Shown here: piece after piece, positions 1 to 64,000 of the stretch | Layout of the letters: each line of letters starts with the position of its first letter | Numbering within the stretch: the stretch's first letter is position 1 | Assembly: GCA_049656905.1 (NCBI GenBank) | Contig: JBASMO010000044.1 | Span: forward strand, 482 to 64,481 | From: Syntrophomonadaceae bacterium | GTDB lineage: Bacteria; Bacillota; Syntrophomonadia; Syntrophomonadales; Syntrophomonadaceae | Reading direction: 5' to 3' | DNA: 64,000 nt | Program-made: the position numbers and the translations under genes | Notes under the pieces: generated by a model | The model's input: the letters and a program-made list of their open reading frames with translations, nothing else | Databases searched by the model: none | Told to the model about the DNA's origin: nothing

Positions 1-33
1 TGGGCTGAAGAAATAGGCCAGGAGGGATGCAGG

Positions 34-504
34 TTGGCGGAAGAAAAAATCGCAGAAGCGGCGAAGAAATCTGATCTAAGAATTATCATTATTGGTCTGG
101 TTTTTTTCCTAGTGGCCATGGGCGGTACTTACTTTCTCGTCAGTAAAATGATGGCTCCTTTGCTACCAGAAAAACCAGCTGAAAAACTAGATGTTTCTAC
201 AGGAAATTTGGTGTCTATTGGCGAATTCACTACTAATATAAATGATATGGGCAGTATTCGTTATCTAAAATTCGAAATATTTGTAGAAGTGTCCAAAGAA
301 AACAAAAAGAATCAGGAAATCATAACCGAAGCTATGCCTATTATTAAAGACTGTATTTTAAGCATTGTTTCCTCAAAAACAGTGGCTGATTTGGATGTGC
401 GCAACCGGGATAATTTGAAAACAGAGATAAAGAACCAGCTGAACAAAGAGATTGGTTCTGACGTTATCAACAATGTTTACTTTACCAGTTTTATCATGCA
501 GTAA
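34..504 (+). CDS. fliL: Flagellar basal-body-associated protein FliL
   Basis: The 156-aa product has a single N-terminal TM helix (IIIIGLVFFLVAMGGTYFLV) and a FliL-like C-terminal domain. It lies directly upstream of fliM, as in B. subtilis fla/che. The TTG start is 7 nt after GGAGGG. Confidence 0.8.
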   Translation: MAEEKIAEAAKKSDLRIIIIGLVFFLVAMGGTYFLVSKMMAPLLPEKPAEKLDVSTGNLVSIGEFTTNINDMGSIRYLKFEIFVEVSKENKKNQEIITEAMPIIKDCILSIVSSKTVADLDVRNRDNLKTEIKNQLNKEIGSDVINNVYFTSFIMQ

Positions 505-535
505 CCTTTAGTCTTTAGCGAAAAGGGGGGTAAAC

Positions 536-1528
536 GTGAGTGAAGTTCTGTCTCAATCTGAAATTGATGCCTTGCTATCTGCGTTAAGTAGTGGAACCGT
601 TGATGCCAATGAGTTAAAACAAGAGCAGGTTAAGAAAAAAGTAAAGGTATATGATTTTCGCAGGCCTAACAAGTTTTCTAAAGATCAAATTCATACCTTA
701 CATGTGATTTTTGAGAACTTTACCCGCTCATTGGGTACCTACTTATCTGCTCAGCTGAGAGCACCAGTTCAGATGGAAATACTGTCGGTAGAGCAGTTGA
801 CTTATGATGAGTTTATTCGCTCTATTCCTAGCCCAACTATACTGAATATCTTTTCCCTCTATCCCTTGGAGGGCAGTGCTATTATGGAGATAAATCCCAA
901 CATAGGGTTTGCTTTTTTAGATCGATTGTTGGGTGGTCCTGGTGATGCTCTGGCCAAGGCGCGCGGTTTGACCGAAATAGAATTGACGGTTATGGAGCGT
1001 CTTGCGCAGAGAATGCTGGATTTTTTGGCTGAACCATGGGGCAGCATTATTGAGATGGAACCTTCCCTGGAACGGATTGAAACCAATCCGCAGTTTACTC
1101 AATTAGTATCCCCCAGTGAGATGGTGATTATCATTTCTCTGGAAACCCATATGGCAGATATATTAGGGATGATCAATATATGTATTCCTTTCTTGGTTCT
1201 GGAACCTATAGTGGACAAGCTTAGTGTCCATTATTATTATTCGGCTACGAATACCAGGACCAATGAGGAAAGCATGGCAGCTATTCAGACCAAACTACAG
1301 AATACCAATGTAACCGTTAAGGTTTTGCTGGGTCGAAATACTATCACGGTAAAAGACTTATTGGAACTGTCGGTAGGGGATGTAATCCCGTTAAAGAGAG
1401 GAATTAATGAGGAATTAGAGGTAGTCATTGGCCAAAGTACCAAGTTTCTTGGCAAGCCTGGTATATTGAGCAATAGACTTTCCCTGCAGATATCTCAGGT
1501 GATAAAGGAGGTGAAACATGATGAATGA
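536..1528 (+). CDS. fliM: Flagellar motor switch protein FliM
   Basis: N-terminal LSQSEIDALL CheY-P docking motif. The 330-aa length and C-terminal SpoA/FliN-like segment fit FliM. GTG start follows a G-rich SD. Confidence 0.95.
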   Translation: MSEVLSQSEIDALLSALSSGTVDANELKQEQVKKKVKVYDFRRPNKFSKDQIHTLHVIFENFTRSLGTYLSAQLRAPVQMEILSVEQLTYDEFIRSIPSPTILNIFSLYPLEGSAIMEINPNIGFAFLDRLLGGPGDALAKARGLTEIELTVMERLAQRMLDFLAEPWGSIIEMEPSLERIETNPQFTQLVSPSEMVIIISLETHMADILGMINICIPFLVLEPIVDKLSVHYYYSATNTRTNEESMAAIQTKLQNTNVTVKVLLGRNTITVKDLLELSVGDVIPLKRGINEELEVVIGQSTKFLGKPGILSNRLSLQISQVIKEVKHDE

Positions 1529-2693
1529 TGGCATTTTATCTCAAGAAGAGATTGATGCTTTATTAAAAGGTGACAGCTCAAGCCCATCTGAACAACCCCC
1601 CAAATCCTTTGTTCTAACTGATTTCGAAAAGGATGCCTTAGGGGAGATCGGTAATATAAGTATGGGGACGTCCGCAACGACTCTGTCTACACTGCTGAGA
1701 AAGAAAGTATCTATCACCACACCAACGGTAACCGTAACTACTCCTGAACAATTGCGCAGTGAGTATCCCCCGCCTTATGTTGTAGTAGAAGTGGAGTATA
1801 CCGAAGGACTGCAAGGTTCTAATGTCCTAATTGTTAAAGAAAATGTTGCCGGTATAATATCTGATCTTATGATGGGAGGGCAGGGTGCTTATAGTCAAGC
1901 CAGCCTATCGGAAACTGAATTGAGCGCAGTTGGTGAAGCTATGAACCAGATGATGGGCTCAGCCACTACTAGTCTTTCGTCTATGTTCAATCGCCGTATA
2001 GATATTGCACCTCCATCTCTAACCCTGGTTGATTTAGGAAAAACCAGTTTGGATATGGCCAGTGAGTATGACGAATTGGTAGCCATAAAATTCAAAATGG
2101 AAATAGAAGACCTGGTTGATAGCGAGATGGTACAACTCATACCCGTTGAAGCTGTAAAGAGCATGATATCCTTGTTGATAGGCAGTACCACGGAAGAATC
2201 AGGGGTAGAAGCCGCATTGGAAAAAGCCGCACCAGCACCGCAACCTGAATTACCAACAGAACAAAGGCCGGTAACGCCCACAGTTGAGGCGGAACCTCAG
2301 ATAGCGGTCAATAATCAGGTATGGCAACAGCCTTCCTACATAAACGAACCGTCGCCAGTTCGCAAATCTCAACAGTATTCGGTTCAGCCGGTGCAATTTG
2401 CTAATTTGCAAGAGCTTCAACAAAGCAGCACACCTCAGAATATAAACCTCATCATGGATGTTCCTCTGGATGTGTCAGTTGAACTGGGCAAAACGCGCAA
2501 GACCATCCAAGAGATTTTAGAGCTTCACCAGGGTGCTATTATACAACTGGATAAAATGGCTGGAGAACCAGTGGATCTTTTGGTTAATGGCAAATTAATC
2601 GCCAAAGGCGAAGTGGTAGTAATCGACGAAAACTATGGCATCCGGATAACAGCCATTATCAGTCCCAGTGACCGGATGAATAAACTTCAGTAA
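1518..2693 (+). CDS. fliY: Flagellar motor switch phosphatase FliY (CheC-like domain fused to FliN domain)
   Basis: N-terminal LSQEEIDALL motif. CheC-type repeats (EIGNISMG, AVGEAMNQMMG), a P/Q-rich linker and a C-terminal FliN/SpoA domain (VSVELGKT...GEPVDLLVNGKLIAKGEVVV). Confidence 0.9.
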   Translation: MMNDGILSQEEIDALLKGDSSSPSEQPPKSFVLTDFEKDALGEIGNISMGTSATTLSTLLRKKVSITTPTVTVTTPEQLRSEYPPPYVVVEVEYTEGLQGSNVLIVKENVAGIISDLMMGGQGAYSQASLSETELSAVGEAMNQMMGSATTSLSSMFNRRIDIAPPSLTLVDLGKTSLDMASEYDELVAIKFKMEIEDLVDSEMVQLIPVEAVKSMISLLIGSTTEESGVEAALEKAAPAPQPELPTEQRPVTPTVEAEPQIAVNNQVWQQPSYINEPSPVRKSQQYSVQPVQFANLQELQQSSTPQNINLIMDVPLDVSVELGKTRKTIQEILELHQGAIIQLDKMAGEPVDLLVNGKLIAKGEVVVIDENYGIRITAIISPSDRMNKLQ

Positions 2694-2707
2694 GGCAGGA
2701 GGGCATT

Positions 2708-3070
2708 ATGGGAAAGAGAGTGTTGATAGTTGACGATGCGGCTTTCATGCGCATGATGATTAAGGATATCTTAACCAAGAATGGATATGAAGTAGTAGGG
2801 GAAGCAGAAAATGGACAAGTAGCGGTAGAAAAGTACCGGGAACTGAAACCTGATTTAGTAACCATGGATATTACCATGCCTGAAATGGACGGTATTACAG
2901 CTGTCAAGGAAATAAAAGCTGAGGATGCCTCTGCCCGGGTTATAATGTGCAGTGCTATGGGTCAGCAAGCTATGGTGATAGATGCCATTCAGGCTGGAGC
3001 TAAGGATTTTATTGTAAAACCCTTTCAGCCGGAAAGAGTATTGGAGGCAGTACGTAAAGCCCTGGATTAG
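2708..3070 (+). CDS. cheY: Chemotaxis response regulator CheY
   Basis: 120-aa stand-alone receiver domain. It has the acidic pair (VDDAAF), the acceptor Asp in TMDITMPEMDG and the conserved Lys in KPF. It occupies the same operon slot as B. subtilis cheY. Confidence 0.9.
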   Translation: MGKRVLIVDDAAFMRMMIKDILTKNGYEVVGEAENGQVAVEKYRELKPDLVTMDITMPEMDGITAVKEIKAEDASARVIMCSAMGQQAMVIDAIQAGAKDFIVKPFQPERVLEAVRKALD

Positions 3071-3092
3071 ATAGGGGCGAAAGCAGGCAATT

Positions 3093-3725
3093 ATGAAACG
3101 GTTTCGTAACAAATCAACACTGGTAATTTTATTGACGCTTGTAATGTTACAGGCATCGGTATTGCCAGCCCTAGCCGCTGACATGGATAAACTCAATCAA
3201 GAACTTGATAGTCAGCCGCAGGCTATGGACAAACCCAACTTAGCAATAGAGTTTATTAAATTAATGGTGGTATTGGTACTAATAATAGCTGTTGCCTGGT
3301 TTCTCATCAGGGTATTCAGTCGCCAGGTAGCCTCTCGTATGCAGGGAACCTGGCTACGTGTGGTTGATGAGGTTACCCTGGGTCAGAATAAAGGGATCAT
3401 ACTTTGTGAAGTGGGAGAAAGAGTGTTTGCGGTAGGGGTAACCGATCACAATATATCAGTGCTTTTTGAGGTTACTCATCCTAAACTTTTGGAAGAAATA
3501 AGTATGGAGATGGAGAATAAGCCCGCGACTAATATAACAGCCGACGGTCTGCAAAAACTGTGGAGCAACCTTAGCTATCAATGGGGAAAAGCTGTACCAA
3601 GTAGAACACCAGAAATTAATGAAAAAGATTTTAAGTCTCTTATGGAAGAGCAGGTGAAAAGGATCCAAAACCTATCCTCTACATCTTCGGGAGGGCTCCA
3701 GCAAGATGCTGATAAAAAATCATAA
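3093..3725 (+). CDS. fliO: Flagellar biosynthesis protein FliO/FliZ family
   Basis: Signal-like N-terminus plus one internal TM helix. It occupies the fliZ/fliO slot between cheY and fliP. The call is mainly positional. Confidence 0.6.
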   Translation: MKRFRNKSTLVILLTLVMLQASVLPALAADMDKLNQELDSQPQAMDKPNLAIEFIKLMVVLVLIIAVAWFLIRVFSRQVASRMQGTWLRVVDEVTLGQNKGIILCEVGERVFAVGVTDHNISVLFEVTHPKLLEEISMEMENKPATNITADGLQKLWSNLSYQWGKAVPSRTPEINEKDFKSLMEEQVKRIQNLSSTSSGGLQQDADKKS

Positions 3726-4497
3726 ATACAGACTAAATTATTTATGGTTAACCTTACTTGGTTTAGTGTTAGTGGCACTATGGATGGGAATTTTCGCTGA
3801 ACCAGTGCTGGCTCAACCTTTTGAGATTCCTAATATTAGTTTACAGTTCGGCGGGGAAGATAATCCGGATGCCCTATCCACAACACTTCAGCTGATTCTC
3901 CTTTTGACGGTGTTATCGCTGGCACCAGCTATCGTTATACTTCTTACTTCTTTTACGCGCATAATAGTAGTGCTTTCGTTTCTGAGATCTTCTCTGGCCA
4001 CCAATCAGATGCCACCCAATCAGATTCTAATAGGATTGGCCTTGTTTCTTACTTTTTTTGTAATGGCTCCTACGTTGCAAGAAGTAAACCGTGAGGCCAT
4101 CCAGCCATTGTTACAGGGCGAGATAAATCAAACCGAAGCTTATACCAACGGAATGGCTCCCATAAGGACTTTTATGTTTGAACAAACCCGAGAAAAAGAC
4201 TTAGCTTTGTTTGTGAAAATGGCTGGTTTGGAGCGACCACGCAATTTCGATGATATTCCTAATTATGTATTGATACCTTCTTTTATTATAAGTGAATTAA
4301 AAACTGCCTTTCAGATTGGTTTTATTATTTTTGTGCCCTTTTTGATAATTGATATGGTGGTAGCAAGTGCCTTGATGTCAATGGGGATGATGATGCTTCC
4401 CCCTATGATGATATCATTGCCTTTTAAGATATTGCTGTTTGTTTTGGTAGATGGCTGGAACTTGGTGATTCAGTCTCTCCTTCAGAGTTTTGGGTAG
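3706..4497 (+). CDS. fliP: Flagellar type III export apparatus protein FliP
   Basis: 263-aa polytopic membrane protein with FliP-conserved segments (FTRIIVVLSFLR, GFIIFVPFLIIDMVVAS). Confidence 0.95.
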   Translation: MLIKNHKYRLNYLWLTLLGLVLVALWMGIFAEPVLAQPFEIPNISLQFGGEDNPDALSTTLQLILLLTVLSLAPAIVILLTSFTRIIVVLSFLRSSLATNQMPPNQILIGLALFLTFFVMAPTLQEVNREAIQPLLQGEINQTEAYTNGMAPIRTFMFEQTREKDLALFVKMAGLERPRNFDDIPNYVLIPSFIISELKTAFQIGFIIFVPFLIIDMVVASALMSMGMMMLPPMMISLPFKILLFVLVDGWNLVIQSLLQSFG

Positions 4498-4779
4498 GTG
4501 ATTTTTTTGTATGAGAACCTCGTACTGGGTGTAGCTAATGAAGCCATGGTTACTATTTTGCTAGTGGCAGCTCCCATTTTGGGCGGGGCTTTGCTTACCG
4601 GTTTACTTATCAGTATATTGCAGGCTACCACCCAGCTGCAGGAAATGACCCTGGTTTTCGTGCCTAAAATTGTAGTAGTGCTATTAATGGTAATAATCTT
4701 TGGCCCGTGGATGTTGAATGTGATTACTGGGTTTACTTACGATTTGTATGCGTCTTTGCCACTATTTGTAACCTGGTAA
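4498..4779 (+). CDS. fliQ: Flagellar type III export apparatus protein FliQ
   Basis: About 90-aa two-TM protein with the FliQ core LLISILQATTQLQEMTLVFVPKI. GTG start lies immediately after the fliP stop. Confidence 0.9.
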   Translation: MIFLYENLVLGVANEAMVTILLVAAPILGGALLTGLLISILQATTQLQEMTLVFVPKIVVVLLMVIIFGPWMLNVITGFTYDLYASLPLFVTW

Positions 4780-4794
4780 GGTGGTTGATCAGCC

Positions 4795-5553
4795 ATGCCG
4801 TTTCCCCTGGACGGTTTTTTATTATTAATGGGACGATTGTCAGGCTTATTTCTCAGTGCCCCTATATTCAGCAGTCGACAAATACCAGGACGCGTAAAAA
4901 TTTTGATATTGGCGTTGTTATCGGCAACCCTTAGCTATGTAATACCTATCAATACCAGTGTGACTATCAGTACCCCTGGTCTTTTTTTGGCAGCCCTGGT
5001 TTTGGAAATATTAGTGGGTTATACTATTGGCTTGGTAGCCTATGTGGTCTTTGGGGCCATTCAATTAGCGGGGCAGCTGATGGATATGCCCATGGGTTTT
5101 GCCATAGTAAATGTGGTTGATCCCTTATCTGGTACGCAAATACCCTTAACAGGAAACTTCACCCAAACCCTAGCCTTATTGATGTATTTAGCCATTAATG
5201 GTCACCATTATTTGCTAGAGGCGGTGGTCCAAAGCTATCAGGTAATACCGGTGCTGGGAATACAAATAACGGCGCCTTTAATTGAACTGCTTATGGCTAT
5301 TGCCGCGCAGATGTTTGTAATAGCTGTTAAAATAGCTTTACCCATAATATTTGCCGTCCTGGTAGCTGATATCGCTATGGGCTTTGTAGCTAGAACTGTT
5401 CCTCAAATGAATGTATTTATTGTCGGACTTCCTTTGAGAATAATGGTTGGTCTAGTGACTTTGATGCTGATGATTCCCGTATATCTATGGGTATTTACTA
5501 TACTGTTCTCCAGATTCTTTACTTATTTGGATCAAATAATCATGGCGATGTGA
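4795..5553 (+). CDS. fliR: Flagellar type III export apparatus protein FliR
   Basis: 252-aa polytopic membrane protein in the fliR slot, with typical FliR hydrophobic architecture. Confidence 0.9.
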   Translation: MPFPLDGFLLLMGRLSGLFLSAPIFSSRQIPGRVKILILALLSATLSYVIPINTSVTISTPGLFLAALVLEILVGYTIGLVAYVVFGAIQLAGQLMDMPMGFAIVNVVDPLSGTQIPLTGNFTQTLALLMYLAINGHHYLLEAVVQSYQVIPVLGIQITAPLIELLMAIAAQMFVIAVKIALPIIFAVLVADIAMGFVARTVPQMNVFIVGLPLRIMVGLVTLMLMIPVYLWVFTILFSRFFTYLDQIIMAM

Positions 5554-6671
5554 AAAATGACATGAATGAAGAGCAGCTTTGGCTGGTTGACCTGCAGCTT
5601 TTTGCTGAGGATGGAGCAACCGGTGAAAAAACTGAACAAGCTACACCCAGGCGGCGGGAAGAAGCACGCCGCAAAGGCCAGGTATTTAAAAGTACCGACT
5701 TAAACGCAGCGATTATTATGGTAGCGGGTTCAGCAGCGGTGTATTTAACCTATCCTTATATAATTCAGTCTTTGCAGGATTTCACTTCTCTATATTTGCT
5801 GGAGCGCGCTCATGAGGAGTTTACGATTCAGTATATTTACGGCCTGCTTTTAGAAGTATTATTCATTTTAGCTAAGATCGGACTACCGATTATGGCTGCT
5901 TGTTTTGTGGCTGCATTACTGATTACCTATCTACAGGTGGGCTTTGTATTCTCGGGAGAGCCCTTAACTCCTAAACTGGAACGCCTTAACCCGGTGCAGG
6001 GATTTCAAAGGATTTTTTCCAAGCGAGCGCTGGTGGAACTGGTCAAGTCTCTGCTTAAAGTTGCAGTTACTGGATGGATTGTATATACGGTTATCCGTAA
6101 GTATTATTATGTATTTCCACGTTTTGTTGATATGGAACTGATAGCGACTTTACAGGCTTTAGGGCAAATCATTTTTGAAATGGCCATGAAGGTAGGAGTC
6201 GTTTTCGTTATCATAGGGGTTTTGGATTACCTATACCAGTGGTTTGAGCATGAAAAAACCTTAAAAATGAGCAAGTACGACGTCAAACAAGAGTATAAGG
6301 AAACGGAAGGTGACCCGCTCATTAGGTCGCGCCAGCGGCAAATTCAAAGAGAAGTGGCCATGCGGCGTATGATGGCGGAAGTACCCAAAGCCGATGTCAT
6401 AATTACTAATCCTACTCATTTTGCCGTAGCCCTTCGTTATGAAGTGGATATTATGGATGCACCCGTGGTGATAGCTAAAGGGCAGGATTATATGGCGGCG
6501 AAAATAAGAGAGATTGCTGATGAATACGGGATTATGATAGTAGAAAATCCACTGTTAGCCCGTACTCTATATAATTCAGTTGAGATAGGACAAGAGGTGC
6601 CAGAAGAATTGTATCATGCTGTTGCTGAAGTGCTGGCCTTTGTCTATCGGCAGAAGAAAAAGGTTCTTTAG
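5550..6671 (+). CDS. flhB: Flagellar export switch protein FlhB
   Basis: Carries the NPTH autocleavage motif (ITNPTHFAVAL) and the N-terminal EKTEQATPRRREEARRKGQV segment. The start is taken at GTG 5550, overlapping the fliR stop; ATG 5562 is an alternative. The track start at 5487 lies inside fliR. Confidence 0.9.
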   Translation: MKNDMNEEQLWLVDLQLFAEDGATGEKTEQATPRRREEARRKGQVFKSTDLNAAIIMVAGSAAVYLTYPYIIQSLQDFTSLYLLERAHEEFTIQYIYGLLLEVLFILAKIGLPIMAACFVAALLITYLQVGFVFSGEPLTPKLERLNPVQGFQRIFSKRALVELVKSLLKVAVTGWIVYTVIRKYYYVFPRFVDMELIATLQALGQIIFEMAMKVGVVFVIIGVLDYLYQWFEHEKTLKMSKYDVKQEYKETEGDPLIRSRQRQIQREVAMRRMMAEVPKADVIITNPTHFAVALRYEVDIMDAPVVIAKGQDYMAAKIREIADEYGIMIVENPLLARTLYNSVEIGQEVPEELYHAVAEVLAFVYRQKKKVL

Positions 6672-6682
6672 GAGGTAGCCGA

Positions 6683-8746
6683 ATGGAGCAAAGATCTCCA
6701 TGGATGAACTTTATAGCTGAAAGAACCGATGTATTGGTAGCGGCAATGATTGTGGGAATTGTCATGATGATGATAATCCCCATGCCTACCTGGTTGCTGG
6801 ATATACTGCTAACTTTTAATATCACCTTTGCCCTGATCATCATCATGGTATCGGTATTCAACCTTGATCCTCTGGATTTTTCTGTTTTTCCATCGCTGCT
6901 GTTGATAATGACTCTGTTTCGGTTGGCTCTTAATATTTCCTCTACCCGTTTAATTTTATTACATGCCTATGCAGGTGAGGTTATTAATACTTTTGGCTCA
7001 TTTGTGGTGGGAGGCAACACAGTGGTGGGGTTTATTATCTTTCTAATCCTGGTAGTGATTCAGTTTATTGTTATCACCCGGGGAGCAGAAAGAGTCTCTG
7101 AAGTAGCAGCACGATTCACCCTGGATGCTATGCCTGGAAAACAAATGGCTATCGATGCTGACTTAAATGCTGGTCTTATTAATGAAGATGAAGCTCGGGA
7201 GAGGCGCCAGAAAATACAAAGAGAAGCTGATTTTTATGGTGCTATGGATGGAGCCAGCAAATTTGTCAAAGGGGATGCTATAGCCGGGATTATCATAGTA
7301 ATAATCAACGTTGTGGGCGGCCTCATAATCGGTATGGCCCAGCGCGGTATGCCCGCTGGAGAAGCTGTACAAGTTTATACTCTACTGACTGTAGGAGATG
7401 GTTTGGTAACTCAGATACCTGCTTTGCTGATGTCTACGGCCACTGGTATAGTGGTTACCCGCAGCGCGTCCCAGTTTAATTTGGGCAAAGAATTAACCTT
7501 GCAGGTATTCAGCTATCCCAAAGCTCTGGGATTAGCAGCTATAATACTGTTTATCCTGGGCACCATTGGGTTGCCCCGCACGCCTATGTATGCCTTAGGA
7601 GCATTCTTTGGGGCGCTATTTATACTAACCCGCAATGCGGGCAAAGCGGAAGAGGAACAGGAATTAACTGAGGATGTTGCCGAAGCAGAGCAGATAAAAC
7701 GTCCGGAAAACGTAATGGAATTGCTCCAGGTTGAAAAAATGGAAATGGAGCTGGGTTACGGGTTAATACCACTGGTGGATGTGGAACAGGGTGGGGATTT
7801 ATTAGATCGTATCGTAATGATCAGACGCCAATGCGCGGTGGAACTCGGTTTTATTGTCCCTCCCATACGTATACGGGATAATATGCAATTAAAACCCAAT
7901 AGTTATGTGGTAAAGATTAAAGGAGCGGAAATAGCCAGTGGTGAGTTATTGTTAGACCATTACTTAGCCATTGGACCCGATATCGAAAATGATATGGATT
8001 TAATAGGGGTGGATACTGTTGAGCCGGCTTTCGGGTTACCGGCTCGTTGGATAAACACCGCCCAAAAGGATCAGGCGGAGATGAATGGATATACAGTGGT
8101 TGATCCGCCTTCTGTCTTGGCTACTCATCTGACCACGGTTATAAAAAACCATGCCTTTGAACTATTAGGACGGCAAGAAGTTCAGAATATGGTAGATTAC
8201 ATAAAAGAACAGAATCCAGCCGTGGTAAGCGACTTGATACCTGATTTGATAAATTTAAGTGAACTGCAGAAAGTACTGTCCAATCTGCTGCGCGAGCAGG
8301 TATCTATCCGTGATCTGACCACAATTTTAGAAACCCTGGCTGATTATGGGCGGTTGACTAAAGATGTTGATGTATTAACCGAGTATGTACGCCAGGCTTT
8401 GCGCCGGCAGATTACCCGACAGTATGCAGGCGAAGATAAAAAACTGCAGGTACTGACACTTGATCCGGCGGTTGAAGATATTCTCAGATCATCAATTCAG
8501 CAGAGCGAATTTGGCTCTTATCTAGCGGTGGATCCTGAAGTAGCCCAATCCTTAATTGATAAGGTGTCGCGCTATCATGAGGATCTGATACGGCGGGGCA
8601 CCACTCCCATAATTTTGTGTGCTCCCATTTTAAGGATTTATTTTAAGCGCTTATTAGACCGTTTTATGACTGATTTGGTGGTTTTATCTTATAATGAAAT
8701 CGACTCTAATGTACAGGTTGAGGTAGTGGGGATGGTATCATCATGA
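6683..8746 (+). CDS. flhA: Flagellar export gate protein FlhA
   Basis: 687 aa with an N-terminal polytopic domain, the FHIPEP-type region (ARFTLDAMPGKQMAIDADL) and a large cytoplasmic C-terminal domain. Confidence 0.95.
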   Translation: MEQRSPWMNFIAERTDVLVAAMIVGIVMMMIIPMPTWLLDILLTFNITFALIIIMVSVFNLDPLDFSVFPSLLLIMTLFRLALNISSTRLILLHAYAGEVINTFGSFVVGGNTVVGFIIFLILVVIQFIVITRGAERVSEVAARFTLDAMPGKQMAIDADLNAGLINEDEARERRQKIQREADFYGAMDGASKFVKGDAIAGIIIVIINVVGGLIIGMAQRGMPAGEAVQVYTLLTVGDGLVTQIPALLMSTATGIVVTRSASQFNLGKELTLQVFSYPKALGLAAIILFILGTIGLPRTPMYALGAFFGALFILTRNAGKAEEEQELTEDVAEAEQIKRPENVMELLQVEKMEMELGYGLIPLVDVEQGGDLLDRIVMIRRQCAVELGFIVPPIRIRDNMQLKPNSYVVKIKGAEIASGELLLDHYLAIGPDIENDMDLIGVDTVEPAFGLPARWINTAQKDQAEMNGYTVVDPPSVLATHLTTVIKNHAFELLGRQEVQNMVDYIKEQNPAVVSDLIPDLINLSELQKVLSNLLREQVSIRDLTTILETLADYGRLTKDVDVLTEYVRQALRRQITRQYAGEDKKLQVLTLDPAVEDILRSSIQQSEFGSYLAVDPEVAQSLIDKVSRYHEDLIRRGTTPIILCAPILRIYFKRLLDRFMTDLVVLSYNEIDSNVQVEVVGMVSS

Positions 8747-9909
8747 AAATAAAGAAATTTGTAGCCAGGGATTACAAAACTGCTATACACCAGGCGAAGA
8801 AGGAAATGGGACCAGATGCCATAATACTACATTCTCGCCAGATTAAGAAACGAGGGATTATGGGCTGGTTTTCACCACCGCAGATCGAAATAACCGTAGC
8901 CATGGATGATACCCTCCAGGTTCACACAGATCGGAAGAGAAAGAACATAGATGCGGCTTGGTCAGCGCCCGCCGGCAATGCTAATCAACAGGTGCCATTG
9001 CCACGAGACACAGGGAGAGAAGTGGAACTGGTTGAAGAAATAAGGCGCATGAACCACCTTATGGAAGAAATGAAAAGTAAGCTTTATGAAGTTGAAAGCA
9101 TTAAGGGTTTATCACAATCGGTACAACGTTTTCATCAAATGCTGTTGGAAAATCGTGTGAAACCGGAAATAGCTATGCATATAGCTGCCAATATTCAGAA
9201 CAGGTTGCCCCAGGACCACAGAACTGAACTCAAATGGGCTCACGAAGTATGTGTGCATACCTTACGAGAGTTTGTAAAGGATATAAGTCCTATTAATCTG
9301 TACAGAAACCAAACCAGTCGCTTGGTGTTTATGATCGGGCCAACTGGAGTTGGGAAAACCACAACTATTGCCAAATTAGCGGCTAAGATGACCTTTTTAG
9401 AAAACAAAAGAGTGGCCTTGATTACCCTGGATACCTACCGGATTTCAGCCGCTGATCAGTTGCGTACTTTTGCCGATATAATGGGTATTCCCCTTAGTGT
9501 AGTCTTTTCAGACGGTGAGATGAAAGAGGCGTTAGACAAGTACCAGGATCAGGATATTATTTTTGTTGATACAGCGGGGTGTAGTCCCTTTAATAAGGAG
9601 CAGATGGCAGATTTAGAGCGTTTTGTTAAAGTAGCTCAGCCTGATGATATTATTTTGGTCTTGAGCGTTACTACCGACAGCGATGATTTAATAAATACTT
9701 ATGAACAATTCAAGAGTGTAGGTATTGACAAAATCATTTTCACCAAACTTGATGAAACCACTACCTATGGGCAAATCTTAAATGTTGTATATGAGATTAG
9801 AAAACCAATTGCCTATGTTACTACTGGACAAAACGTTCCAGATGACATTGAAATACCAGATTCTACCCGCTTAGCCAGAATGTTTCTGGGAGAGGAGGGT
9901 ATAAGATGA
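8743..9909 (+). CDS. flhF: Flagellar GTPase FlhF (SRP-type)
   Basis: SRP-GTPase motifs GPTGVGKTTT, DTAG and TKLDET. ATGA overlap with flhA. Confidence 0.9.
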   Translation: MKIKKFVARDYKTAIHQAKKEMGPDAIILHSRQIKKRGIMGWFSPPQIEITVAMDDTLQVHTDRKRKNIDAAWSAPAGNANQQVPLPRDTGREVELVEEIRRMNHLMEEMKSKLYEVESIKGLSQSVQRFHQMLLENRVKPEIAMHIAANIQNRLPQDHRTELKWAHEVCVHTLREFVKDISPINLYRNQTSRLVFMIGPTGVGKTTTIAKLAAKMTFLENKRVALITLDTYRISAADQLRTFADIMGIPLSVVFSDGEMKEALDKYQDQDIIFVDTAGCSPFNKEQMADLERFVKVAQPDDIILVLSVTTDSDDLINTYEQFKSVGIDKIIFTKLDETTTYGQILNVVYEIRKPIAYVTTGQNVPDDIEIPDSTRLARMFLGEEGIR

Positions 9910-10814
9910 AGGACCAGGCTGAACGTCTGCGAGAGATGGCAAACCAGATTCGTCAACAAATTGAGCAGGAATTTGTGCGGCAAGTTCATCGGGCCAGGGT
10001 TGTAGCTATAAGTAGTGGCAAAGGAGGAGTCGGCAAAAGTACTTTGGCTCTCAATCTGGCTTTAGTTTTATGTAAACAGGGCAAAAAGGTTTTATTATTG
10101 GATGCAGATATGGGTATGGCTAACCTGGATATAATGCTGGGTGTAGTACCTAAATACAATCTTTTTCATGTTATCCAAGGGCGGAAAAACCTCCATGACG
10201 TTATTATATCTGGGCCGCAAGGCATGTCGATTATTCCAGGAGGATCAGGTATTCTGGAATTAGCCAATCTTCCTGCCAGTGACATGAAGAGACTTTTGGT
10301 AGAGTTAATTAAATTGGACAGCGATTATGATTATATGATTCTGGATACTGGTGCAGGCATATCGAAAAATGTCACCAGCTTCCTTCTGGCAGCCGACGAT
10401 GTTATTATAGTCACTATTCCCGAACCAACCTCTATAACTGATGCCTATGGAGTACTTAAAAGCATGAATCGAGCCTCGTATAATGGTAAGGTATATCTAG
10501 TGGTCAATCGGGTCAGTGACGAATCTGAAGGTATCTGGGTAGCTGAAAAATTAACCATAGTTGCTCAAAAGTATCTGGATATAGAGGTGCTAAGTCTCGG
10601 CTATATCTTAAATGATCCCAGTGTCAGTGAAGGGATAAGGCGACAGCAGCCATTTGTAGAGATATACCCCCGCAGCCGGGTAACCCACAATTTTAAGCGG
10701 ATTGCTGAAAAACTTTTAGAAGCCCACCGGGAGAAAAGGTTGGATGATCTTCAGGAGGCAAAACAACCTGGAATAAGAAACTTTTTTAAAAGGGTCCTAA
10801 GTAGTTCTAAATAA
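9906..10814 (+). CDS. flhG: MinD/ParA-type ATPase FlhG (YlxH)
   Basis: Deviant Walker A SGKGGVGKST. It follows flhF with an ATGA overlap, as in B. subtilis. Confidence 0.85.
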   Translation: MKDQAERLREMANQIRQQIEQEFVRQVHRARVVAISSGKGGVGKSTLALNLALVLCKQGKKVLLLDADMGMANLDIMLGVVPKYNLFHVIQGRKNLHDVIISGPQGMSIIPGGSGILELANLPASDMKRLLVELIKLDSDYDYMILDTGAGISKNVTSFLLAADDVIIVTIPEPTSITDAYGVLKSMNRASYNGKVYLVVNRVSDESEGIWVAEKLTIVAQKYLDIEVLSLGYILNDPSVSEGIRRQQPFVEIYPRSRVTHNFKRIAEKLLEAHREKRLDDLQEAKQPGIRNFFKRVLSSSK

Positions 10815-10836
10815 TGTACCAACGGGGGATAAAAGG

Positions 10837-11484
10837 ATGAACGATTTTGATCTCAAGGTAAATCAGCTAATAGAAATAGAAATGGATCAAAACGGGAAGA
10901 AGGTATTTTTAGCCAGTCGAATTGAAGCAATCGAAGAAAGGTATATGTTGATAGCAACCCCTATCCGGCGAGGCATTCCTTTGTTATTACCGTCTGGAAG
11001 TCCAATCGTGGTTCAATTTAGGAAGGGTAATACTTTTTTTTCTTTTGAAAGTGAAATTATGGGCAGGTATTTGCGACCCATCCCTTTATGGATGATTAAA
11101 AAGCCCGTTTCAATATATAGGGTTCCTCAAAAACGTAGCTCGGTTAGATTACCCATTAATTTACCTGTGCAGTATCAATACCTGGATAGAGATGATGATT
11201 CACTGTATGAAGGCGTAACAATTGACATAAGTGCGACCGGTATTTTGTTCAGCAGCGCCCAGTCATGTGATTGGGGAGAAAAGGTAAAGGTGGATTTGTT
11301 TCTTGGCAAGGATAATATAATTTCCTCAGCAGCTAAGGTGGTCCGTACTGAAGATAAAGGTGGTCTGACTAGGTATCGGATAGCCGTGGAATTTGAAGAT
11401 ATGCCCGAGATAGAACGTGATCGCATTTTTAAGTTTATGTTTGATAAACAACGCGAATGGATACGTAAAGGAATTCTTGAATGA
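10837..11484 (+). CDS. PilZ-domain c-di-GMP receptor, YcgR/MotI-like flagellar brake candidate
   Basis: The C-terminal PilZ motifs are intact: RSSVR (RxxxR) and DISATG (DxSxxG). An N-terminal PilZN-like domain is present. The gene is embedded between flhG and cheB. Confidence 0.8.
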   Translation: MNDFDLKVNQLIEIEMDQNGKKVFLASRIEAIEERYMLIATPIRRGIPLLLPSGSPIVVQFRKGNTFFSFESEIMGRYLRPIPLWMIKKPVSIYRVPQKRSSVRLPINLPVQYQYLDRDDDSLYEGVTIDISATGILFSSAQSCDWGEKVKVDLFLGKDNIISSAAKVVRTEDKGGLTRYRIAVEFEDMPEIERDRIFKFMFDKQREWIRKGILE

Positions 11485-11519
11485 AACGCGAATGGATACG
11501 TAAAGGAATTCTTGAATGA
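11450..11519 (+). repeat. Perfect 35-bp tandem direct duplication
   Basis: AACGCGAATGGATACGTAAAGGAATTCTTGAATGA occurs at 11450-11484 and again, identically, at 11485-11519. Confidence 0.95.
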
Positions 11520-11533
11520 ATGGAGGCTCTCTG

Positions 11534-12598
11534 ATGAAACCAATTCGTGTCTTGGTAGTTGATGACTCAGCTTTTATGCGTAAGGTAATCAGTGATATTA
11601 TCAACAACGACCCTAATATGACAGTTATTGGCACCGCCAGGGATGGAAGGGACGCCTTAAAAAAGATTCAGGAGCTTAACCCGGACGTTGTTACTATGGA
11701 TGTGGAAATGCCTGGTTTAGATGGACTGGCTGCTCTAGAAGAGTTAATGAAGATATCCCCTTTACCAGTATTAATGATTAGCAGCTTGACTAAACGAGGT
11801 ACTGAGCAAACGGTCAAGGCTCTTCAATTAGGAGCGGTTGATTTTATAGCCAAACCTTCCGGACCAATTTCTTTGGATATCGACACCGTAAAAGAAGAAA
11901 TAATTAGTAAAATTAAAATTGCAGCAGGTACAAAGAATAAATTGGCGAATTTTAAGTATAAAACAGTAATTAGCCCTGTTCGCCCTGTCTCTACTTTTAA
12001 GGAACTGGCGCCAGGCACAACCCTTGACAAATTGGTGCTTATTGGTACTTCAACTGGAGGGCCTAAAGCTCTTCATGAAGTAATACCTAGACTACCAGAG
12101 CAAATAAATGCTGGTATTTTGATAGTTCAACATATGCCACCTGGATTTACCAGATCTTTAGCGGAAAGACTAGACTCTTTGTCACAGATAACAGTGAAAG
12201 AAGCAGAGCACGGCGAAGAAATAATTCCCGGTTGTGCATATATAGCTCCTGGTGACTATCATTTGACTGTCAGCAGGCCTCCTTCCGGAGCACGAGAATT
12301 AAAGGTCAACTTAACCAAGGAACAGCCCCGAGGAGGACATCGGCCTGCAGTTGATACTATGTTGGAATCGGTAGCCCAACTATATTGGTCAGATATGATA
12401 TGCGTAATTATGACCGGTATGGGCAATGACGGAAGCCAAGGAGTTCAATTAATTAAAAAGCGGGGCGGCAAAGTAATTGCTGAACATCAATCATCCTGTA
12501 TTGTATATGGTATGCCTAAAGCTGCTATTGCAACAGGTTGCGTTGACAAAATAGTTCATCTCAAAGACATCAGCAGTGAAGTTTTGAGAATGCTGTAG
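11534..12598 (+). CDS. cheB: Chemotaxis methylesterase/response regulator CheB
   Basis: Receiver domain (VLVVDDSAFMR, TMDVEMPGLDG) followed by a CheB esterase domain (GTSTGGP, HMPPGFT, GMGNDG). The start is taken at ATG 11534, 6 nt after GGAGG. The track start at 11516 lies inside the duplicated repeat. Confidence 0.9.
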   Translation: MKPIRVLVVDDSAFMRKVISDIINNDPNMTVIGTARDGRDALKKIQELNPDVVTMDVEMPGLDGLAALEELMKISPLPVLMISSLTKRGTEQTVKALQLGAVDFIAKPSGPISLDIDTVKEEIISKIKIAAGTKNKLANFKYKTVISPVRPVSTFKELAPGTTLDKLVLIGTSTGGPKALHEVIPRLPEQINAGILIVQHMPPGFTRSLAERLDSLSQITVKEAEHGEEIIPGCAYIAPGDYHLTVSRPPSGARELKVNLTKEQPRGGHRPAVDTMLESVAQLYWSDMICVIMTGMGNDGSQGVQLIKKRGGKVIAEHQSSCIVYGMPKAAIATGCVDKIVHLKDISSEVLRML

Positions 12599-12634
12599 AG
12601 CAAGCATTTTGATGGATCTGGAGGTGGTTGGGTT

Positions 12635-14641
12635 TTGAAAATGGACATGTCACAATACCTAGATGTTTTTCTAGAAGAAAGTAAAGAACACTTAGGAAAT
12701 CTTAATGAACAGCTGTTGAATTTAGAAAAAAACCCTGGGAACTTGGCAGCCTTAAACGAAATATTTCGAGCTGCTCATACATTAAAGGGAATGTCCTCTA
12801 CCATGGGATTTGAAGATTTAGCCGATCTAACACACCATCTAGAGGATGTGCTATCAGATCTTAAGGAAGGTTTACTGCAACCTGATACATATGTAGTTGA
12901 TACGTTATTTCAATGTTTAGATCGCGTCCAATCGATTATTAGTCAAATCGAGAGTAATGGTTCGGCCGAATACAATAACCAGGACCTTATTGCGATCTTG
13001 AATAGTATTAAAAACCAGAATTATACCGGGGATATTCAGCTAATTGAAGATAAACAAAAACCTGCAACAGCCCAAACTGAAGAGCCTTCCATTGAATTAG
13101 ACTTTAATGAATACGAACTAACGGTGATGGAGGAGGCAGCCTGCAAGAACTATCAAATAGCTGCCATAAGGGTCGCCGTTGATCCAGGTTCATTAATGAA
13201 GTCAGTTCGCGCTTTCATGGTATTCAAAGTTTTAGAAGAAGACAGTGAGGTAATAAAATCCATACCAGCCGTAACCGACTTAGAGGATGGTAAATTTGAT
13301 GAAACCTTTGATGTAGTAGTTATAACTAAAACACCCTTGCCAGTGTTAATTGATCGTCTGGAACACATATCCGAAATCCGTGTGGATAGTAGCCATTTGG
13401 TTAATATTGACCAATTGCCTTTACACCGGGACGATATAGACGTAATGAAATCGGACCAGAAAACCACTGAACAGGTGGACACCAAAAGAAATCACAAAAT
13501 AAAACAAACTGTGCGGGTGGACATTGATCGGCTAGACAACTTAATGAATCTAGTGGGAGAACTAGTTATGCATAAAGGCCGTTTAGGCCAGATTGCTTCC
13601 AACCGGAGAATTGTTGAACTAAATGAAACTATTGAACAGATTGACCGGATAAGTACGGATTTGCAGTCGGTAGTCATGAAAGTGCGTATGGTGCCTATCG
13701 AGCAAGTATTTAACCGTTTTCCCAGAATGGTCAGAGATTTGGCCAAGGAGTTAAATAAAGAAATAGAATTAATCATGGAAGGTAAGGAGACCGAACTGGA
13801 TCGGACGGTTATAGATGAAATAGGCGATCCGCTTATACACCTACTGCGCAATGCTATAGATCATGGTTTGGAATCACCATCGGTAAGAACTCAAAAAGGT
13901 AAACCCCGCATAGGGACCATAATTTTGCGCGCCCGTCATGAAGGCAACAGTGTTTTTATTGAAGTAGAGGATGATGGGGCGGGAATACAAATTGAACGAG
14001 TTAAAAACAAAGCTGTGGCTAAGGGAATTATTACTGCCAAAGAAGCGGAAGAGATGACCGCAGAACAAGCCGTGGATCTTTTGTTTAGTCCTGGATTCAG
14101 CACAGCCGAAAATATTACTGATGTGTCAGGACGAGGGGTTGGACTGGATGTGGTCAAGAGCAAGATTGAATCCTTGAATGGGGAAATACAAGTGGACTCC
14201 AAACCTGGGCAAGGTACAAAGTTCGTCGTCAAACTACCTCTCACACTAGCCATAATTCAAGCCTTAATGGTAGCGGTCCGTGATGAAATTTACGCCATTC
14301 CACTCAGCACGGTTAATGAAACAACTATGTTGTCCTCTGAAGACATCAGGCTTATTCAAAACCAGGAAGTGATAGTACTTAGAGGCAATGTACTGCCACT
14401 TTATCGTTTGGATAGTCTGCTTGAAGTACCTGGAGAAACCCAATCAGATGAATCTTATGTGGTGGTGGTTCATAAGGGGAATAAACAGATAGGTCTGGTA
14501 GTAGATAGATTAATTGGTCAACAGGAAATTGTGATCAAGTCTTTGGGGAAAGTTCTAGCAGGTACTCCTGGTATTGCCGGGGCTATTGTGGCCGGAGACG
14601 GTAATGTGCGTTTGATACTTGATATAGATACTTTGTTTTAG
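12635..14641 (+). CDS. cheA: Chemotaxis histidine kinase CheA
   Basis: P1 HPt motif AAHTLKGMS, HATPase boxes (HLLRNAIDHG, DDGAGI, GRGVGLD) and a C-terminal CheW-like P5 domain. Confidence 0.95.
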   Translation: MKMDMSQYLDVFLEESKEHLGNLNEQLLNLEKNPGNLAALNEIFRAAHTLKGMSSTMGFEDLADLTHHLEDVLSDLKEGLLQPDTYVVDTLFQCLDRVQSIISQIESNGSAEYNNQDLIAILNSIKNQNYTGDIQLIEDKQKPATAQTEEPSIELDFNEYELTVMEEAACKNYQIAAIRVAVDPGSLMKSVRAFMVFKVLEEDSEVIKSIPAVTDLEDGKFDETFDVVVITKTPLPVLIDRLEHISEIRVDSSHLVNIDQLPLHRDDIDVMKSDQKTTEQVDTKRNHKIKQTVRVDIDRLDNLMNLVGELVMHKGRLGQIASNRRIVELNETIEQIDRISTDLQSVVMKVRMVPIEQVFNRFPRMVRDLAKELNKEIELIMEGKETELDRTVIDEIGDPLIHLLRNAIDHGLESPSVRTQKGKPRIGTIILRARHEGNSVFIEVEDDGAGIQIERVKNKAVAKGIITAKEAEEMTAEQAVDLLFSPGFSTAENITDVSGRGVGLDVVKSKIESLNGEIQVDSKPGQGTKFVVKLPLTLAIIQALMVAVRDEIYAIPLSTVNETTMLSSEDIRLIQNQEVIVLRGNVLPLYRLDSLLEVPGETQSDESYVVVVHKGNKQIGLVVDRLIGQQEIVIKSLGKVLAGTPGIAGAIVAGDGNVRLILDIDTLF

Positions 14642-14655
14642 AAGGAGGAAACATC

Positions 14656-15129
14656 ATGGAGGATGTGTTCAATATCAGAGTTGAGGACGGCTACCAGGAA
14701 GATGAAGAAATACAAGTAGTGGCTTTCCGGTTGGGTAATGAGGAATATGCGGTAGACATTTTATATGTTCAGGAAATAATTCGTTTGCTCAATATAACCA
14801 GAGTCCCTCGCAGCGCCCAGCATATTGAAGGAGTTGTGAATTTGCGCGGCAGTATTATTCCCATTGCTAACCTGCACTCCAGATTTGATCTGCAGTTTTC
14901 TGAAAATCAGGATGATAAGCGCATCATCGTGTTCAAGTTCGATGAAGTTCAAGTGGGCATTATCGTAGATGAGGTTTCGGAGGTTTTACGTATCCACCAA
15001 AATGACATAGAAGCTGCTGATAAAGTTTATGGTACTTTGGAAGCTGACCATATAAAAGGAATTGCTAAAGTTGGTGAGAGATTGCTAATTCTGCTAGACC
15101 TGGCCAAGATTTTCGAAGCAGGATGGTGA
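14656..15129 (+). CDS. cheW: Chemotaxis coupling protein CheW
   Basis: 157-aa single CheW domain (FRLGNEEYAVDILYVQEI, VNLRGSIIPI). Confidence 0.9.
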   Translation: MEDVFNIRVEDGYQEDEEIQVVAFRLGNEEYAVDILYVQEIIRLLNITRVPRSAQHIEGVVNLRGSIIPIANLHSRFDLQFSENQDDKRIIVFKFDEVQVGIIVDEVSEVLRIHQNDIEAADKVYGTLEADHIKGIAKVGERLLILLDLAKIFEAGW

Positions 15130-15758
15130 TGATGGTGGAAAATTTCCAAGAACTAACGAATCTGCAGGTAGATGCCTTAAAAGAGATAGGTAACATTGGA
15201 GCTGGTAATGCAGCTACAGCCTTAGCACAAATAATTAATACCAAAATTGACATGAACGTTCCTCGGGTAAGCATATTGGAGTTTGATAAAGTTCCAGCCT
15301 TAATTGGAGGAGCTGATACGTATGTGGTGGGGATTTATTTAACCGTGTTTGGTTCGGCTCCTGCCAGCTTGTTGTTTATTCTGCCAGTAGAACAGGCGTG
15401 TCGACTGGTGGACATGATGATGGGACAACCTGCTGGACATACCGTACCTGAGAATATGGGGGAAATTGAATACTCAGCCATGATGGAACTGGGTAATATT
15501 ATTTCCGCAACCTACTTAAATGCACTGGTTGCGTTTACTCAACTGACCTTAGCACCATCAGTACCAGCTTTGGGAATGGACATGGCCGGAGCAATATTAA
15601 ACGCCATTTTGGCCCAATTCGGGGAAGTAGCTGACCACGTTCTGGTATTAGAAACTCAATTCAGGAAAGATGACGAGGATGTAGTAGGCCATTTTTTTAT
15701 GTTACCTGAACCCGGTTCACTAAACACTATTTTAACTGCACTTGGGGTGAGTCATTAA
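15123..15758 (+). CDS. cheC: CheY-P phosphatase CheC
   Basis: Two CheC signature repeats (LKEIGNIGAGNAATAL and MMELGNIISATYLNAL). 211 aa. Confidence 0.85.
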   Translation: MVMMVENFQELTNLQVDALKEIGNIGAGNAATALAQIINTKIDMNVPRVSILEFDKVPALIGGADTYVVGIYLTVFGSAPASLLFILPVEQACRLVDMMMGQPAGHTVPENMGEIEYSAMMELGNIISATYLNALVAFTQLTLAPSVPALGMDMAGAILNAILAQFGEVADHVLVLETQFRKDDEDVVGHFFMLPEPGSLNTILTALGVSH

Positions 15759-16243
15759 TGTCAAACATTATTCAGGTCGGAATGGCTGACCTGAAACTAG
15801 CTAAGGCGCCGGATAAGCTAATGACGGCTGGCTTAGGTTCGTGTATAGGCATATGCATTTTCGACCCTGTGGTAAAAGTGGGTGTCTTGGCACATATAAT
15901 GCTTCCAAATAGCACTCAGTCCAAAAATCCACAAAACCGTGCTAAATTTGCCGATAGTGCTATAGTAATGGCACTGGAGGAGATGGATAAAAATGGGGCT
16001 TCCAGAGTTAGGTTGCAGGCCAAAATAGCTGGCGGTGCCCAGATGTTTAAATTTTCCGGTGAGAGCGATATTATGAAAATAGGGGAAAGAAATACTCTGG
16101 CGGTTATAGAGAATCTAACAAAACATAATATTAAGCTGGTTGCCAAAGATACGGGTGGAAACTTTGGACGTACTATTATATTCGATGTGGGAGATGGCAG
16201 TTTGTTAATACGAACCATAGGACATGGGGAGAGAGTTATTTAG
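15758..16243 (+). CDS. cheD: Chemoreceptor glutamine deamidase CheD
   Basis: 161 aa with the CheD catalytic region GLGSCIGICIFD and AHIMLP. It follows cheC, as in B. subtilis. Confidence 0.9.
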   Translation: MSNIIQVGMADLKLAKAPDKLMTAGLGSCIGICIFDPVVKVGVLAHIMLPNSTQSKNPQNRAKFADSAIVMALEEMDKNGASRVRLQAKIAGGAQMFKFSGESDIMKIGERNTLAVIENLTKHNIKLVAKDTGGNFGRTIIFDVGDGSLLIRTIGHGERVI

Positions 16244-17017
16244 GTGAAAGCTGACCTGAGTTCATTGTGGAATAATTACAAAGAACATGCTCAATTGGAA
16301 GCGAGAGATGAATTAATAGTTCACTATGCACCTATGGTAAAATATGTGGCTGGCCGCCTGGCTATTAATTTATCATCAGCAGTGGAGATGGATGAGTTAA
16401 TCTCCTATGGTATAGAAGGATTAATTGATGCCATAGAAAAGTATGACCCTACCCGGAATATCAAATTTGAGACCTATGCTGTAACCCGAATTCGCGGATC
16501 TATGATAGATGGTCTGCGTTCAATGGACTGGGTTCCGGTCTCGGTTCGCCAGAAGAGCAAGGAATTAGAGAAGGTTTATGTTCAACTGGAAAACCGTTTG
16601 GGCAGAACCGCTACTCATCAGGAGGTTGCACAGGAACTGGGCATCAGTGAAAAAGAGTTATCTGTTTTGTTACAAGAGGTTGCTGCGACCACTCTGATCT
16701 CCTTAGATGATTATATTCCAGGGGATGAAGGAGAGGAAAAAAAGCGCCGCATTGTGGAGATGTTAGAGGACGATAACGCTGTTGATGCTCTGGAAATGGT
16801 GGAAGTACAGGAAGTAAAGGAATTATTGGCTAGGTCAATTGCCAAACTTCCTGAAAAAGAGAAAATGGTAATATACTTATATTACTATGAAGGATTAACC
16901 TTAAAAGAAATAGGATTGACCTTAAACTTATCCGAATCAAGAATATCACAACTTCATACCAAAGCCGTGTTGAGGCTTAGAGGGGGATTGAGCAAAAAGA
17001 AACATTTAGTAACCTAG
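16244..17017 (+). CDS. sigD: Flagellar sigma factor SigD/FliA (sigma-28)
   Basis: Sigma-70 region 2 (FETYAVTRIRGSMID) and region 4 HTH (LTLKEIGLTLNLSESRISQLH). About 250 aa, located downstream of cheD. Confidence 0.85.
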   Translation: MKADLSSLWNNYKEHAQLEARDELIVHYAPMVKYVAGRLAINLSSAVEMDELISYGIEGLIDAIEKYDPTRNIKFETYAVTRIRGSMIDGLRSMDWVPVSVRQKSKELEKVYVQLENRLGRTATHQEVAQELGISEKELSVLLQEVAATTLISLDDYIPGDEGEEKKRRIVEMLEDDNAVDALEMVEVQEVKELLARSIAKLPEKEKMVIYLYYYEGLTLKEIGLTLNLSESRISQLHTKAVLRLRGGLSKKKHLVT

Positions 17018-17026
17018 AAGAGGGGT

Positions 17027-18439
17027 ATGAAAATGTCCGAGCAGACTATAAATCAGGATGGACAGGTGAAAATTACTTTTGGGCCTGGAAAAATGTATGC
17101 TTTCCTGGAAGTTACCGCACCCATTGGTGAGGGAGTCCCATGTAAGCGGGAACAGGTGTTAAAAGCACTTAAGGATCACGAAATTGTCTATGGAATCAAT
17201 GACAGTGTAATAGACCAAGCCCTGCAGCAGCAGAATTGGAATAAAAGGCTTTTAGTAGCCAAAGGACTTGAACCCGAAAGCGGAACTGATGGAAAGCTAA
17301 TCTACAAGTTTCCATTACCCCAAGAGCGATTAAAACTCCAGGAAGACGAAAAAGGTAATATTGATTACCGTGAACGTGGTTTAATATACAACGTAAAAAT
17401 GGGTGAACTGTTGGTAGAAAGAATCCCTCCTACTGAAGGTACCCCCGGGAGAGATGTAACCAACCGGGAAATACCACCCAAAAGGGGGAGAGATTACCAC
17501 CTTCCTCGCGGCAAAAACACCGTAGCTGACCAGGAACAAAGGTATTTATTTGCTAATTGCGATGGCTATGTTACTTTAGCTGATGGTAAGGTGGTAGTAG
17601 AACCGGTTTTGGTAATTGGCCAGGATGTAGATTTTGCTACAGGCAACATTGACTTCATAGGCAATGTAGTAATATATGGCAATATAGCCCCTGGTTTTAA
17701 GGTACATGCATCAGGAGATATAGAAATAGAAGGTTTTGTAGAAGCTGCTGAAGTTATAGCCGGTGGTTCTATTCACATAAAAGGAGGAATAACCACTGGT
17801 GCCAAAGGTTTAATCAAAGCCGGGCAAAATATTTATGCTCGATTTATAGAAAACTCCACCGTGGAAGCTGGCGGTGACATTGTTGTACGTGACTTTATCA
17901 TGCAATCGCTGGTACGCAGTGGCGGCAGTATTAAAGTAACAGATCATCGAGCCAGAATAGTTGGAGGCACTGTGCTGGCTTTGGATCTGGTAGAATCTAA
18001 AGTCCTAGGCTCGCAATTGGCTACCCAGACTATTGTTGAAGTGGGTATTAATCCACATCTGCGCGAGGAGTATCAGGTTTTAATAAAAAATAAGGCGGAA
18101 AAGAAAAAGGTTTACGATAATCTTCAGCATAGTCTTAGGTCATACCAGCGTAGCAACGTCTCGCTAGATAATTTAAGTGATAAAAAAAGGCTAGCTTTGA
18201 TAAAGATGTTGGATGATTTCAAGACTCTACGCGGTGAATTGGATTCTTGTGAAGCACGCATAGCTTATTTGGAATCGGAATTTGAAAAAACCCACAATGC
18301 TAAGGTTAGGGCATTACAAATAGTATATCCGGGAGTTCGCATTACGATTGGACAGTCAGTTTATACAGTTAATGACCCCATCAAGTATGCCCAATTTATT
18401 AATGAAGATGGAGAGGTTCGACTAACGTCCCTTAGCTGA
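17027..18439 (+). CDS. FapA-like flagellar assembly protein (DUF342)
   Basis: 470 aa with a repetitive beta-helix-like core of repeated G-D/N-I/V turns (GNIDFIGNVVIYGNI, SGDIEIEGFV, GGSIHIKGGI, GGDIVVRD, GGSIKV) and a C-terminal coiled coil. This is typical of DUF342/FapA, from memory. Confidence 0.7.
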   Translation: MKMSEQTINQDGQVKITFGPGKMYAFLEVTAPIGEGVPCKREQVLKALKDHEIVYGINDSVIDQALQQQNWNKRLLVAKGLEPESGTDGKLIYKFPLPQERLKLQEDEKGNIDYRERGLIYNVKMGELLVERIPPTEGTPGRDVTNREIPPKRGRDYHLPRGKNTVADQEQRYLFANCDGYVTLADGKVVVEPVLVIGQDVDFATGNIDFIGNVVIYGNIAPGFKVHASGDIEIEGFVEAAEVIAGGSIHIKGGITTGAKGLIKAGQNIYARFIENSTVEAGGDIVVRDFIMQSLVRSGGSIKVTDHRARIVGGTVLALDLVESKVLGSQLATQTIVEVGINPHLREEYQVLIKNKAEKKKVYDNLQHSLRSYQRSNVSLDNLSDKKRLALIKMLDDFKTLRGELDSCEARIAYLESEFEKTHNAKVRALQIVYPGVRITIGQSVYTVNDPIKYAQFINEDGEVRLTSLS

Positions 18440-18456
18440 GCAGGGGGTGAGGTGCG

Positions 18457-18777
18457 ATGACCATCCGCAGTATTGATATGCAGGTTTTGGTACAGAAGGT
18501 TGGTGAAGTTGCCAAAATACAGCAAGCAGAGAAAACTAGCCAGCATATCAAACAACAATCCTTTCTAGAGCAAATAGCTCAACAGACTGAGGTTGTCAGT
18601 AAAACCGTTAATGAAGCATCTGCCAGTGAATCGGGTTTGATCAGAGAAAAACAGTCCGAAAAGAAAAAGAAACATACCGGTAAGAAAAAGGCCCGGCAGA
18701 ATGAGCCTGATGATGAGGAGACTGCTAATTGGACTCCTGATCCCAATAAGGGTTCCAATTTGGATGTGCGAGCATAA
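18457..18777 (+). CDS. Hypothetical charged protein (Lys/Glu/Gln-rich)
   Basis: ORF with a good SD (GGGGGTGAGG) 5-6 nt upstream. No family recognised. It is co-oriented and tightly packed at the tail of the fla/che operon. Confidence 0.4.
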   Translation: MTIRSIDMQVLVQKVGEVAKIQQAEKTSQHIKQQSFLEQIAQQTEVVSKTVNEASASESGLIREKQSEKKKKHTGKKKARQNEPDDEETANWTPDPNKGSNLDVRA

Positions 18778-18785
18778 AACAGGAT

Positions 18786-19280
18786 GTGAAAATGCTTATG
18801 ACTGGATTACTTATAATAAGTGCCCTGGTATTGGTGACGACTTTAGTAATCGTCACTCAACACAAGAAGTTTCTGGAAAGTTATCTACAGGAATTGGCAC
18901 TTACCCTTCAGGAGAGCCGGGCAGTGAGAACAAATTTAGAAAATCTTTTGAACCAGGCCGTTCTATTATCTGATCAGATAGCGCAGAAATTAGAATATCA
19001 GGCATTGGCAAATGAACAACCTGATAATCATATAGGTGGTCCCAGTAAGAATGACGCATTAGCAGCTGACGAAGCGGTTCATACTAATAGGGATATCTCC
19101 AACCAGCAGGCTGCCCAACAGTCATATAATATCGAATCAGGGTTACCCCTACTGAATGAACAGGTGGTAGCGCTTTATAAAGACGGATATTCAATCAAAG
19201 ATATTGCCAGTATGTTAAATCGAGGTCAGGGAGAAATAAGCCTGATACTGAATATTACTAACCAACGCCGGGTTATTTAA
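18786..19280 (+). CDS. Hypothetical N-terminally membrane-anchored protein with C-terminal HTH-like segment
   Basis: One N-terminal TM helix (LLIISALVLVTTLVIV), a coiled-coil-like middle and a C-terminal YSIKDIASMLNRGQGEISLIL segment that resembles a sigma region-4/LuxR-type HTH. No family confidently recognised. Confidence 0.5.
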   Translation: MKMLMTGLLIISALVLVTTLVIVTQHKKFLESYLQELALTLQESRAVRTNLENLLNQAVLLSDQIAQKLEYQALANEQPDNHIGGPSKNDALAADEAVHTNRDISNQQAAQQSYNIESGLPLLNEQVVALYKDGYSIKDIASMLNRGQGEISLILNITNQRRVI

Positions 19281-19526
19281 GATGACTACTTTAGGACTTA
19301 TTAATTGGTTACCGGTATTAAAGCTCATGGAAAGATAACCCGGTAATAACGGAATACATAAACATTGAGGAGGCCAGCACATTATCGGTTTTTGCATAAT
19401 ATGTTGGCCTTTAGGCTGCAGTTTAGCTGAAAAATATTTTCGCTGGGGCGTTTTTGTTAACATTAGTAATGAGAATAAGATATTGATTTATTGGTAAAGG
19501 TTTCAGGGGCCTTTACAGCAGAAATC

Positions 19527-19555
19527 TTGCAAAAGCACTTGCTCTCTGGTATATT
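19527..19555 (+). promoter_or_regulatory. Sigma-A type promoter for rpsB-tsf
   Basis: TTGCAA (19527-19532), a 17-nt spacer, then TATATT (19550-19555) preceded by a TGg extended -10. It lies about 105 nt upstream of the rpsB ATG. Confidence 0.6.
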
Positions 19556-19583
19556 ATTTTTTGGTAATTACACACGCTGGGGA

Positions 19584-19621
19584 CTTTTCAACTCGTGCTG
19601 GGTGAATCAGTGGTTGAAAAG
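19584..19621 (+). promoter_or_regulatory. Structured rpsB 5' leader hairpin
   Basis: A 9-bp stem, CTTTTCAAC (19584-19592) pairing with GTTGAAAAG (19613-19621), sits between the promoter and the rpsB SD. Its function is not established from sequence. Confidence 0.35.
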
Positions 19622-19661
19622 GATGAATCTAGCGGAGGACAAACGAAAAGGAGGATTAACT

Positions 19662-20360
19662 ATGTCAGTCATTACCATGAAACAACTCCTGGAAGCAGGA
19701 GTGCATTTTGGACATCAGACCCGCCGATGGAATCCCAAAATGGCTCCGTACATTTATATGGAGCGTAACGGCATTTACATCATCGATTTACAGCAGACCG
19801 TTAAAAAATTTGATGAAGCCTATGAGTTTATTAAAAGTGTAGTGGCAGAAGGCCAAGATGTGCTTTTTGTCGGCACTAAGAAACAGGCTCAGGAGACTAT
19901 TCGTGAAGAAGCTAGCCGCTGTGGTATGCATTTTGTTAACCAGCGTTGGTTAGGGGGTATGCTAACCAATTATAAAACCATTCGTTCCCGGGTATTACGT
20001 CTAAAGCAACTGGAAAAGATGGAAGCTGAAGGAGCTTTTGATGTATTAACTAAGAAAGAAGTCGCCAAGCTAGTTAATGAAAGGGAACGTCTGGAGCGGT
20101 TTTTAGGTGGTATCAAAGAAATGGATAAATTGCCCGGAGCTGTCTTTGTGGTGGATCCCCGTAAAGAAAAGATAGCGGTGGCAGAAGCCCGTAAGTTAAA
20201 TATTCCGGTGGTGGCTATTGTAGATACCAATTGCGACCCAGATGAAATTGATTATGTAATTCCTGGCAATGACGATGCTATCAGGGCAGTAAAACTGATT
20301 TCCTCTAAAATTGCTGATGCCGTGTTAGAAAGCAAGCAAGGTGAGCAGGTAACAGCATAG
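19662..20360 (+). CDS. rpsB: 30S ribosomal protein S2
   Basis: [27 protein letters not shown] is the canonical S2 N-terminus. ATG 19662 lies 7 nt after AAGGAGG. The longer track ORF from 19491 is leader sequence. Confidence 0.95.
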
Positions 20361-20371
20361 AGCGCCATTAG

Positions 20372-20401
20372 GGGGGTGAAACATACAATCACCCCCTTTT
20401 T
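20372..20401 (+). terminator. Intrinsic terminator/attenuator between rpsB and tsf
   Basis: GGGGGTGA (20372-20379) pairs with TCACCCCC (20389-20396), followed by TTTTT. Confidence 0.7.
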
Positions 20402-20428
20402 CTAAATAATTTATAGGAGGTTGCCATA

Positions 20429-21076
20429 GTGATAACAGCACAGATGGTTAAAGAACTCCGGGAGAGAACCGGTGCAGGAATGATGGATTGCAAAAGGGCT
20501 TTGGAGGCTACCCAGGGAGATATTGAAAAAGCCATTGATGAGCTTCGCACCAAAGGTCTAGCCAAAGCTGCTAAGAAGGCTAGCCGTGTAGCCAGTGAAG
20601 GTACAATAACTTCTTATATACACGGTGGGGGCCGGATCGGTGTATTAGTAGAAGTAAATTGTGAAACCGATTTTGTTGCTAAAACGGATGAGTTTAAGCA
20701 GTTGGCTTATAACATTGCTATGCAAATCGCTGCCTCTAATCCCCAGTATGTCAGGAGAGAAGATGTACCTGAGGCTGTCCAGGAACATGAGAAAGAAGTA
20801 TTGCGTGCTCAGGCTTTAGAAGAAGGCAAGCCGGAAAAAGTTGTGGCCAAGATGGTGGAAGGCCGCCTCGAAAAGTTTTTCCAAGAAAATTGTCTTTTAG
20901 AACAGCCTTATATTAAAGATCCTGATAAGACGGTACAGGAAATGATTCTGGAAATGGTTGCCAAGATCGGAGAAAATATTAATGTTCGTCGTTTTGCCCG
21001 TTATGAAGTAGGAGAGGGCGTAGAAAAAGAAGAAGTTGATTTTGCGGCTGAGGTTATGGCACAGATAAAATCATAA
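20429..21076 (+). CDS. tsf: Elongation factor Ts
   Basis: [24 protein letters not shown] is the canonical EF-Ts UBA-like N-terminus. GTG start follows AGGAGG. Confidence 0.95.
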
Positions 21077-21085
21077 GTTATATAA

Positions 21086-21823
21086 ATGGATCTGGGAGGT
21101 AATGGCTTGAAATCCCCGAAATACAAAAGGATAGTGCTCAAGCTGAGTGGTGAAGCCCTGGCGGGAAACAGAGGATATGGGATAGATCATGATGTGCTCA
21201 CTTCCATATCTCGCCAGGTAGTTGAAGTTGTAGAGCAGGGTGTTCAAGTTGGTATTGTAGTCGGTGGCGGCAATATCTGGCGGGGAGTAGCAGGCAGTGC
21301 CCAGGGCATGGATCGGGCCACCGCTGATTACATGGGTATGCTGGCCACTGTTATCAATGCCTTGGCTTTGCAGGATGCATTAGAAAAAGAAAATATGGGC
21401 ACTCGGGTTATGTCGGCTATTGAAATGAAAGAAATTGCTGAACCTTACATAAGAAGGCGAGCCATTAGACATCTGGAAAAAGGCCGAGTGGTCATTTTTG
21501 CAGCAGGTACAGGAAATCCCTATTTCTCCACAGATACGGCCGCTGCCCTTCGTTCTGCAGAAATAGAAGCAGAAGTTATTCTTATGGCCAAAAAAGTGGA
21601 TGGTGTCTATGATTCAGATCCGGTTACTAACCCAGAAGCCCAAAAATTTACGGACTTGGGTTATATAGATGTTTTGAATAAAGGACTAGGAGTTATGGAT
21701 TCCACTGCCGCATCATTGTGTATGGATAACGGTATACCGATTATTGTCTTTGATCTAACCCAGGAAGGCAATATTCTTAGAGCGGTTATGGGTGAGGATA
21801 TAGGCACCTACGTTGGGAGGTAA
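21086..21823 (+). CDS. pyrH: UMP kinase
   Basis: [13 protein letters not shown] and [10 protein letters not shown] motifs. TTG 21107, 7 nt after GGAGG, is a likely alternative start. Confidence 0.95.
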
Positions 21824-21827
21824 TAAA

Positions 21828-22385
21828 ATGATCAATGACATTCTTAGTGAAGCGGAAGACAGAATGAAAAAAGCGGTAGAGTACCTGACCAAAGACTTAG
21901 CAACACTGAGAGCAGGGCGTGCCAATCCAGCCATGCTGGATAAAGTGATGGTTGATTATTACGGAGAACCAACCCCTTTGAATCAGCTGGCCAATATAAC
22001 GGTACCTGAAGCGCGGCTACTGGTGATACAGCCGTGGGACAAAAGCAGTATGGCTGATATTGAAAAAGCTATATTGAAATCAGACCTAGGTGTAACCCCT
22101 AACAATGACGGCAATGTAATTCGGATTGTCATACCTCAGTTGACTGAAGAACGCCGTAAAGAATTAGTAAAAGTTGTGAAAAAACGGGGCGAAGAAGCTA
22201 AAGTAGCGGTACGTAATATTCGCCGGGATGCCAATGATATGCTGAAGTCTAGCGAGAAGGAGAAGATGATTTCTGAGGATGAAGCCAAAAGGGGAAGCGA
22301 AGAGGTTCAAAAGGCGACCGATAAATATATAAAGGATATCGATGTAATACTGGCCGCCAAGGAGAAGGATATTATGGAAGTCTAG
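21828..22385 (+). CDS. frr: Ribosome recycling factor
   Basis: 185-aa product with conserved [12 protein letters not shown] and IRRDANDM segments. ATG 21828 is preferred over the track start at 21813. Confidence 0.95.
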
Positions 22386-22429
22386 CCAGATAGATGACTA
22401 CCATGTATTATATTAATAGATGGTTAACC

Positions 22430-22460
22430 TACCCCCGGTAAACGGGGGTATTATGATTTT
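22430..22460 (+). terminator. Intrinsic terminator after frr
   Basis: TACCCCCG (22430-22437) pairs with CGGGGGTA (22443-22450), followed by a T-rich tract (TTATGATTTT). Confidence 0.6.
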
Positions 22461-22481
22461 AGGAAGAAGGGTGAACGGTGA

Positions 22482-23228
22482 ATGACTACACCCAACTACA
22501 GGCAACTCATTAAAAAGGATAAATTGCCCCGGCATATAGCTATAATTATGGATGGCAATGGCCGTTGGGCCAAAAGGCGCTTCATGCCTCGTACCTTTGG
22601 GCATCGTGCTGGTATGAGTTCCTTAAAACAGACCGTGAAAACCTGCGCTGAACTGGGAATTTCATATCTTACCGTATTTGCTTTTTCAACGGAAAACTGG
22701 AAAAGGCCTCAAGACGAAATCAGCTATTTAATGGGCCTTCTAGTAGAGTATATCGATAAGGAAATTGATGAATTGCATCAAAATCATATACATTTACAGG
22801 TCTTGGGTGACTATCGCAGTTTGCCTGTAGACAGCGTACAGGCTATTGACCTGGCTTTGCAGAAAACTGCTGCCAATCAAGGTATGGTTTTTAACATTGC
22901 TATTAATTATGGTGCCCGCGATGAAATAATCAAAGCTGTGCAGCATTTGGGTGCCCTTATTAAGCAAGGGCAGCTAGAACCAGAAGATATTGATGAGTAT
23001 TGCTTTAGCCAAGCTTTATACACCAAAGGTCTACCGGATCCAGATCTGCTTATTAGGACCGCAGGTGAAATAAGGGTAAGTAATTTTTTGCTCTGGCAGA
23101 TTGCCTACACAGAACTGTGGTTTTCGTCACTAATGTGGCCTGAATTCAATCAGGAAGAACTTTTGAAAGCCATATGGGAGTTTCAACAGCGGGACCGTCG
23201 CTTTGGGGGATTAACTCAACAGAAGTAA
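22482..23228 (+). CDS. uppS: Undecaprenyl diphosphate synthase
   Basis: HIAIIMDGNGRWA and TVFAFSTENWKRP motifs of cis-prenyltransferases. Confidence 0.95.
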   Translation: MTTPNYRQLIKKDKLPRHIAIIMDGNGRWAKRRFMPRTFGHRAGMSSLKQTVKTCAELGISYLTVFAFSTENWKRPQDEISYLMGLLVEYIDKEIDELHQNHIHLQVLGDYRSLPVDSVQAIDLALQKTAANQGMVFNIAINYGARDEIIKAVQHLGALIKQGQLEPEDIDEYCFSQALYTKGLPDPDLLIRTAGEIRVSNFLLWQIAYTELWFSSLMWPEFNQEELLKAIWEFQQRDRRFGGLTQQK

Positions 23229-23238
23229 GGAGATTGTC

Positions 23239-24024
23239 ATGCTTAGAACCCGAATTATCACAGCCTTAATTGGGGTACCTCTTCTGATAGGGATACTTTA
23301 TGCCGGAGAAATACCGCGCACCGGTTTCTTCATCCTGCTGGCTTTACTGGGCATGTATGAATTCAACGGTATGCTTAAGGCGGCGGGCCGTAAAAATCCA
23401 CTCTTGCCAGCTCTATTATTCATGCTGGCGTTGCTTTTAGTAGAGGTGGTAGACTATCCATTAATGCCCTTGCTAATAACAGCTATATTATTATCCTTGT
23501 TCATTTCGGTGGTAAGCTATCCGAAGGTTTCATTTGACGATAATGCCATGACTATTTTTTTTGCCACTTATTTAGGGGTATGTTTGTCCTATGCCATAAA
23601 ACTGTCTCTTTCGGAGCAGGGGTTTGCCCTCTGTATGCTGGCGTTCATCTTAACTTGGGCCAGTGATATAGGCGGGTATGCAGCAGGAGTTAAATGGGGT
23701 AAACATAAAATGACCCCCCGCTTGAGTCCCAATAAAACCTGGGAGGGCTCTCTGGGCAGTGTTATTTTAACCTCGGTAGCCGCACTATTGTTTTTTAATT
23801 TGACTGATATGACGACATTATCCAGTGCATATGCTTTATTACTAGGTGTGTTAGCCAGTACGGCTGCTCAGTTTGGAGATTTATATATGTCTGGGGTGAA
23901 AAGATTTTTTGCCGTTAAGGACAGCGGACACCTTATACCCGGACATGGAGGATTTTTAGATCGCTTTGATAGTTTTCTGGTGGTAGCGCCGGTAGTGTAT
24001 TTTTACCTTCAATACTTGGGGTAA
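23239..24024 (+). CDS. cdsA: Phosphatidate cytidylyltransferase
   Basis: Polytopic membrane protein with the C-terminal CdsA signature SGVKRFFAVKDSGHLIPGHGGFLDRFDS. Confidence 0.9.
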   Translation: MLRTRIITALIGVPLLIGILYAGEIPRTGFFILLALLGMYEFNGMLKAAGRKNPLLPALLFMLALLLVEVVDYPLMPLLITAILLSLFISVVSYPKVSFDDNAMTIFFATYLGVCLSYAIKLSLSEQGFALCMLAFILTWASDIGGYAAGVKWGKHKMTPRLSPNKTWEGSLGSVILTSVAALLFFNLTDMTTLSSAYALLLGVLASTAAQFGDLYMSGVKRFFAVKDSGHLIPGHGGFLDRFDSFLVVAPVVYFYLQYLG

Positions 24025-24043
24025 AGAACGGGGGAAATAATAA

Positions 24044-25162
24044 ATGGATCCTGAACTGCAAAAAAGCGTCAAACTACTGGTCAAAATGGCAATTCTCACT
24101 CTATCTCTAATAATCATATACCTTCTGTTTGCCTATGTTTTTCCCATCGTGGGGGAAATTCTAATATATATTCCTATACTTTTTTTACCCTTTATTATTG
24201 CCATTGCCATTGCGGTAGTGATCGAACCTATAGTGGTGTTTTTTGAGACCAGGCTGAGAATGAGACGGAGCCTGGCGGTAGTTTTTAGTCTGGTTTTTTC
24301 AGTAGGCGGATTTATATATTTAGTTTCGCTGGCTATATCTCAAATCGTTAAAGAGCTATCAGGATTATATCCACTTATGCTGTCTTATTCGGATCAGGTG
24401 ATTACTAAATTCGTGACTGCCATTGGCGATTTTCGTTTATTCTACCTCCAATTAGATCTAGCCCCTGAATTAGAAAAAGCCCTGGAAGACAACCTGCAAA
24501 AAGCATCGGAAATACTGCAAACGGTAGCTAATAACAGTCTTAAGTATCTAATAGATGTCTTTTCAGCTCTGCCCGGAGCATTTATTCTTATATTAATAGC
24601 TATGGTGGCTACCTTCTTCATAATAAAGGATCGTGCTCTGTTGCGCACCTTTTTCCTGCAGATCATTCCCGGCAGTGCCAGGGCTCAATCTCGCGACGTT
24701 TTAGCCGAATTGTTCCGAGCTTTAATAGGGTTTTTGAAGGCTTACAGTATTTTAATCAGTATTACGGCTATCATAACTATTGTTGGGCTCAAAATATTGG
24801 GAATAAGCTACATTTTTACTATCGGCATTTTAGTGGGTATACTGGATATTCTACCCATACTAGGACCAGGCACTCTATTTATTCCTTGGATTATTTGGGA
24901 AATAATCAGTGGAGATACTGGGTTTGCGGTCAGCTTGTTGGTATTATATGTAATTATCTCCGTTGTACGGCAGTTTTTGGAGCCCAAAATCATCGGGGAC
25001 AATATAGGACTGCATCCCTTGGCTACTTTAATCTCTTTATATGTAGGTCTGCAATTGGGCGGTATAGTAGGAATGATTGCCGGGCCTGTTTTGCTGGTTA
25101 TTTTTATCGCCTGTTATAGAGTGGGTGTTTTCAATAGGTTTAACTGGAGGAAGAGTGATTAA
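24044..25162 (+). CDS. AI-2E/PerM family membrane protein, YtvI-like
   Basis: 372-aa polytopic protein with AI-2E family architecture and the C-terminal motif region (LEPKIIGDNIGLHPLATL). The YtvI-like sporulation assignment is tentative. Confidence 0.65.
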   Translation: MDPELQKSVKLLVKMAILTLSLIIIYLLFAYVFPIVGEILIYIPILFLPFIIAIAIAVVIEPIVVFFETRLRMRRSLAVVFSLVFSVGGFIYLVSLAISQIVKELSGLYPLMLSYSDQVITKFVTAIGDFRLFYLQLDLAPELEKALEDNLQKASEILQTVANNSLKYLIDVFSALPGAFILILIAMVATFFIIKDRALLRTFFLQIIPGSARAQSRDVLAELFRALIGFLKAYSILISITAIITIVGLKILGISYIFTIGILVGILDILPILGPGTLFIPWIIWEIISGDTGFAVSLLVLYVIISVVRQFLEPKIIGDNIGLHPLATLISLYVGLQLGGIVGMIAGPVLLVIFIACYRVGVFNRFNWRKSD

Positions 25163-26313
25163 TGCAATTTATTTCTGTGCTAGGCTCTACCGGCTCGATA
25201 GGGCAACAAACTCTGGATGTGGTAGCCCATCATCCTGAGCATTTCAGAATACTGGCTATCGCCGCTTTGAATGAAGTGGAATTGCTTTGTGAGCAGGTAC
25301 ATCGCTTTAATCCCGCCTATGTGGTGGTATATGACGAATCCAAGTATCAACAATTAAAAGAACGTATCCCTGATTCGGTGCAAATACTCACTGGTCAGGA
25401 TGGTTTATGTTATATAGCTTCTTTAGAAGAAGCTGACATAGTGGTAGTCGCGGTAAGCGGTGCCGTAGGCATTTTACCAACTATTGCTGCTGCCCAGGCT
25501 GGCAAACGCATAGCTCTGGCCAATAAAGAAACCCTGGTGGCCGCAGGAGATATCGTAATGCCTTTGTGTAAGAACTCAGGCAGTGAACTGATTCCTGTGG
25601 ACAGTGAACATTCCGCCATTTTTCAGTGCTTAAGAGACGAAGGCAAATATCTTCACCAGATATGGCTTACAGCCTCCGGGGGACCTTTCCGTTCCTACAG
25701 CTGGGAACAGTTACAGCAAGTAACGGTAGAAATGGCCTTGCAACATCCCAACTGGACTATGGGACCTAAAATTACGGTGGACTCAGCTAGTATGATGAAC
25801 AAAGGCTTAGAAGTCATCGAAGCCCACCATCTTTTTCAGGTGGATTTTGACCATATACAGGTACTCATTCACCCACAAAGCATAGTTCACTCCATGGTAG
25901 AGTATGTAGATGGCTCATGGCTGGCTCATTTAGGAGTTCCCGATATGAGAATTCCCATCCAATACGCCCTTACTTATCCCCAGAGGTTTTCTACTCCTAC
26001 CCAACAGCTTGATTTGCTCAGCTTACAGGCTTTGCATTTTGAAAAACCTGATGTAGAAAGGTTTCCTGCTCTTCAGTTAGCCTATGAAGCAGGCAGAACG
26101 GGTGGAACTATGCCGGCAGTACTAAATGCGGCCAATGAGGTGGCCGTGGAACACTTTTTGACTGGAAAGATAAAATTCACCAATATACCCGATATAGTTT
26201 CTCATGTTATGAGCTGTCATCAGGCCCAAGTGGTCAGAACGGTAAATGATGTATTACAATGGGACCATAATGCTAGAGAACTGGCCAAGGAGCGAATTGC
26301 TAAAGGGGGATAA
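25162..26313 (+). CDS. dxr: 1-deoxy-D-xylulose 5-phosphate reductoisomerase
   Basis: N-terminal GSTGSIGQQTLDV NADPH motif and the LANKETLV, DSEHSAIFQC, NKGLEVIEA catalytic motifs. Confidence 0.95.
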   Translation: MQFISVLGSTGSIGQQTLDVVAHHPEHFRILAIAALNEVELLCEQVHRFNPAYVVVYDESKYQQLKERIPDSVQILTGQDGLCYIASLEEADIVVVAVSGAVGILPTIAAAQAGKRIALANKETLVAAGDIVMPLCKNSGSELIPVDSEHSAIFQCLRDEGKYLHQIWLTASGGPFRSYSWEQLQQVTVEMALQHPNWTMGPKITVDSASMMNKGLEVIEAHHLFQVDFDHIQVLIHPQSIVHSMVEYVDGSWLAHLGVPDMRIPIQYALTYPQRFSTPTQQLDLLSLQALHFEKPDVERFPALQLAYEAGRTGGTMPAVLNAANEVAVEHFLTGKIKFTNIPDIVSHVMSCHQAQVVRTVNDVLQWDHNARELAKERIAKGG

Positions 26314-26316
26314 TCA

Positions 26317-27348
26317 ATGTCCGTTTTAATAACCATCATAATCATTGCCGTTCTTATTTTGGCTCATGAATGGGGTCATTTTATGGCGGCGCGCCGTATA
26401 GGAATACCTGTTTATGAGTTTAGTCTCGGTTTTGGTACTAAGCTGCTATCGACTAAACGCAATGGAGTTGAGTATTCACTGCGCTTACTGCCTTTAGGCG
26501 GGTATGTTCGTATGGCCGGTGAAGAACCAGGGGATGAGAACGACCCTAATGGATTTAATAACCGTACTCCACTGGAAAAGATACGGGTGTCTTTTGCCGG
26601 CCCCTTTATGAATTTTGTGTTGGCCTTACTGCTATTTATTTTCAGTTTTGCTTTTATTGGTATTCCTGAATCATCGGATCAACCGGTATTAGGAAAAGTA
26701 CTGGATAACAGACCGGCAGCTGAGGCAGGCTTAAAACCAGGGGATCGTATTATAAGTGTAAACCAAAAATCAGTAGCCACCTGGTCTGATTTTACAGAAA
26801 TGATTGCCGCTTCTACCTCGGGAGAACCACTTTACCTGGAAGTAGAGCGGGACGGGAGGAGCCAGAGCCTTAAGGTATTCCCAGACAATGAAGGAACCGG
26901 GGGCAAACCCGCCATTGGAGTATTGAACCAGGTGAATTATAATAGGCTGGGTATAGGGGATTCGATCAAACTGGGACTGGAGCAGACTTATCAGCTAACC
27001 GTTCTTCTATTATCCTGGTTGGGAACCTTATTCACAGGCGGTGCATCCACAGCTGATTTGGCGGGACCAGTAGGTATTGTCAGTCTGGTTGGCGAAGCGG
27101 CACAGATTGGCACGGTGTTTTTGCTTAATTTCGCAGCCTACCTGAGTATAAACTTAGGGATTCTTAATCTTTTGCCTATACCAGCTTTGGACGGCAGTCG
27201 TATTGTGTTTGCGGTGGTGCAGGCAGTGCGTAGAAAGCCTATGGAGCCGGAAAAAGAAGGATTTGTTCACTGGTTGGGCTTTTTACTCTTGATGTTGCTG
27301 ATTGTAATCGTTACTTTTAACGATATTGTAAGGTTAATTAAAGGATGA
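26317..27348 (+). CDS. rseP: Site-2 (RIP) zinc metalloprotease RseP/RasP
   Basis: HEWGH zinc motif in TM1, an internal PDZ domain (GLKPGDRIISVN) and the C-terminal NLLPIPALDG motif. Confidence 0.9.
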   Translation: MSVLITIIIIAVLILAHEWGHFMAARRIGIPVYEFSLGFGTKLLSTKRNGVEYSLRLLPLGGYVRMAGEEPGDENDPNGFNNRTPLEKIRVSFAGPFMNFVLALLLFIFSFAFIGIPESSDQPVLGKVLDNRPAAEAGLKPGDRIISVNQKSVATWSDFTEMIAASTSGEPLYLEVERDGRSQSLKVFPDNEGTGGKPAIGVLNQVNYNRLGIGDSIKLGLEQTYQLTVLLLSWLGTLFTGGASTADLAGPVGIVSLVGEAAQIGTVFLLNFAAYLSINLGILNLLPIPALDGSRIVFAVVQAVRRKPMEPEKEGFVHWLGFLLLMLLIVIVTFNDIVRLIKG

Positions 27349-28424
27349 GTCCTATGCGCCGGAAAACCAGAGTTATTAAAATAGGGGATGTCCGCATTGG
27401 AGGAGAACATCCCATAGTAGTTCAGTCTATGACCAATACTGATACCAGAAATGTTGAGGCCACCGTCCGGCAAATACAGCAACTGGAGACGGTGGGTTGT
27501 GAGATCGTTAGGGTAGCGGTACCAGACGAGGAGGCAGCAGGAGCTATCGCGAAAATAGTGCCGCAGATAAATATCCCCTTGATAGCTGATATTCATTTTG
27601 ACTACCGTTTAGCCCTCAAAAGCATTGCCGCGGGAGCTCAGGGACTGCGCATTAATCCTGGCAATATTGGTGAGCGAAAAAGGGTTCAAGAAGTCGTGCG
27701 TCAATGCCAGGAGCGGGGCATACCAATTCGCATAGGTGTTAACGCAGGCTCCTTGGAACGATCATTACTCACCAAGTATGGGAAAGCCAGTGCTCCCGCT
27801 ATGGTGGAAAGTGCCTTGGAGCATATAAAAATTTTAGAAGATATGGGATTTACGGACATCAAGATTTCCATGAAATCTTCTTCGGTGTTGATGACAGTCA
27901 ATGCTTATCAAATGTTGTCACAGCAAGTGGATTATCCCCTGCATGTGGGCATAACAGAAGCAGGCACCTTAGAACGGGGACTGCTCAAATCAGCAGTGGG
28001 ATTAGGGCTGTTGTTGTACCAGGGCATAGGTGACACCATCCGGGTTTCCCTCACTGCCGATCCGGTGGAAGAAGTATGGGCAGCTTATGAAATCTTGCGC
28101 AATTTGGAGTTGAGACAACGGGGGGTAGAATTGATTTCCTGTCCTACTTGCGGCCGCTGTGAAATTGACCTGATCAACTTGGCCCAGTCGGTGGAGGAAA
28201 AAGTCAAGTTTATTCCTGAGCCCATAAAAATAGCAGTGATGGGATGTGTTGTTAATGGTCCTGGGGAAGCCAGGGACGCGGACATAGGTGTAGCCGGGGG
28301 ACGGGGAGTCGGACTGCTGTTTCGCAATGGAGAAATCATCAAAAAAGTACCGCAAACCCAATTAATAGATGAATTAATGGCAGAAATTTATAAACAATGT
28401 GGACAAGGGGGTACAGGCCAATGA
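27345..28424 (+). CDS. ispG: 4-hydroxy-3-methylbut-2-en-1-yl diphosphate synthase
   Basis: VQSMTNT, RINPGNIG and CPTCGRC cluster motifs. ATGA overlap with rseP. Confidence 0.95.
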   Translation: MSPMRRKTRVIKIGDVRIGGEHPIVVQSMTNTDTRNVEATVRQIQQLETVGCEIVRVAVPDEEAAGAIAKIVPQINIPLIADIHFDYRLALKSIAAGAQGLRINPGNIGERKRVQEVVRQCQERGIPIRIGVNAGSLERSLLTKYGKASAPAMVESALEHIKILEDMGFTDIKISMKSSSVLMTVNAYQMLSQQVDYPLHVGITEAGTLERGLLKSAVGLGLLLYQGIGDTIRVSLTADPVEEVWAAYEILRNLELRQRGVELISCPTCGRCEIDLINLAQSVEEKVKFIPEPIKIAVMGCVVNGPGEARDADIGVAGGRGVGLLFRNGEIIKKVPQTQLIDELMAEIYKQCGQGGTGQ

Positions 28425-30124
28425 AATTTTCTGAGTTGTTTTGTCCTACACTACGAGAGATGCCCAGTGAGGCGGAAACTGTCAGCCACCAGTTGCTGCT
28501 GAGAGCAGGTTATATCCGCAAAGCTGGTGCGGGGATATATTCATATCTGCCCTTGGCCCAGCGAGTGCTGAAAAAAATCGAGGCCATTGTGCGTGAAGAA
28601 ATGGACCGGGCGGGAGGTCAGGAACTGCTGATGCCCATAATACAGCCCCGGGAGCTGTGGGAGCAGTCTGGTCGCTGGGATGTTTATGGTGATGAAATGT
28701 TTAGACTCCTGGACCGTCACCAGCGTTATTTTGCCCTGGGACCCACTCATGAAGAGATAATTACCAGCCTGGTTAATGGAGATGTCCACTCCTACCGGGA
28801 TTTACCTTTATTACTATATCAAATTCAGAATAAATACCGGGACGAAATCCGTCCCCGCTTCGGTTTAATGCGGGGCAGAGAATTCATAATGAAAGATTTG
28901 TACTCCTTTGATATGGACGAAGCGGGTTTGGATGTATCCTACCTAAAAATGTATACTGCCTATAACCGGATTTTTCAACGGTTAAAACTCCAGTATCGGG
29001 TGGTGGAAGCGGACAGCGGGGCTATTGGCGGCAATGAAAGCCATGAATTTATGGTTCTGGCTGATACCGGTGAGGATGCCATTGTATTTTGTGAAAGGGA
29101 AGATTTTGCATCCAACGTAGAGAAGGCTGCCTGTGTTTATAGAGATGAAGGGCCCCATGAAGATATGCGGGAAATGCAAAAAATACATACTCCCGGTATG
29201 CGCACTATCAAAGATTTGGTGGATTTTACCGGAGAACCTGAACAGCGACACGTAAAGACGTTAATGTATTTTGCCGATGGACAGCTGGTAGCTGTTATTC
29301 TACGGGGTGATCGAGAACTTAACGAAATAAAGCTTAAAAATGTTTTAGGCTGTAATCAATTGTTTATGGCTGATGATGATTCGGTCCGATCCGCATGCGG
29401 GGCTGGATTTGGCTCTTTAGGACCGGTGGGCATGGACATAAAGATTTATGCTGACCAGGAGATAGCCGGTCTGAGGAACTTTACTTGTGGAGCCAATGAG
29501 GACGACTATCATTATATAAATGTTAACCCCGGTCGCGACTTCCTACCGGAAGACTATGTGGATATTCGTAATGCGGTAGAAGGAGACTTATGCCCGGTGT
29601 GCGGACATCCTCTCAAGGCCGCTCGTGGTATTGAAGTGGGGCACATATTCAAGCTAGGGACTAAATACTCTCAGGCCATGAACGCTACTGTTCTTGATAA
29701 GAATGGCCAGAGTGTTCATATAGTCATGGGCTGTTATGGTATAGGTATTTCCCGGACCATGGCGGCGGCTGTTGAACAAAATCACGATGAAAACGGGATA
29801 ATTTGGCCTATTCCCATCACTCCTTTCCAGGTGATTATTATACCCATTAATGTAAAAAAGCAAGAGCAAATGGAGGCAGCCCTATCCCTTTATAATGAAC
29901 TTCAGGAGCTTGGCCTGGAAGTACTGTTAGATGACCGGGATGAACGGGCCGGAGTTAAATTCAAGGATGCGGATTTAATTGGTATTCCTTTACGCATAGT
30001 CATAGGACCTAAAGCTTTGCAGGAGAATCAAGTCGAAATGAAGAAAAGATGGGAGAATGAAATCTATAATATTGCGATTGATCAGGTGGCCGGTACCATT
30101 ATGAATATCCTAAAAGAGGGGTAA
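28421..30124 (+). CDS. proS: Prolyl-tRNA synthetase (bacterial type with INS editing domain)
   Basis: Class II motifs (FRDEIRPRFGLMRGREF, GCYGIGISR), about 567 aa. The start is taken at ATG 28421 (MKFSELF...), overlapping the ispG stop. Confidence 0.95.
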   Translation: MKFSELFCPTLREMPSEAETVSHQLLLRAGYIRKAGAGIYSYLPLAQRVLKKIEAIVREEMDRAGGQELLMPIIQPRELWEQSGRWDVYGDEMFRLLDRHQRYFALGPTHEEIITSLVNGDVHSYRDLPLLLYQIQNKYRDEIRPRFGLMRGREFIMKDLYSFDMDEAGLDVSYLKMYTAYNRIFQRLKLQYRVVEADSGAIGGNESHEFMVLADTGEDAIVFCEREDFASNVEKAACVYRDEGPHEDMREMQKIHTPGMRTIKDLVDFTGEPEQRHVKTLMYFADGQLVAVILRGDRELNEIKLKNVLGCNQLFMADDDSVRSACGAGFGSLGPVGMDIKIYADQEIAGLRNFTCGANEDDYHYINVNPGRDFLPEDYVDIRNAVEGDLCPVCGHPLKAARGIEVGHIFKLGTKYSQAMNATVLDKNGQSVHIVMGCYGIGISRTMAAAVEQNHDENGIIWPIPITPFQVIIIPINVKKQEQMEAALSLYNELQELGLEVLLDDRDERAGVKFKDADLIGIPLRIVIGPKALQENQVEMKKRWENEIYNIAIDQVAGTIMNILKEG

Positions 30125-30146
30125 CAACAGGCCAGGAAGTGAAGTT

Positions 30147-30809
30147 ATGTCAGTTTATGAAATAATCTTCAAGTTAGCCTTGGCGGGCATATTGGGCGGG
30201 GTAATTGGCTTGGAGAGGGAAAGCTTAAATCGCCCGGCTGGACTGCGAACCTATACTTTGGTATGTGTAGGTTCGGCATTGGCTATGGTAGTTTCTTTGG
30301 ATATGTATTTTCAGTATTATCAGACCGTTAATGCTGATCCAGGTCGAATAGCTGCTCAGGTTATCAGTGGGATAGGTTTTTTAGGCGCCGGCACCATCAT
30401 GCGAGAGGGAGCCACAGTAAGAGGGCTGACCACCGCTGCAGGTCTTTGGGTGGTGGCTTGTATTGGACTGGCCGTTGGTGCCGGACTATACATACCAGCT
30501 ATAGCTACAACTATTCTAATACTGTTTATCCTGATTTACTTTATACGTTTTGAAGAGAGATTTACAGGCTTAAGGGAGTTTAAAAGACTGGTAATGCTGG
30601 TAGAAGACCGTCCCGGCCAGGTAGGCATTATCGGATCGATTCTGGGTGATCTGGGTGTGCTTATTAAAAACATTCAGCTAACCCGGGTAGAGGGAGAAGA
30701 TTTAGAAATTGAACTTCTGATTCAGCTGCCGTCTAACCTGACTATTAATGATGTAGTAAATGAGTTATCGGAAGTAAAAGGCTTGCGAAACATTGATCGA
30801 CTGAATTAG
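30147..30809 (+). CDS. MgtC/SapB family membrane protein with C-terminal ACT-like domain
   Basis: MgtC signature (GLERE...AGLRTY, GIGFLGAGTI) followed by a soluble C-terminal domain. Confidence 0.75.
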   Translation: MSVYEIIFKLALAGILGGVIGLERESLNRPAGLRTYTLVCVGSALAMVVSLDMYFQYYQTVNADPGRIAAQVISGIGFLGAGTIMREGATVRGLTTAAGLWVVACIGLAVGAGLYIPAIATTILILFILIYFIRFEERFTGLREFKRLVMLVEDRPGQVGIIGSILGDLGVLIKNIQLTRVEGEDLEIELLIQLPSNLTINDVVNELSEVKGLRNIDRLN

Positions 30810-30845
30810 AGATGAGAGAACACTAAGAAGCGGGAGGAATCAATA

Positions 30846-33800
30846 ATGCAAGGAAAAAGCTTGGTGCAGCTTCACTCCTGCTTTGCTGATAATTGTTGCT
30901 GGGAAAATGCTGCCATAGAGCGAGTAGAGGTTTTTTCTAAACAGAGACGATGGAAACTGGTAATTGCTGTCCAACAGCCTGTACCTATTGAGGAGATAAA
31001 TGCGGCGGAGCAAAGCCTCTTAAAAGAGTATCCTTTTTTAAGTCAAATCGAGCTGATACCCTCTTTATCCAACAGCAGTGAGCATTTAATAAAGCTTTTC
31101 GAAAAGCATCAGACCGAAATAGCGCAGCAACTGTTCGGTAGTACTACCAAACTGCCCATAGCACCTTTTACGGCTGACGAAATGCGCTTAGACTTTCATC
31201 CATCTGATGAAGCCCTATATCAAAAATACCTAGATAGCGGAATTTGCAGCCGGTTGTCTGCTTGGTATTGGCAGCAGTATCGGCTGCCGGTCTTGGTGAG
31301 GGTTATGCCCAGTCATAAACGCATGTCAATACCGCAGGTTACTTTAATCGAACCCTCTCAGGGCAATTGGTTGCCTGAATCCCAAACCAGTTCCAAGCGC
31401 TCATCCTTCATTAATCGTTCTCGCCAAGACAAAAAATTATTGGAGGCCAAGACCATATCAATAGGTGAACTACAGGAAGGGCTAAAATCAGCTATTGTGG
31501 AAGGAGAGATTTGGGATAAGGAAACCACCGTCTTGCGTGACGGTCGCCTGGTGGTTACCTACAACCTGACCGATTATAATGATTCTATTTTAGTAAAAGC
31601 TTTTTACGATCGTCCTCAGGATGACGCCTTTCAGGTGGGAGACTTTATAAGGGTAAGAGGCAGTGTTCGTTATGATAGTTTTGCCCGGGAAATTGTCCTA
31701 TTCTTGGACAGCAGCATAAAGAGGGATAAAAAGCTCAGAACTGATCAAGCTGTGGTTAAACGTGTGGAATTGCATGCTCACACTAAGATGAGTGCTATGG
31801 ACGGATTAACCGAGGTATCGGCACTGATAGAACGGGCTGCTACCTGGGGCCATCCAGCTATTGCTATAACTGATCATGGCTGCATTCAAGCATTCCCTGA
31901 TGCTTACCAACAGGCGCAAAAACATGGCATTAGGATTCTCTACGGAGTGGAAGCGTATCTAATAGAATCAGATCGCCGTCAGCGTCCCTATCACATGGTA
32001 CTAATTGCTTGTGATCGGCAAGGGTTAAAAAACCTTTACCATCTTATAAGCATATCCTATTTGGATTATTACCACCGTCACCCCAAAATACCACGGGAGG
32101 AACTTGTTAAATACCGGAAGGGCATACTGGTAGGATCAGCCTGTCAAGCTGGTGAGCTGTACAGTGGTATTTTGCAGGGCTTACCTAAGGATGAAATTGT
32201 AGCAATTGCTAAATTCTATGATTATTTGGAGATACAGCCATTGGCCAATAATGAGTTTTTAGTACGAGATGGAAGAGTTAACAGCATAGAAGACCTTCAG
32301 CAGATTAACGCTCAGATCGTAGCCTTGGGAGAAGAACTTAATAAACCAGTAGTAGCCACCTGTGATGTGCATTATCTAGATCCTGAGCACGATATTTTTC
32401 GTCGCATTATACAGGCAGGTCAGGGTTATGAAGACAGTGACGGGGGGGCGGGGCTGTACCTGCGTACTACCGACGAGATGCTGGACGAATTCGCTTACTT
32501 AGGAAAAGAAATGGCTCAAAAAGTAGTCATAGAAAATCCTCTTAGCATCGCCCAGCGGGTTGAAGATATTAAACCGGTACCGGATGGGTTTTTCCCGCCG
32601 AAAATTGACGAGGCTGAAGATGAAGTGTATCAGCTCAGCTGGAGCCGGGCCCGGGAGATATATGGTGATCCGCTACCGGAGTTGGTGGAAGCCAGAATAA
32701 AAAAAGAACTAGATTCCATTATTCGTCATGGTTTTAGCGTCTTATACTCTATTGCTCACAAATTGGTGAAAAAATCTAACGAGGATGGCTATATGGTTGG
32801 TTCTAGAGGCTCAGTGGGTTCATCACTGGTAGCTTTTTTGACCGGTATTACCGAAGTCAACCCCCTGCCACCCCATTGGAGATGTCCTGATTGCTGTCAT
32901 ACTCGTTTTATCACAGATGGCTCGATTGGCTGTGGAGCCGATTTAGAACCATCAGTGTGTGAGAAATGTGGTGCAGTGATGGAGCAAGATGGATTTGATA
33001 TTCCCTTTGAAACTTTCCTGGGATTTGAAGGAGATAAAGTACCTGATATCGATTTGAACTTTTCCGGTGAATACCAGAGTCGAGCTCATTCCTACGTTGA
33101 AGAGCTGTTTGGCAAAGAAAATGTTTTCCGCGCCGGCACCATATCTACTATTGCTGAAAAAACCGCCTATGGATTTGTGAAAAAGTATGAAGAAGAAAAC
33201 CAATTGCATCTTCGCAATGCAGAAATAAACAGGTTGGTTAAGGGCATTGCCGGGGTAAGGAGGACCACTGGTCAGCATCCTGGGGGACTGATTGTCGTAC
33301 CCCAGGATCGAGAAATACTGGAATTTACACCGCTGCAGTACCCAGCCGAAAACAAGGATTCAGGTGTGGTTACAACCCATTTTGAATATCATGCTATAGG
33401 CGATCAGCTAGTCAAGCTTGATATCCTGGGACATGATGATCCTACCGTAATAAAAGAACTGGAAGACATGACCGGCATAAAAGCCTCTTCAATTAAGCTG
33501 AATGATCGGGACACTATGCTGCTTTTTTCCAGTGTTGAGCCTTTGGGAGTGACTGAGGAAGAGATCGGTTCCACCGTTGGAACCTATGGTATACCAGAAT
33601 TCGGAACCCGTTTTGTCCGTCAGATGCTGGAAGCAACGCGCCCCACTACCTTTTCAGAATTGGTACGCATAAGCGGTTTATCTCATGGAACCGATGTCTG
33701 GCTCAACAATGCTCAGACATTAATTGAGAACAATGTGGCTAATCTAAATGAAGTTATTTGCACCCGTGACGATATAATGAGCTATCTGATTTATAAAGGA

Positions 33801-34469
33801 GTAGAAAAGAAAACCGCCTTCAAGATAATGGAAAATGTGCGCAAGGGCAGAGGATTAAAAGGGGAAGAAGAGGATATACTGAAGAAATATAATATTCCTG
33901 ATTGGTATATAGATTCCTGTCAAAAAATAAAGTATATGTTTCCAAAAGCCCACGCTGTAGCCTATGTTACTATGGCATTTCGTATTGCTTATTTTAAGAT
34001 TAATTACCCGCTGGCTTTTTACGCTAGTTTTTTCAGCGTACGCGCCGAAGATTTTGAAGCCCAAACCATACTGGCTGGTTATGAACAGGTCTATAAGCGA
34101 ATTAGAGAAATTGAACGGCAGGGAATGGGAGCCTCCCAAAAAGACAAGAAGCTTTTACCCATACTGGAAGTGGCCTTGGAAATGTTAGCCCGAGGGTTTA
34201 GATTTTATCCAGTAGATATTTACCATTCCCTAGCTCATAAATTTACCATTCTCAATGATGGGCTGCTGCTGCCATTTTCCGCTTTACCTAATGTAGGGGT
34301 GGCAGCTGCTCAAGGAATAGTGGCCGCCAGAGAAGAAGCTGAATTTATTTCTGTAGAAGACTTTCAGCATCGTACTCATACCAATAAAACAGCCATGGAT
34401 GTATTGCGCGATTATGGATGTTTTAATGACTTGCCTGAAAAAACACAAATAAGCTTGTTCGGTAGCTAG
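30846..34469 (+). CDS. polC: DNA polymerase III alpha subunit, PolC type, without the inserted 3'-5' exonuclease domain
   Basis: PolC hallmarks are present. These are the OB domain, the PHP motif VELHAHTKMSAMDG...AITDHG and the PolC zinc module HWRCPDCCH...CEKCG...DIPFETFLGF. The palm (GSRGSVGSSLVAF), fingers and a C-terminal tail are also present. The product is only 1207 aa, and the sequence runs LYGVEAYLIESDRRQRPYHMVLIA with nothing where the DEDDh exonuclease normally sits. Confidence 0.9.
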   Translation: MQGKSLVQLHSCFADNCCWENAAIERVEVFSKQRRWKLVIAVQQPVPIEEINAAEQSLLKEYPFLSQIELIPSLSNSSEHLIKLFEKHQTEIAQQLFGSTTKLPIAPFTADEMRLDFHPSDEALYQKYLDSGICSRLSAWYWQQYRLPVLVRVMPSHKRMSIPQVTLIEPSQGNWLPESQTSSKRSSFINRSRQDKKLLEAKTISIGELQEGLKSAIVEGEIWDKETTVLRDGRLVVTYNLTDYNDSILVKAFYDRPQDDAFQVGDFIRVRGSVRYDSFAREIVLFLDSSIKRDKKLRTDQAVVKRVELHAHTKMSAMDGLTEVSALIERAATWGHPAIAITDHGCIQAFPDAYQQAQKHGIRILYGVEAYLIESDRRQRPYHMVLIACDRQGLKNLYHLISISYLDYYHRHPKIPREELVKYRKGILVGSACQAGELYSGILQGLPKDEIVAIAKFYDYLEIQPLANNEFLVRDGRVNSIEDLQQINAQIVALGEELNKPVVATCDVHYLDPEHDIFRRIIQAGQGYEDSDGGAGLYLRTTDEMLDEFAYLGKEMAQKVVIENPLSIAQRVEDIKPVPDGFFPPKIDEAEDEVYQLSWSRAREIYGDPLPELVEARIKKELDSIIRHGFSVLYSIAHKLVKKSNEDGYMVGSRGSVGSSLVAFLTGITEVNPLPPHWRCPDCCHTRFITDGSIGCGADLEPSVCEKCGAVMEQDGFDIPFETFLGFEGDKVPDIDLNFSGEYQSRAHSYVEELFGKENVFRAGTISTIAEKTAYGFVKKYEEENQLHLRNAEINRLVKGIAGVRRTTGQHPGGLIVVPQDREILEFTPLQYPAENKDSGVVTTHFEYHAIGDQLVKLDILGHDDPTVIKELEDMTGIKASSIKLNDRDTMLLFSSVEPLGVTEEEIGSTVGTYGIPEFGTRFVRQMLEATRPTTFSELVRISGLSHGTDVWLNNAQTLIENNVANLNEVICTRDDIMSYLIYKGVEKKTAFKIMENVRKGRGLKGEEEDILKKYNIPDWYIDSCQKIKYMFPKAHAVAYVTMAFRIAYFKINYPLAFYASFFSVRAEDFEAQTILAGYEQVYKRIREIERQGMGASQKDKKLLPILEVALEMLARGFRFYPVDIYHSLAHKFTILNDGLLLPFSALPNVGVAAAQGIVAAREEAEFISVEDFQHRTHTNKTAMDVLRDYGCFNDLPEKTQISLFGS

Positions 34470-34486
34470 AAAAACCTGTTCATTGC

Positions 34487-34516
34487 TTGAATATTTTTAT
34501 ACTACTGTGTTATACT
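34487..34516 (+). promoter_or_regulatory. Sigma-A type promoter for the rimP-nusA-infB operon
   Basis: TTGAAT (34487-34492), an 18-nt spacer, then TGt-TATACT (34508-34516). Confidence 0.5.
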
Positions 34517-34549
34517 TCTAAATAAGCTGAACCATATTCTGTTACAATT

Positions 34550-34571
34550 AGTGGGTGTGCGCCCACTTTTT
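34550..34571 (+). terminator. Leader terminator-like hairpin upstream of rimP
   Basis: AGTGGG (34550-34555) pairs with CCCACT (34562-34567) and runs into TTTTT. It is bracketed by an 8-bp outer pairing, GTTACAAT (34541-34548) with ATTGTAAC (34574-34581). Confidence 0.5.
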
Positions 34572-34595
34572 CTATTGTAACCTCTCTAATAAGGT

Positions 34596-35069
34596 GTGGA
34601 TACTGGGGGTGGTACATTGGCGAAATCAAAAATAGATCTCATTTCCAGCATGATTGAAGAACCTATTAGGCAATTATCGGCTGAGCTGGTTGAAGTGGAG
34701 TACCGTCGTGAGGCTGGCGACCAATACTTAAGAATATTTATCGACCGGGAAGCGGGAGTAGATCTCGATTTATGCAGTCGGGTCAGTCGTGCTATTAAAG
34801 GATTAGTTGATGAACAGGGTATTGAGTACGATCACCTGGAGGTATCATCACCTGGATTGAATCGCAAACTTATTAGTAATAAGGATTTCCAACGTTTTAA
34901 TGGGCAACGGGTTAAGGTTAAACTATCTAAAAGATTTGATGGTCCCCGACAAGTGGTCGGGGTTCTTATTGGTCACAGTGAGCAAGTTCTCAAAGTGGAG
35001 AATGAACAAGGAACTGTTGAAATTCCCCGTAGTGAAATTACCGTGGTGCGGCTGCATCCCGATTTATAA
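34596..35069 (+). CDS. rimP: Ribosome maturation factor RimP
   Basis: RimP-like N-terminal domain (ELVEVEYRREAGDQYLRIFID) and a C-terminal Sm-like domain. It lies upstream of nusA. The exact start is uncertain (GTG 34596 or TTG 34617). Confidence 0.85.
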   Translation: MDTGGGTLAKSKIDLISSMIEEPIRQLSAELVEVEYRREAGDQYLRIFIDREAGVDLDLCSRVSRAIKGLVDEQGIEYDHLEVSSPGLNRKLISNKDFQRFNGQRVKVKLSKRFDGPRQVVGVLIGHSEQVLKVENEQGTVEIPRSEITVVRLHPDL

Positions 35070-35081
35070 GGAGGTTGAACA

Positions 35082-36152
35082 ATGTCGAACGAATTGATTC
35101 AGGCATTGATCGATATAGAGCAGGAGCGGGGTATACCCAAGGCTGCCCTGATAGATGCGATTAAAGTAGCTTTGAACACCGCCTACAAAAAGAATTTTGG
35201 AACAGGCCAAAATGTAAGTGTTGAATTCAATGAAATAACCGGTGAAGTTAGTGTTTACTCCCAGAAGAAGGTAGTGGACGAAGTTGAGGATCCTCGGTTG
35301 GAGATATCTATGGAGGATGCCCGTGAGTTATACCCGGATTGTAAAGAAGAAGATCTGGTGTATGTTGAGGTTACTCCCACTAACTTTGGCCGCATTGCCG
35401 CTCAAACCGCTAAGCAGGTGGTTATCCAAAAGCTGCGGGAGGCGGAAAGAAGTCTCATATATGAAGAGTATCTAGAACGAGAAGGTGAGATCCTAACCGG
35501 TACAATTCAGCGTATAGAAAACCGGACTATTTTTATAAGCTTGGGCCGTACCGAAGCCATTATGCTCCCACAGGATCAGATTAGTACAGAGAGATACACT
35601 GTAGGACAACGAATTAAGGCATATATTTTTGAAGTTAAAAACACTTCTAAGGGCCCGAATATATTTGTATCCAGGTCTCATCCCAACTTTCTTAAGCGAT
35701 TGTTTGAAATGGAAGTGCCAGAGATTTATGATGGTGTGGTAGAAATAAAATCCATAGCCCGGGAAGCTGGGACACGATCCAAAATATCCGTCTATTCACA
35801 AGATGATAAAATAGATCCAGTAGGTGCCTGCGTAGGCCCCAGGGGATTAAGGGTTCAAAATATAGTATCAGAACTGAACGGGGAAAAAATCGATATCATC
35901 AAATACGATCGAGACCCCGAGAGATTCATTGCCAATTCCCTTAGCCCCTCTAAAGTAATGTATGTAGATATTAATGAGGAGGAAAAAATTGCTCGGGTAG
36001 TTGTCCCCGATTATCAACTGTCCTTAGCTATAGGAAAAGAAGGGCAGAATGCCCGCTTGGCTGCCAAGCTAACTGGCTGGAAAGTTGATATTAAGAGTGA
36101 GAGTCAAGTGGCTGTCAACGAAGGGGCTGATTATTACGATGAAGAAACCTAG
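35082..36152 (+). CDS. nusA: Transcription termination/antitermination factor NusA
   Basis: N-terminal domain, S1 domain and two KH domains (GACVGPRGLRVQ, AIGKEGQNARLA). 356 aa, short Firmicute type. Confidence 0.95.
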   Translation: MSNELIQALIDIEQERGIPKAALIDAIKVALNTAYKKNFGTGQNVSVEFNEITGEVSVYSQKKVVDEVEDPRLEISMEDARELYPDCKEEDLVYVEVTPTNFGRIAAQTAKQVVIQKLREAERSLIYEEYLEREGEILTGTIQRIENRTIFISLGRTEAIMLPQDQISTERYTVGQRIKAYIFEVKNTSKGPNIFVSRSHPNFLKRLFEMEVPEIYDGVVEIKSIAREAGTRSKISVYSQDDKIDPVGACVGPRGLRVQNIVSELNGEKIDIIKYDRDPERFIANSLSPSKVMYVDINEEEKIARVVVPDYQLSLAIGKEGQNARLAAKLTGWKVDIKSESQVAVNEGADYYDEET

Positions 36153-36417
36153 AAAGATACCTCAGCGTATGTGCGTTGGATGTCGGGAGATGCACAATAA
36201 GAGAGAGTTGATTCGAATCGTTAGAACTCCCCAGGAGACTATTGAGGTGGATGCCTCTGGTAAGAAAGCAGGGCGAGGTGCCTACATTTGCCCTAACACT
36301 ACCTGCTTCAATGAGGCCATTAAGGGAAAAAGACTGCAAAAGGCTTTAGAACGAGATATTCCAGATGATGTTTTGGAAAAAATTAAGACACAGATTACAG
36401 ACCTGACACAGCATTGA
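36139..36417 (+). CDS. ylxR: YlxR/RnpM family RNA-binding protein (DUF448)
   Basis: RMCVGCREMHNKRELIRIV...GRGAYIC is the conserved DUF448 core. The start is taken at ATG 36139, overlapping the nusA end. Confidence 0.85.
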   Translation: MKKPRKIPQRMCVGCREMHNKRELIRIVRTPQETIEVDASGKKAGRGAYICPNTTCFNEAIKGKRLQKALERDIPDDVLEKIKTQITDLTQH

Positions 36418-36419
36418 GG

Positions 36420-36776
36420 ATGTGGTTAAACTTGAAAAAAGCATATAACATTATAGGCTTAGCTCAAAAGGCCGGAAAAGTATCAGCGGGAACGCTGGCT
36501 GCACAGACCAGTTTAATGCGCAAACGCGCTTGCCTACTGGTTTTGAGTGCAGATATTTCTAGCTCTACTCGTGATTCGCTGGTGTCTTTATGTAAGCGCC
36601 AGAAAATACCTTGGGTGGAATTTGGTAACAAGTATGATTTGGGAACTTCAGTAGGTAAAGCCTACCGGGTAGCTTTGACAATCAATGATCCAGGTATGGC
36701 TAAAGCGATGATTGATTGTCTAGATGCTGCGAGAGATGATACTACTAGCACGGGGGTGGTTCAATGGCCAAAATAA
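36420..36776 (+). CDS. ylxQ: L7Ae-family RNA-binding protein YlxQ-like
   Basis: [11 protein letters not shown]...LVLSADIS pattern typical of L7Ae/YlxQ. It lies between ylxR and infB. The start is uncertain (36414, 36420 or 36432). Confidence 0.7.
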
Positions 36777-39349
36777 GAGTGCATGAACTAGCGAAACAAA
36801 TGGGAATACCGAGTAAACAGTTGGTAGATATTTTACAAGGGATGGGGCTTAATATTAAAAACCATATGAGTACCTTGGAAGATAACCAGGTGAATTGGGT
36901 TAAGAAAAAACTTCATGAAAGCACTTCTGCCACTGTTAAACCAGAGGAAAAAACCGAAGCAGGCCATAAGCAGGAAGTAGCTCCTGTTGACCAAACTCGT
37001 GATTCTCAGGCTAAGCAGCAACAGAAGCCAAGTACAAAGCATCAACAACAATCTACTGTCCAGAAGCCCTCTTCTGCAAGGCATGTAACCTCAACTGGCA
37101 CTTCACATCCACCAAAAGAAGCACAACACAGGGAAGAACGTCCCCGTACTGAGCAGACTCGTTCGGGACCATCTCGTGATCGCGCTCACCAGGAATTACA
37201 ACGTGGAGCTAAGCAGCAACATACTATCTCCCCGCCTGCCCGCGGAGCGCAGCAACCAAGGGGACAGGGTAGGACTGGACAACCTGCCCGTGCTCCGGAA
37301 CGGGGTGAGCCCCATCCTCGCGGTCAGCAAACGCCTGTACCAGGAAAAAGGCCTGGGCAAAGTCGTCCCAGTGGTGGCAAACCCCCTCAAACTGGTAAGC
37401 GAGTTTCTCAGGAGCAAGGTAAAGCCCGCTTATCTCCGTCAGCAGTTACCAGTGATGCCAAAAAGAAACCTGGTACTCGCAGACCTGATGAATCAGATAA
37501 CTGGGCCGCAAAAAGCAAAGGGAAACCACAACCTAGCCGGGACTTTAGCCGGCCGGTAAAGAAAAAGCATAAGCGTAGAAAAGAAGAAAGTGTTCCGGAA
37601 TTGCCCAGCTCAATTACCATACCCGACTCCATCACTGTACGGGATTTGGCTGAGAAGATGCACCGCAGCCCAGCCGAAATGCTAAAGAAACTGATGGATT
37701 TAGGTATAATGGCTACAATAAATCAGGAAATAGACTTTGAGACGGCCGAGATTTTGGCTGCATTGTACGAAGTGGCAGTGGAACATGAGGTATCAGTTGA
37801 AGAGCGTTTGCTGGAGGAAATAGTTGATGATGAAAAAAGCCTTAAGCCTCGACCTCCAGTAGTAACGGTAATGGGTCATGTTGACCATGGTAAGACTTCT
37901 CTTCTAGACCGGATACGTAAAGCTGATGTGGCTTCTGGTGAAGCAGGAGGCATCACCCAACATATAGGTGCCTATCAGGTGAAAGTTAAAGATAATCGCA
38001 TTACGTTTATAGATACGCCAGGACATGAAGCGTTTACAGCTATGCGTGCCCGGGGAGCCAATCTTACTGATATCGTAATCTTGGTGGTGGCTGCTGACGA
38101 CGGAGTAATGCCACAAACCATTGAAGCGGTTAATCACATTAAAGCTGCCCAGGTTCCATTTTTGGTGGCAGTTAATAAAATTGACAAACCCACTGCTAAT
38201 CCGGAACGGGTGATGCAGCAACTTACTGAATATAATATAGTATCGGAAGAGTGGGGCGGAGACACCATATTCGTACCGGTTTCTGCCAAAACTGGTGAAG
38301 GCATTGAACAACTTCTGGAGATGGTTTTGCTTTTAGCAGAAATGAATGATATAAAGGCTAATGCAGATCGTCCTGCGGAAGGAGTCGTTATTGAAGGGGA
38401 ACTGGACAAAGGACGTGGACCAGTGGCTACCGTGCTGGTACAAAAAGGTACTTTGCGGGTAGGAGATTATCTGATCTGTGGAGTAAATATGGCTAAAGTA
38501 CGGGCTATGACAGATTATCGAGGGAGAAAGGTTGAAGAAGCCTTGCCGTCCATGCCGGTGGAAATAATGGGTTGGTCAGACGTTCCCCAAGCAGGCGAGA
38601 AGGTGCGGGTTTGCGATGAAAAACTCGCCAAAGAGATAGCTAGCCTGCGGTTGGCTGAGCGTAAACTTCAGGAACAAAAGCAAAGCAGCCGGGTATCATT
38701 AGATGATTTATTCAAACACCTGCAGGACGCTGAGGTCAAAGAGCTCAATCTGATAGTCAAGGGAGATGTGCAGGGGTCAGTTGAAGCTCTCACCCAATCT
38801 TTAGTTCGCCTCAGTACCGAAGAGGTAAAAGTGAGTGTCATCCATGCTGGAGTTGGAGCGGTAAGCGAAACTGATGTAATGTTAGCCTCGGCATCCAACG
38901 CTATAATCATTGGATTTAATGTTCGTCCCGACAGTAAAGCTCGTAAATACGCGGAAGAAGAGAACATCGATGTTCGCTTATACCGGGTCATCTACGAAGC
39001 AATAGAAGATGTGAAAAAGGCCATGTCTGGACTGCTGGAACCAGAATATAAGGAGAAGTATTTGGGCAGAGCCGAAGTTCGGGCATTGTTTAAGGTGCCT
39101 AATGTGGGAGTTGTAGCTGGTTCGTATGTTATTGACGGTAAAATTCTGCGTAATGCGGAAGTGCGAGTGCTTAGAAATGGTGTGGTTGTATACGAAGGAC
39201 AGCTGTCTTCTTTGAAACGCTTTAAGGATGATGCCAAAGAAGTTGTTGAAAACTATGAATGTGGTATTGGCATAAAAGACTTCAATGATTTAAAAGAAGG
39301 AGATACTATAGAAGCCTATATTCTTGAGGAAGTACCCAGAGAAATTTAA
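36764..39349 (+). CDS. infB: Translation initiation factor IF-2
   Basis: [12 protein letters not shown]-terminus, a long P/Q/R/K-rich low-complexity linker, a GTPase domain ([24 protein letters not shown]) and C-terminal domains. Confidence 0.95.
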
Positions 39350-39372
39350 TTTATCAATGGGGGGATATTGGC

Positions 39373-39741
39373 ATGAGTCGACGCAGACAAGAACGTATGG
39401 CCGTTGAACTTAAGAAAGTTTTATCCCGTATTTTACAGGAAGAAATCAAAGATCCTCGTTTGGATTTTTCAGCGGTTTCGGTCAGTCAAGTGGAACTAAG
39501 CAATGACTTAAGTCATGCTCGTGTTTTTATAAGTATTATGGGGGATGATGAAAAACAGCAGGAAACCATGAAAGCATTAGAAAAAGCCCGTGGTTTTATT
39601 CGCAGCAGAATTGCTGAGGAAATTCAAGTACGTCATGTACCCGAGATAGACTTTCGCCTGGACCGGTCCATAGAACATGGAATTCGTATATCTTCTCTTT
39701 TAGATAAAATAATGGAGGAAGGAACGAAGAGTGAAGAATGA
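39373..39741 (+). CDS. rbfA: Ribosome-binding factor A
   Basis: 122 aa with a KH-like RbfA core (LKDPRL, VSVSQVELSNDLSHARVF). Confidence 0.9.
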   Translation: MSRRRQERMAVELKKVLSRILQEEIKDPRLDFSAVSVSQVELSNDLSHARVFISIMGDDEKQQETMKALEKARGFIRSRIAEEIQVRHVPEIDFRLDRSIEHGIRISSLLDKIMEEGTKSEE

Positions 39742-40703
39742 ATACCCTGTCAGACATAGCATCAGTTATTAAAAAGACTCCGGCTTGGGTTTTGGTAGGG
39801 CATGTGATCCCTGACGGTGATTGTATTGGTTCACTGTTAGGGCTTTATTGGGGGCTTCGTTCCTTTGGAAAACGAGTGGTCATGGGGTTGGAAGATCCGG
39901 TTCCCCCCATTTATCATTACTTGCCGGGCAGTGATAAGCTAACCCCTTTATCTTCCGTCAGCGACGTGCCGTCAGCTACAATTTTTTTGGACTGTTCTGA
40001 TGAGGAAAGGGTTGGGGAGGAAACACTTGGCCAGCTTAGCAACCGGTCTATTACTATTAATATTGATCATCACGCTACTAATCCCGCATACGGAGATTAT
40101 AATTATATTGACAGTCAGGCGGCGGCTACAGCGGAATTAGTTTATTACCTGCTAAAAGAATTGAATGTAGTGATTACTCCGAAAATAGCTGAATGTTTGT
40201 TTGCAGGCTTAGTAATGGACTCAGGACGTTTTATGTACAGCAGTACTCGTCCAGAAACCCTAGAGATAGCTGCCGAGCTTTTAAGGAGCGGGGTTGATAT
40301 CGAAAAAACGCGTATCCAATTATTTGAGTCCAAACCCCTTGAGGAGGTTCTGCTCTTATCTAAAGCCCTGCAAAATCTGAACTGGAACGAATCAGGGCGA
40401 ATAGCCTGGATGACTTTGTCCTACCAGGATGTGGCTCAGATCGGGGCCTTAAATTTGCACCCGGAAGGCATAATTAATTACACCCGGTCTATAGCCGGTG
40501 TAGAAGTAGGATTACTTATTCGCGAGATTAGCCCGGGAGTCTGCAAAATAGGTTTTCGTTCCAAAGGCAGGGTTGATGTAGCTAGTATAGCAGCTCTTCT
40601 AGGAGGAGGAGGACACCGGCAGGCTGCTGGAGCGAGGCAGGAAGGCAGCCTGGAACAGGTGACTCAAAAAGTTGTGCAAATGGTCGAGGAAGTGGTTGGC
40701 TAA
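39738..40703 (+). CDS. nrnA: DHH/DHHA1 phosphoesterase, NrnA-like oligoribonuclease/pAp phosphatase
   Basis: DHH motifs (HVIPDGDCIGS, IDHH) and the DHHA1 motif GGGGHRQAAG. Confidence 0.8.
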   Translation: MNTLSDIASVIKKTPAWVLVGHVIPDGDCIGSLLGLYWGLRSFGKRVVMGLEDPVPPIYHYLPGSDKLTPLSSVSDVPSATIFLDCSDEERVGEETLGQLSNRSITINIDHHATNPAYGDYNYIDSQAAATAELVYYLLKELNVVITPKIAECLFAGLVMDSGRFMYSSTRPETLEIAAELLRSGVDIEKTRIQLFESKPLEEVLLLSKALQNLNWNESGRIAWMTLSYQDVAQIGALNLHPEGIINYTRSIAGVEVGLLIREISPGVCKIGFRSKGRVDVASIAALLGGGGHRQAAGARQEGSLEQVTQKVVQMVEEVVG

Positions 40704-41597
40704 ATGCACGGTTTCTTGAACATCAATAAACCTGCCGGGATGACATCCTTTGATGTTATTCGCAAACTCAAACCGCGTTTACCAAAACGTACCCGTATAG
40801 GGCATTTAGGAACCCTTGACCCTATGGCAACGGGGGTTCTTCCTATAGCTATTGGACAAGCTACTCGAATAATTCCCTATGTGGAGGGCGGTGACAAGGA
40901 ATATATAGCCAGTATGACACTGGGAGGAGTGTCGGATACTCAGGATGCTTGGGGAGAAATAACTTACAACCAGCCAGTTAATATAAGTCGTGAACAGCTT
41001 GAAGCTGTAATACCGTCATTTCAGGGGAAAATATGGCAGGAGCCGCCTATGTATTCAGCTGTTCATCATCAAGGAGTTCGCCTGTATGAGCTGGCTCGGC
41101 AAGGTCAGACTGTGGAAAGGAAAAAACGTTGTATAGAAATTAAGACTTTAGAACTGCTGCAGTTTGATGATAGAGTCAGTCAGCCCACTGCTGATCTTAA
41201 AGTGATATGTTCACCAGGTACTTATATACGCACTTTATGTCATGATATCGGCCAACAGTTGGGTACGGGCGCTTTCTTATCTGCCCTGACCAGAACACGT
41301 TCTGGCAATTTTTTATTGTCGCAAGCTGTAGATTTAGAAATTATTATTGAAAACTGGTCGGATAGCCTATTGCTTCCCATGGACTATCCATTGCAAGACT
41401 GGCCTTATCTAATATTACGTACCGCTGAGCAAATAAAGGCTCTGCAAAATGGTCAAACCATTCATGTTTCAGGTAAAATTCCGGCAGGTTTGCTTAGAGT
41501 TTATCAGCCTAATGAAAAGCTACTAGCCATTACCAAAGTATACTATGATGGTAACAGGTGCAGCCTTAAACCAGAACGAGTTTTTCATAATCAGTGA
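40704..41597 (+). CDS. truB: tRNA pseudouridine-55 synthase
   Basis: GFLNINKPAGMTSFDV and the catalytic GHLGTLDPMATGVLP motif. Confidence 0.95.
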   Translation: MHGFLNINKPAGMTSFDVIRKLKPRLPKRTRIGHLGTLDPMATGVLPIAIGQATRIIPYVEGGDKEYIASMTLGGVSDTQDAWGEITYNQPVNISREQLEAVIPSFQGKIWQEPPMYSAVHHQGVRLYELARQGQTVERKKRCIEIKTLELLQFDDRVSQPTADLKVICSPGTYIRTLCHDIGQQLGTGAFLSALTRTRSGNFLLSQAVDLEIIIENWSDSLLLPMDYPLQDWPYLILRTAEQIKALQNGQTIHVSGKIPAGLLRVYQPNEKLLAITKVYYDGNRCSLKPERVFHNQ

Positions 41598-41615
41598 TTA
41601 AAGGAGCGGCATTAT

Positions 41616-42548
41616 ATGAAACTGATTCGAGATATTGAACACTACCAGCCATCGGGACCACTTTGTCTTGCTTTAGGCAATTTTGACGGAGTACATTTGG
41701 GGCACCAGCAGTTAATTAAAGAATGTGTGGATTTCGCCGCTATAAATAAAGGTACTGCGGCGGCTTACATATTTGATCCCCATCCCGCTCGAGTTATTAA
41801 ACCATCCAAGGCTCCTAAGCTTTTAGTCACTGCTGAACGAAAGGCTGAAATCCTGGAGTCCTTGGGACTGGATTTACTTATCTATGCACCCTTTACTCAA
41901 GAAGTGGCCAAGTGTGCTCCGGAAGAGTTTGTACGTTATATATTAGTGGAAAAACTCAACGTGCAGCAGGTAGTAGTGGGCTTCAATTATTCCTTTGGCT
42001 TTCGTGGTGCAGGGACTCCCGAATTACTTAACCATTTAGGTAATAAATATGGTTTTAAGACTAAAATCATTGAACCAGTAGAAATAGATGGCCAGGTAAT
42101 ATCCAGCAGTGCTATTCGCCAAGCAATAGAACTGGGTAAAATTGAGCAGGCGGCAGCAATGTTGGGATGTTATCCTGCTTTATCAGGATTAGTTGTTAAG
42201 GGAGAGCAAAGAGGAAAAAGTATAGGTTTCCCAACTGCCAATTTATTGGTAGACCCGGAAATAACTATTCCTGGTACCGGTGTTTATGCTGCTATTGCTA
42301 AGGTAGATAACCGTATGATCAAGGCAGTGGTCAATATTGGTAGTAAACCTACCTTTCATGAAAAATATCCTACTACTGTAGAAGCGCATTTAATTGATTT
42401 TCAGCAGGATATATATGATAAAGAACTACAACTCACCTTTTTGAAAAAAATTCGTGATGAACGTAGATTTGCTGGAGTTGATGAATTAGTTGACCAAATA
42501 AAAAAGGATCGGGATGCAGCAGATAGAATTGCAGTACTGCCGGTATAG
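41616..42548 (+). CDS. ribF: Bifunctional riboflavin kinase/FAD synthetase
   Basis: N-terminal FMN adenylyltransferase (GNFDGVHLGHQ) and C-terminal riboflavin kinase (GEQRGKSIGFPTANL, FLKKIRDERRF). Confidence 0.95.
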   Translation: MKLIRDIEHYQPSGPLCLALGNFDGVHLGHQQLIKECVDFAAINKGTAAAYIFDPHPARVIKPSKAPKLLVTAERKAEILESLGLDLLIYAPFTQEVAKCAPEEFVRYILVEKLNVQQVVVGFNYSFGFRGAGTPELLNHLGNKYGFKTKIIEPVEIDGQVISSSAIRQAIELGKIEQAAAMLGCYPALSGLVVKGEQRGKSIGFPTANLLVDPEITIPGTGVYAAIAKVDNRMIKAVVNIGSKPTFHEKYPTTVEAHLIDFQQDIYDKELQLTFLKKIRDERRFAGVDELVDQIKKDRDAADRIAVLPV

Positions 42549-42557
42549 ATACTTGCG

Positions 42558-42586
42558 TTTACAATTTATTTCCGCTGTGCTAAAAT
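42558..42586 (+). promoter_or_regulatory. Sigma-A type promoter for rpsO
   Basis: TTTACA (42558-42563), a 17-nt spacer, then TGc-TAAAAT (42578-42586). Confidence 0.6.
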
Positions 42587-42675
42587 CTATCTTGGTGCCC
42601 GCCCAATGTCCTGTATAAAGAAAACTATTTATGGAAAGACATATTAAAAAGGATATTTAGTGTAAATCCCGGTAA

Positions 42676-42722
42676 CCACAGGCTCAGGAAAACGATTCAC
42701 CGACGTTTTGCTTGGTCTGTGG
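42676..42722 (+). promoter_or_regulatory. Structured rpsO 5' leader (nested hairpin), candidate S15 autoregulatory element
   Basis: CCACAG (42676-42681) pairs with CTGTGG (42717-42722), enclosing an inner AAAACG/CGTTTT helix. It ends about 15 nt before the rpsO SD. Confidence 0.4.
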
Positions 42723-42748
42723 CGATTTATTAGAAGGAGGTGAGTTAC

Positions 42749-43018
42749 ATGGCTCTGTCTCAGTCACGGAAAGAGGAAATCATTAAAGCCTTCCAGATTC
42801 ATGAGAATGATACTGGATCTCCCGAAGTTCAGATTGCTATCTTAACTGAACGCATAAATTATCTCAATGAACATCTGAAGCAAAACAAAAAAGATTTCCA
42901 CTCCCGCCGGGGGCTGTTAAAGATGGTTGGACAGAGGCGTTCCCTTCTTGACTATTTGAAGAAGAAGGACTTCGAACGCTATCGGAGCATCGTAACTAAA
43001 CTTGGGTTACGCAGGTAA
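42749..43018 (+). CDS. rpsO: 30S ribosomal protein S15
   Basis: 89 aa, [15 protein letters not shown]...[24 protein letters not shown]...[17 protein letters not shown] 42749 follows GGAGGTG. Confidence 0.95.
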
Positions 43019-43038
43019 AGAGCGGCTTTCCGCTCTTT
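43017..43038 (+). terminator. rpsO terminator/processing hairpin
   Basis: A 9-bp stem, AAAGAGCGG pairing with CCGCTCTTT, with a 4-nt loop. It overlaps the rpsO stop codon. The trailing sequence is only moderately T-rich, so read-through into pnp is plausible. Confidence 0.6.
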
Positions 43039-43070
43039 AACTTTATTCATTTAGAAAGGAGGAATAACTT

Positions 43071-45179
43071 ATTATTCACAAGTATCAAACAGAAGTAGCT
43101 GGCCGCCCGCTGGTTATAGAGGTGGGACAGGTTGCTAAGCAGGCTAATGGAGCAGCTGTGGTAAGATATGGAGACACTGTGGTTTTAGTCACTGCCACCG
43201 CCTCCAAAGAACCCCGTGAAGGTATCGACTTCTTTCCGCTAACGGTTGACTATGAAGAAAAACAATATGCTGCTGGAAAAATACCAGGAGGATTCATCAA
43301 GCGGGAAGGAAGAGCTACTGAACTAGCTACCTTGTCTGCCCGATTGATAGATCGCCCTATTCGTCCGCTGTTTCCTGATGGTTTTCGCAACGATGTTCAT
43401 ATAGTAGCCACAGTCCTGTCAGTGGAAAAAGACAATCCACCTGATGTAACTGCTATGATTGGGGCTTCAATAGCAATCAATATCTCCAACATACCCTTTG
43501 AGGGGCCTATTGCTGGAGTAGTGGTAGGCATGGTGGACGGACAGTTAGTTATTAATCCAACTGTCGAAGAGACCCGTAAAAGCGATATGCACATTACGGT
43601 AGCTGGAACCCGCGATGCCATAATGATGGTAGAAGGCAGTGCCAACGAAATACCTGAAGAACAGGTTTTGAATGCGATTTTCTTTGCCCATGAAGAAATC
43701 AAACGGTTATGTACTTTTCAGGAAACTATCATCGAGGAACTAAAAGTTCCCAAATTCGAAGTAAAAACCTTTGGTGTTAATGAAGCTATTGAGGAAGAAG
43801 TGCGTACTTATGCCACCCCTATCCTCGATAAAGCAGTTCGTAACCCGGATAAAAAGTTACGGGAAGCCTCTATGGATCAAGCTAAAGACTCCATTATAGA
43901 GCACTTCACAGAATTGTATCCAGACCATATTGGCGAAATTGACGCTCTACTGGACGATATATTAAAAGACATTGTACGCAGCATGCTGATTGATGATGGG
44001 GAACGTGTTGACGGTCGGGAATTAGATGAAATTAGGCAGGTAACCTGTGAGGTGGGCTTTCTCCCTCGCCCCCATGGTTCAGCTTTATTTACTCGGGGAC
44101 AAACTCAGGTATTGTCGGTTACAACCTTAGGAGCCGCCAGTGAAGAGCAAATCTTAGATGGTCTTGGCATTGAAGAATCTAAACGCTATATTCACCATTA
44201 CAATTTCCCGCCCTACAGCGTAGGCGAAGTACGTCCCATGCGCGGGCCTGGGCGCAGAGAAATCGGTCATGGGGCTCTGGCCGAACGGGCCTTGCTGGCA
44301 GTTCTGCCCAGCGAAGAAGAGTTCCCTTATACTATTAGAGTGGTGTCAGAAGTATTGGAGTCTAACGGTTCCAGTTCCATGGCCAGTGTATGTGGAAGTT
44401 CCTTGTCCCTTATGCATGCCGGTGTACCCATTAAACGGCATGTAGCTGGAGTTGCCATGGGTTTGGTTAAACGTGAGGATAAGTTCGCTGTTATAACTGA
44501 TATCCAAGGAATTGAAGATGCCCTGGGAGATATGGATTTCAAGTTAGCTGGTACTGAAGTTGGTGTTACCGCCATCCAAATGGATATCAAAATTACCGGG
44601 GTTAATAAGGAAATAGTCGCTACTGCCCTGGAGAAAGCCCGAAAAGGACGCATGTTTATTATGGGCAAAATGATGGAGGTAATTGATAAGCCTAGTGGTG
44701 AGCTTTCACCTTATGCTCCACGGCTGACTCGCATGACAGTACCGGTTGACAAAATACGGGAGATAATAGGTCCCGGCGGCAAAACCATCCACAAAATAGT
44801 AGATGAAACCGGCTGTAAGATTGATATCGAAGATGATGGCACCCTATTTATTATGGCCACTGACGAAGAAGCTGCTAAAAAAGCCAAATTCTACATTGAT
44901 TCCATTATAGCCGAAGTTGAAGTGGGTAAAACCTATACAGGCACAGTGAAAAGGATAATGGACTTCGGTGCCTTTGTGGAGATCATTCCTGGTGTTCTTG
45001 GTACACAAGGTAAGGAAGGCTTGGTCCACATATCACAGTTGGCTGAGGAAAGAGTAAACAAAGTAACCGATGTAGTCAACATCGGTGATCAGATTCAAGT
45101 TAAAGTTACCGAAATTGATAAACAAGGACGGGTGAACCTTTCTCGCAAAGCTGTTCTCAAACAGGCGAAGCGCAACTAG
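43071..45179 (+). CDS. pnp: Polyribonucleotide nucleotidyltransferase (PNPase)
   Basis: Two RNase PH domains, a KH domain ([10 protein letters not shown]) and an S1 domain. The conserved N-terminal strand ([20 protein letters not shown]) lies upstream of the first canonical start (GTG 43122) and directly after an in-frame TAA (43065-43067). An ATT start at 43071, 8 nt after GGAGG, is therefore inferred. Confidence 0.85.
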
Positions 45180-45213
45180 TTGGGCGATTAAACTGTCCTA
45201 CAAATCGGCCAAG

Positions 45214-45245
45214 TAAACCGAGTTGTCTCGGTTTATTTGTGTTTT
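45214..45245 (+). terminator. Intrinsic terminator after pnp
   Basis: TAAACCGAG pairs with CTCGGTTTA across a 4-nt loop, followed by TTTGTGTTTT. Confidence 0.75.
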
Positions 45246-45379
45246 CTGGGAACTTTTATCTTTGGGAAAACCGCATAGATAGGTTTATCCTGGAATATTA
45301 TTTAGAGAATATTTGACAACAGGGGTGGGCAACATTTTTTAAGAATAAGTTCTATTATATCCGCGTTAACAGCCGGTAC

Positions 45380-46189
45380 TTGTTAATGATCACATTTTTT
45401 ATAAGTCTATCGATGCTCAGTGTCTGGCTAGATAGTTTTATTAGAGATATTTACGGTGTAAAACCTGGCGTAAAACTGGAAGGTCAAGACATTAGCGGTT
45501 TGTTAAGAGAGGAAGTAAGAGGCTTGGTTATGGAAATGGCCATGCAAGAGTGGCTTCTTCCTCAAGAACCGGAAATAGACAAAAAGACCGGCCGTATTAT
45601 TCCGGAAAAGCCTGGGATAATAGTGGATGTTCAAAGCACTATAAATAATGTTATGCAGGCTCAAGCTAACCAGTCAGTAGCATTGGTTAGAAACAGCATT
45701 CCCAGTAAATATAGAAGTGAGGATCTAGAGAAGCTTTCCACCATCGGTTCATATTCTACCAGTATCTATGGGACTCAACAGAGGTCATCCAACATAGCGC
45801 TGGCAGCAACAGCACTTGATAACACGGTAGTCTGGCCGGATCAAGTGTTTTCATTTAATGAGATAGTAGGCCCAAGAACTCCAGAACGCGGGTATTTGCC
45901 GGCACCAGTAATATTAATGGGGGCTAACAATTATGATTATGGAGGAGGGGTGTGCCAGGTCTCCAGTACCGTTTATAATGCCGCATTAGCGGCTGAGTTA
46001 GAAATTATAGAAAGGCATCCACACAGCAAGCCAGTACATTATGTACCTGCAAATCGGGATGCCGCTGTAGCCTATGGGGGTTACGATCTGCGCATCCGTA
46101 ATCATACGGGCAGTCCGATAATTATCAAGTCACACGTAAGTGAGGGCAGAGTATGGGTTTCCATACTGGGGGAGGAAAAAGAGGCATGA
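45380..46189 (+). CDS. VanW family protein
   Basis: N-terminal TM helix and a C-terminal VanW-like core (FSFNEIVGPRT...GYLPAPV, GGGVCQVSSTVYNAAL, ERHPHS). The start is uncertain. Confidence 0.7.
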   Translation: MLMITFFISLSMLSVWLDSFIRDIYGVKPGVKLEGQDISGLLREEVRGLVMEMAMQEWLLPQEPEIDKKTGRIIPEKPGIIVDVQSTINNVMQAQANQSVALVRNSIPSKYRSEDLEKLSTIGSYSTSIYGTQQRSSNIALAATALDNTVVWPDQVFSFNEIVGPRTPERGYLPAPVILMGANNYDYGGGVCQVSSTVYNAALAAELEIIERHPHSKPVHYVPANRDAAVAYGGYDLRIRNHTGSPIIIKSHVSEGRVWVSILGEEKEA

Positions 46190-46935
46190 GAATATATTAC
46201 TTTTCCAAGCGCGGTCTGATGAGTGCTGCATTTATTGCAGTACTCCTAGCGGGTTTCTTAGGTTTTTCTTTCATGTATTATAACGATATCAGTATTGCCA
46301 CCCACATGGCTGAACCAATATACCAGGGCAATACTGGCCAAAAAAATGTAGCTATTACCGTAAACGTTGATTGGGGGGAAGAATATATCCCTCAGATGTT
46401 AGCAGAATTCAAAAAACACGAGGCGTTGGCCACTTTTTATGTTACAGGCACTTGGGCTGAAAAGAACCAGGATCTCTTAAAAGAGATGGTACAGGAGGGG
46501 CATAGTATTCAAAATCATGGCTACCAACATTTGCATTTCAATACTTTAACCCGGGATCAAATGGCTACGCAGATAAAAAAGGGTGAACAGGCTATCCAAA
46601 AAATAACCGGGCGTAAAACTACCTTTTTCACACCACCTTATGGTGAGCAGAACAGACAGCTTATGGCTGTTATCTCCGAACTAGATTATCATCTTACCAT
46701 GTGGAGTGTTGACACGATTGACTGGCAAAGACCGGAGCCAAAGACTATTGTAAAAAGAGTAATTAATAAAGTTCATAATGATGCCATAATACTTATGCAT
46801 CCTACCGAGCCCACTGCCAAAGCCCTACCTGACATGCTTACCCAGCTAAAACAAGATGGCTATAAAATGATTACTGTGGAAAAGATAGTAATTATGAAGG
46901 ATGTAAAAATAAAAGGTGATACTCAAACTACTTAA
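46186..46935 (+). CDS. Polysaccharide deacetylase (NodB homology domain), YlxY/PdaB-like
   Basis: NodB motifs (VAITVNVDWGEE, FYVTG, HSIQNHGYQH, LMHP) after an N-terminal TM anchor. The start is taken at ATG 46186. Confidence 0.8.
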   Translation: MRIYYFSKRGLMSAAFIAVLLAGFLGFSFMYYNDISIATHMAEPIYQGNTGQKNVAITVNVDWGEEYIPQMLAEFKKHEALATFYVTGTWAEKNQDLLKEMVQEGHSIQNHGYQHLHFNTLTRDQMATQIKKGEQAIQKITGRKTTFFTPPYGEQNRQLMAVISELDYHLTMWSVDTIDWQRPEPKTIVKRVINKVHNDAIILMHPTEPTAKALPDMLTQLKQDGYKMITVEKIVIMKDVKIKGDTQTT

Positions 46936-48043
46936 AACTCTAATGATAATTGTTTTTCTCCAGTTAGGAGTGGGGCTATGCTCGCCAGTTATAGCAGCTC
47001 CTTATATGTCCAGCAGTTACTACGGGCTTATGGATGGTGAAAATGGTCAGCTGATCTTAAGCCGTAATGCCAATGAACCCCGTCCCGTAGCCAGTACAAC
47101 TAAGATATTGACCGCCATAGTAGTTCTTGATTACGCTGACTTAAGTGAAGTAGCCACAGTAAGCGAAAAGGCTGCTCATACTCCTCAATATGCTATTGGT
47201 CTCAAAGCTGGACAAAAGCTGGAAATAAGGGAATTGCTTAAAGCCTCCTTAGTAAAATCAGCCAATGATGCTGCGGTGGTACTGGCCGAACATGTGGCAG
47301 GAGACGAGAGGTTTTTTGCTCATCTTATGAATAAAAAGGCTTTTTTGCTGGGGGCTAGCCAAACCCATTTTGAAAATTCGTCGGGACTGCCCTCTCGGGA
47401 TCATCTTAGCACCGTTTATGATTTAGCTTTACTGGGCAGATATGCTTTAACCATTCCGGAGATTGCCGAGCTGGTAAAATCCCGGCAAATAGAATTTAGA
47501 CATCCCAGTTACCGGGAACCATTAATATTAAATAACACCAATACTTTATTGGAATCTTACCCAGGCGCCAATGGGATCAAAACCGGTACTACCAATGCTG
47601 CCGGCAAGTGTTTAGTAGCCTCTGCCCAGCGAAACGGTCGCCAGTTAATAGCCGTTACTCTCCATGCGGCGAACCGGCAAGCAGACTGTGCCCGTTTACT
47701 AGATTATGGATTCCATGAAACTCGACAGATTACAATACTGGCGAAAGAGGAAACTTTCAAGGAGATTCCTTCTCATGGGGGCCAATTGATCCCGATAGTC
47801 CCAGAGCGTGATGTAGTGTTGTGGATAGGTGAAGGAACACCCAATATAGAAAAACGCGTTTACATGGATTATCAAATTAAAATACCAGTGAAAAAAGGAA
47901 CCCGGGTAGGAAGTGTCAGTATTTTTGCTGATAACAAACATGTGGAGAGTGTGCCGCTTTTAGTAGGTGCAGATATTAACAGTCATGAAAACAAGATAGA
48001 AAACTGGTTGAGGAATTTTCTGAGCAGATTAAAGGAATCTTAA
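46916..48043 (+). CDS. D-alanyl-D-alanine carboxypeptidase (S11, DacB/DacF-like)
   Basis: Signal peptide, then SxxK (ASTTK), SxN (SANDAA) and KTGT motifs, then a C-terminal PBP5-like domain. Confidence 0.85.
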   Translation: MILKLLKTLMIIVFLQLGVGLCSPVIAAPYMSSSYYGLMDGENGQLILSRNANEPRPVASTTKILTAIVVLDYADLSEVATVSEKAAHTPQYAIGLKAGQKLEIRELLKASLVKSANDAAVVLAEHVAGDERFFAHLMNKKAFLLGASQTHFENSSGLPSRDHLSTVYDLALLGRYALTIPEIAELVKSRQIEFRHPSYREPLILNNTNTLLESYPGANGIKTGTTNAAGKCLVASAQRNGRQLIAVTLHAANRQADCARLLDYGFHETRQITILAKEETFKEIPSHGGQLIPIVPERDVVLWIGEGTPNIEKRVYMDYQIKIPVKKGTRVGSVSIFADNKHVESVPLLVGADINSHENKIENWLRNFLSRLKES

Positions 48044-48089
48044 GCCCGAAACCGAAGTATGTTACTAGCTGTCGAGTTGGAGGTTGCAA

Positions 48090-49358
48090 ATGATTAAGAG
48101 TTGGATATTGCCTAATAAAGCCAGGCTGGTGGTTGAGGAGATTCCTTATCTGAAATCGGCTGCCGTAGGAATTTTCATCAAAGTAGGTTCTCGCCATGAA
48201 CCACCAGAGCTGTCTGGTGGGAGTCATTTCATTGAACACATGTTATTTAAGGGTACCCATCGGCGCAGTGCTAGGGAAATAGCTGAGAGTTTTGAAGGGA
48301 TTGGCGGCCAGTTAAACGCCTACACTTCCAAAGAGTACACTTGTGTATATGCTCGTACCCTGGATGAGAACCTGCAAGATGGGATGGACATTCTCTTCGA
48401 TATGATTTTCAATTCAGCTTTTAATGAAAAAGATTTTGAAACCGAAAAAGGGGTAGTAATCGAAGAAATTAATATGTATGAAGACACTCCCGACGATTTG
48501 ATTCATGATGTGTTTGCCCAAAAAATATGGCAGGGGCATTCCATGGGCTCACCTATTCTGGGTACATTGGAAACAGTATCACAGTTTAAACGGGAACAAG
48601 TTTATGACTTTTACCGCTCTAGCTATGTACCCGCTAATATGGTGATTGCGGTAGCTGGCAATGTGGACAGTCAGCAAATAAGAGACTTGGTAGAATCTCA
48701 TCTTGAGAGAGTAACTTTTAGGGAAACAGACTTTTCTACTAAGCCACCTCAACAATTAACCCGCTTTACCAATATGGTGGTCAAGGATACGGAACAGGTG
48801 CAGATATGTTTGGGAGTTCCAGGGATATCCTATTTTGATGAGCGGCGTTTTACCCAAAACATTATGAATTCAATTTTAGGCGGTGGACTTAGCTCTCGAT
48901 TATTTCAGGCTTTGCGAGAGGAGCGGGGACTAGCTTACTCAGTGTATTCTTCGCCCGCCAATTATTCCGATACGGGTGCTTATTCTATATATGTTGGTAC
49001 AGGCCCAGGCAAGCTAAGCAGCTTTTTTGAAGCTCTTTACTCCGAATTGGACCGGTTCCTACGCGAAGGAGTAACCGATGAAGAAGTTCATCGTACACAG
49101 CGTTTAATAAAATCCTGCATTTACATGGGGTTAGAAAGTGTTATGAACCGCATGAGTCGGTTGGGAAAAGCATTGCTTATGTATGACCGGTTGGTGCCAG
49201 TAGAAGAAGTTATAGAGCGAATTATGGCTGTCAACCGTGAGCAGGTTAACCAATTTGCAGCGGAAATCTTATCTTGGGACTCTTTTTCTCTGGCAGCTAT
49301 AGGTACTGAAGAAGCTTTGGCCAATGTGGAAAATGAGTTTAAGAACTGGTGGAGTTAA
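48090..49358 (+). CDS. M16 family zinc peptidase (YmxG/MlpA-like)
   Basis: Inverted zinc motif HFIEHMLFKG (HxxEH) and two M16 halves. ATG 48090 lies 6 nt after GGAGG. Confidence 0.85.
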   Translation: MIKSWILPNKARLVVEEIPYLKSAAVGIFIKVGSRHEPPELSGGSHFIEHMLFKGTHRRSAREIAESFEGIGGQLNAYTSKEYTCVYARTLDENLQDGMDILFDMIFNSAFNEKDFETEKGVVIEEINMYEDTPDDLIHDVFAQKIWQGHSMGSPILGTLETVSQFKREQVYDFYRSSYVPANMVIAVAGNVDSQQIRDLVESHLERVTFRETDFSTKPPQQLTRFTNMVVKDTEQVQICLGVPGISYFDERRFTQNIMNSILGGGLSSRLFQALREERGLAYSVYSSPANYSDTGAYSIYVGTGPGKLSSFFEALYSELDRFLREGVTDEEVHRTQRLIKSCIYMGLESVMNRMSRLGKALLMYDRLVPVEEVIERIMAVNREQVNQFAAEILSWDSFSLAAIGTEEALANVENEFKNWWS

Positions 49359-49364
49359 TAGAAT

Positions 49365-49802
49365 ATGAGAATTAAGCTTAAACGGTTGCACTCCTTTGAT
49401 TTACCTTTACCCAGTTATATGACGCCAGGATCATCGGGGGTGGATTTGTATGCTGCCCATCAAGAGGATATATGCCTCAAACCGGGAGAGAGGCATCTAA
49501 TTCCTACCGGTTTAGCTATCGCCTTACCGACGGGGTGGGAGGCGCAGATACGTCCTCGCAGTGGACTAGCTCTCAAGCATGGGATCACTGTACTAAACAC
49601 TCCCGGTACCATAGATGCTGACTACCGGGGAGAAATAAAAGTACTGGTAATAAACTTAGGGGACAAAGAGTATATTTTGAAAAGGGGTGAACGAATAGCC
49701 CAAATGGTCTTTGCCCCTGTCCAACAAGCCCAACTGGTGGAAGTAGAAAACCTGGATGAAACAGGGCGAGGAGACGGTGGGTTTGGCCATACCGGCGTAT
49801 AG
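49365..49802 (+). CDS. dut: dUTP diphosphatase
   Basis: Trimeric dUTPase motifs ([31 protein letters not shown]). Confidence 0.9.
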
Positions 49803-49813
49803 GAGGGACAACA

Positions 49814-50083
49814 GTGCGACTTAATGAACTGGTAGGTAAAGAGATGGTGAATATTTTTGATGGCATGCGTATGGGGACGGTAGGGGAATCAGATATGCTG
49901 GTGAATCAAGAGACCGGTGATATTGTGTCCATTATTCTTCCTAACCGCGGTAACGCTTTTACTTTTTGGGCTGATCGCCAGAAGTTGGTGATACCTTGGG
50001 ATGCGGTTAAAAAAATTGGCCGTGAGGTTATAGTGGTGGATTTGGATAATACTCATATGCGCATGAAGAATCATACTATATAA
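49814..50083 (+). CDS. ymxH: YlmC/YmxH family sporulation protein (PRC-barrel)
   Basis: 89 aa, LNELVGKEMVNIFDGMRMG...IPWDAVKKIGREVIVVD is typical of this family. Confidence 0.8.
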   Translation: MRLNELVGKEMVNIFDGMRMGTVGESDMLVNQETGDIVSIILPNRGNAFTFWADRQKLVIPWDAVKKIGREVIVVDLDNTHMRMKNHTI

Positions 50084-50097
50084 ATTGTAATTAGAGT

Positions 50098-50121
50098 AAA
50101 GCCCACAGGCTTTTTTCTTTT
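50098..50121 (+). terminator. Intrinsic terminator after ymxH
   Basis: AAAGCC pairs with GGCTTT across a CACA loop, followed by TTTCTTTTT. Confidence 0.7.
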
Positions 50122-50178
50122 TATAGGTATGGAACAAGTTGCTCAGTGGCAAAGCTAAGGCTTAAAGGGGGTGAATAC

Positions 50179-50415
50179 ATGGCCAAACTAGACAACAATG
50201 GTACAGGACGTTGGCCTCCCTGGAGCCGAATTCAATCATTAAATGAGATGACTGAGGAAGCAGGCGTGGATTTTGATGAGTTTATCGAATCTATTAAAAA
50301 CCAGGCCAGTATATCCGAAATGGCTGAGCAGTTTCAAGTCAGTGAAGGGACTATCGAAAAGCTGCAGGATCACTTTTTTCGTTATGGCATAGGTTCAGTT
50401 CAAGGAGGCGATTAG
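50179..50415 (+). CDS. Hypothetical small protein with HTH-like segment
   Basis: 78-aa ORF from ATG 50179, after AAAGGGGG. The ISEMAEQFQVSEGTIEKL segment is HTH-like. It has its own terminator. No family recognised. Confidence 0.4.
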   Translation: MAKLDNNGTGRWPPWSRIQSLNEMTEEAGVDFDEFIESIKNQASISEMAEQFQVSEGTIEKLQDHFFRYGIGSVQGGD

Positions 50416-50427
50416 CCTCTTTTTTTA
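50404..50427 (+). terminator. Intrinsic terminator
   Basis: GAGGC pairs with GCCTC, followed by TTTTTTT. Confidence 0.65.
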
Positions 50428-50446
50428 TTTCTGTCTACTATAAACC

Positions 50447-50475
50447 TTGAAAAATAGCTGTCGATAAGTTAATAT
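50447..50475 (+). promoter_or_regulatory. Sigma-A type promoter for guaB
   Basis: TTGAAA (50447-50452), a 17-nt spacer, then TAATAT (50470-50475). Confidence 0.5.
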
Positions 50476-50507
50476 TACTTAAATTTCACAAAGGAGGCCG
50501 TTATTAG

Positions 50508-52383
<1,876 letters not shown>

Positions 52384-52387
<4 letters not shown>

Positions 52388-52412
52388 GCCGGCAATTGTT
52401 ATCTTTTATAAT
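52384..52412 (+). promoter_or_regulatory. Sigma-A type promoter driving the riboswitch-aminomutase unit
   Basis: TTGAGC (52384-52389), a 17-nt spacer, then a perfect TATAAT (52407-52412). Confidence 0.55.
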
Positions 52413-52435
52413 TAAATAAGAAACTCAAAAGTATC

Positions 52436-52556
52436 TTAGAGCGCTGAGTCTGCAATAGGCAGAGCGGAGGACCCGATTTTTGGGGTTAATCAGGTATGTA
52501 GCCTGAGGGGCTACCCAGCAGCCCCCACCCGTCAGCTAACTTCGTAAGCGTCGTTT
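52436..52556 (+). promoter_or_regulatory. ydaO-yuaA type (c-di-AMP) riboswitch
   Basis: It matches the remembered B. subtilis ydaO aptamer blocks in the same order. CAGAGCGGAGGACCC corresponds to CAGAGCGGGGGACCC. GGGGUUAAUC corresponds to GGGGUGAAUC. CCACCCGUCAGCUAACUUCGUAAGCGU corresponds to GAACCCGUCAGCUAACCUCGUAAGCGU. Confidence 0.85.
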
Positions 52557-52631
52557 GGGGGGTACTGTAACAATATATAGCTTACAGGTTAGTTGCCCTC
52601 CGCAAAATTTAAGAAGAAGGAGGGTTTTTGC

Positions 52632-53882
52632 ATGTCTCAGGAAGAAGTTGTAAACCGCAATCTATCATTGCAAAGAGCTGAAGAACTACGGGAAAGTATT
52701 AGCGATTATCTCAGCGTTGAACCTTTCATTGAAACCGGGTTTAGAGTGCAGGATAGAATCCTTGAAAATAGGCAAAAGATACTAGAATACTTCGATGCTA
52801 CCCAAGAGAACTGGGATGATTGGGTTTGGCAGATGAAGCATCGCATTACCGACGTAGAGCCATTACAGTTTTTGCTGAATCTGCCTGAAAAGGAAGTTGA
52901 GGAACTAAAGCAGATTAGCAAGCGATTCCGCTGGGGTATTTCACCTTATTATCTTAGTCTGATTGATTTCGAAAACTATCACGATTCTCCGATTTATAAA
53001 CAAGCCGTGCCTAGCATTTTAGAAGTATGGGATAACCATGGGTCTGCTGATCCCATGTGTGAAACCCAAACAAGTCCTGCCAGTCGGATCACCCGGCGTT
53101 ATCCGGATCGTTTAATTATTAATGTTACCAATCAATGTGCCATGTACTGCCGGCACTGCCAAAGACGACGTAATTTTGGAGAAGAAGATCACCACTGTAC
53201 TCGTCAGCAAATGGAGGAAGCACTAACCTATGTGCGTAACAACCCCGAGATAAGAGATGTGTTGATCACCGGGGGCGACGCACTCATGCTGAGCAATCGA
53301 ACCCTGGATTGGCTCCTGGGTGAATTAGATCAGATTCCTCATGTGGAGATTAAACGGTTGGGGTCCCGCACTCCCGTTACGCTGCCCCAGCGCATTACCC
53401 CGGAGCTCTGTGCTGTTTTGGAAAAGCATCCTCCTATATATCTAAATACCCAGTTTAACACACCCTTGGAAGTTACTCTGGAGGCTAAACAGGCTTGCGA
53501 TCGTTTAATAAAGGCTGGAGTTGTACTGGGGAACCAAGCGGTTTTACTAAGGGATATCAATGATGATGTTCACATTATGAAAAAACTTAACCAAGAACTG
53601 TTGAAAATACGAGTAAGACCATACTATATATTTCATGCTAAACAGGTTAAGGGAACTTCCCATTTTATTACCCCCATTGAAACGGGCATGGGTATTATGG
53701 AAAAACTAAGAGGCTTTACCTCTGGTTTAGCAGTACCAACCTATATTATCAATGCCCCAGAAGGACGAGGTAAAACGCCCATTTTGCCAGAGTATTTACT
53801 ATCCTTGAGTGAAGATGAAATAACTATCCGGACATGGGAAAATAGAGTATATAGATATAAGAACCGGATAAATCAAAGATAA
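52632..53882 (+). CDS. KamA-family radical SAM aminomutase, with a glutamate 2,3-aminomutase-like active-site signature
   Basis: CAMYCRHC (CxxxCxxC) cluster and PLP-Lys region. It aligns end to end with the remembered Clostridium subterminale KamA. The two lysine-binding Asp positions, however, read Lys (YYIFHAKQ versus YYIYQCDL) and Asn (YIINAPEG versus FVVDAPGG). The start is taken at ATG 52632 after GGAGGG. Confidence 0.85.
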   Translation: MSQEEVVNRNLSLQRAEELRESISDYLSVEPFIETGFRVQDRILENRQKILEYFDATQENWDDWVWQMKHRITDVEPLQFLLNLPEKEVEELKQISKRFRWGISPYYLSLIDFENYHDSPIYKQAVPSILEVWDNHGSADPMCETQTSPASRITRRYPDRLIINVTNQCAMYCRHCQRRRNFGEEDHHCTRQQMEEALTYVRNNPEIRDVLITGGDALMLSNRTLDWLLGELDQIPHVEIKRLGSRTPVTLPQRITPELCAVLEKHPPIYLNTQFNTPLEVTLEAKQACDRLIKAGVVLGNQAVLLRDINDDVHIMKKLNQELLKIRVRPYYIFHAKQVKGTSHFITPIETGMGIMEKLRGFTSGLAVPTYIINAPEGRGKTPILPEYLLSLSEDEITIRTWENRVYRYKNRINQR

Positions 53883-53914
53883 ATAAGTATTATAAAAACT
53901 ATGTTTCTTAGTTT

Positions 53915-53950
53915 CCCCCTGCTTATCAGCCGATTGAGCAGGGGGTTTTT
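53915..53950 (+). terminator. Intrinsic terminator after the aminomutase
   Basis: CCCCCTGCT (53915-53923) pairs with AGCAGGGGG (53937-53945), followed by TTTTT. Confidence 0.8.
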
Positions 53951-53955
53951 GTTGG

Positions 53956-53984
53956 TTGACTTGTTATGCATACCATATTAAAAT
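53956..53984 (+). promoter_or_regulatory. Sigma-A type promoter for the cadC-cadA operon
   Basis: TTGACT (53956-53961), a 17-nt spacer, then TAAAAT (53979-53984). Confidence 0.6.
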
Positions 53985-54001
53985 GGACTTAAATATGAAA
54001 G

Positions 54002-54019
54002 ATTGCTCATATGATCAAT
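54002..54019 (+). promoter_or_regulatory. Candidate ArsR/SmtB operator (inverted repeat)
   Basis: ATTGcTCATATGAtCAAT is an 18-bp palindrome with one mismatched pair. It lies just downstream of the -10 and upstream of the regulator gene. Confidence 0.55.
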
Positions 54020-54043
54020 TGTAACTGAAAGGATTAAATAGCC

Positions 54044-54412
54044 ATGACTAGAAAGGCTCAAGAGCTGGATAGGTGCGATTGTCAGGTAATTCATGAGGAT
54101 ATTGTTAACCAGGTCCTGCCCCAAATGCCTCCGGAAGAAACCCTGTATGATCTAGCCGAATTATTTAAGGTTTTTGGGGATTCCACTAGAGTTAAAATTC
54201 TATGGGCTTTAGATAAAGAAGAAATGTGTGTGTGTGATATTGCTTATCTTCTTAACATGACCCAATCGGCAATTTCACATCAACTGCGAGTCTTGAAGCA
54301 GGCAAAACTGGTTAAAAACCGCCGCGAAGGAAAAATAGTTTATTACTCTCTTGATGATGAACACGTCAGGCAAATATTCGAGATGGGATTATGCCATATA
54401 ATGGAGGAATAA
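54044..54412 (+). CDS. cadC: ArsR/SmtB family metalloregulator, CadC-like
   Basis: Winged HTH with the CVCD motif in alpha-3 plus an N-terminal CDC pair (alpha-3N thiolate site). A C-terminal D-x-H-x10-H-x2-E pattern (DEHVRQIFEMGLCHIMEE) forms the alpha-5 site. Confidence 0.8.
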   Translation: MTRKAQELDRCDCQVIHEDIVNQVLPQMPPEETLYDLAELFKVFGDSTRVKILWALDKEEMCVCDIAYLLNMTQSAISHQLRVLKQAKLVKNRREGKIVYYSLDDEHVRQIFEMGLCHIMEE

Positions 54413-54414
54413 TT

Positions 54415-56598
54415 ATGAGTAACAGAGAGTTGATTTTAGCTGACTGGGACACTTCCTTGGGTTCAAATGATCAACACCAAAACGGTAAACAATTGTTGCT
54501 CTTGGAAGGCTTGAGCTGTGTTAATTGTGCTGCCCAGATAGAAATAGAAGTCAATAATTTACCGGGAGTTAGCAAGGCCTCAGTAGATTTCTTTTCTCGA
54601 AAGCTGGCTCTGGAAACCGAAGAGGCTATAAATACTCCTGGAATAATTGCCAAGATAGAAAAAATAGTCAAACGGATTGAACCTGGGGTAAGAGTGGTGC
54701 AAGAAGATAGTAAAGAACAAGGTAATGCACATGGATACCGCAGTGAAGTCAATTTGAAAAGGCAAATTGGTCAGCTCCTAATGGGTGGAACACTATTTGC
54801 TGTGGGGTTAATTTTCAACTTTTCTCATTGGGTAGAACTTGTTCTATTCTTACTAAGTTATCTCATAGTGGGCGGAAGTGTTATTATACGAGCTGTTAAA
54901 GGGATTGCTCAGGGACAGGTATTCAGTGAATACTTTCTTATGAGTGTGGCTACCATAGGAGCCTTTTTGATAGGGGAATATCCTGAAGGGGTAGCTGTAA
55001 TGCTGTTTTATTTAGTAGGGGAAATGTTACAAGACCGGGCGGTAGAGAATTCTCGTAAATCCATCAGCTCTTTAATGGATATTCGGCCTGACTATGCCAA
55101 CTTAAAACTGGGCGAACAACTCCAAAAAGTATCACCGGAAAAGGTTAACATCGGTGACGTGATCATTATCAAACCCGGTGAAAAAGTACCTCTAGATGGT
55201 ATAGTTGTACAAGGCTCTTCGATGGTGGATACTTCAGCCCTTACAGGTGAGTCGCTGCCACGCCATTTGGAAGTGGGACAAGAAGCTCTCAGCGGCTTTA
55301 TCAATATGAACGGAGTACTGACTGTTCAGGTAACGAAGAACTTTGGCGAATCTACCGTGGCTAAAATTATGGATATGGTAGAAAACGCCAGCAGTCGCAA
55401 AGCCCCTACGGAAAACTTTATGACCAAATTTGCCCGCTATTACACACCGATAGTAGTATTTGGAGCGCTGGCCTTGGCCATCATACCCCCATTGATTATT
55501 CCGGGTGCAACTTTTTCTGACTGGATATACCGGGCACTGGTTTTCCTGGTTATATCCTGTCCCTGTGCTCTGGTCATATCAATACCGTTGGGCTTTTTTG
55601 GAGGGATCGGCGGAGCATCTAAAAAAGGCATATTGGTAAAGGGTGGCAATTACCTGGAAGCCTTGAACTTTGTAGAAACAGTGGTATTTGATAAAACAGG
55701 AACTTTAACCAAAGGGGTATTTAATGTTGCCGAGATCAATCCTAGTCCAGGCTATACACAGCATAATTTGCTGGAATATGCAGCATGCGCGGAAAGCTAT
55801 TCCAGCCATCCCATTGCCAGGTCGATAATAAATGCTTATGCAAACCATATAGATAAAAACCTAATTGAAGAATATGAAGAGATAGCTGGTCAGGGAATTA
55901 AAATTGCCATGCAAGGTCTAGTTATTTTGGTAGGTAATGACCGGCTAATGACTAGCCATAGTATAGAATACCAGAACGTTGATACTGTAGGAACGGCAGT
56001 GCATGTGGCTGTTGATGGGCAATATGCTGGTTGTATTGTCATCGCTGATGAAGTAAAAGAAGACGCAGCCCAGGCAGTTACCGAGCTTAAAGCTCTGGGA
56101 GTGAAGCAAACTGTTATGCTCACCGGAGACAGAGCGTTGGTAGGGAAGAGAATCGGAACCCAGTTGGGTTTGGACCAAATATATGCTGAGTTACTGCCAG
56201 GGGACAAAGTTCATAGATTGGAACTACTGGAAAGAGAGAAATCTGAAAAAGGCAAGGTGCTTTATGTAGGGGATGGCATAAACGATGCACCGGTACTAGC
56301 CAGAGCCGATATTGGAGTGGCCATGGGAGGACTAGGGTCTGACGCCGCTATAGAGGCGGCTGATATTGTAATTATGAATGACGCACCTTCGCAAGTAGCC
56401 ATGGCTATAAAAATTGCTAGAAAAACCCGGCATATTGTATATCAAAACATCGTATTGGCTTTAGGAATAAAGATCATCTTTTTGAGCTTGGGCGCTTTGG
56501 GAATGGCCACCATGTGGTCAGCAGTTTTTGCTGACACAGGCGTAGCTCTAATAGCCGTTATGAATGCTATGAGAACCATTAATGCCAAAAGCGTGTAA
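54415..56598 (+). CDS. cadA: P1B-type heavy-metal (Cd/Zn/Pb-like) translocating ATPase
   Basis: N-terminal HMA domain (CVNCAAQIE), TM CPC motif (SCPCALV), DKTGTLT, GDGINDAP and a TM8 Asp (FADTG), consistent with the Zn/Cd/Pb subgroup. The start is taken at ATG 54415. Confidence 0.9.
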   Translation: MSNRELILADWDTSLGSNDQHQNGKQLLLLEGLSCVNCAAQIEIEVNNLPGVSKASVDFFSRKLALETEEAINTPGIIAKIEKIVKRIEPGVRVVQEDSKEQGNAHGYRSEVNLKRQIGQLLMGGTLFAVGLIFNFSHWVELVLFLLSYLIVGGSVIIRAVKGIAQGQVFSEYFLMSVATIGAFLIGEYPEGVAVMLFYLVGEMLQDRAVENSRKSISSLMDIRPDYANLKLGEQLQKVSPEKVNIGDVIIIKPGEKVPLDGIVVQGSSMVDTSALTGESLPRHLEVGQEALSGFINMNGVLTVQVTKNFGESTVAKIMDMVENASSRKAPTENFMTKFARYYTPIVVFGALALAIIPPLIIPGATFSDWIYRALVFLVISCPCALVISIPLGFFGGIGGASKKGILVKGGNYLEALNFVETVVFDKTGTLTKGVFNVAEINPSPGYTQHNLLEYAACAESYSSHPIARSIINAYANHIDKNLIEEYEEIAGQGIKIAMQGLVILVGNDRLMTSHSIEYQNVDTVGTAVHVAVDGQYAGCIVIADEVKEDAAQAVTELKALGVKQTVMLTGDRALVGKRIGTQLGLDQIYAELLPGDKVHRLELLEREKSEKGKVLYVGDGINDAPVLARADIGVAMGGLGSDAAIEAADIVIMNDAPSQVAMAIKIARKTRHIVYQNIVLALGIKIIFLSLGALGMATMWSAVFADTGVALIAVMNAMRTINAKSV

Positions 56599-56604
56599 TG
56601 ACAA

Positions 56605-56649
56605 AAGTTGACCGATGTCTATCGCTGTGGGTAAGACATTGGTCAACTT
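56605..56649. terminator. Bidirectional terminator hairpin between convergent cadA and the DUF1858 gene
   Basis: A 16-bp stem, AAGTTGACCGATGTCT (56605-56620) pairing with AGACATTGGTCAACTT (56634-56649), with one G-T pair. It is flanked by A-rich sequence on the left and T-rich sequence on the right. Confidence 0.65.
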
Positions 56650-56658
56650 AAAGGTAAT

Positions 56659-56862
56659 TTAATTTTTGTTCTCTAGTTGGCGTAAATCATTCAATATTTT
56701 TTCGACAGGAACACCATGAGCTCGAGCACCCTGCTCGATGGTTTCAAACCTTACACCCGCTCAGCCCATACAGGCTATTCCATACTTCCGGAAAACCTGT
56801 TCGGCTCCGGGAATGGCCAAAACTTCTATCAAGGGGGTATTAGCTTCAACCAGTTTTGTCAC
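56659..56862 (-). CDS. DUF1858-type small redox protein with in-frame TGA (candidate selenocysteine) in the CxxC motif
   Basis: The minus-strand translation is VTKLVEANTPLIEVLAIPGAEQVFRKYGIACMG[TGA]AGVRFETIEQGARAHGVPVEKILNDLRQLENKN. Both halves fit the DUF1858 pattern (..IxEVL..P....VF...G..CxGC.....ETIEEGA..HG.....L...L) in a single frame. The TGA at 56761-56763 replaces the second Cys. A GAGGAGG SD is present. The start is uncertain because GTG 56862 abuts the SD; CTG 56853 is an alternative. Confidence 0.6.
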
Positions 56863-56878
56863 CTCCTCTTATTGTAGG

Positions 56879-56902
56879 AAAAATGGGGGAATAATCCCCC
56901 CA
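56879..56902 (-). terminator. Intrinsic terminator after the SASP gene
   Basis: On the minus strand, UGGGGGG pairs with UCCCCCA across an AUUAU loop, followed by UUUUU. Confidence 0.6.
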
Positions 56903-56913
56903 AAGAGTACGAG

Positions 56914-57102
56914 TTATCTTATTTGACCATTTTGCTGAGCAAGGCTTCTTTCGGCAATCTCGATAGCTTTGTTAACCATCATACCACAGTTTTTTGAGCT
57001 TACTCCGCCCCATCCTTCGGTGGCTACAATTTGGTCAACACCGAGTTCTCGAGCAATTTCATACTTTAATTGCTCAGACATAATGCCGCGTCTTCTTGCC
57101 AT
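56914..57102 (-). CDS. Small acid-soluble spore protein, alpha/beta type
   Basis: 62 aa with LKYEIARELGV and the GG...MVNKAIEIAE pattern characteristic of alpha/beta SASPs. GGAGG SD. Confidence 0.9.
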   Translation of the reverse strand: MARRRGIMSEQLKYEIARELGVDQIVATEGWGGVSSKNCGMMVNKAIEIAERSLAQQNGQIR

Positions 57103-57249
57103 TATGAACCTCCTCTAATAGACTCGTACTCAGTTATTATTGTTGCTTACAAAGGCTAAAATTATGGCTTGATGTAATTCGATAATTTGTAAACAGTTTC
57201 ACTAAAATGATTAATTTGTATTAAACTATGTATATAAAGGAGGATGCAA

Positions 57250-58128
57250 ATGCGCTACGAAGGTAATATTTTTAGGCCGCCCAGTGAAGCCAGAAGTTAT
57301 ATTTTGCAGTGCACAATAGGATGTACCCATAACCGCTGTACCTTTTGTGCTATGTATAAGGATAAGAAATACCGGGTTCGTTCACTGGAGGAAATCAAAG
57401 CGGACATACGTATGGCCAAGCTATATTATGGTGATGTAGAAAAAGTGTTCCTAGCTGACGGTGATGCCATAGCTATGGAAACCAGTGAATTGCTGGAAAT
57501 TTTGGAGATGCTGTACCAGTCCTTCCCTAGTCTGAGGCATGTTGGAGTCTATGCCAGTCCAGATGTGGTGCTGAAAAAAGATATGTCTGAGCTGACTGCC
57601 CTTAAAGCTGCCGGACTGACAATTGCTTATCTGGGTGTAGAGACCGGTGATGAAGAACTGCTGAAGGATATACGTAAAGGTGTCACTTATGATGAAATGG
57701 TAGAAGCAGGCCTACGCTTGCGGCAGGCTGGTATCCAGCTGTCAGTTACCGTTTTGCTGGGGCTGGCAGGACGAACACCCAAAGCGGTGGAACACGCTAA
57801 AAACACAGCTAAGATTTTAAATGATATGAATCCGGAGTATATTGGGGCACTGACATTGATGGTTGTGCCGAGAACGGAACTGTTTCGCCGTATGGAGCGT
57901 GGAGAATTTGAACTGCCTGGACCTTTTGAAATTCTAGATGAAATGCGGATCATGATTGAAAATTTGGAAGTTGAAGGCAGCGAGTTCCGAAGTAATCACG
58001 CGTCTAACTATCTACCCATCAAGGGACGGTTACCTGATGACAAACAAGCCATACTTGATCTCATCAACGACATCATTGCCAAGAATGACCGTAGATATTT
58101 ACGTCCCGACTATTTGCGAGCTTTATAA
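57250..58128 (+). CDS. Radical SAM protein of unknown specificity
   Basis: CTHNRCTFC (CxxxCxxC) near the N-terminus and an Elp3-type TIM-barrel-like core. ATG 57250 is preferred, as it lies 6 nt after GGAGG. Confidence 0.8.
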   Translation: MRYEGNIFRPPSEARSYILQCTIGCTHNRCTFCAMYKDKKYRVRSLEEIKADIRMAKLYYGDVEKVFLADGDAIAMETSELLEILEMLYQSFPSLRHVGVYASPDVVLKKDMSELTALKAAGLTIAYLGVETGDEELLKDIRKGVTYDEMVEAGLRLRQAGIQLSVTVLLGLAGRTPKAVEHAKNTAKILNDMNPEYIGALTLMVVPRTELFRRMERGEFELPGPFEILDEMRIMIENLEVEGSEFRSNHASNYLPIKGRLPDDKQAILDLINDIIAKNDRRYLRPDYLRAL

Positions 58129-58204
58129 AAATAAGTTGTCATAGGGCGGCAAATGGTTTATTATGGTTATTTAAAGGCAACAGCTGGGTAAGGGGGGGAC
58201 GTAG

Positions 58205-58834
58205 ATGCGGCTGTTTGGTAGGAAAGACCAAGAACTTTTTGCGCTTTTCAATGAAAGTGCCCGTATGGTAATTCGGGGCGGAGAGATTCTGCGTAACGTA
58301 GTATACGATTATTCGGATCTGGATGTTAAAATGGCCAAGCTGACAGCTATGGAACACGAAGGTGACCGGATTATTCAGGAACTAGTACGCCGCTTGAACA
58401 CCACTTTTATACTCCCCTTTGATCGAGAGGATGCTTTTCAACTAGTCCAGAAGCTGTCAACCACTCTGGATTATATAACCGGTATTATTGATCGTATGAT
58501 ATTATATAAAGCCGGGGAGCCCGATGATCGAGTAAAAGAAATGGTTGAGGTGTTATACGAAGCTCTCCAGCTTCAGGAACAGGCTTTTCATCTCCTGGAT
58601 CGAATTGAGCAGAATAAAAAACAGATTTTAAAGTGTTGCCAGGAAATAAGCCAGCTGGAAAGAAAGCAGGATTTATTATATCGTAATGGAGTAGCCTACT
58701 TATTTGAGCACCACGAAAATGATCCCATGTCTATTATCAAGTGGCGGGAAGTATATGAGCATATTGAGATGGCTCAAGATCATGTTCAAGATGTGGGCGA
58801 ACTGATTAGTAACATCTGTGTTAAATACTCATAA
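58205..58834 (+). CDS. DUF47 family protein (PhoU-like, YkaA-type)
   Basis: 209-aa all-helical protein with DUF47-like segments (ELFALFNESA, EHEGDRI, FDREDAFQL, WREVYEHIE). Confidence 0.75.
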   Translation: MRLFGRKDQELFALFNESARMVIRGGEILRNVVYDYSDLDVKMAKLTAMEHEGDRIIQELVRRLNTTFILPFDREDAFQLVQKLSTTLDYITGIIDRMILYKAGEPDDRVKEMVEVLYEALQLQEQAFHLLDRIEQNKKQILKCCQEISQLERKQDLLYRNGVAYLFEHHENDPMSIIKWREVYEHIEMAQDHVQDVGELISNICVKYS

Positions 58835-58839
58835 ACAAA

Positions 58840-58878
58840 AAATGCCCTTTCTGTTTATGCTAGGAAGGGCATTTTTTT
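58840..58878 (+). terminator. Intrinsic terminator after the DUF47 gene
   Basis: AAATGCCCTT (58840-58849) pairs with AAGGGCATTT (58865-58874) and runs into TTTTTTT. Confidence 0.8.
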
Positions 58879-59011
58879 AGATCCACTTCGGCAGCGGAAA
58901 AAGCCCAGCCTACTGGAGGACAGCCTTCTCATACCCCATAATAAACCCTTGACAATAATCAACTCAGTACTTTTGATTATATCTCTTTCCAGGGCTTACA
59001 ACTCTCCCTCC

Positions 59012-59061
59012 TTAACGGAAGGTTAGCCGCTGTTACCGGTGGCTGAGAAACCTTCCGTTAA
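59012..59061 (+). other. Orphan strong nested hairpin in a 430-nt non-coding gap
   Basis: A 13-bp perfect outer stem, TTAACGGAAGGTT (59012-59024) pairing with AACCTTCCGTTAA (59049-59061), encloses an AGCC/GGCT inner helix. It is followed by TATTTGAGTTTTATT. Confidence 0.5.
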
Positions 59062-59263
59062 TATTTGAGTTTTATTCCACGATCGATTGTCAGGTATAGG
59101 CTCCACTTCACCACCGCTTTCTTCTAAAGACTCCTATCTTTAATGTATACTGCTACTGGTGTAAAGCTGTCACCACCCTAGGATGATGCTTTGCTCTGAG
59201 ACCCGGGATACCTGCTGGGTTAAATAGCCAATAAATAGGGAATATTATCACCAGGAGGTAAAT

Positions 59264-61231
59264 ATGCGCAGAGTAATCACCATCCTAGCCTTGACCTTGC
59301 TGCTAGCGGTTACATTAGGGTTTAGTTTTGACTGGCCGGCAATAAAGATTCCGGAACCCTCCATTGTTTACGATATCAATGGGACCCCTATGCGGGGATT
59401 GTCGGAACAAAACCAAATAAACATATCTTTAGAGGAGATACCGTCCAGCTTTATTGCCGCAGTTATAGCCATAGAGGATAAGAACTTTTACAGCCATCAC
59501 GGAGTGGATTTCACCGGAATTTTGCGCGCCTTATACACTAATATCCGCCAGGGTAAAGTGGCTGCAGGAGGCAGTACTATCACCCAACAAACTGCTAAAA
59601 ATTTATTTTTAACCAATGAGCGTACACTAACCCGTAAAATAAAGGAACTGTTTTACGCTATACAGTTGGAAAGACAGTACAGCAAAGATGAGATACTCAC
59701 TATGTACTGCAATACTATCTATTTTGGTCAGGGAGCTTATGGAGTGGAAGTGGCGGCCCGGACTTTTTTCGGTAAACACGCCCGGGAGCTCACCTTGGCT
59801 GAGTCTGCTCTTCTGGCAGGATTGCCCCAGAGGCCCAGTGGCTACAATCCTTATGTTAATGCAGAAGCGGCTCAAAACCGGCAGAAAATGGTATTAAACC
59901 GGATGGTGGAAGAAAGTATGATAACGGCTGTGGAAAGAGATAAAGCCTTACAGCAGGAATTGGTTTATTACCGGTCAACCTATATGGGCGGAGATGCCCC
60001 CTATTTTATGGCTATGGTTAAGGACTACCTGATTGAAAAATATGGAGAAAGAATGGTATTTCAGGGAGGGCTGCGTGTTTATACAACCTTGGATCTCAAT
60101 TTACAGCAGGCCGCTAACCAAGCTTATAATCAAGGTACTAAGGATTGGGATCCCCAACTTCAGTTAGCATTAGTAGCTCTTGATACCCGGAACGGTCAAA
60201 TAAGGGCTTTAATAGGGGGACGTGATTATGCTGCTTCCAGCTATAATCGAGCTTATGCCAGGCGCCAACCAGGTTCAACATTTAAACCCTTTATGTATTC
60301 CCTCGCTATTGAAAGAGGATTTTCCGCTGCGGATCAAATTCAATGTGAAGAAGTGGAGTTTGAATTAGTAAACGGAGATATTTATAAGCCCACCGATTAT
60401 GGCAGTGAGCCCTACCATTGGCGGGCCTTCACCCTGAAAGAGGCAGTAATGATATCGGATAATGTAGTAGCCGTCCAGGTTAATCATATTCTGGGTCCCA
60501 AAGAAACCGCGGCTCATGCTGAAAAGTTCGGTTTTTCAGATTTACAGCCAGTTTTATCCTTGCCCTTAGGATCCAATGAGGTTACCCCAGTTAGTATGGC
60601 TGCTGCCTATGCAGTGTTCGCCAATCAAGGCATATATAATGAGCCGGTCTATATACTGCGGGTGGAAAATGCCCAGGGAACTGTTTTAGAAGAATATCAA
60701 GCCGCCCCCCAACAAATCATTTCACCTGAGAATGCCTACATAATCAATAATATGCTCCAAGGGGTAATGGATTCTGGTGGTACCGGCCACCATTTAAGAA
60801 ATACTATTGGTACTATACCAGCTGCAGGCAAAACCGGTACTACTGATGAGTTTAAGGATGCCTGGTTTGTGGGTTATACTCCTCGTATTTGCTGTGCGGT
60901 CTGGGTTGGATATGATCGCAACAAGAACGTTAGTTCGACAGGCGGGGTACTGGCTGGTCCCATATGGGCAAATTTTATTGCCCGGACAGCTGATCTATAT
61001 GGCCCGGCCGATTTTACCAAGCCTGACCAGGTGCAGATAATTAATATCTGTTTGGACAGTGGGCAGGTGGCCACCCAAGGGTGCTCGAGAACTAGCCCCA
61101 TGGCGTTTGCCAAAGGTACCGAACCTGCTGGTATCTGTTATTATCATGCCAAGGGTTGGGAATGGCTTTTACCCGAACCCGATGCTCATGAAGACAATGA
61201 GCCTTGGTGGGAGAAATGGACTCCCTGGTAA
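59264..61231 (+). CDS. Class A penicillin-binding protein (PBP1A family transglycosylase/transpeptidase)
   Basis: N-terminal anchor and GT51 motifs (AIEDKNFYSHHGVD, GGSTITQQ, RKIKE). Transpeptidase motifs are STFKP, SDN and KTGTT. Confidence 0.9.
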   Translation: MRRVITILALTLLLAVTLGFSFDWPAIKIPEPSIVYDINGTPMRGLSEQNQINISLEEIPSSFIAAVIAIEDKNFYSHHGVDFTGILRALYTNIRQGKVAAGGSTITQQTAKNLFLTNERTLTRKIKELFYAIQLERQYSKDEILTMYCNTIYFGQGAYGVEVAARTFFGKHARELTLAESALLAGLPQRPSGYNPYVNAEAAQNRQKMVLNRMVEESMITAVERDKALQQELVYYRSTYMGGDAPYFMAMVKDYLIEKYGERMVFQGGLRVYTTLDLNLQQAANQAYNQGTKDWDPQLQLALVALDTRNGQIRALIGGRDYAASSYNRAYARRQPGSTFKPFMYSLAIERGFSAADQIQCEEVEFELVNGDIYKPTDYGSEPYHWRAFTLKEAVMISDNVVAVQVNHILGPKETAAHAEKFGFSDLQPVLSLPLGSNEVTPVSMAAAYAVFANQGIYNEPVYILRVENAQGTVLEEYQAAPQQIISPENAYIINNMLQGVMDSGGTGHHLRNTIGTIPAAGKTGTTDEFKDAWFVGYTPRICCAVWVGYDRNKNVSSTGGVLAGPIWANFIARTADLYGPADFTKPDQVQIINICLDSGQVATQGCSRTSPMAFAKGTEPAGICYYHAKGWEWLLPEPDAHEDNEPWWEKWTPW

Positions 61232-61427
61232 AAAGGAGCACTCACGGAGATTAAACCCCTTCATCTTGACCCCCAGAATCGATTTCCACAGCCATGACTC
61301 CTTCATTTGCTTTTACCTGCACTGTAAAATTACATTGTGCTCCGGTAGGTAGTAGAAAGACATAGAACATGATACAATTTCCTTAAAAATGTTAAGAAAA
61401 CCTGTTGAATTTTGAAAAGGAGCTATC

Positions 61428-62117
61428 ATGGACCGTGTTGAATTAACAGTCGGAGTAAAAGATGCTGTACCCATTGTACTTGGTTACTTACCACTGGGAT
61501 TTGCCTTCGGAGTTTTAGCTAGTCAAGCTGGTATGACGGTTATACAGGCTACGGCGATGTCGGTTCTGTGTTTTACCGGAGCTGGACAGTACATTGCCCT
61601 AGGAGTCATTCAGGTTCAAGGGGCGATTATAACTGCAGTCATAGCTAATCTTTTAGTGAATGTACGCTATTTTCTCTTTACGACATCTATGGTTCCCTTT
61701 CTTAAAAACCATGTGAATCCTGTTATTGCTTCTATATTGTCATACGGGGTTACTGATGAGACCTATGCCGTGGCCATTAACAGGTATCAGAACCATCCTC
61801 CCACATCTGCTTATATGGCAGGACTTAACATCACTGCCCACCTGGGATGGATCAGCAGTACTGTCCTGGGAGCAGTACTTGGTTCCATGGTAACCAACAC
61901 TGACCAATTTGGATTAGCTTTTGCTCTGCCTGCCATGTACATTTGTTTGTTGGTGCTGTTAATCACCAAAAAATCGGATGTTTTAATTGCTCTGGTCTCA
62001 GCTATATTATGTCTGGTCATTGGTTATATATGGCCCTGGTCCATGGAAAACATGTTTAATATGGTTATTGCCACTATAGCAGCGGCAACTCTGGGGGTGA
62101 TGATCCGTGAGTTCTGA
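61428..62117 (+). CDS. azlC: AzlC family branched-chain amino acid exporter subunit
   Basis: 229-aa polytopic protein with AzlC-like segments (PIVLGYLPLGFAFGVLA, FTGAGQ). It is paired with a small azlD-like gene. Confidence 0.8.
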   Translation: MDRVELTVGVKDAVPIVLGYLPLGFAFGVLASQAGMTVIQATAMSVLCFTGAGQYIALGVIQVQGAIITAVIANLLVNVRYFLFTTSMVPFLKNHVNPVIASILSYGVTDETYAVAINRYQNHPPTSAYMAGLNITAHLGWISSTVLGAVLGSMVTNTDQFGLAFALPAMYICLLVLLITKKSDVLIALVSAILCLVIGYIWPWSMENMFNMVIATIAAATLGVMIREF

Positions 62118-62433
62118 GGCTATATGGATTACTATTATTGGGGTTTCACTAGCCACTTTGATACCGCGGATACTGCCAGTGGCACTTTTTTCGGGCTTTG
62201 AATTCCCCAAAATCGTAATTAAGTGGCTTTCCTATGTTGCTCCAGCTGTATTGGGAGCTTTGACCGCTTTGAGTATTCTTGCCCCCGCAGGGGAATTGCA
62301 TATATCGGTGAGCAACCTATATATCTGGGCTTTTATTCCGACTTTGTTAGTAGCTATAAAGACCCGCAGTCTATTTTTAACCCTATCGGTAGGAATTGCA
62401 GCCATGGCCATACTATATAATGTGATAATGTGA
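62107..62433 (+). CDS. azlD: AzlD family small membrane protein
   Basis: 108-aa hydrophobic protein overlapping the azlC end, the canonical azlCD arrangement. Confidence 0.7.
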   Translation: MSSEAIWITIIGVSLATLIPRILPVALFSGFEFPKIVIKWLSYVAPAVLGALTALSILAPAGELHISVSNLYIWAFIPTLLVAIKTRSLFLTLSVGIAAMAILYNVIM

Positions 62434-62500
62434 CCCTGTAAATGCACCTGGGCAGGAATTGTTGGTTAATTGGGGAAATTAGCATTAATGGAGACATAGA

Positions 62501-63331
62501 ATGGATGTATGTATCACAATTTTAGTGGAAAACACAACCCCTGTCCCTGGCTTGCTGGGTGAATATGGTTTCTCCGCCCTAATAGAGGTGGATGGGAAGC
62601 GATTTTTGTTTGATACAGGGAGCGGGGCGGCAGTTATTCAAAACGCCAAAACTTTGGGTATTGATTTATCGAGTATCGAGGCATTAGTTATAAGTCATGG
62701 TCATTTTGATCATACCGGCAGTGTTTTAAAGCTGTTACCGGAGTTGAAAAAGCCTATTGTATATGCCCATTCCGGAATATTTTCCCGGCATCTAGCCCAA
62801 GTCGGGCCAAATCAGACCCGTTATATAGGGGCCTCGTTTTCAAAAGAGGATCTTGCCGCGGTGGGAGCGGAATTCGTTGCTACCGACGGTTTTACCAAAC
62901 TGACAAACAACATATATCTAACCGGAACAATCCCACGCTTAACTGATTATGAAGATTCAGGAGGACCCTTTATAAAGGAGGTTGATGGTGAGTTAATACC
63001 TGATATCATCGAGGATGATATGGCCATGGTGATCGATCATCCCGGCGGCTTAATCATTGTCAGTGGTTGTGCCCATGCAGGCATGATCAACATGATCGAT
63101 TATGCAATTCAGAGTACTGGTAACAACAAGGTCTTAGCTTTTATAGGAGGAACCCATCTGATTAGCGCTAATAAAAAGCGACTTGAGAAAACGGTGGCTG
63201 ATTTAAAGCGAATAAATCCTACTAAACTAATTGTGTGTCATTGTACCGGTTTTGCGGCTACCAGTCATTTGGCATATGAATTACCATCAATCACTATAAA
63301 AGGTGAAACCGGTATGGTATTTCAATTTTAA
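62501..63331 (+). CDS. MBL-fold metallo-hydrolase
   Basis: HGHFDH (HxHxDH) metal motif and a downstream His/Cys ligand region (GCAHAG). Confidence 0.75.
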   Translation: MDVCITILVENTTPVPGLLGEYGFSALIEVDGKRFLFDTGSGAAVIQNAKTLGIDLSSIEALVISHGHFDHTGSVLKLLPELKKPIVYAHSGIFSRHLAQVGPNQTRYIGASFSKEDLAAVGAEFVATDGFTKLTNNIYLTGTIPRLTDYEDSGGPFIKEVDGELIPDIIEDDMAMVIDHPGGLIIVSGCAHAGMINMIDYAIQSTGNNKVLAFIGGTHLISANKKRLEKTVADLKRINPTKLIVCHCTGFAATSHLAYELPSITIKGETGMVFQF

Positions 63332-63348
63332 TAGGGGGATTAAAACCT

Positions 63349-64000
63349 TTGAAGAGTATGTACCGCTTAAAACCTAGGGATTTAAGAAAGTCCTGCAATC
63401 CCAAAAGCCTCAAGTTTGAAACTACTAAAGAGCTACTTCCCTTAAAGGGGATTATTGGTCAGGATAGAGCCCTGCGGTCCTTAGAATTTGCACTTACTAT
63501 CGATCATCAGGGGTATAATGTCTATCTAGCAGGTCCTTTAGGGACGGGTAAGACAACTTTGGCAAAGTATATGCTGGAGAATAAAGCTCGCCAAGAACCT
63601 TGCCCATCAGACTGGTGCTATGTTTACAATTTTGAAAATCCCGATTGCCCCGATGCTTTGGAACTTCCTGCTGGAAAGGGTAAACAATTCAAAAAAGATC
63701 TCGAGGACCAAGTGGAGAAAATAATTGCTCGAGTAGCCAAGGCTTTGGAAGAAGATGAATTCGATTACAAACGCGGTCAGATTATGAGCCAGTTTATGGA
63801 AAAAACTAATGATCTCTACATGCGCGCTGAGGAAGAAGCACGCAAGATGGGCTTTGGTATTACCAGAAGCGAACATGGTATCAGCAGCTATCCCTTAAAA
63901 GATGGGGAGGCTATGAACCAGGGACACTATTCGGAGTTAAGTGAAGATGAGCGAGCGGAATTAATGAAACGCAGCTATCGGGTACAGGAAATGTTAGCCG
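63349..64000 (+). CDS. Lon-like AAA+ protease, N-terminal part (runs off the window)
   Basis: The open frame has no stop before the window end. It contains YRLKPRDLRKSCNP..FETTKEL..IIGQDRAL..GPLGTGKTT (Walker A) and WCYVYNFENP, as in stand-alone Lon-like proteases. The start is TTG 63349 or ATG 63358. It is absent from the ORF track because it is unterminated. Confidence 0.7.
   Translation, partial: MKSMYRLKPRDLRKSCNPKSLKFETTKELLPLKGIIGQDRALRSLEFALTIDHQGYNVYLAGPLGTGKTTLAKYMLENKARQEPCPSDWCYVYNFENPDCPDALELPAGKGKQFKKDLEDQVEKIIARVAKALEEDEFDYKRGQIMSQFMEKTNDLYMRAEEEARKMGFGITRSEHGISSYPLKDGEAMNQGHYSELSEDERAELMKRSYRVQEMLA

Follow-up and report, generated by a model that had tools for sequence, protein, structure and literature searches.

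The window, meaning the whole stretch of 64,000 nucleotides (64 kb) of DNA analysed here, harbors a polC gene that encodes an exonuclease-less DNA polymerase III alpha subunit (Table 1). The gene order proS-polC-rimP-nusA-infB is that of the usual polC position. Downstream of nusA lie ylxR, an L7Ae-family gene, infB, rbfA, a DHH-family gene, truB, ribF, rpsO, and pnp. Pfam labels for the genes from rimP and nusA to pnp come from their counterparts on contig L001, which was assembled separately.

Table 1. Coordinates of polC, its domains, and neighboring genes in the window
Feature	Position	Strand	Residues and basis
proS (prolyl-tRNA synthetase), upstream marker	28397..30124	+	575-aa ORF; read from translation and position
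MgtC-family membrane protein gene, between proS and polC	30147..30809	+	PF02308, E=6.2e-42; not an exonuclease
polC, exonuclease-less PolC-type DNA polymerase III alpha subunit	30846..34469	+	1207-aa ORF
PolC-specific N-terminal region	30846..31445	+	Residues 1-200; PF14480 DNA_pol3_a_NI at residues 20-61
OB fold, N-terminal to PHP as in PolC	31497..31685	+	Residues 218-280; PF01336
PHP, N-terminal half	31761..31952	+	Residues 306-369; ligands H310, H312, D319, H344, E369
Junction loop AYLIESDRRQRPY	31953..31991	+	Residues 370-382; site of the canonical ~212-residue DEDDh insert
PHP, C-terminal half	31992..32525	+	Residues 383 to ~560; ligands H383, C433, D507, H509
Polymerase core (palm, thumb, fingers)	32628..33869	+	Residues 595-1008; PF07733, PF17657
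Cys-rich zinc module CPDCCH...CEKCG	32880..32999	+	Residues 679-718; read from sequence
Tandem helix-hairpin-helix DNA-binding domain	34197..34436	+	Residues 1118-1197; PF14579 HHH_6, E=1.4e-12
Sliding-clamp-binding motif QISLF, C-terminal	34446..34460	+	Residues 1201-1205; read from sequence
rimP and nusA, downstream synteny markers	34596..36152	+	ORFs; Pfam labels via contig L001

Profile searches place the product firmly in the PolC family. The PolC equivalog models NF001688 (1526 bits, cut-off 873) and TIGR01405 (1392 bits, cut-off 1043) score far above their thresholds, and all DnaE models stay at or below 263 bits against cut-offs of 434 to 1806. A preliminary description of this DNA had called the product PolC-type, and the ORF and both models bear that out. 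The features it listed, namely the OB domain, VELHAHTKMSAMDG, the zinc module, and DIPFETFLGF, are all present. At E<=1, Pfam finds the PHP, DNA_pol3_alpha, finger, HHH_6, OB, and PolC N-terminal domains. PHP (PF02811) spans residues 308-457 (E=2.4e-35), and the polymerase core is covered by PF07733 (E=2e-59) and PF17657 (E=2.7e-24). The N-terminal match is weak, with PF14480 exactly at the cut-off (E=1.6e-4). The OB match is likewise weak (PF01336, E=1.2e-4, under the gathering score); its region aligns with the OB region of the PolC structure 3F2B. Both the N-terminal region and the OB fold precede PHP, which is the PolC order.

The polymerase itself is well preserved. Catalytic residues D734 and D736 (PDIDLNF) and D864 (GHDDPT) are unchanged in all 120 of the closest homologues (58-100% identity; Syntrophomonadaceae where named). 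The zinc module yields a weak Zn_Ribbon match and aligns to the equivalent module in 3F2B. PolC clamp motifs follow the consensus QL[S/D]LF or QxxLF at the C-terminus (PMC12309361), and 110 of the 120 homologues carry a Qx[STDN]LF-type motif inside their final nine residues. The product is an orthologous, apparently functional PolC in which the halves of the PHP domain are directly joined, without a DEDDh exonuclease domain between them.

The PHP junction and the missing exonuclease

The two PHP halves meet across a loop of 13 residues (AYLIESDRRQRPY) between metal ligands E369 (nt 31950-31952) and H383 (nt 31992-31994), so that the junction reads YGVE369-AYLIESDRRQRPY-H383MVLIA, exactly as first quoted. 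In exonuclease-containing representatives, these two ligand columns are separated by ~200-220 (about 212) residues. Pairwise and profile comparisons agree on the gap. Against the full-length PolC 9qpc_A, residues 212-374 of the product align with chain residues 262-430 and residues 375-1205 with 633-1471, leaving residues 431-632 of the chain (~202) with no counterpart. The NCBIfam PolC profile match is split as well; its second segment aligns residues 377-1205 to profile positions 610-1444, and ~190 profile positions are therefore skipped.

Searches for the domain elsewhere in the product and the window were negative. The 1207-aa product has no Pfam match to RNase_T/DnaQ at E<=1, and regular-expression searches of it for Exo I/II/III-type motifs return nothing meaningful. 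A custom exonuclease HMM (213 positions, built from 108 PolC exonuclease inserts and run with filters off) gives a best match of only E=0.91 (3.9 bits) over all six frames of the window, which argues that the window contains neither a frameshifted remnant nor a separate exonuclease gene. Together with Pfam scans of the neighboring genes, the six-frame search rules out a hidden remnant or an adjacent split gene. Absence of the inserted exonuclease domain from the window's PolC is confirmed, in agreement with the earlier observation that the protein has no DEDDh motif.

A junction of this kind could arise as an assembly error or a recent inactivating deletion in a pseudogene, with a second full-length polC elsewhere serving as the real replicase, yet this explanation is highly improbable. 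A JGI metagenome contig from a separate assembly, Ga0116180_1000909, encodes the identical 1207-aa protein. The same in-frame junction recurs in all 120 close homologues, with a length of 13 residues in 117 and 12 in three; these include proteins labelled by their sources as Syntrophomonas wolfei and Thermosyntropha lipolytica DSM 11003. At the loci of GTDB species, 72 of 80 stop-to-stop ORFs are no longer than 1317 aa, too short to carry the ~212-residue domain. The ORF is also unbroken, with every functional motif present. The second contig and the junction kept in the homologues and at most GTDB loci exclude an assembly artefact, and the concern about an assembly deletion raised in the preliminary description falls away.

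An already described form of PolC

A DEDDh domain inserted in PHP is the hallmark of typical PolC architecture and is found in 86% of PolCs. The window protein lacks this hallmark, which PolC membership does not require; exonuclease-less proteins were classed as PolC in an earlier survey (Timinskas, Balvociute, Timinskas & Venclovas, NAR 2014; PMC3919608). The same survey reports that 6% of PolCs have no exonuclease insertion, that such PolCs are limited, with one exception, to Clostridia and Negativicutes, where PolC pairs with DnaE1, and that they make up 16% of PolCs in PolC+DnaE1 systems (Table 2 of PMC3919608). The DnaE1 partner has its own intact PHP site (PMC3919608).

The window PolC is a member of this variant. 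Among relatives with a name, the closest are Syntrophomonadaceae, Syntrophomonas wolfei, and Thermosyntropha, and a 2026 survey places Syntrophomonadaceae under Firmicutes, Clostridia, in its genome table (PMC12926913). It shares with the published exonuclease-less PolCs the N-terminal region, the OB fold, PHP without the insertion, the Pol3 core, and (HhH)2, as well as the setting in the class Clostridia and all nine PHP ligands. The feature is thus real but already described, and the architecture is not new, contrary to what the preliminary description implied. Syntrophomonas is not named in the examined text and supplements of PMC3919608, and literature searches on Syntrophomonas dnaE or polC found nothing specific. 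Relative to those parts of PMC3919608, the present analysis adds the frequency of domain loss and its link to PHP integrity. New here are the intact PHP ligands, polymerase aspartates, and QISLF motif of this protein, the contrast in PHP motifs between exonuclease-less and exonuclease-containing PolCs, and the scatter of exonuclease-less sequences over the PolC tree. An exonuclease domain should not be a requirement in annotation pipelines or in domain-based classifiers of PolC.

Canonical PolCs (Bacillus subtilis, S. aureus; 9qpc) belong to the same family and gene neighborhood and are 45-55% identical to the window PolC outside the insert. The polymerase active site, the zinc module, and the C-terminal QxSLF clamp motif are common to both. 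Canonical PolC differs in proofreading with a DEDDh domain of ~202-212 residues inside PHP, which the window PolC does not have, and in a PHP motif that is often degraded, for example by D-to-N substitution, where that of the window PolC is intact.

The best match in the PDB is Geobacillus kaustophilus PolC (3F2B/3F2C/3F2D, 1041 residues), which aligns unbroken with residues 212-1206, across the junction, at 1218 bits and ~55% identity. Its PHP halves are joined at the same site by a short linker, 13 residues longer in the alignment than that of the window PolC. The unbroken alignment with a crystallised chain indicates that PolC is able to fold without its exonuclease. The chain, described by Evans et al. 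in 2008, is reportedly a construct engineered by deleting the exonuclease from an enzyme that naturally has one. Fig. 1 of PMC3919608 marks both the exonuclease domain and the N-terminal domain as missing from the G. kaustophilus structure.

PHP integrity and loss of the exonuclease domain

PHP ligands were placed by alignment to Mycobacterium tuberculosis DnaE1 (7pu7/5lew). The nine-residue set HHDHEHCDH is complete in the window PolC, which settles in the affirmative whether its metal ligands are intact, and all nine residues are unchanged in 120 of 120 close homologues, down to 58% identity. HHDHEH[C/H]DH is the metal-binding signature of an active PHP exonuclease (PMC12926913), in which the nine residues hold three metals (PMC5636811). 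Mutants of M. tuberculosis DnaE1 at D23 or D226 are inactive as PHP exonucleases (PMC5636811), and D507 of the window PolC aligns with D226. Both solved PolCs, 3F2B and 9qpc, have Asn at the D507 position. G. kaustophilus PolC is reported to have one mutated PHP ligand and no PHP exonuclease activity (PMC5636811); by alignment, the altered ligand is this Asn.

PHP integrity tracks the exonuclease state of PolC. The full PHP motif is kept by 67 of 68 full-length exonuclease-less PolCs versus 73 of 117 exonuclease-containing ones (incomplete in 44), a difference with a Fisher p of 1e-9 in a test that treats sequences as independent of phylogeny. Only P0218 departs from this; it is a tandem paralogue located immediately downstream of an exonuclease-containing PolC. 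Its PHP site is degraded, its third catalytic Asp is replaced by Glu, and it has no clamp motif. An intact PHP is also ancestral in clostridial-type PolCs that keep DEDDh, which makes the association partly phylogenetic and leaves compensation unproven.

Exonuclease-less PolCs occur in many genera in a genome scan; the representative P0121 is from Thermoclostridium. They are scattered over the PolC tree, with 16-24 state changes in bootstrapped neighbor-joining trees, and the length of the leftover linker is clade-specific. The scatter and the linker lengths suggest that the DEDDh domain of PolC may have been lost repeatedly. A single origin of the exonuclease-less state is rejected, since none of 100 bootstrap trees recovers all such sequences as one clade. 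A tentative extension, about which we are evenly inclined to doubt and to belief, with doubt slightly ahead, is that DEDDh was lost independently many times and, among the full-length PolCs examined, only where the PHP site was intact, so that the two proofreaders would be functionally interchangeable on PolC. Decay of PHP would likewise be confined to cases in which the same protein, or a paralogue next to it, has a DEDDh domain. If this is true, exonuclease-less PolCs such as that of the window would be natural PHP-proofreading PolC replicases.

The built-in DnaQ-type proofreader, a textbook hallmark of PolC, is dispensable in a considerable fraction of anaerobic Firmicutes. Among the groups with exonuclease-less PolC are syntrophs, acetogens of the Sporomusa type, Desulfitobacterium, Desulfosporosinus, and Selenomonadales from rumen and gut.

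Candidate proofreaders of the window PolC

The window protein is probably the orthologous replicative PolC of an uncultured Syntrophomonadaceae bacterium, in a natural exonuclease-less form whose errors are most likely corrected by its own PHP domain. Three routes had been named in the preliminary description: a DnaQ-like exonuclease in trans, PHP-domain proofreading, and a second PolC. PHP-domain proofreading is the best supported of these, through the nine ligands kept in the protein and its 120 homologues, and would be the most likely mechanism. We infer that the PHP exonuclease is active, that it acts on PolC's own errors, and that a DnaE1 is encoded in the genome.

In this proposal, the DEDDh (DnaQ-like) domain normally held in the PHP loop would have been deleted almost exactly in an ancestor of the lineage, leaving the 13-residue loop, with the remaining replicase intact and under purifying selection from the N-terminal region through the C-terminal clamp motif. 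The trinuclear-metal 3'-5' exonuclease of PHP, the ancestral C-family proofreader that Mycobacterium and Thermus DnaE1 use, would then take over. In Clostridia there are mostly three 'active' proofreaders: the PHP domains of PolC and of DnaE1, and the DnaQ domain of PolC (PMC12926913). If the genome follows the PolC+DnaE1 rule, a DnaE1 partner with an intact PHP would make DEDDh a redundant third proofreader that could be lost.

DnaE1 offers the closest functional parallel. M. tuberculosis and Thermus DnaE1 have the same nine-residue trinuclear site, HHDHEHCDH (PMC5636811), and a short or medium loop where PolC normally holds its DEDDh insert. As in DnaE1, the polymerase chain of the window PolC would have PHP as its sole proofreader, and the enzyme most probably works like these PHP-proofreading ones. 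DnaE1 nevertheless belongs to a different C-family branch, with a C-terminal OB fold and without the PolC N-terminal region and zinc module.

Some observations weigh against PHP proofreading. The PHP exonuclease has been shown to be active in DnaE1 but in no PolC, and our literature search found no report of such activity for any PolC PHP domain. The sole PolC PHP commented on, that of G. kaustophilus, is reported to be inactive, with a D-to-N change that is absent here. PHP metal binding can also be purely structural, as Barros et al. are said to have argued in 2013 for E. coli Pol III. The rest of the genome may hold a stand-alone DnaQ or a second exonuclease-containing PolC.

A purely structural PHP would fit a replicase proofread in trans, in which a separate DnaQ-like (DEDDh) exonuclease docks on PolC or the clamp in the manner of epsilon with E. 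coli DnaE. Stand-alone DnaQ homologues are plentiful, an average bacterial proteome holding more than three (PMC12926913), and the abstract of one study describes a non-canonical DnaQ as a second mycobacterial proofreader beside PHP (PMC11348249). The PolC exonuclease of B. subtilis can also serve DnaE3 in trans. Trans proofreading is nonetheless quite unlikely for the window PolC. No RNase_T/DnaQ-like ORF is found in the window by Pfam, which covered nearly all credible plus-strand ORFs, or by the six-frame HMM, and no gene adjoining polC in the window or on contig L001 encodes a DnaQ-like exonuclease. That none of the nine PHP ligands varies across 120 homologues, the most distant at 58% identity, goes beyond what is usual for a structural role, and PHP ligands are frequently lost in exonuclease-containing PolCs (44/117).

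Another possibility is that PolC is auxiliary, in a role for which a proofreader of its own is of little importance, and that DnaE1, with an active PHP proofreader, copies most of the chromosome. The preliminary description left out the DnaE1 partner polymerase. A DnaE-type subunit is present in every bacterium (PMC12926913); no dnaE lies in the window, which has no other ORF longer than 861 aa. Timinskas et al. raise the possibility that PolC is not the main replicase, note that some Clostridia have DnaE1 alone and that no PolC+DnaE1 system is experimentally characterised, and state in the Discussion that every exonuclease-less PolC sits in clostridial genomes (PMC3919608). An auxiliary role for PolC is unlikely all the same, given the strong conservation of its catalytic Asp residues, clamp motif, and PHP ligands across 120 homologues, its canonical locus, and the lack of any relaxation like that of the true accessory copy P0218. 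A leading role for DnaE1 would in any case be compatible with, and not exclusive of, PHP proofreading by PolC. No PolC+DnaE1 replisome has been reconstituted so far, and exonuclease-less PolCs would be convenient natural enzymes for asking whether the PHP domain of PolC can proofread.

A PolC without its exonuclease domain

The 1207-residue product scores 1526 bits against the NCBIfam PolC equivalog NF001688 (cut-off 873) and 1392 bits against TIGR01405 (cut-off 1043), and falls far under the cut-off of every DnaE model, bearing out its preliminary description as PolC-type. The OB domain described there is recovered as a weak Pfam match, and the PolC zinc module is present in both the sequence and the structure-chain alignment. 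Catalytic D734, D736 and D864 are unchanged throughout 120 aligned homologues. The clamp-binding motif of PolC is C-terminal, with consensus QL[S/D]LF (PMC12309361). The window protein ends in QISLF, and a clamp-type motif lies at most 9 residues from the C-terminal end in 110 of the 120 homologues. The intact catalytic aspartates, zinc module and clamp motif appear to be signs of a working replicase.

Features of the polC locus, its product and related loci (window coordinates unless stated)
Feature	Location	Strand	Remarks
polC ORF	30846..34469	+	1207 aa
PolC N-terminal domain	residues 20-61		Pfam, weak match
OB fold	residues 218-280		Pfam, weak match
PHP domain	residues 308-457		Pfam
DNA_pol3_alpha	residues 595-862		Pfam
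Finger domain	residues 865-1008		Pfam
HHH_6	residues 1118-1197		Pfam
Flagellar and chemotaxis operon	34 to ~19300		fliL to fliA
106-aa ORF	18457-18777	+	end of flagellar region
DUF6115 protein	18786-19280		directly after 106-aa ORF
AI-2E-family transporter gene	24044-25162		between cdsA and dxr
MgtC-family membrane protein gene	30147-30809		between proS and polC
DHH/DHHA1 phosphoesterase (NrnA-like)	39738-40703	+	infB-rbfA-truB operon, 5 kb downstream of polC
MgtC-family gene	51956-52387		immediately precedes riboswitch
c-di-AMP riboswitch RF00379	52432-52565	+	85.8 bits, full-length match
Radical-SAM protein ORF	52593-53882		lysine-2,3-aminomutase C-terminal domain
Tandem polC paralogues	L082 3702-7904 and 8001-11537		ENA ERZ27319752 k141_497749, GC 22%; 61% identical

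Pfam detects no RNase_T/DnaQ family in the protein even at E<=1. The NF001688 match comes in two pieces, with residues 377-1205 corresponding to profile positions 610-1444. Against the full-length PolC structure 9qpc_A, residues 212-374 align with chain 262-430 and residues 375-1205 with chain 633-1471, leaving ~202 residues of the chain without counterpart. Alignment to the Geobacillus kaustophilus PolC chain 3F2B (1041 residues), which we take to be an exonuclease-deleted crystallisation construct, is continuous over residues 212-1206. At the junction, AYLIESDRRQRPY connects PHP ligand E369 (nt 31950-31952) to ligand H383 (nt 31992-31994); exonuclease-containing PolCs hold about 200-220 residues between these columns in an alignment of 150 representatives out of 1.84 billion proteins.

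A custom PolC exonuclease HMM (213 positions, built from 108 inserts; consensus containing FDIETTG, HNASFD and HRADDD) was run, with its filters disabled, on all ORFs of at least 40 aa in the six frames of the window. It returned a best match of only E=0.91 (3.9 bits), while recovering 111 PolCs from the 185-sequence tree set as a positive control. The domain is therefore absent from this PolC, and is neither frameshifted nor separately encoded within these 64 kb. A Pfam scan of nearly all other credible window ORFs found neither the RNase_T family nor a second C-family polymerase. The preliminary sequence observation, of directly joined PHP halves and no exonuclease motif, holds in every detail, and two of the checks it proposed, alignment to full-length PolC and an RNase_T/DnaQ HMM scan, agree with it. 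A less likely rival explanation of proofreading would invoke a DnaQ homologue acting in trans; these searches found none encoded in the window. The DHH/DHHA1 (NrnA-like) protein, whose gene is also carried by the separately assembled contig L001, is not DEDDh, and nothing ties it to proofreading in replication.

The preliminary description had named an assembly artefact at the junction as one refuting case. An assembly deletion is ruled out by an identical 1207-aa protein on JGI metagenome contig Ga0116180_1000909 (26 kb), which ends 81 nt upstream of polC and was therefore assembled separately from the window, and by the homologues. The best 120 matches among 5.8 billion proteins range from 1143 to 1224 aa, with a gap between the E and H ligands of 13 residues in 117 and 12 in three. 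Those named are nearly all Syntrophomonadaceae, Syntrophomonas (including S. wolfei) or Thermosyntropha, and the few others carry generic labels. Among GTDB species representatives, a Syntrophomonadaceae MAG comes closest (79% identity), followed by Syntrophomonas sp. DTU018 (78%). Absence of the exonuclease is a lineage trait, not an artefact.

Distribution and apparent repeated loss

A scan of genome contigs returned 80 species-level polC loci, 72 of which have a stop-to-stop ORF of at most 1317 aa, too short for the ~212-residue domain; the other eight hold it (ORFs 1266-1451 aa, seven at least 1401 aa). Direct linker measurements cover the 50 named loci that the tree includes. Short ORFs occur in Syntrophomonadaceae, Sporomusa (four complete genomes), Anaerospora, Pelosinus, Propionispora, Massilibacillus, Anaeroarcus, Anaerovibrio, Veillonellaceae and Selenomonadales MAGs, Desulfosporosinus, Desulfitobacterium, Peptococcaceae MAGs and one Symbiobacterium MAG. 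A further exo-less representative, P0121, is named Thermoclostridium. The domain is kept in Thermoanaerobacter, Caldanaerobacter and a few Clostridia MAGs.

According to Timinskas et al., exo-less PolCs are confined to Clostridia and Negativicutes, bar one extra copy in Thermotogae, and these classes pair PolC with DnaE1 (PMC3919608). A DnaE-type subunit is present in every bacterium (PMC12926913). On these accounts, the literature already covers the architecture, the taxa that carry it and the argument from redundancy. The window PolC is a genuine further case of a variant known since 2013, and its sequence was interpreted correctly.

A neighbour-joining tree of 185 full-length PolCs (867 core columns, junction excluded) distributes the 68 exo-less proteins over 23 separate all-exo-less clades. 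Fitch parsimony gives 20 state changes (16 to 24 across 100 bootstrap replicates) from an exonuclease-containing midpoint root, a soft count given that neighbour joining is crude on deep branches, the reconstruction leaves horizontal transfer out of account and the sample is enriched in query relatives. All exo-less sequences are monophyletic in 0 of 100 replicates, so a single origin is not tenable; the exonuclease was probably lost repeatedly. The Syntrophomonadaceae and Desulfitobacteriaceae/Peptococcaceae clades each have 100% bootstrap support. Linkers are 13 residues in the former, mostly 19 in the latter, mostly 12 in the Negativicutes clade and 22-23 in the Thermoclostridium-type group, and look like separate deletion scars.

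Three short PolC-like representatives without the insert, P0225 (854 aa), P0234 (895 aa) and P0258 (904 aa), start at the PHP domain, lack the N-terminal region and OB fold, and were excluded from the tree. Their PHP signatures are degraded (HHDHMHCNH, SHDHEHGDR and HHDSERCNR, respectively). Truncated gene calls may explain them, or they may represent a distinct minimal PolC-like polymerase, for instance on mobile elements.

The PHP metal site and proofreading

The nine PHP ligands were mapped by alignment to Mycobacterium tuberculosis DnaE1 (7pu7: H14, H16, D23, H48, E73, H107, C158, D226, H228). The window PolC has the same full signature, HHDHEHCDH (H310, H312, D319, H344, E369, H383, C433, D507, H509), unchanged throughout the 120 homologues, which settles the preliminary question of whether the ligands are intact. 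The G. kaustophilus and 9qpc PolCs align an Asn with D507. In the active PHP exonuclease, a trinuclear zinc centre is bound by these nine residues; D23 or D226 mutants of M. tuberculosis DnaE1 are inactive, and G. kaustophilus PolC, in which one ligand is mutated, is without PHP exonuclease activity (Banos-Mateos et al., PMC5636811). The loop adjoining this site, where PolC carries its DEDDh domain, measures 29 residues in M. tuberculosis, 18 in T. aquaticus and 9 in E. coli (PMC5636811). All nine positions are strongly conserved in PolC, and clostridial DnaE1 has a perfect PHP site, according to Timinskas et al. (PMC3919608).

The full signature is found in 67 of 68 exo-less versus 73 of 117 exonuclease-containing PolCs (Fisher p=1e-9, ignoring phylogeny). 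Clostridial-type PolCs that keep the exonuclease are mostly PHP-intact too, and the association is therefore partly inherited. The exception, P0218, is the only full-length exo-less PolC of the 68 with a dead PHP site, and is the downstream member of the tandem pair on the 22%-GC contig L082. The upstream copy (1400 aa) combines intact DEDDh motifs (DIETTG, HNAKFD, HRAIDD) with a degraded PHP signature, HRCLENADQ. P0218 (1178 aa) lacks the exonuclease domain, has a degraded signature (HRSLENSDQ), has its third catalytic Asp replaced by Glu and is without the C-terminal QxxLF clamp motif. Its cluster has nine members on several contigs, eight at 1178 aa. From these features, P0218 appears to be a paralogue that is degenerating or has become specialised. 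TnpB-like and resolvase genes lie near the pair.

In these full-length PolCs the pattern is one of exonuclease loss only with an intact PHP site, and PHP decay only with a DEDDh domain at hand, which fits two interchangeable proofreaders. The PHP domain of exo-less PolC would then proofread inside a PolC+DnaE1 replisome. We infer both an active PHP exonuclease and a DnaE1 in this genome, and moderately favour this reading as the likeliest. A less likely rival explanation makes DnaE1 the main high-fidelity replicase; the apparent signs of a working replicase in the window PolC count against it. For PHP-domain proofreading on PolC, the remaining interest lies in the pattern of repeated, PHP-conditional exonuclease loss and in a putative activity of the PolC PHP domain.

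Gene neighbourhood

Upstream of polC, the conserved arrangement is ispG, an ORF read as proS, and mgtC; downstream are rimP, nusA, ylxR, an L7Ae-family gene, infB, rbfA, a DHH-family gene, truB, ribF, rpsO and pnp. B. subtilis polC occupies the same setting, and the window gene is therefore the orthologous polC and not an additional copy.

All ~63 credible genes of the window lie on the + strand, a strong bias of the kind usual in Firmicutes that have PolC. The run starts with the flagellar and chemotaxis operon, continues with rpsB-tsf-pyrH-frr-uppS-cdsA-dxr-rseP-ispG-proS-polC and the nusA/infB/pnp operon, and ends with guaB, a P-type ATPase and a class A PBP. The window contains no tRNA genes. 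The AI-2E-family gene and the MgtC-family gene beside polC are two interruptions of an otherwise conserved housekeeping gene order. The 106-aa ORF has no Pfam match at E<=1e-5. The RF00379 riboswitch lies 27 nt upstream of the radical-SAM ORF, and c-di-AMP may control beta-lysine-type compatible-solute synthesis at this locus (52432-53882).

Follow-up and report, generated by a model that had tools for sequence, protein, structure and literature searches.

A c-di-AMP riboswitch in front of a predicted glutamate 2,3-aminomutase gene in a Syntrophomonadaceae bacterium and its putative anti-SD/SD relay

The eam locus described here is a complete monocistronic unit that consists of a promoter, a c-di-AMP riboswitch, the eam gene, and a terminator. 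It is located in a 64,000-nt stretch of the genome, referred to below as the window. The best overall explanation of this arrangement, with a probability of roughly three in four, is that the riboswitch serves as an OFF switch on eam, that it works through a relay between an anti-Shine-Dalgarno (anti-SD) strand and the Shine-Dalgarno sequence (SD), and that the product, beta-glutamate, is a compatible solute. Both the riboswitch class and its pairing with this gene have been published before and are not new.

Organization of the eam locus

The coordinates of all features are listed in Table 1. The promoter hexamers, the G6 run, the CCCUCC motif, and the SD all lie where the preliminary description of this DNA had placed them. 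The promoter is found ~12 nt upstream of the aptamer, with its −35 hexamer overlapping the stop codon of mgtC and a predicted transcription start at ~52419-52421. A consensus scan for promoters is not significant alone (7 sites found versus 6.6 expected). In the window and its three closest orthologous leaders (L004, L005, and L006), TTGAG and TATAAT are invariant, whereas the spacer and the flanks vary. The same scan finds no further promoter-like sites between 52412 and the ATG start codon (52632-52634). The terminator of eam was missed by the scanner because its loop is longer than 8 nt. No conserved operon partner of eam is found among the orthologue loci, which share just the synteny of guaB, mgtC, and dprA.

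Table 1. Features of the eam locus, with positions counted in the window
Feature	Position	Strand	Evidence
Sigma-70-type promoter TTGAGC-17-TATAAT	52384..52412	+	10/12 consensus match; hexamers kept in relatives
Promoter −35 TTGAGC; −10 TATAAT	52384-52389; 52407-52412	+	read from sequence
c-di-AMP riboswitch aptamer (ydaO/yuaA, RF00379)	52432..52565	+	85.8 bits, full-length match
Aptamer helix P1	52442-45/52547-50	+	cmscan alignment
Aptamer helix	52449-51/52461-63	+	cmscan alignment
Aptamer helix	52464-69/52540-45	+	cmscan alignment
Aptamer helix	52474-75/52481-82	+	cmscan alignment
Aptamer helix	52483-85/52528-30	+	cmscan alignment
Aptamer helix	52491-94/52502-05	+	cmscan alignment
Aptamer helix	52508-11/52521-24	+	cmscan alignment
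Loop of 3'-most aptamer hairpin UACCCAGCA, 5' partner of pseudoknot	52512..52520	+	loop/tail covariation, 53 leaders
Aptamer 3' tail with G6 run (52557-52562)	52551..52565	+	covariation, folding, PMC11963983
Spacer hairpin CUGUAAC...UUACAG, enclosed by anti-sequestor helix	52565..52589	+	folding
Anti-SD UGCCCUCCG, core CCCUCC 52596-52601	52594..52602	+	MFE, pairing probabilities, conservation
SD GGAGGG, 7 nt upstream of ATG	52619..52624	+	sequence
U5 run, possible weak intrinsic-terminator tail	52625..52629	+	sequence; directly 3' of CCCUCC/GGAGGG hairpin
eam, glutamate 2,3-aminomutase (predicted), 416 aa, radical SAM/PLP	52632..53882	+	TIGR04368, residue alignment, Pfam
Intrinsic terminator of eam: 9-bp stem CCCCCUGCU/AGCAGGGGG, 13-nt loop, U5	53915..53950	+	read directly from sequence

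Aptamer and pseudoknot

The leader had been described as carrying a ydaO-type aptamer, and the covariance-model scan recommended at that time bears this out. The cmscan search against Rfam 15 shows a match to RF00379 that scores well past the gathering score of 38 (E value, 1.4e-18), spans model positions 1 to 134 of 134, and is not truncated. It is the sole gathering-level Rfam match in the whole window and is recovered again in a genome-wide scan. Its score is the lowest of all eam leaders, and several conserved consensus positions differ in the window aptamer and its three closest relatives. The aptamer sits in the 5' leader, followed by an expression platform that could be remodelled by the aptamer state, as indicated by mutually exclusive computed folds. 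The host should be able to make the ligand, as it encodes two DAC (PF02457) proteins, with scores of 148 and 95 bits. The aptamer is predicted to bind two molecules of c-di-AMP with high affinity; picomolar values are reported for the class.

Covariation places the G-rich 3' tail in the predicted aptamer pseudoknot, opposite the loop of the 3'-most aptamer hairpin. In a column-wise count over 53 leaders, 76.5% of the loop/tail cells are paired versus 63.5% in shuffles, and none of the 500 shuffles reaches the observed value; the covariation score of the same leaders is 0.40 versus 0.11 to 0.33 for slid registers. This count was used in place of a cruder test that looked for the best duplex anywhere; with the Syntrophomonadaceae set left out, the latter gave a mean of 6.76 for a leader's own loop and tail and 6.48 for mismatched ones (83 of 2,000 permutations). 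In the window, 5 bp can form in either of two registers, CCCAG (52514-18) with UUGGG (52555-59) or UACCC (52512-16) with GGGUA (52560-64). In a previously studied member of the class, c-di-AMP binding drives pseudoknot formation and the pseudoknot controls translation (PMC11963983).

Expression platform

The folding model assigns two roles to the tail: with ligand it would be the 3' partner of the pseudoknot, and without ligand it would act as the anti-sequestor strand. The anti-SD can pair either with 52556-52564 (the ON state) or with 52619-52625 (the OFF state), in keeping with the earlier proposal that CCCUCC has the G run and the SD as alternative partners, and the folding that this proposal called for does yield mutually exclusive structures. 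The two duplexes are nearly equal in energy, −14.7 kcal/mol for tail and anti-SD and −14.2 kcal/mol for anti-SD and SD; the sequestor hairpin (52595-52625) amounts to −11.6 kcal/mol. In co-transcriptional folding, the anti-sequestor is the MFE fold at all lengths that end from 52601 through 52634. In folds ending at the start codon, the anti-SD pairs with a free tail with a probability of 0.98, leaving the SD unpaired at 0.77, whereas blocking the tail raises its probability of pairing with the SD to 1.00 and lowers the unpaired value of the SD to 0.00. Among the 13 Syntrophomonadaceae leaders, the same switching is seen in 10 in the apo form and in all 13 in the bound form; L005, L012, and L015 stay closed in the equilibrium apo fold.

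The combination of tail, anti-SD, and SD is present in every one of these 13 eam leaders. The anti-SD hexamer, expected by chance at ~0.006 per spacer, occurs at variable spacing in 13/13 of them versus 1/33 of the other leaders. Each of the three relay elements is a purine or pyrimidine hexamer that hardly varies, being constrained by its complementarity to 16S; support for the relay therefore comes from conservation and not from compensatory changes. Modelled in this way, the switch most likely blocks eam translation by hiding the ribosome-binding site. The OFF-switch logic proposed at the outset has thus withstood scrutiny of the aptamer identity, covariation, folding, and conservation of the trio, and the direction of regulation in vivo would be that of an OFF switch.

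The proposed sequence of events is as follows. At high c-di-AMP, i.e., when there is no hyperosmotic stress, two ligand molecules would lock the aptamer together with the pseudoknot between 52512-52520 and 52555-52564. This would leave CCCUCC with the SD as its sole partner, and the resulting −11.6 kcal/mol hairpin would shut the ribosome-binding site, so that eam would remain untranslated; the hairpin and the U5 run might add some termination. Upon osmotic upshift, a drop in c-di-AMP would free the tail, which is transcribed ahead of the SD and could capture CCCUCC, with 52556-64 and 52594-602 forming a 9-bp anti-sequestor helix. The SD would then be open, eam would be made, and beta-glutamate would be produced from the cellular glutamate pool as a compatible solute.

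The apo prediction depends on where the folded segment ends at its 3' side. When 12 nt of the open reading frame are included in the equilibrium fold of the platform, the window SD is closed (unpaired at 0.03); co-transcriptional folding traces this to pairing of the G run into the coding region. In the MFE fold of the full leader, the aptamer is missing, 52531-47 pairs with 52580-95 in a 16-bp alternative helix, and the SD stays sequestered; this helix is specific to the window and, with a z score of −3.0, is stronger than those in 296 of 300 shuffles. That fold was kept out of the mechanism because the aptamer is not recovered in it. Together with the low aptamer score, these folds are what one would expect if a genuine aptamer were followed by a degenerate or constitutively closed platform, with eam either weakly expressed or under control at another site: the ON state would be blocked by the 16-bp helix and by the A-to-G change that turns GGGAGGG of the tail into GGGGGG. 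This is very improbable, as the G6 tail still gives the 9-bp helix with the anti-SD, which remains the MFE fold throughout co-transcriptional folding as far as the ATG, and a GGGGGG tail is also found in L010. Pairing into the open reading frame would be disrupted by ribosomes, and the promoter, aptamer, anti-SD, SD, and an intact eam are all shared with the nearest relatives.

The preliminary description had read the control as translational and noted the absence of a U tract. The fold that occludes the SD agrees with the former, whereas the latter is contradicted by the U5 run directly 3' of the sequestor hairpin, so that some termination may accompany the translational control. A switch that acts mainly by transcription termination would use the SD as the 3' arm of the terminator, and c-di-AMP would end transcripts at ~52629. 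The 7-bp hairpin with U5 right behind it could be taken in this way, and a U run occupies the same place in the three closest relatives (U8 in L004, U7 in L005, and U5 in L006), with an extra mini-helix formed in the loop of L005. Moreover, transcription termination is the mode of action of the validated switches from B. subtilis and Dehalobacter (PMC9337991), and a terminator-like hairpin with a U run is seen in 31 of the 51 classified eam leaders, several of these calls being weak (30 leaders with L011, which carries the anti-SD trio and was reassigned for that reason). However, a 17-nt loop on a short stem is atypical of an intrinsic terminator, the hairpin was not called in the consensus scan, and U-rich spacers between SD and AUG are common in AT-rich genomes. 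L007, L008, and L017, with the same trio, have 55 to 60 nt between the arms and no U run; the feature common to all 13 leaders is therefore SD occlusion. Termination as the main mode of control is accordingly unlikely.

Glutamate 2,3-aminomutase

The preliminary description correctly recognized a KamA-family aminomutase, and the gene can be narrowed down further: by its sequence, it is specifically a glutamate 2,3-aminomutase (eam) gene. The product scores 693 bits against TIGR04368 (cutoff, 650), whereas the sister equivalogs fall under their cutoffs (AblA, 470 versus 525; arginine aminomutase, 373 versus 600; EpmB, 223 versus 369). It contains the Radical_SAM and LAM_C Pfam domains, and its CAMYCRHC (the CxxxCxxC cluster) and GRGKTP (the PLP-binding lysine) align with the LAM motifs. 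At the substrate side-chain site, alignment to 2A5H (YYIYQCD with YYIFHAK and FVVDAPGG with YIINAPEG) shows Lys in place of LAM Asp293 and Asn in place of LAM Asp330. Both residues are present in 64 of the 67 orthologue ORFs that could be parsed by pattern; the other 3 show the Lys, with the Asn site unparsed. Identity to Bacillota orthologues is 59 to 84% among the top 80 loci retrieved. With the enzyme identified as glutamate 2,3-aminomutase, it is predicted to convert l-glutamate to beta-glutamate.

The Clostridioides difficile glutamate 2,3-aminomutase, on which Ruzicka and Frey reportedly worked in 2007, is alike in belonging to the TIGR04368 equivalog, in its CxxxCxxC cluster and PLP lysine, and in carrying Lys and Asn where two Asp residues otherwise bind the epsilon-amino group of lysine. 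In contrast to it, the window protein is a glutamate 2,3-aminomutase by prediction from its sequence.

Role of beta-glutamate

Methanogens are known to use beta-glutamate as an osmolyte. RF00379 occurs twice more in the genome, both times in front of genes of OpuA-type betaine ABC transporters, so the regulon is osmoprotective, and this context suggests that beta-glutamate serves as an osmolyte in Syntrophomonadaceae. The link to a beta-amino-acid solute made in the preliminary description thus still stands, with eam as the enzyme subfamily. Regulation could also be as described here with eam feeding a catabolic or biosynthetic route, in which case the control by c-di-AMP would stem from the known connection of this messenger with the balance of glutamate and potassium. 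That eam has no conserved partner gene to reveal its pathway and that the riboswitch is absent at 24 of the 76 testable orthologue loci would fit such a role, which nevertheless appears improbable: the other c-di-AMP-controlled genes of the genome encode betaine-type uptake systems, an Na+ riboswitch stands in tandem in one orthologue and two published cases, and the absence of downstream genes for modification or degradation of the product is in keeping with its simple accumulation as an end product.

Control of beta-glutamate synthesis by this switch would be an example of c-di-AMP governing the synthesis of compatible solutes, beyond their uptake alone. It points to beta-glutamate as a compatible solute of syntrophic fatty-acid oxidizers, whose salt tolerance limits anaerobic digesters. 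What is known of the riboswitch class and its regulon is unchanged by the window example.

Riboswitch-eam pairs and related systems

The aptamer is found upstream of eam in 52 of the 76 testable orthologue loci, and no aptamers overlooked by Rfam were found in the 24 negative ones. This genome comparison, recommended in the preliminary description, confirms an aminomutase gene under a c-di-AMP leader; the notion that the association is unusual does not hold, since it is common and published. Lineages other than Syntrophomonadaceae have classical terminators, or the pseudoknot tail itself is the SD, as in the Desulforamulus-type eam leaders L048, L058, L061, L064, and L065.

The Bacillus subtilis ydaO (kimA) c-di-AMP riboswitch, reportedly treated by Nelson et al. 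in 2013 and Block et al. in 2010, shares with the window the Rfam family, the OFF logic, and an osmotic-homeostasis regulon. It differs in controlling a K+ transporter through a classical terminator, whereas in the window a biosynthetic enzyme would be controlled through SD occlusion.

White et al. (2022, Nat Chem Biol; PMC9337991, Supplementary Table 2) list c-di-AMP riboswitches upstream of eam. Fig. 4 and Supplementary Table 2 of that paper give tandem Na+-I/c-di-AMP riboswitches, which precede eam in Pelotomaculum thermopropionicum and Desulfotomaculum acetoxidans and ablA in Dehalobacter sp. CF; the Dehalobacter leader shows OFF behavior in vitro (PMC9337991). These systems are similar to the window in the aptamer class, for eam also in the enzyme family, and in the proposed logic, with c-di-AMP turning off the synthesis of a beta-amino-acid osmolyte. 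Among the eam orthologues, L066 has such a tandem. Unlike these systems, the window has no Na+ aptamer, because the upstream intergenic space is only ~45 nt; an Na+ riboswitch there is excluded, with no Rfam match. Furthermore, the published tested example is an intrinsic terminator, whereas the window has an anti-SD/SD relay and at most a weak terminator.

The riboCdA switch of Thermoanaerobacter pseudethanolicus/T. tengcongensis (PMC11963983) is likewise a translational OFF switch with a ligand-driven pseudoknot of loop and 3' tail. However, its pseudoknot tail is the SD, which is sequestered directly, whereas the SD-like tail of the window would be a decoy, with the real SD ~60 nt downstream and the two being rivals for the intervening anti-SD.

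A broader, tentative reading, held at slightly less than even odds, is that at least three platforms have become combined with the pair of c-di-AMP riboswitch and eam in different lineages of Bacillota, namely terminators, the tail as SD, and a previously undescribed decoy relay of Syntrophomonadaceae, in which an SD-like tail titrates the anti-SD from the real SD. On this reading, syntrophic and sulfate-reducing anaerobes would rely mainly on c-di-AMP-controlled beta-glutamate synthesis for their de novo osmolyte response. The 51 leaders compared show how the platform varies in nature on a single aptamer-gene pair, and this series of designs may be of use in riboswitch engineering.

Leader, Aptamer, and Promoter of eam

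The only Rfam 15 match above gathering thresholds in the entire 64-kb window is a c-di-AMP riboswitch aptamer (RF00379) directly upstream of eam, the gene for a predicted glutamate 2,3-aminomutase. It covers model positions 1 to 134 of 134 with a score of 85.8 bits (gathering score, 38; E value, 1.4e-18), so that the ydaO-type aptamer proposed in the preliminary description is borne out by the covariance model. The positions given there for the promoter hexamers, the G6 run, CCCUCC (anti-SD), and the Shine-Dalgarno sequence GGAGGG (SD) all match the sequence, but the claimed absence of a U-tract does not hold, as a U5 run follows the CCCUCC/GGAGGG (sequestor) hairpin. A consensus scan returned 7 promoter-like sites in a 2.8-kb stretch versus 6.6 expected, which is not significant alone. 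TTGAGC/TATAAT is the sole promoter-like site from the upstream gene to the ATG, and neither hexamer varies among the three closest orthologous leaders (L004 to L006), whereas the spacer and flanks do.

Features of the eam leader and transcript and the other c-di-AMP aptamers of the genome
Feature	Position	Strand	Remarks
-35 TTGAGC	52384-52389	+	Read from sequence; 17-nt spacer to -10
-10 TATAAT	52407-52412	+	Read from sequence
c-di-AMP riboswitch aptamer RF00379 (ydaO/yuaA leader)	52432-52565	+	Rfam 15 scan
G6 run	52557-52562	+	Read from sequence
CCCUCC (anti-SD)	52596-52601	+	Read from sequence
GGAGGG (SD)	52619-52624	+	Read from sequence
U5 run	52625-52629	+	Directly 3' of CCCUCC/GGAGGG hairpin
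eam start codon ATG	52632	+	Read from sequence
eam ORF	52632-53882	+	416 aa; Radical_SAM and LAM_C domains
Intrinsic terminator of eam	53915-53950	+	9-bp GC-rich stem, 13-nt loop, U5
RF00379 aptamer L001	G000:C59:4403-4535		Precedes OpuA-type glycine-betaine ABC transporter gene (ABC ATPase with CBS domains)
RF00379 aptamer L003	G000:C42:2055-2197		Precedes OpuA-type glycine-betaine ABC transporter genes (OpuAC binding protein and ATPase)

The Regulated Gene and the Riboswitch Regulon

The eam product scores 693 bits against the NCBIfam equivalog TIGR04368 (glutamate 2,3-aminomutase; cutoff, 650) and falls under the cutoffs of the sister families AblA (470/525), arginine 2,3-aminomutase (373/600), and EpmB (223/369). 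Its alignment with the structure of Clostridium subterminale lysine 2,3-aminomutase (2A5H; E value, 1.4e-117) shows a retained CxxxCxxC cluster and PLP lysine, with Lys and Asn at the positions of Asp293 and Asp330 of the lysine enzyme. This pair was reportedly described by Ruzicka and Frey in 2007 as the signature of glutamate 2,3-aminomutase. Both residues are present in 64 of the 67 parseable orthologue ORFs; the other 3 have the Lys, with the Asn site unparsed. The earlier assignment to the KamA family therefore stands and can be refined, on the profile and these residues, to a probable glutamate 2,3-aminomutase.

The terminator of eam was missed by the consensus scanner, which takes loops of 3 to 8 nt only. 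The next gene encodes an ArsR/CadC-type regulator and comes with a promoter-like site of its own, so that eam appears to be monocistronic. Upstream of it lie guaB and an mgtC-family gene. The assembly (2.42 Mb in 268 contigs) contains three RF00379 aptamers, two of them before OpuA-type genes; thus, the predicted riboswitch regulon consists of two osmoprotectant importers and eam. The genome encodes two proteins with diadenylate cyclase domains.

Distribution of the Aptamer among eam Orthologues

Whether orthologous genes carry the same leader, a question raised in the preliminary description, was addressed by fetching the best 80 eam orthologue loci from species-representative genomes and scanning them against Rfam. 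The closest orthologues (83 to 84% identity) are from Syntrophomonas MAGs. After exclusion of four loci with too little upstream DNA to judge, RF00379 was found directly upstream of eam, on the same strand, in 52 of 76 testable loci, with 87 to 110 bits for full-length matches and one of the 52 matches cut by a contig end. In the remaining 24 loci, no aptamer was found: the CAGCUAAC block is absent and the leaders are short (e.g., L024, L029, L037, L051, and L074). Judging from these leaders, eam is often, but not always, under c-di-AMP control, with about one-third of the orthologues lacking the aptamer. Some aptamer-less orthologues appear to be co-transcribed with the upstream gene. The eam-linked aptamers of L023, L036, L059, L062, L066, and L077 span 207 to 238 nt (87 to 100 bits), with variable-hairpin insertions of roughly 70 to 100 nt. 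No consistently co-located partner gene of eam was seen among the orthologue loci, consistent with an end product that is left to accumulate.

The Aptamer Tail and Its Pseudoknot

Covariance models cannot represent pseudoknots, so pairing between the loop of the last hairpin and the tail (the aptamer 3' end, just 3' of P1) was tested separately in 53 leaders aligned over this region. Across seven counted pairs, standard pairs occupy 76.5% of the loop/tail cells versus 63.5% in column shuffles (0/500 reach the observed value), and changes are seen on both sides at all seven. The covariation score is 0.40, compared with 0.11 to 0.33 for registers shifted by 1 to 3 columns on the 3' side. Examples include UGCCUUUA:UAAAGGCA (L039), CUCUUUC:GAAAGAG (L025), and CCCUUAA:UUAAGGG (L008). 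The window could use either the family register (CCCAG, 52514 to 52518, with UUGGG, 52555 to 52559) or an alternative one (UACCC, 52512 to 52516, with GGGUA, 52560 to 52564), both of which involve the G-run. The pairing inferred across these leaders agrees with the pseudoknot of the Thermoanaerobacter pseudethanolicus riboswitch, where a 2025 single-molecule study reported that c-di-AMP binding drives pairing of nt 83 to 88 with nt 125 to 130 and that this pseudoknot controls translation, repressing it about six-fold in vivo (PMC11963983).

Expression Platforms

Three designs account for all but 3 of the 51 eam leaders that have a full aptamer. In the first, seen in Moorella, Desulfotomaculia, and others, the aptamer is followed by a GC-rich hairpin with a U-run; of the 31 terminators scored by the scan, a few are weak calls and one, L011, fits the anti-SD group instead. 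In five Desulforamulus/Desulfotomaculum loci (L048, L058, L061, L064, and L065), the pseudoknot tail AAAGGGAGG doubles as the SD and the start codon lies 6 to 8 nt past the aptamer, the same direct sequestration as in T. pseudethanolicus. The 13 Syntrophomonadaceae-type leaders, of which the window's is one, all have a GGG(A)GGG tail, a CCCUCC-like hexamer 8 to 39 nt after it, and the SD GGAGGG another 15 to 58 nt downstream. The anti-SD hexamer is found in 13/13 of these spacers versus 1/33 other spacers (about 0.006 expected per spacer from base composition).

Predicted occlusion of the SD is common to all Syntrophomonadaceae-type leaders, in line with the translational control proposed earlier. 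The window has U5 after its sequestor hairpin (-11.6 kcal/mol, 17-nt loop), and its three closest relatives have U5 to U8 there, with no U-run in L007, L008, and L017; some termination may thus add to SD occlusion in the window's sub-clade.

Computed Folding of the Switch

The competing duplexes of the window are nearly isoenergetic (-14.7 kcal/mol for tail:anti-SD versus -14.2 kcal/mol for anti-SD:SD). When nascent RNA was folded from the tail and extended stepwise, a 9-bp helix (52556 to 52564 with 52594 to 52602), enclosing a small hairpin, formed once the 3' end reached 52601. This anti-sequestor helix, which leaves the SD unpaired, stayed the minimum-energy fold through the SD, U-run, and ATG (-15 to -20 kcal/mol). 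In partition-function folding of the segment ending at the ATG, the anti-SD pairs with the free tail (P = 0.98; SD unpaired, 0.77). When pairing of the tail is prohibited, as a stand-in for the ligand-locked pseudoknot, the anti-SD pairs with the SD (P = 1.00; SD unpaired, 0.00). The choice of CCCUCC between G6 and the SD, suggested in the preliminary description, is thus reproduced as two mutually exclusive computed folds. The anti-SD prefers the tail in 10/13 leaders with the tail free (P of at least 0.81) and the SD in 13/13 with the tail blocked (P of at least 0.73).

The predicted apo-state SD of the window is not robust to the segment limit: with 12 nt of coding sequence added, the G-run finds partners in the ORF and the SD closes (unpaired, 0.03). 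Translating ribosomes would oppose such pairing. The unconstrained whole-leader fold does not recover the aptamer and gives instead a 16-bp helix between its 3' strand (52531 to 52547) and the spacer immediately 5' of the anti-SD (52580 to 52595; -18.8 to -20.6 kcal/mol). This helix is stronger than in 296/300 shuffles (4/300 do as well), is not conserved in the relatives' leaders, and does not fit a simple ON/OFF relay. Sequence support for the putative relay, in which tail, anti-SD, and SD compete for pairing, is conservation at variable spacing rather than compensatory change, because the three elements are nearly invariant.

In the proposed mechanism, high c-di-AMP would lock the pseudoknot and leave CCCUCC free to close the SD, possibly with weak termination at U5, turning eam off. 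Low c-di-AMP, which signals hyperosmotic stress in the established view of this messenger's action, would leave the tail free to capture CCCUCC co-transcriptionally, so that the SD would stay open and eam would be translated, its product making beta-glutamate from glutamate.

Relation to Known Systems

This riboswitch class became known in 2004 to 2013, and that its regulon comprises K+ and osmolyte transporters as well as cell-wall enzymes is textbook knowledge (PMC7266159). Control of an aminomutase osmolyte gene by a c-di-AMP riboswitch is already published: White et al. (2022) described a tandem Na+/c-di-AMP leader of Dehalobacter sp. CF ablA, whose c-di-AMP riboswitch terminates transcription with ligand in vitro, and listed tandem Na+/c-di-AMP riboswitches before eam in Desulfotomaculum acetoxidans and Pelotomaculum thermopropionicum (PMC9337991, Supplementary Table 2). 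The same arrangement is found in an Ammonifex MAG (L066, 1504 to 1873), with Na+ (RF03071, 47.9 bits) and c-di-AMP (97 bits) riboswitches in tandem upstream of eam. In the accessible literature, we did not find the stand-alone c-di-AMP riboswitch-eam arrangement, its prevalence (52/76 loci), or a relay like that of the Syntrophomonadaceae, with the anti-SD contested between the true SD and a pseudoknot tail that resembles it. The relay's anti-sequestor/sequestor layout is standard, however, and many riboswitch classes use it. The initial observation is thus confirmed and its interpretation supported with refinements; the eam leader of the window is a clean, well-conserved example that would not surprise a specialist.

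The gene behind the experimentally tested tandem leader, Dehalobacter sp. CF "ablA" (PMC9337991, Fig. 4), owes its designation as lysine 2,3-aminomutase to annotation. Since eam genes frequently receive a lysine aminomutase label in generic annotation, the subfamily of its product merits a check.

Follow-up and report, generated by a model that had tools for sequence, protein, structure and literature searches.

In the 64,000-nt stretch of DNA that we analysed (the window), the minus-strand open frame at 56659–56862 appears to be a genuine gene for a small single-domain DUF1858/TIGR03980 selenoprotein of ∼64 residues, a reading to which we assign a probability of about 0.9 on the basis of sequence comparison. 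Read from 56862 to 56659, the strand translates to VTKLVEANTPLIEVLAIPGAEQVFRKYGIACMG, a stop codon and then AGVRFETIEQGARAHGVPVEKILNDLRQLENKN, followed by the terminal TAA (56661–56659), the sole internal stop being the TGA at 56763–56761. With U replaced by C, the translation gave a single match to Pfam DUF1858 (PF08984; 42.2 bits, cut-off 32.2, residues 18–56) and a single match to NCBIfam TIGR03980 (53.1 bits, cut-off 44.95, residues 18–61), the hybrid cluster protein-associated redox disulfide domain. Both matches span the TGA, in line with the proposal of an earlier note on this DNA that one domain continues in the same frame on either side of it, and the C-terminal 33 residues alone still scored 24.2 bits against DUF1858. 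The same note had placed the TGA at the second Cys of the C-x-x-C motif, and this position indeed aligned with Cys in 53 homologues and in PDB 2K5E. The codon was TGA in 32 of 32 Sec forms and TGY in 53 of 53 Cys forms, while the first Cys of the resulting C-M-G-U motif (TGT, 56770–56772, minus strand) did not vary among the 32 Sec forms, the 53 Cys forms or the members of a 57-sequence alignment. The likely coding sequence, 56853–56659, has 64 codons with Cys28 and Sec31; counted from the GTG at 56862–56860, there are 67 codons and the two residues become Cys31 and Sec34. A scan of the window for in-frame TGA codons flanked on both sides by 30 or more open codons left two that lay outside all long ORFs, of which the DUF1858 locus alone had a family match, and this argues against a chance origin.

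Sequencing error does not account for the TGA, because the 204-nt gene recurs with the same TGA in 13 other assemblies (JGI, ENA, NCBI and Logan; different samples), and all copies agree but for a synonymous SNP in one of them. In ten further assemblies of the organism, no standard-code gene had been called between the SASP gene (for a small acid-soluble spore protein) and cadA. The NCBI protein accessions run from HAA08467 (SASP) to HAA08469 (ArsR), with CadA presumably sitting between the two, which leaves no slot for the DUF1858 gene. In P0001, the sole full-length database entry for the protein, the TGA is translated as W; such W residues at the Sec column of database records are most simply explained as gene-caller artefacts. 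As the earlier note had stated, the ORF list of the window misses the whole gene and reports an antisense plus-strand ORF (56738–56926) in its place; of the gene itself, the list has only the 33-codon N-terminal piece.

The host is a Syntrophomonas-like Syntrophomonadaceae bacterium of anaerobic digesters. Relatives of the gene were collected in several ways. By an exhaustive HMMER search, 133 DUF1858 relatives were identified. Three of them had W at the TGA column, one was a 30-residue fragment ending in C-V-G and another a 34-residue fragment beginning just after that point; the DNA of the W-bearing and fragmentary relatives had an in-frame TGA every time. Word-indexed searching of proteins with the U-to-C translation as query returned the organism's own gene only, and a first contig scan using a single protein as query gave no matches. 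For pattern design, six aligned Sec forms proved too diverse, and a three-sequence alignment worked. A scan of GTDB species genomes added 80 loci, which were pooled with the earlier ones to give the 32 Sec-form and 53 Cys-form sequences. The 32 C-x-x-TGA sequences come from Syntrophomonas, Syntrophothermus, other Bacillota and four Candidatus Sumerlaeota MAGs and are 27–71% identical to the window gene; the 53 C-x-x-Cys sequences come from bacteria and archaea. Thus, the column that the earlier note had singled out for an orthologue check holds TGA in 31 diverged orthologues and otherwise Cys. The note had also named a lack of conservation past the TGA in close relatives as an observation that would count against recoding. 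This was not seen: the reading frame downstream of the TGA was unbroken in all 32 Sec forms, and the median dN/dS was 0.22 downstream (311 pairs) and 0.26 upstream of it.

Bacterial SECIS elements are hairpins located just downstream of the UGA, within the open reading frame, with a conserved G in the apical loop. The criteria of the bSECIS search model reportedly go back to the work of Zhang and Gladyshev, with E. coli fdhF as the reference element. A hairpin of this kind was found exactly where the earlier note had located it, at 56722–56738 on the minus strand. It consists of a 5′ arm UCGAGC (56738–56733), a G-rich apical loop AGGGU (56732–56728) and a 3′ arm GCUCGA (56727–56722), and its 6-bp stem begins 22 nt past the UGA. 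Like E. coli fdhF and other elements described by the bSECIS model, it lies in the coding region, its apical loop is 28–32 nt after the UGA, and this loop is rich in G (AGGGU, or GGG closed by A-U); unlike the model, it has neither a conserved bulged U nor a lower stem. Conserved apical-loop guanosines of bacterial SECIS elements are also mentioned in a figure legend of PMC2398784. A search of Rfam gave no matching family, either at the gathering threshold or at E-values up to 10.

As there are no indels between the Sec codon and the hairpin, 66-nt segments could be aligned free of gaps. In this alignment, 92.7% of the cells of the Sec forms were paired, compared to 12–48% for 3′ partners that were slid along the sequence as a control, and none of 500 shuffles matched the observed pairing or covariation. 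Sec forms retained on average 5.56 of the 6 hairpin pairs, whereas Cys forms retained 3.08. At pair 33:47, 18 sequences have C:G and 11 have U:A; the two sides of this pair are the third position of an Ile/Val codon and the second position of the Arg (CGN) or Gln (CAA) codon that comes next. RNAalifold recovered the same helix without prior input. Codon usage in the hairpin gave the strongest control, with synonymous entropies in the Sec forms of 0 bit for GAG (Glu), 0 for CAG (Gln), 0.21 for GGU (Gly) and 0.21 for GCU (Ala), against 0.97, 0.86, 1.88 and 1.96 bits for the same four codons in the Cys forms; four-fold sites nearby reached 1.9–2.0 bits in the Sec forms. Since the hairpin codons are frozen in Sec forms only, the nucleotide sequence is constrained only where a UGA needs recoding. 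The case is comparative: in the single sequence, hairpin stability relative to shuffles was marginal over 29 nt (z = −1.99) and unremarkable over 71 nt (z = −0.49). Taken on this comparative footing, the hairpin is supported as a conserved, covarying SECIS-like element. We also considered the larger GAGC/GCUC structure including the UGA itself that the earlier note had suggested. It is the minimum free energy fold of the single sequence, yet with z = −0.49 it was no better than shuffles, RNAalifold did not recover it across orthologues, and we rejected it. Because both pairings use the 3′ arm of the hairpin, it would compete with the conserved helix.

Could the TGA nevertheless be a true stop, with the locus representing a decaying pseudogene or two unrelated mini-ORFs that yield a peptide of 30–33 N-terminal residues or nothing at all? 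Standard callers do call nothing here, or only pieces of 30–34 residues, and the NCBI accession series has no place for the gene. Against this stand the frame past the TGA, intact in 32 sequences, and its dN/dS of 0.22, which in practice exclude both a pseudogene and a true stop, as well as the DUF1858 match of the C-terminal half on its own. Moreover, a pseudogene would not hold a TGA at the exact Cys column across lineages that are 27–70% identical, nor would it freeze the synonymous sites of a hairpin downstream. We therefore consider this explanation very improbable. Decoding of the TGA as a standard amino acid, whether by near-cognate read-through or under a reassigned code such as 4 or 25 (Trp or Gly), seems just as hard to credit. 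It draws on full-length gene calls with W in the JGI, ENA and Logan data for the window gene and three orthologues (P0001, P0002, P0023 and P0030). However, TGA is a normal stop here, ending 16 of the 59 long ORFs in the window; the genetic code is therefore standard, and any recoding must be local and site-specific. Nor is the column ever Trp or Gly, being Cys in all 53 non-TGA homologues, and the SECIS-like hairpin accompanies TGA only.

A different objection concerns the hairpin rather than the codon. It might be a mere by-product of the conserved peptide I/V-E-Q-G-A-R/Q, lacking SECIS function, with read-through directed by other means. The peptide FET[IV]EQGA is kept in Cys-form homologues as well, so part of the GAGC...GCUC palindrome can arise from coding alone, and three Cys forms (L085, L087 and L092) even reach 6 of 6 pairs. 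But Cys forms with the same peptide choose their codons freely (0.86–1.96 bits) and average only the 3.08 pairs given above, while Sec forms use a near-invariant GAG-CAG-GGU-GCU (0–0.21 bit) in spite of saturation at their other four-fold sites. Nor does conservation of the peptide explain why the Ile/Val codon, at its third position, covaries with the Arg/Gln codon at its second. We regard a by-product as very unlikely, and Sec insertion at the TGA, guided by the conserved hairpin, as the preferred reading.

For the translation start of this putative selenoprotein gene, the earlier note had tentatively pointed to the GTG at 56862–56860. This was not borne out, and we rejected the codon as a start: it forms the 3′ end of the Shine–Dalgarno sequence GGAGGTG, and the starts of the orthologues align with a CTG at 56853–56851 (minus strand) instead. 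The Shine–Dalgarno sequence itself, GAGGAGGTG, lies at 56860–56868 on the minus strand, and GGAGGTG or a near variant is kept at this place in the orthologues. The CTG is 8 nt past its GGAGG core, and 29 of 31 orthologues have an ATG, TTG or GTG start in the same column; near-cognate codons also occur there in two other lineages, ATA in L009–L011 and ATT in L030. One orthologue (L029) has a stop directly after the in-frame GTG of its Shine–Dalgarno sequence, and another (L025) has in-frame stops inside and just past that sequence. Judging from these alignments, translation most likely starts at the near-cognate CTG, behind a strong Shine–Dalgarno sequence.

Downstream, the gene is separated from the convergent cadA by an intrinsic terminator on the minus strand (56605–56649), whose 15-bp stem is interrupted and leads into a U-run, with a minimum free energy of −18.9 kcal/mol (z = −6.0; none of 200 shuffles was as good). 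Upstream, a terminator scan detected a GC-rich hairpin with a U-run after the SASP gene (56884–56902, minus strand). This hairpin was unexceptional on its own (z = −0.95), but orthologues have an equivalent hairpin of different sequence, and it is probably a leaky terminator. The Shine–Dalgarno sequence follows 15 nt past its end. A promoter scan of the minus strand found no promoter-like site specific to the DUF1858 gene, in agreement with the earlier note, which had seen no obvious promoter of the gene's own. With a hairpin so close to the Shine–Dalgarno sequence and no promoter-like site found, read-through of the hairpin behind the upstream SASP gene would be the likeliest source of transcripts here. 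The hairpin/Shine–Dalgarno architecture is the same in Syntrophomonas-like orthologues, often with a poor U-run; the Syntrophothermus-like group has a conserved TGTTATAAT (an extended −10 element) between the hairpin and the Shine–Dalgarno sequence.

The SASP gene directly upstream (56914–57102, minus strand) encodes an alpha/beta-type protein, as judged by a match of the identical product to Pfam PF00269, and is annotated in database sources as minor alpha/beta-type. A same-strand SASP gene was present upstream in 24 of the 31 Sec-form loci, with a divergent SASP gene in one more, compared to none of the 53 Cys-form loci. This conserved place right behind a SASP gene may be new and is the one fresh lead. 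To our knowledge, no spore-specific selenoprotein has been described. One might imagine that the two genes form a conserved pair and that, in Syntrophomonas-like lineages, read-through in the forespore yields a selenoprotein associated with the spore, such as a redox or metal guard of the spore core that works through its selenol, but we consider this rather unlikely. As functional evidence the adjacency loses weight, since synteny across the order extends to the whole block (radical SAM, SASP, DUF1858, in some cases LAM, then MgtC and IMPDH). Around the window gene, the immediate neighbours are the SASP gene, a radical SAM gene, cadA and arsR. No Hcp gene adjoins it among these neighbours, and the association after which TIGR03980 is named is a tendency rather than a requirement.

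Sec insertion requires dedicated factors, for which we searched as far as the available sequences allowed. None of selA, selB, selC and selD was found in the 64-kb window or among 40 related loci, and neither contained a tRNA gene. In a tblastn search with E. coli SelA and SelB, the only SelB-like match in the window was IF-2; the same search detected SelB in two unrelated deltaproteobacterial loci. The E. coli SelA query hit Enterobacteria only, among the 120 matches listed, and the PDB search returned no Firmicutes SelB. A SelB gene near a Cys-form DUF1858 gene (L055 and L066) was considered and set aside, as its surroundings look like a housekeeping cluster and not a selenium operon. Cultured relatives are on record as Sec users. 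Syntrophomonas wolfei is listed with 10 selenoproteins (PMC1794560) or 9 (supplement of PMC5029168) and Syntrophothermus lipocalidus with 6 (supplement of PMC5029168); a Sec-linked formate dehydrogenase of S. wolfei was identified by proteomics (PMC3582634), and a Sec-containing formate dehydrogenase was reported for a digester Syntrophomonas MAG (PMC6687939). By analogy with these relatives, on which the case for Sec competence rests, it is unlikely that the host genome lacks the Sec machinery.

The AlphaFold2 model of the protein (pLDDT 88.8, pTM 0.78) is a five-helix bundle in which, with GTG numbering, Sec34 opens the third helix (residues 34–39) and Cys31 lies in the loop before it. Foldseek aligned the model to PDB 2K5E with a TM-score of 0.85 and an rmsd of 2.5 Å, and the sequence match between the two (E = 1.7e-11) places C-I-G-C of 2K5E opposite C-M-G-C of the U-to-C translation. 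Thus, the protein shares profile, fold and C-x-x-C position with TIGR03980 Cys forms such as 2K5E and 2K53, and differs from them in having Sec for the second Cys and in being adjoined by SASP and cadA instead of Hcp. Both PDB entries are structural-genomics entries. A further Foldseek match was the N-terminal domain of YtfE/RIC (PDB 5FNN; TM-score 0.69, probability 0.99). The small helical fold is indeed like that of ScdA_N (PF04405), the domain of the YtfE/ScdA/RIC di-iron proteins of iron–sulfur repair, although the sequence matches are weak and far below the cut-offs (Pfam E = 0.0015; NF008221 E = 0.002). In contrast to YtfE/ScdA/RIC, the protein stands alone, without a hemerythrin-like di-iron domain. 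Going by the model, it is a structural relative of ScdA_N and not a RIC protein. In the literature, DUF1858 proteins appear in nitrosative or denitrification contexts and in iron–sulfur contexts, including an NnrR-regulated gene in Bradyrhizobium, DrpB in Thermus and fusions to SufT.

Taken together with what is known of the bacterial Sec pathway, the features of the locus would fit the following sequence of events. The transcript would arrive by read-through of the hairpin behind the SASP gene and end at the gene's own strong terminator. With the ribosome at the UGA, SelB-GTP-Sec-tRNA(Sec) would bind the SECIS hairpin and insert Sec to give C-M-G-U. The Cys and Sec of this motif could then form a reversible selenenylsulfide, as the CxxC/CxxU pattern suggests, and the protein may serve as a small thiol/selenol redox module or as a module that handles metal or NO.

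The selenoprotein family itself is not new. In the passages that deal with it, PMC9312934 (2022) and PMC13188914 (2026) catalogue DUF1858 (PF08984; CxxU; example WP_012065717.1) as a prokaryotic selenoprotein family. By the description given there, the window gene resembles this family in its Pfam domain, its CxxU motif with Sec in second place, its single Sec and its small stand-alone product, and it is thus an unannotated addition to a family already known. The same passages make no mention of a SECIS consensus, a SASP linkage or a near-cognate start, and within their searchable text the primary papers that they cite do not name DUF1858. The family-wide SECIS consensus and the near-cognate starts may be new, as secondary points.

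What is known of Sec decoding is left unchanged by this locus, as the family was catalogued before. What the locus adds is a real protein-coding gene, one that is left out when Syntrophomonadaceae genomes are annotated by standard means; some database records are truncated or carry Trp in place of Sec. The family SECIS consensus is well supported, reads U[C/U]GAGC-AGGGU-GCUC[G/A]N from 22 nt past the UGA and could be used for finding and correctly annotating members of the family, and the Sec/Cys pair at one column pins the catalytic residue of the DUF1858 domain. As selenium-dependent organisms with a key role in biogas reactors, syntrophic butyrate oxidisers make a complete selenoproteome relevant to the dosing of trace elements.

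In the window, the selenoprotein gene (minus strand, 56659-56853) is paired with an alpha/beta-type small acid-soluble spore protein (SASP) gene at 56914-57102, also on the minus strand. Of the 31 loci carrying a Sec form, that is, a DUF1858 homologue with TGA at the second Cys of CxxC, 24 have an alpha/beta-type SASP gene 50-110 nt upstream in the same orientation; the loci given for this pairing are L004, L006, L009-L011, L023-L040, L042 and L043, plus the window. At L051, the SASP gene is divergent from the Sec-form gene, and none of the 53 loci with a Cys codon at this position (Cys form) had a SASP gene. The block around the two genes is syntenic throughout Syntrophomonadales, so the pairing may reflect inheritance rather than function.

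Where the orthologues start with ATG, TTG or GTG, the window lineage has CTG (56851-56853) in all 13 assemblies, and the same aligned column reads ATA in L009-L011 and ATT in L030. Because of these codons, three lineages may use near-cognate starts for the selenoprotein gene. In the Syntrophothermus-like group (L032, L034-L040, L042 and L043), an extended −10-like motif, TG(T/C)TATAAT, is conserved in the interval that separates the selenoprotein gene from the SASP terminator hairpin, ∼30-40 nt upstream of the Shine–Dalgarno sequence; comparison of the upstream regions of the orthologues found it absent from the window lineage.

Public gene calls P0001, P0002, P0023 and P0030 (JGI, ENA and Logan) render the Sec TGA as Trp, and the databases therefore hold full-length entries in which W stands in place of Sec; these derive from loci L001-L003 and L006-L008. 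Other gene callers left fragments of 30-34 residues (P0090, P0077). A scan of the window for in-frame TGAs returned, besides the selenoprotein TGA, only one that lies outside all long ORFs and is flanked both upstream and downstream by 30 or more open codons, namely the TGA at 63691 in an open frame at 63500-63781 (minus strand), the sequence context of which was unconvincing.

On the other side of the selenoprotein gene, between it and a KamA-like gene, lies an arsR-cadA pair (54044-56598, plus strand; cadA encodes a metal-efflux P-type ATPase). The pair occupies that position only in the window lineage, L023 and L025, and looks like a lineage-specific insertion, as it is absent from the other Syntrophomonas-like loci compared (L004, L009 and L026-L033). 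Also on the plus strand, a c-di-AMP (ydaO-type) riboswitch (52432-52565; 85.8 bits) directly precedes a gene (52593-53882) for a radical SAM protein that carries a lysine-2,3-aminomutase C-terminal domain, an arrangement that hints at a beta-lysine-type osmolyte pathway under c-di-AMP control.

Two deltaproteobacterial MAG contigs (L066, 38-5885; L055, 1991-7663) carry a Cys-form DUF1858 gene inside a same-strand cluster, in the order RNase G, DUF1858, TlyA, aminotransferase and SelB (TIGR00475 match, 384 bits), which is probably a housekeeping cluster.

On two contigs, L041 (assigned to Solirubrobacterales) and L043 (assigned to Acidobacteriota), the Sec form is flanked by radical SAM and IMPDH genes, and L043 additionally has SASP, DUF47/PhoU-like and MgtC genes. 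Most of these neighbours share 62-76% identity with their counterparts in the window, and gene order is unchanged; both contigs are probably Syntrophomonadales DNA placed in the wrong MAGs. Four MAGs of Candidatus Sumerlaeota, a non-Bacillota phylum (L044, L045, L047 and L050), carry Sec forms that have no SASP neighbour and share an identical SECIS core, UCGAGC-AGGGU-GCUCG. These features suggest either that gene and SECIS were horizontally transferred together or that their conservation is very deep.
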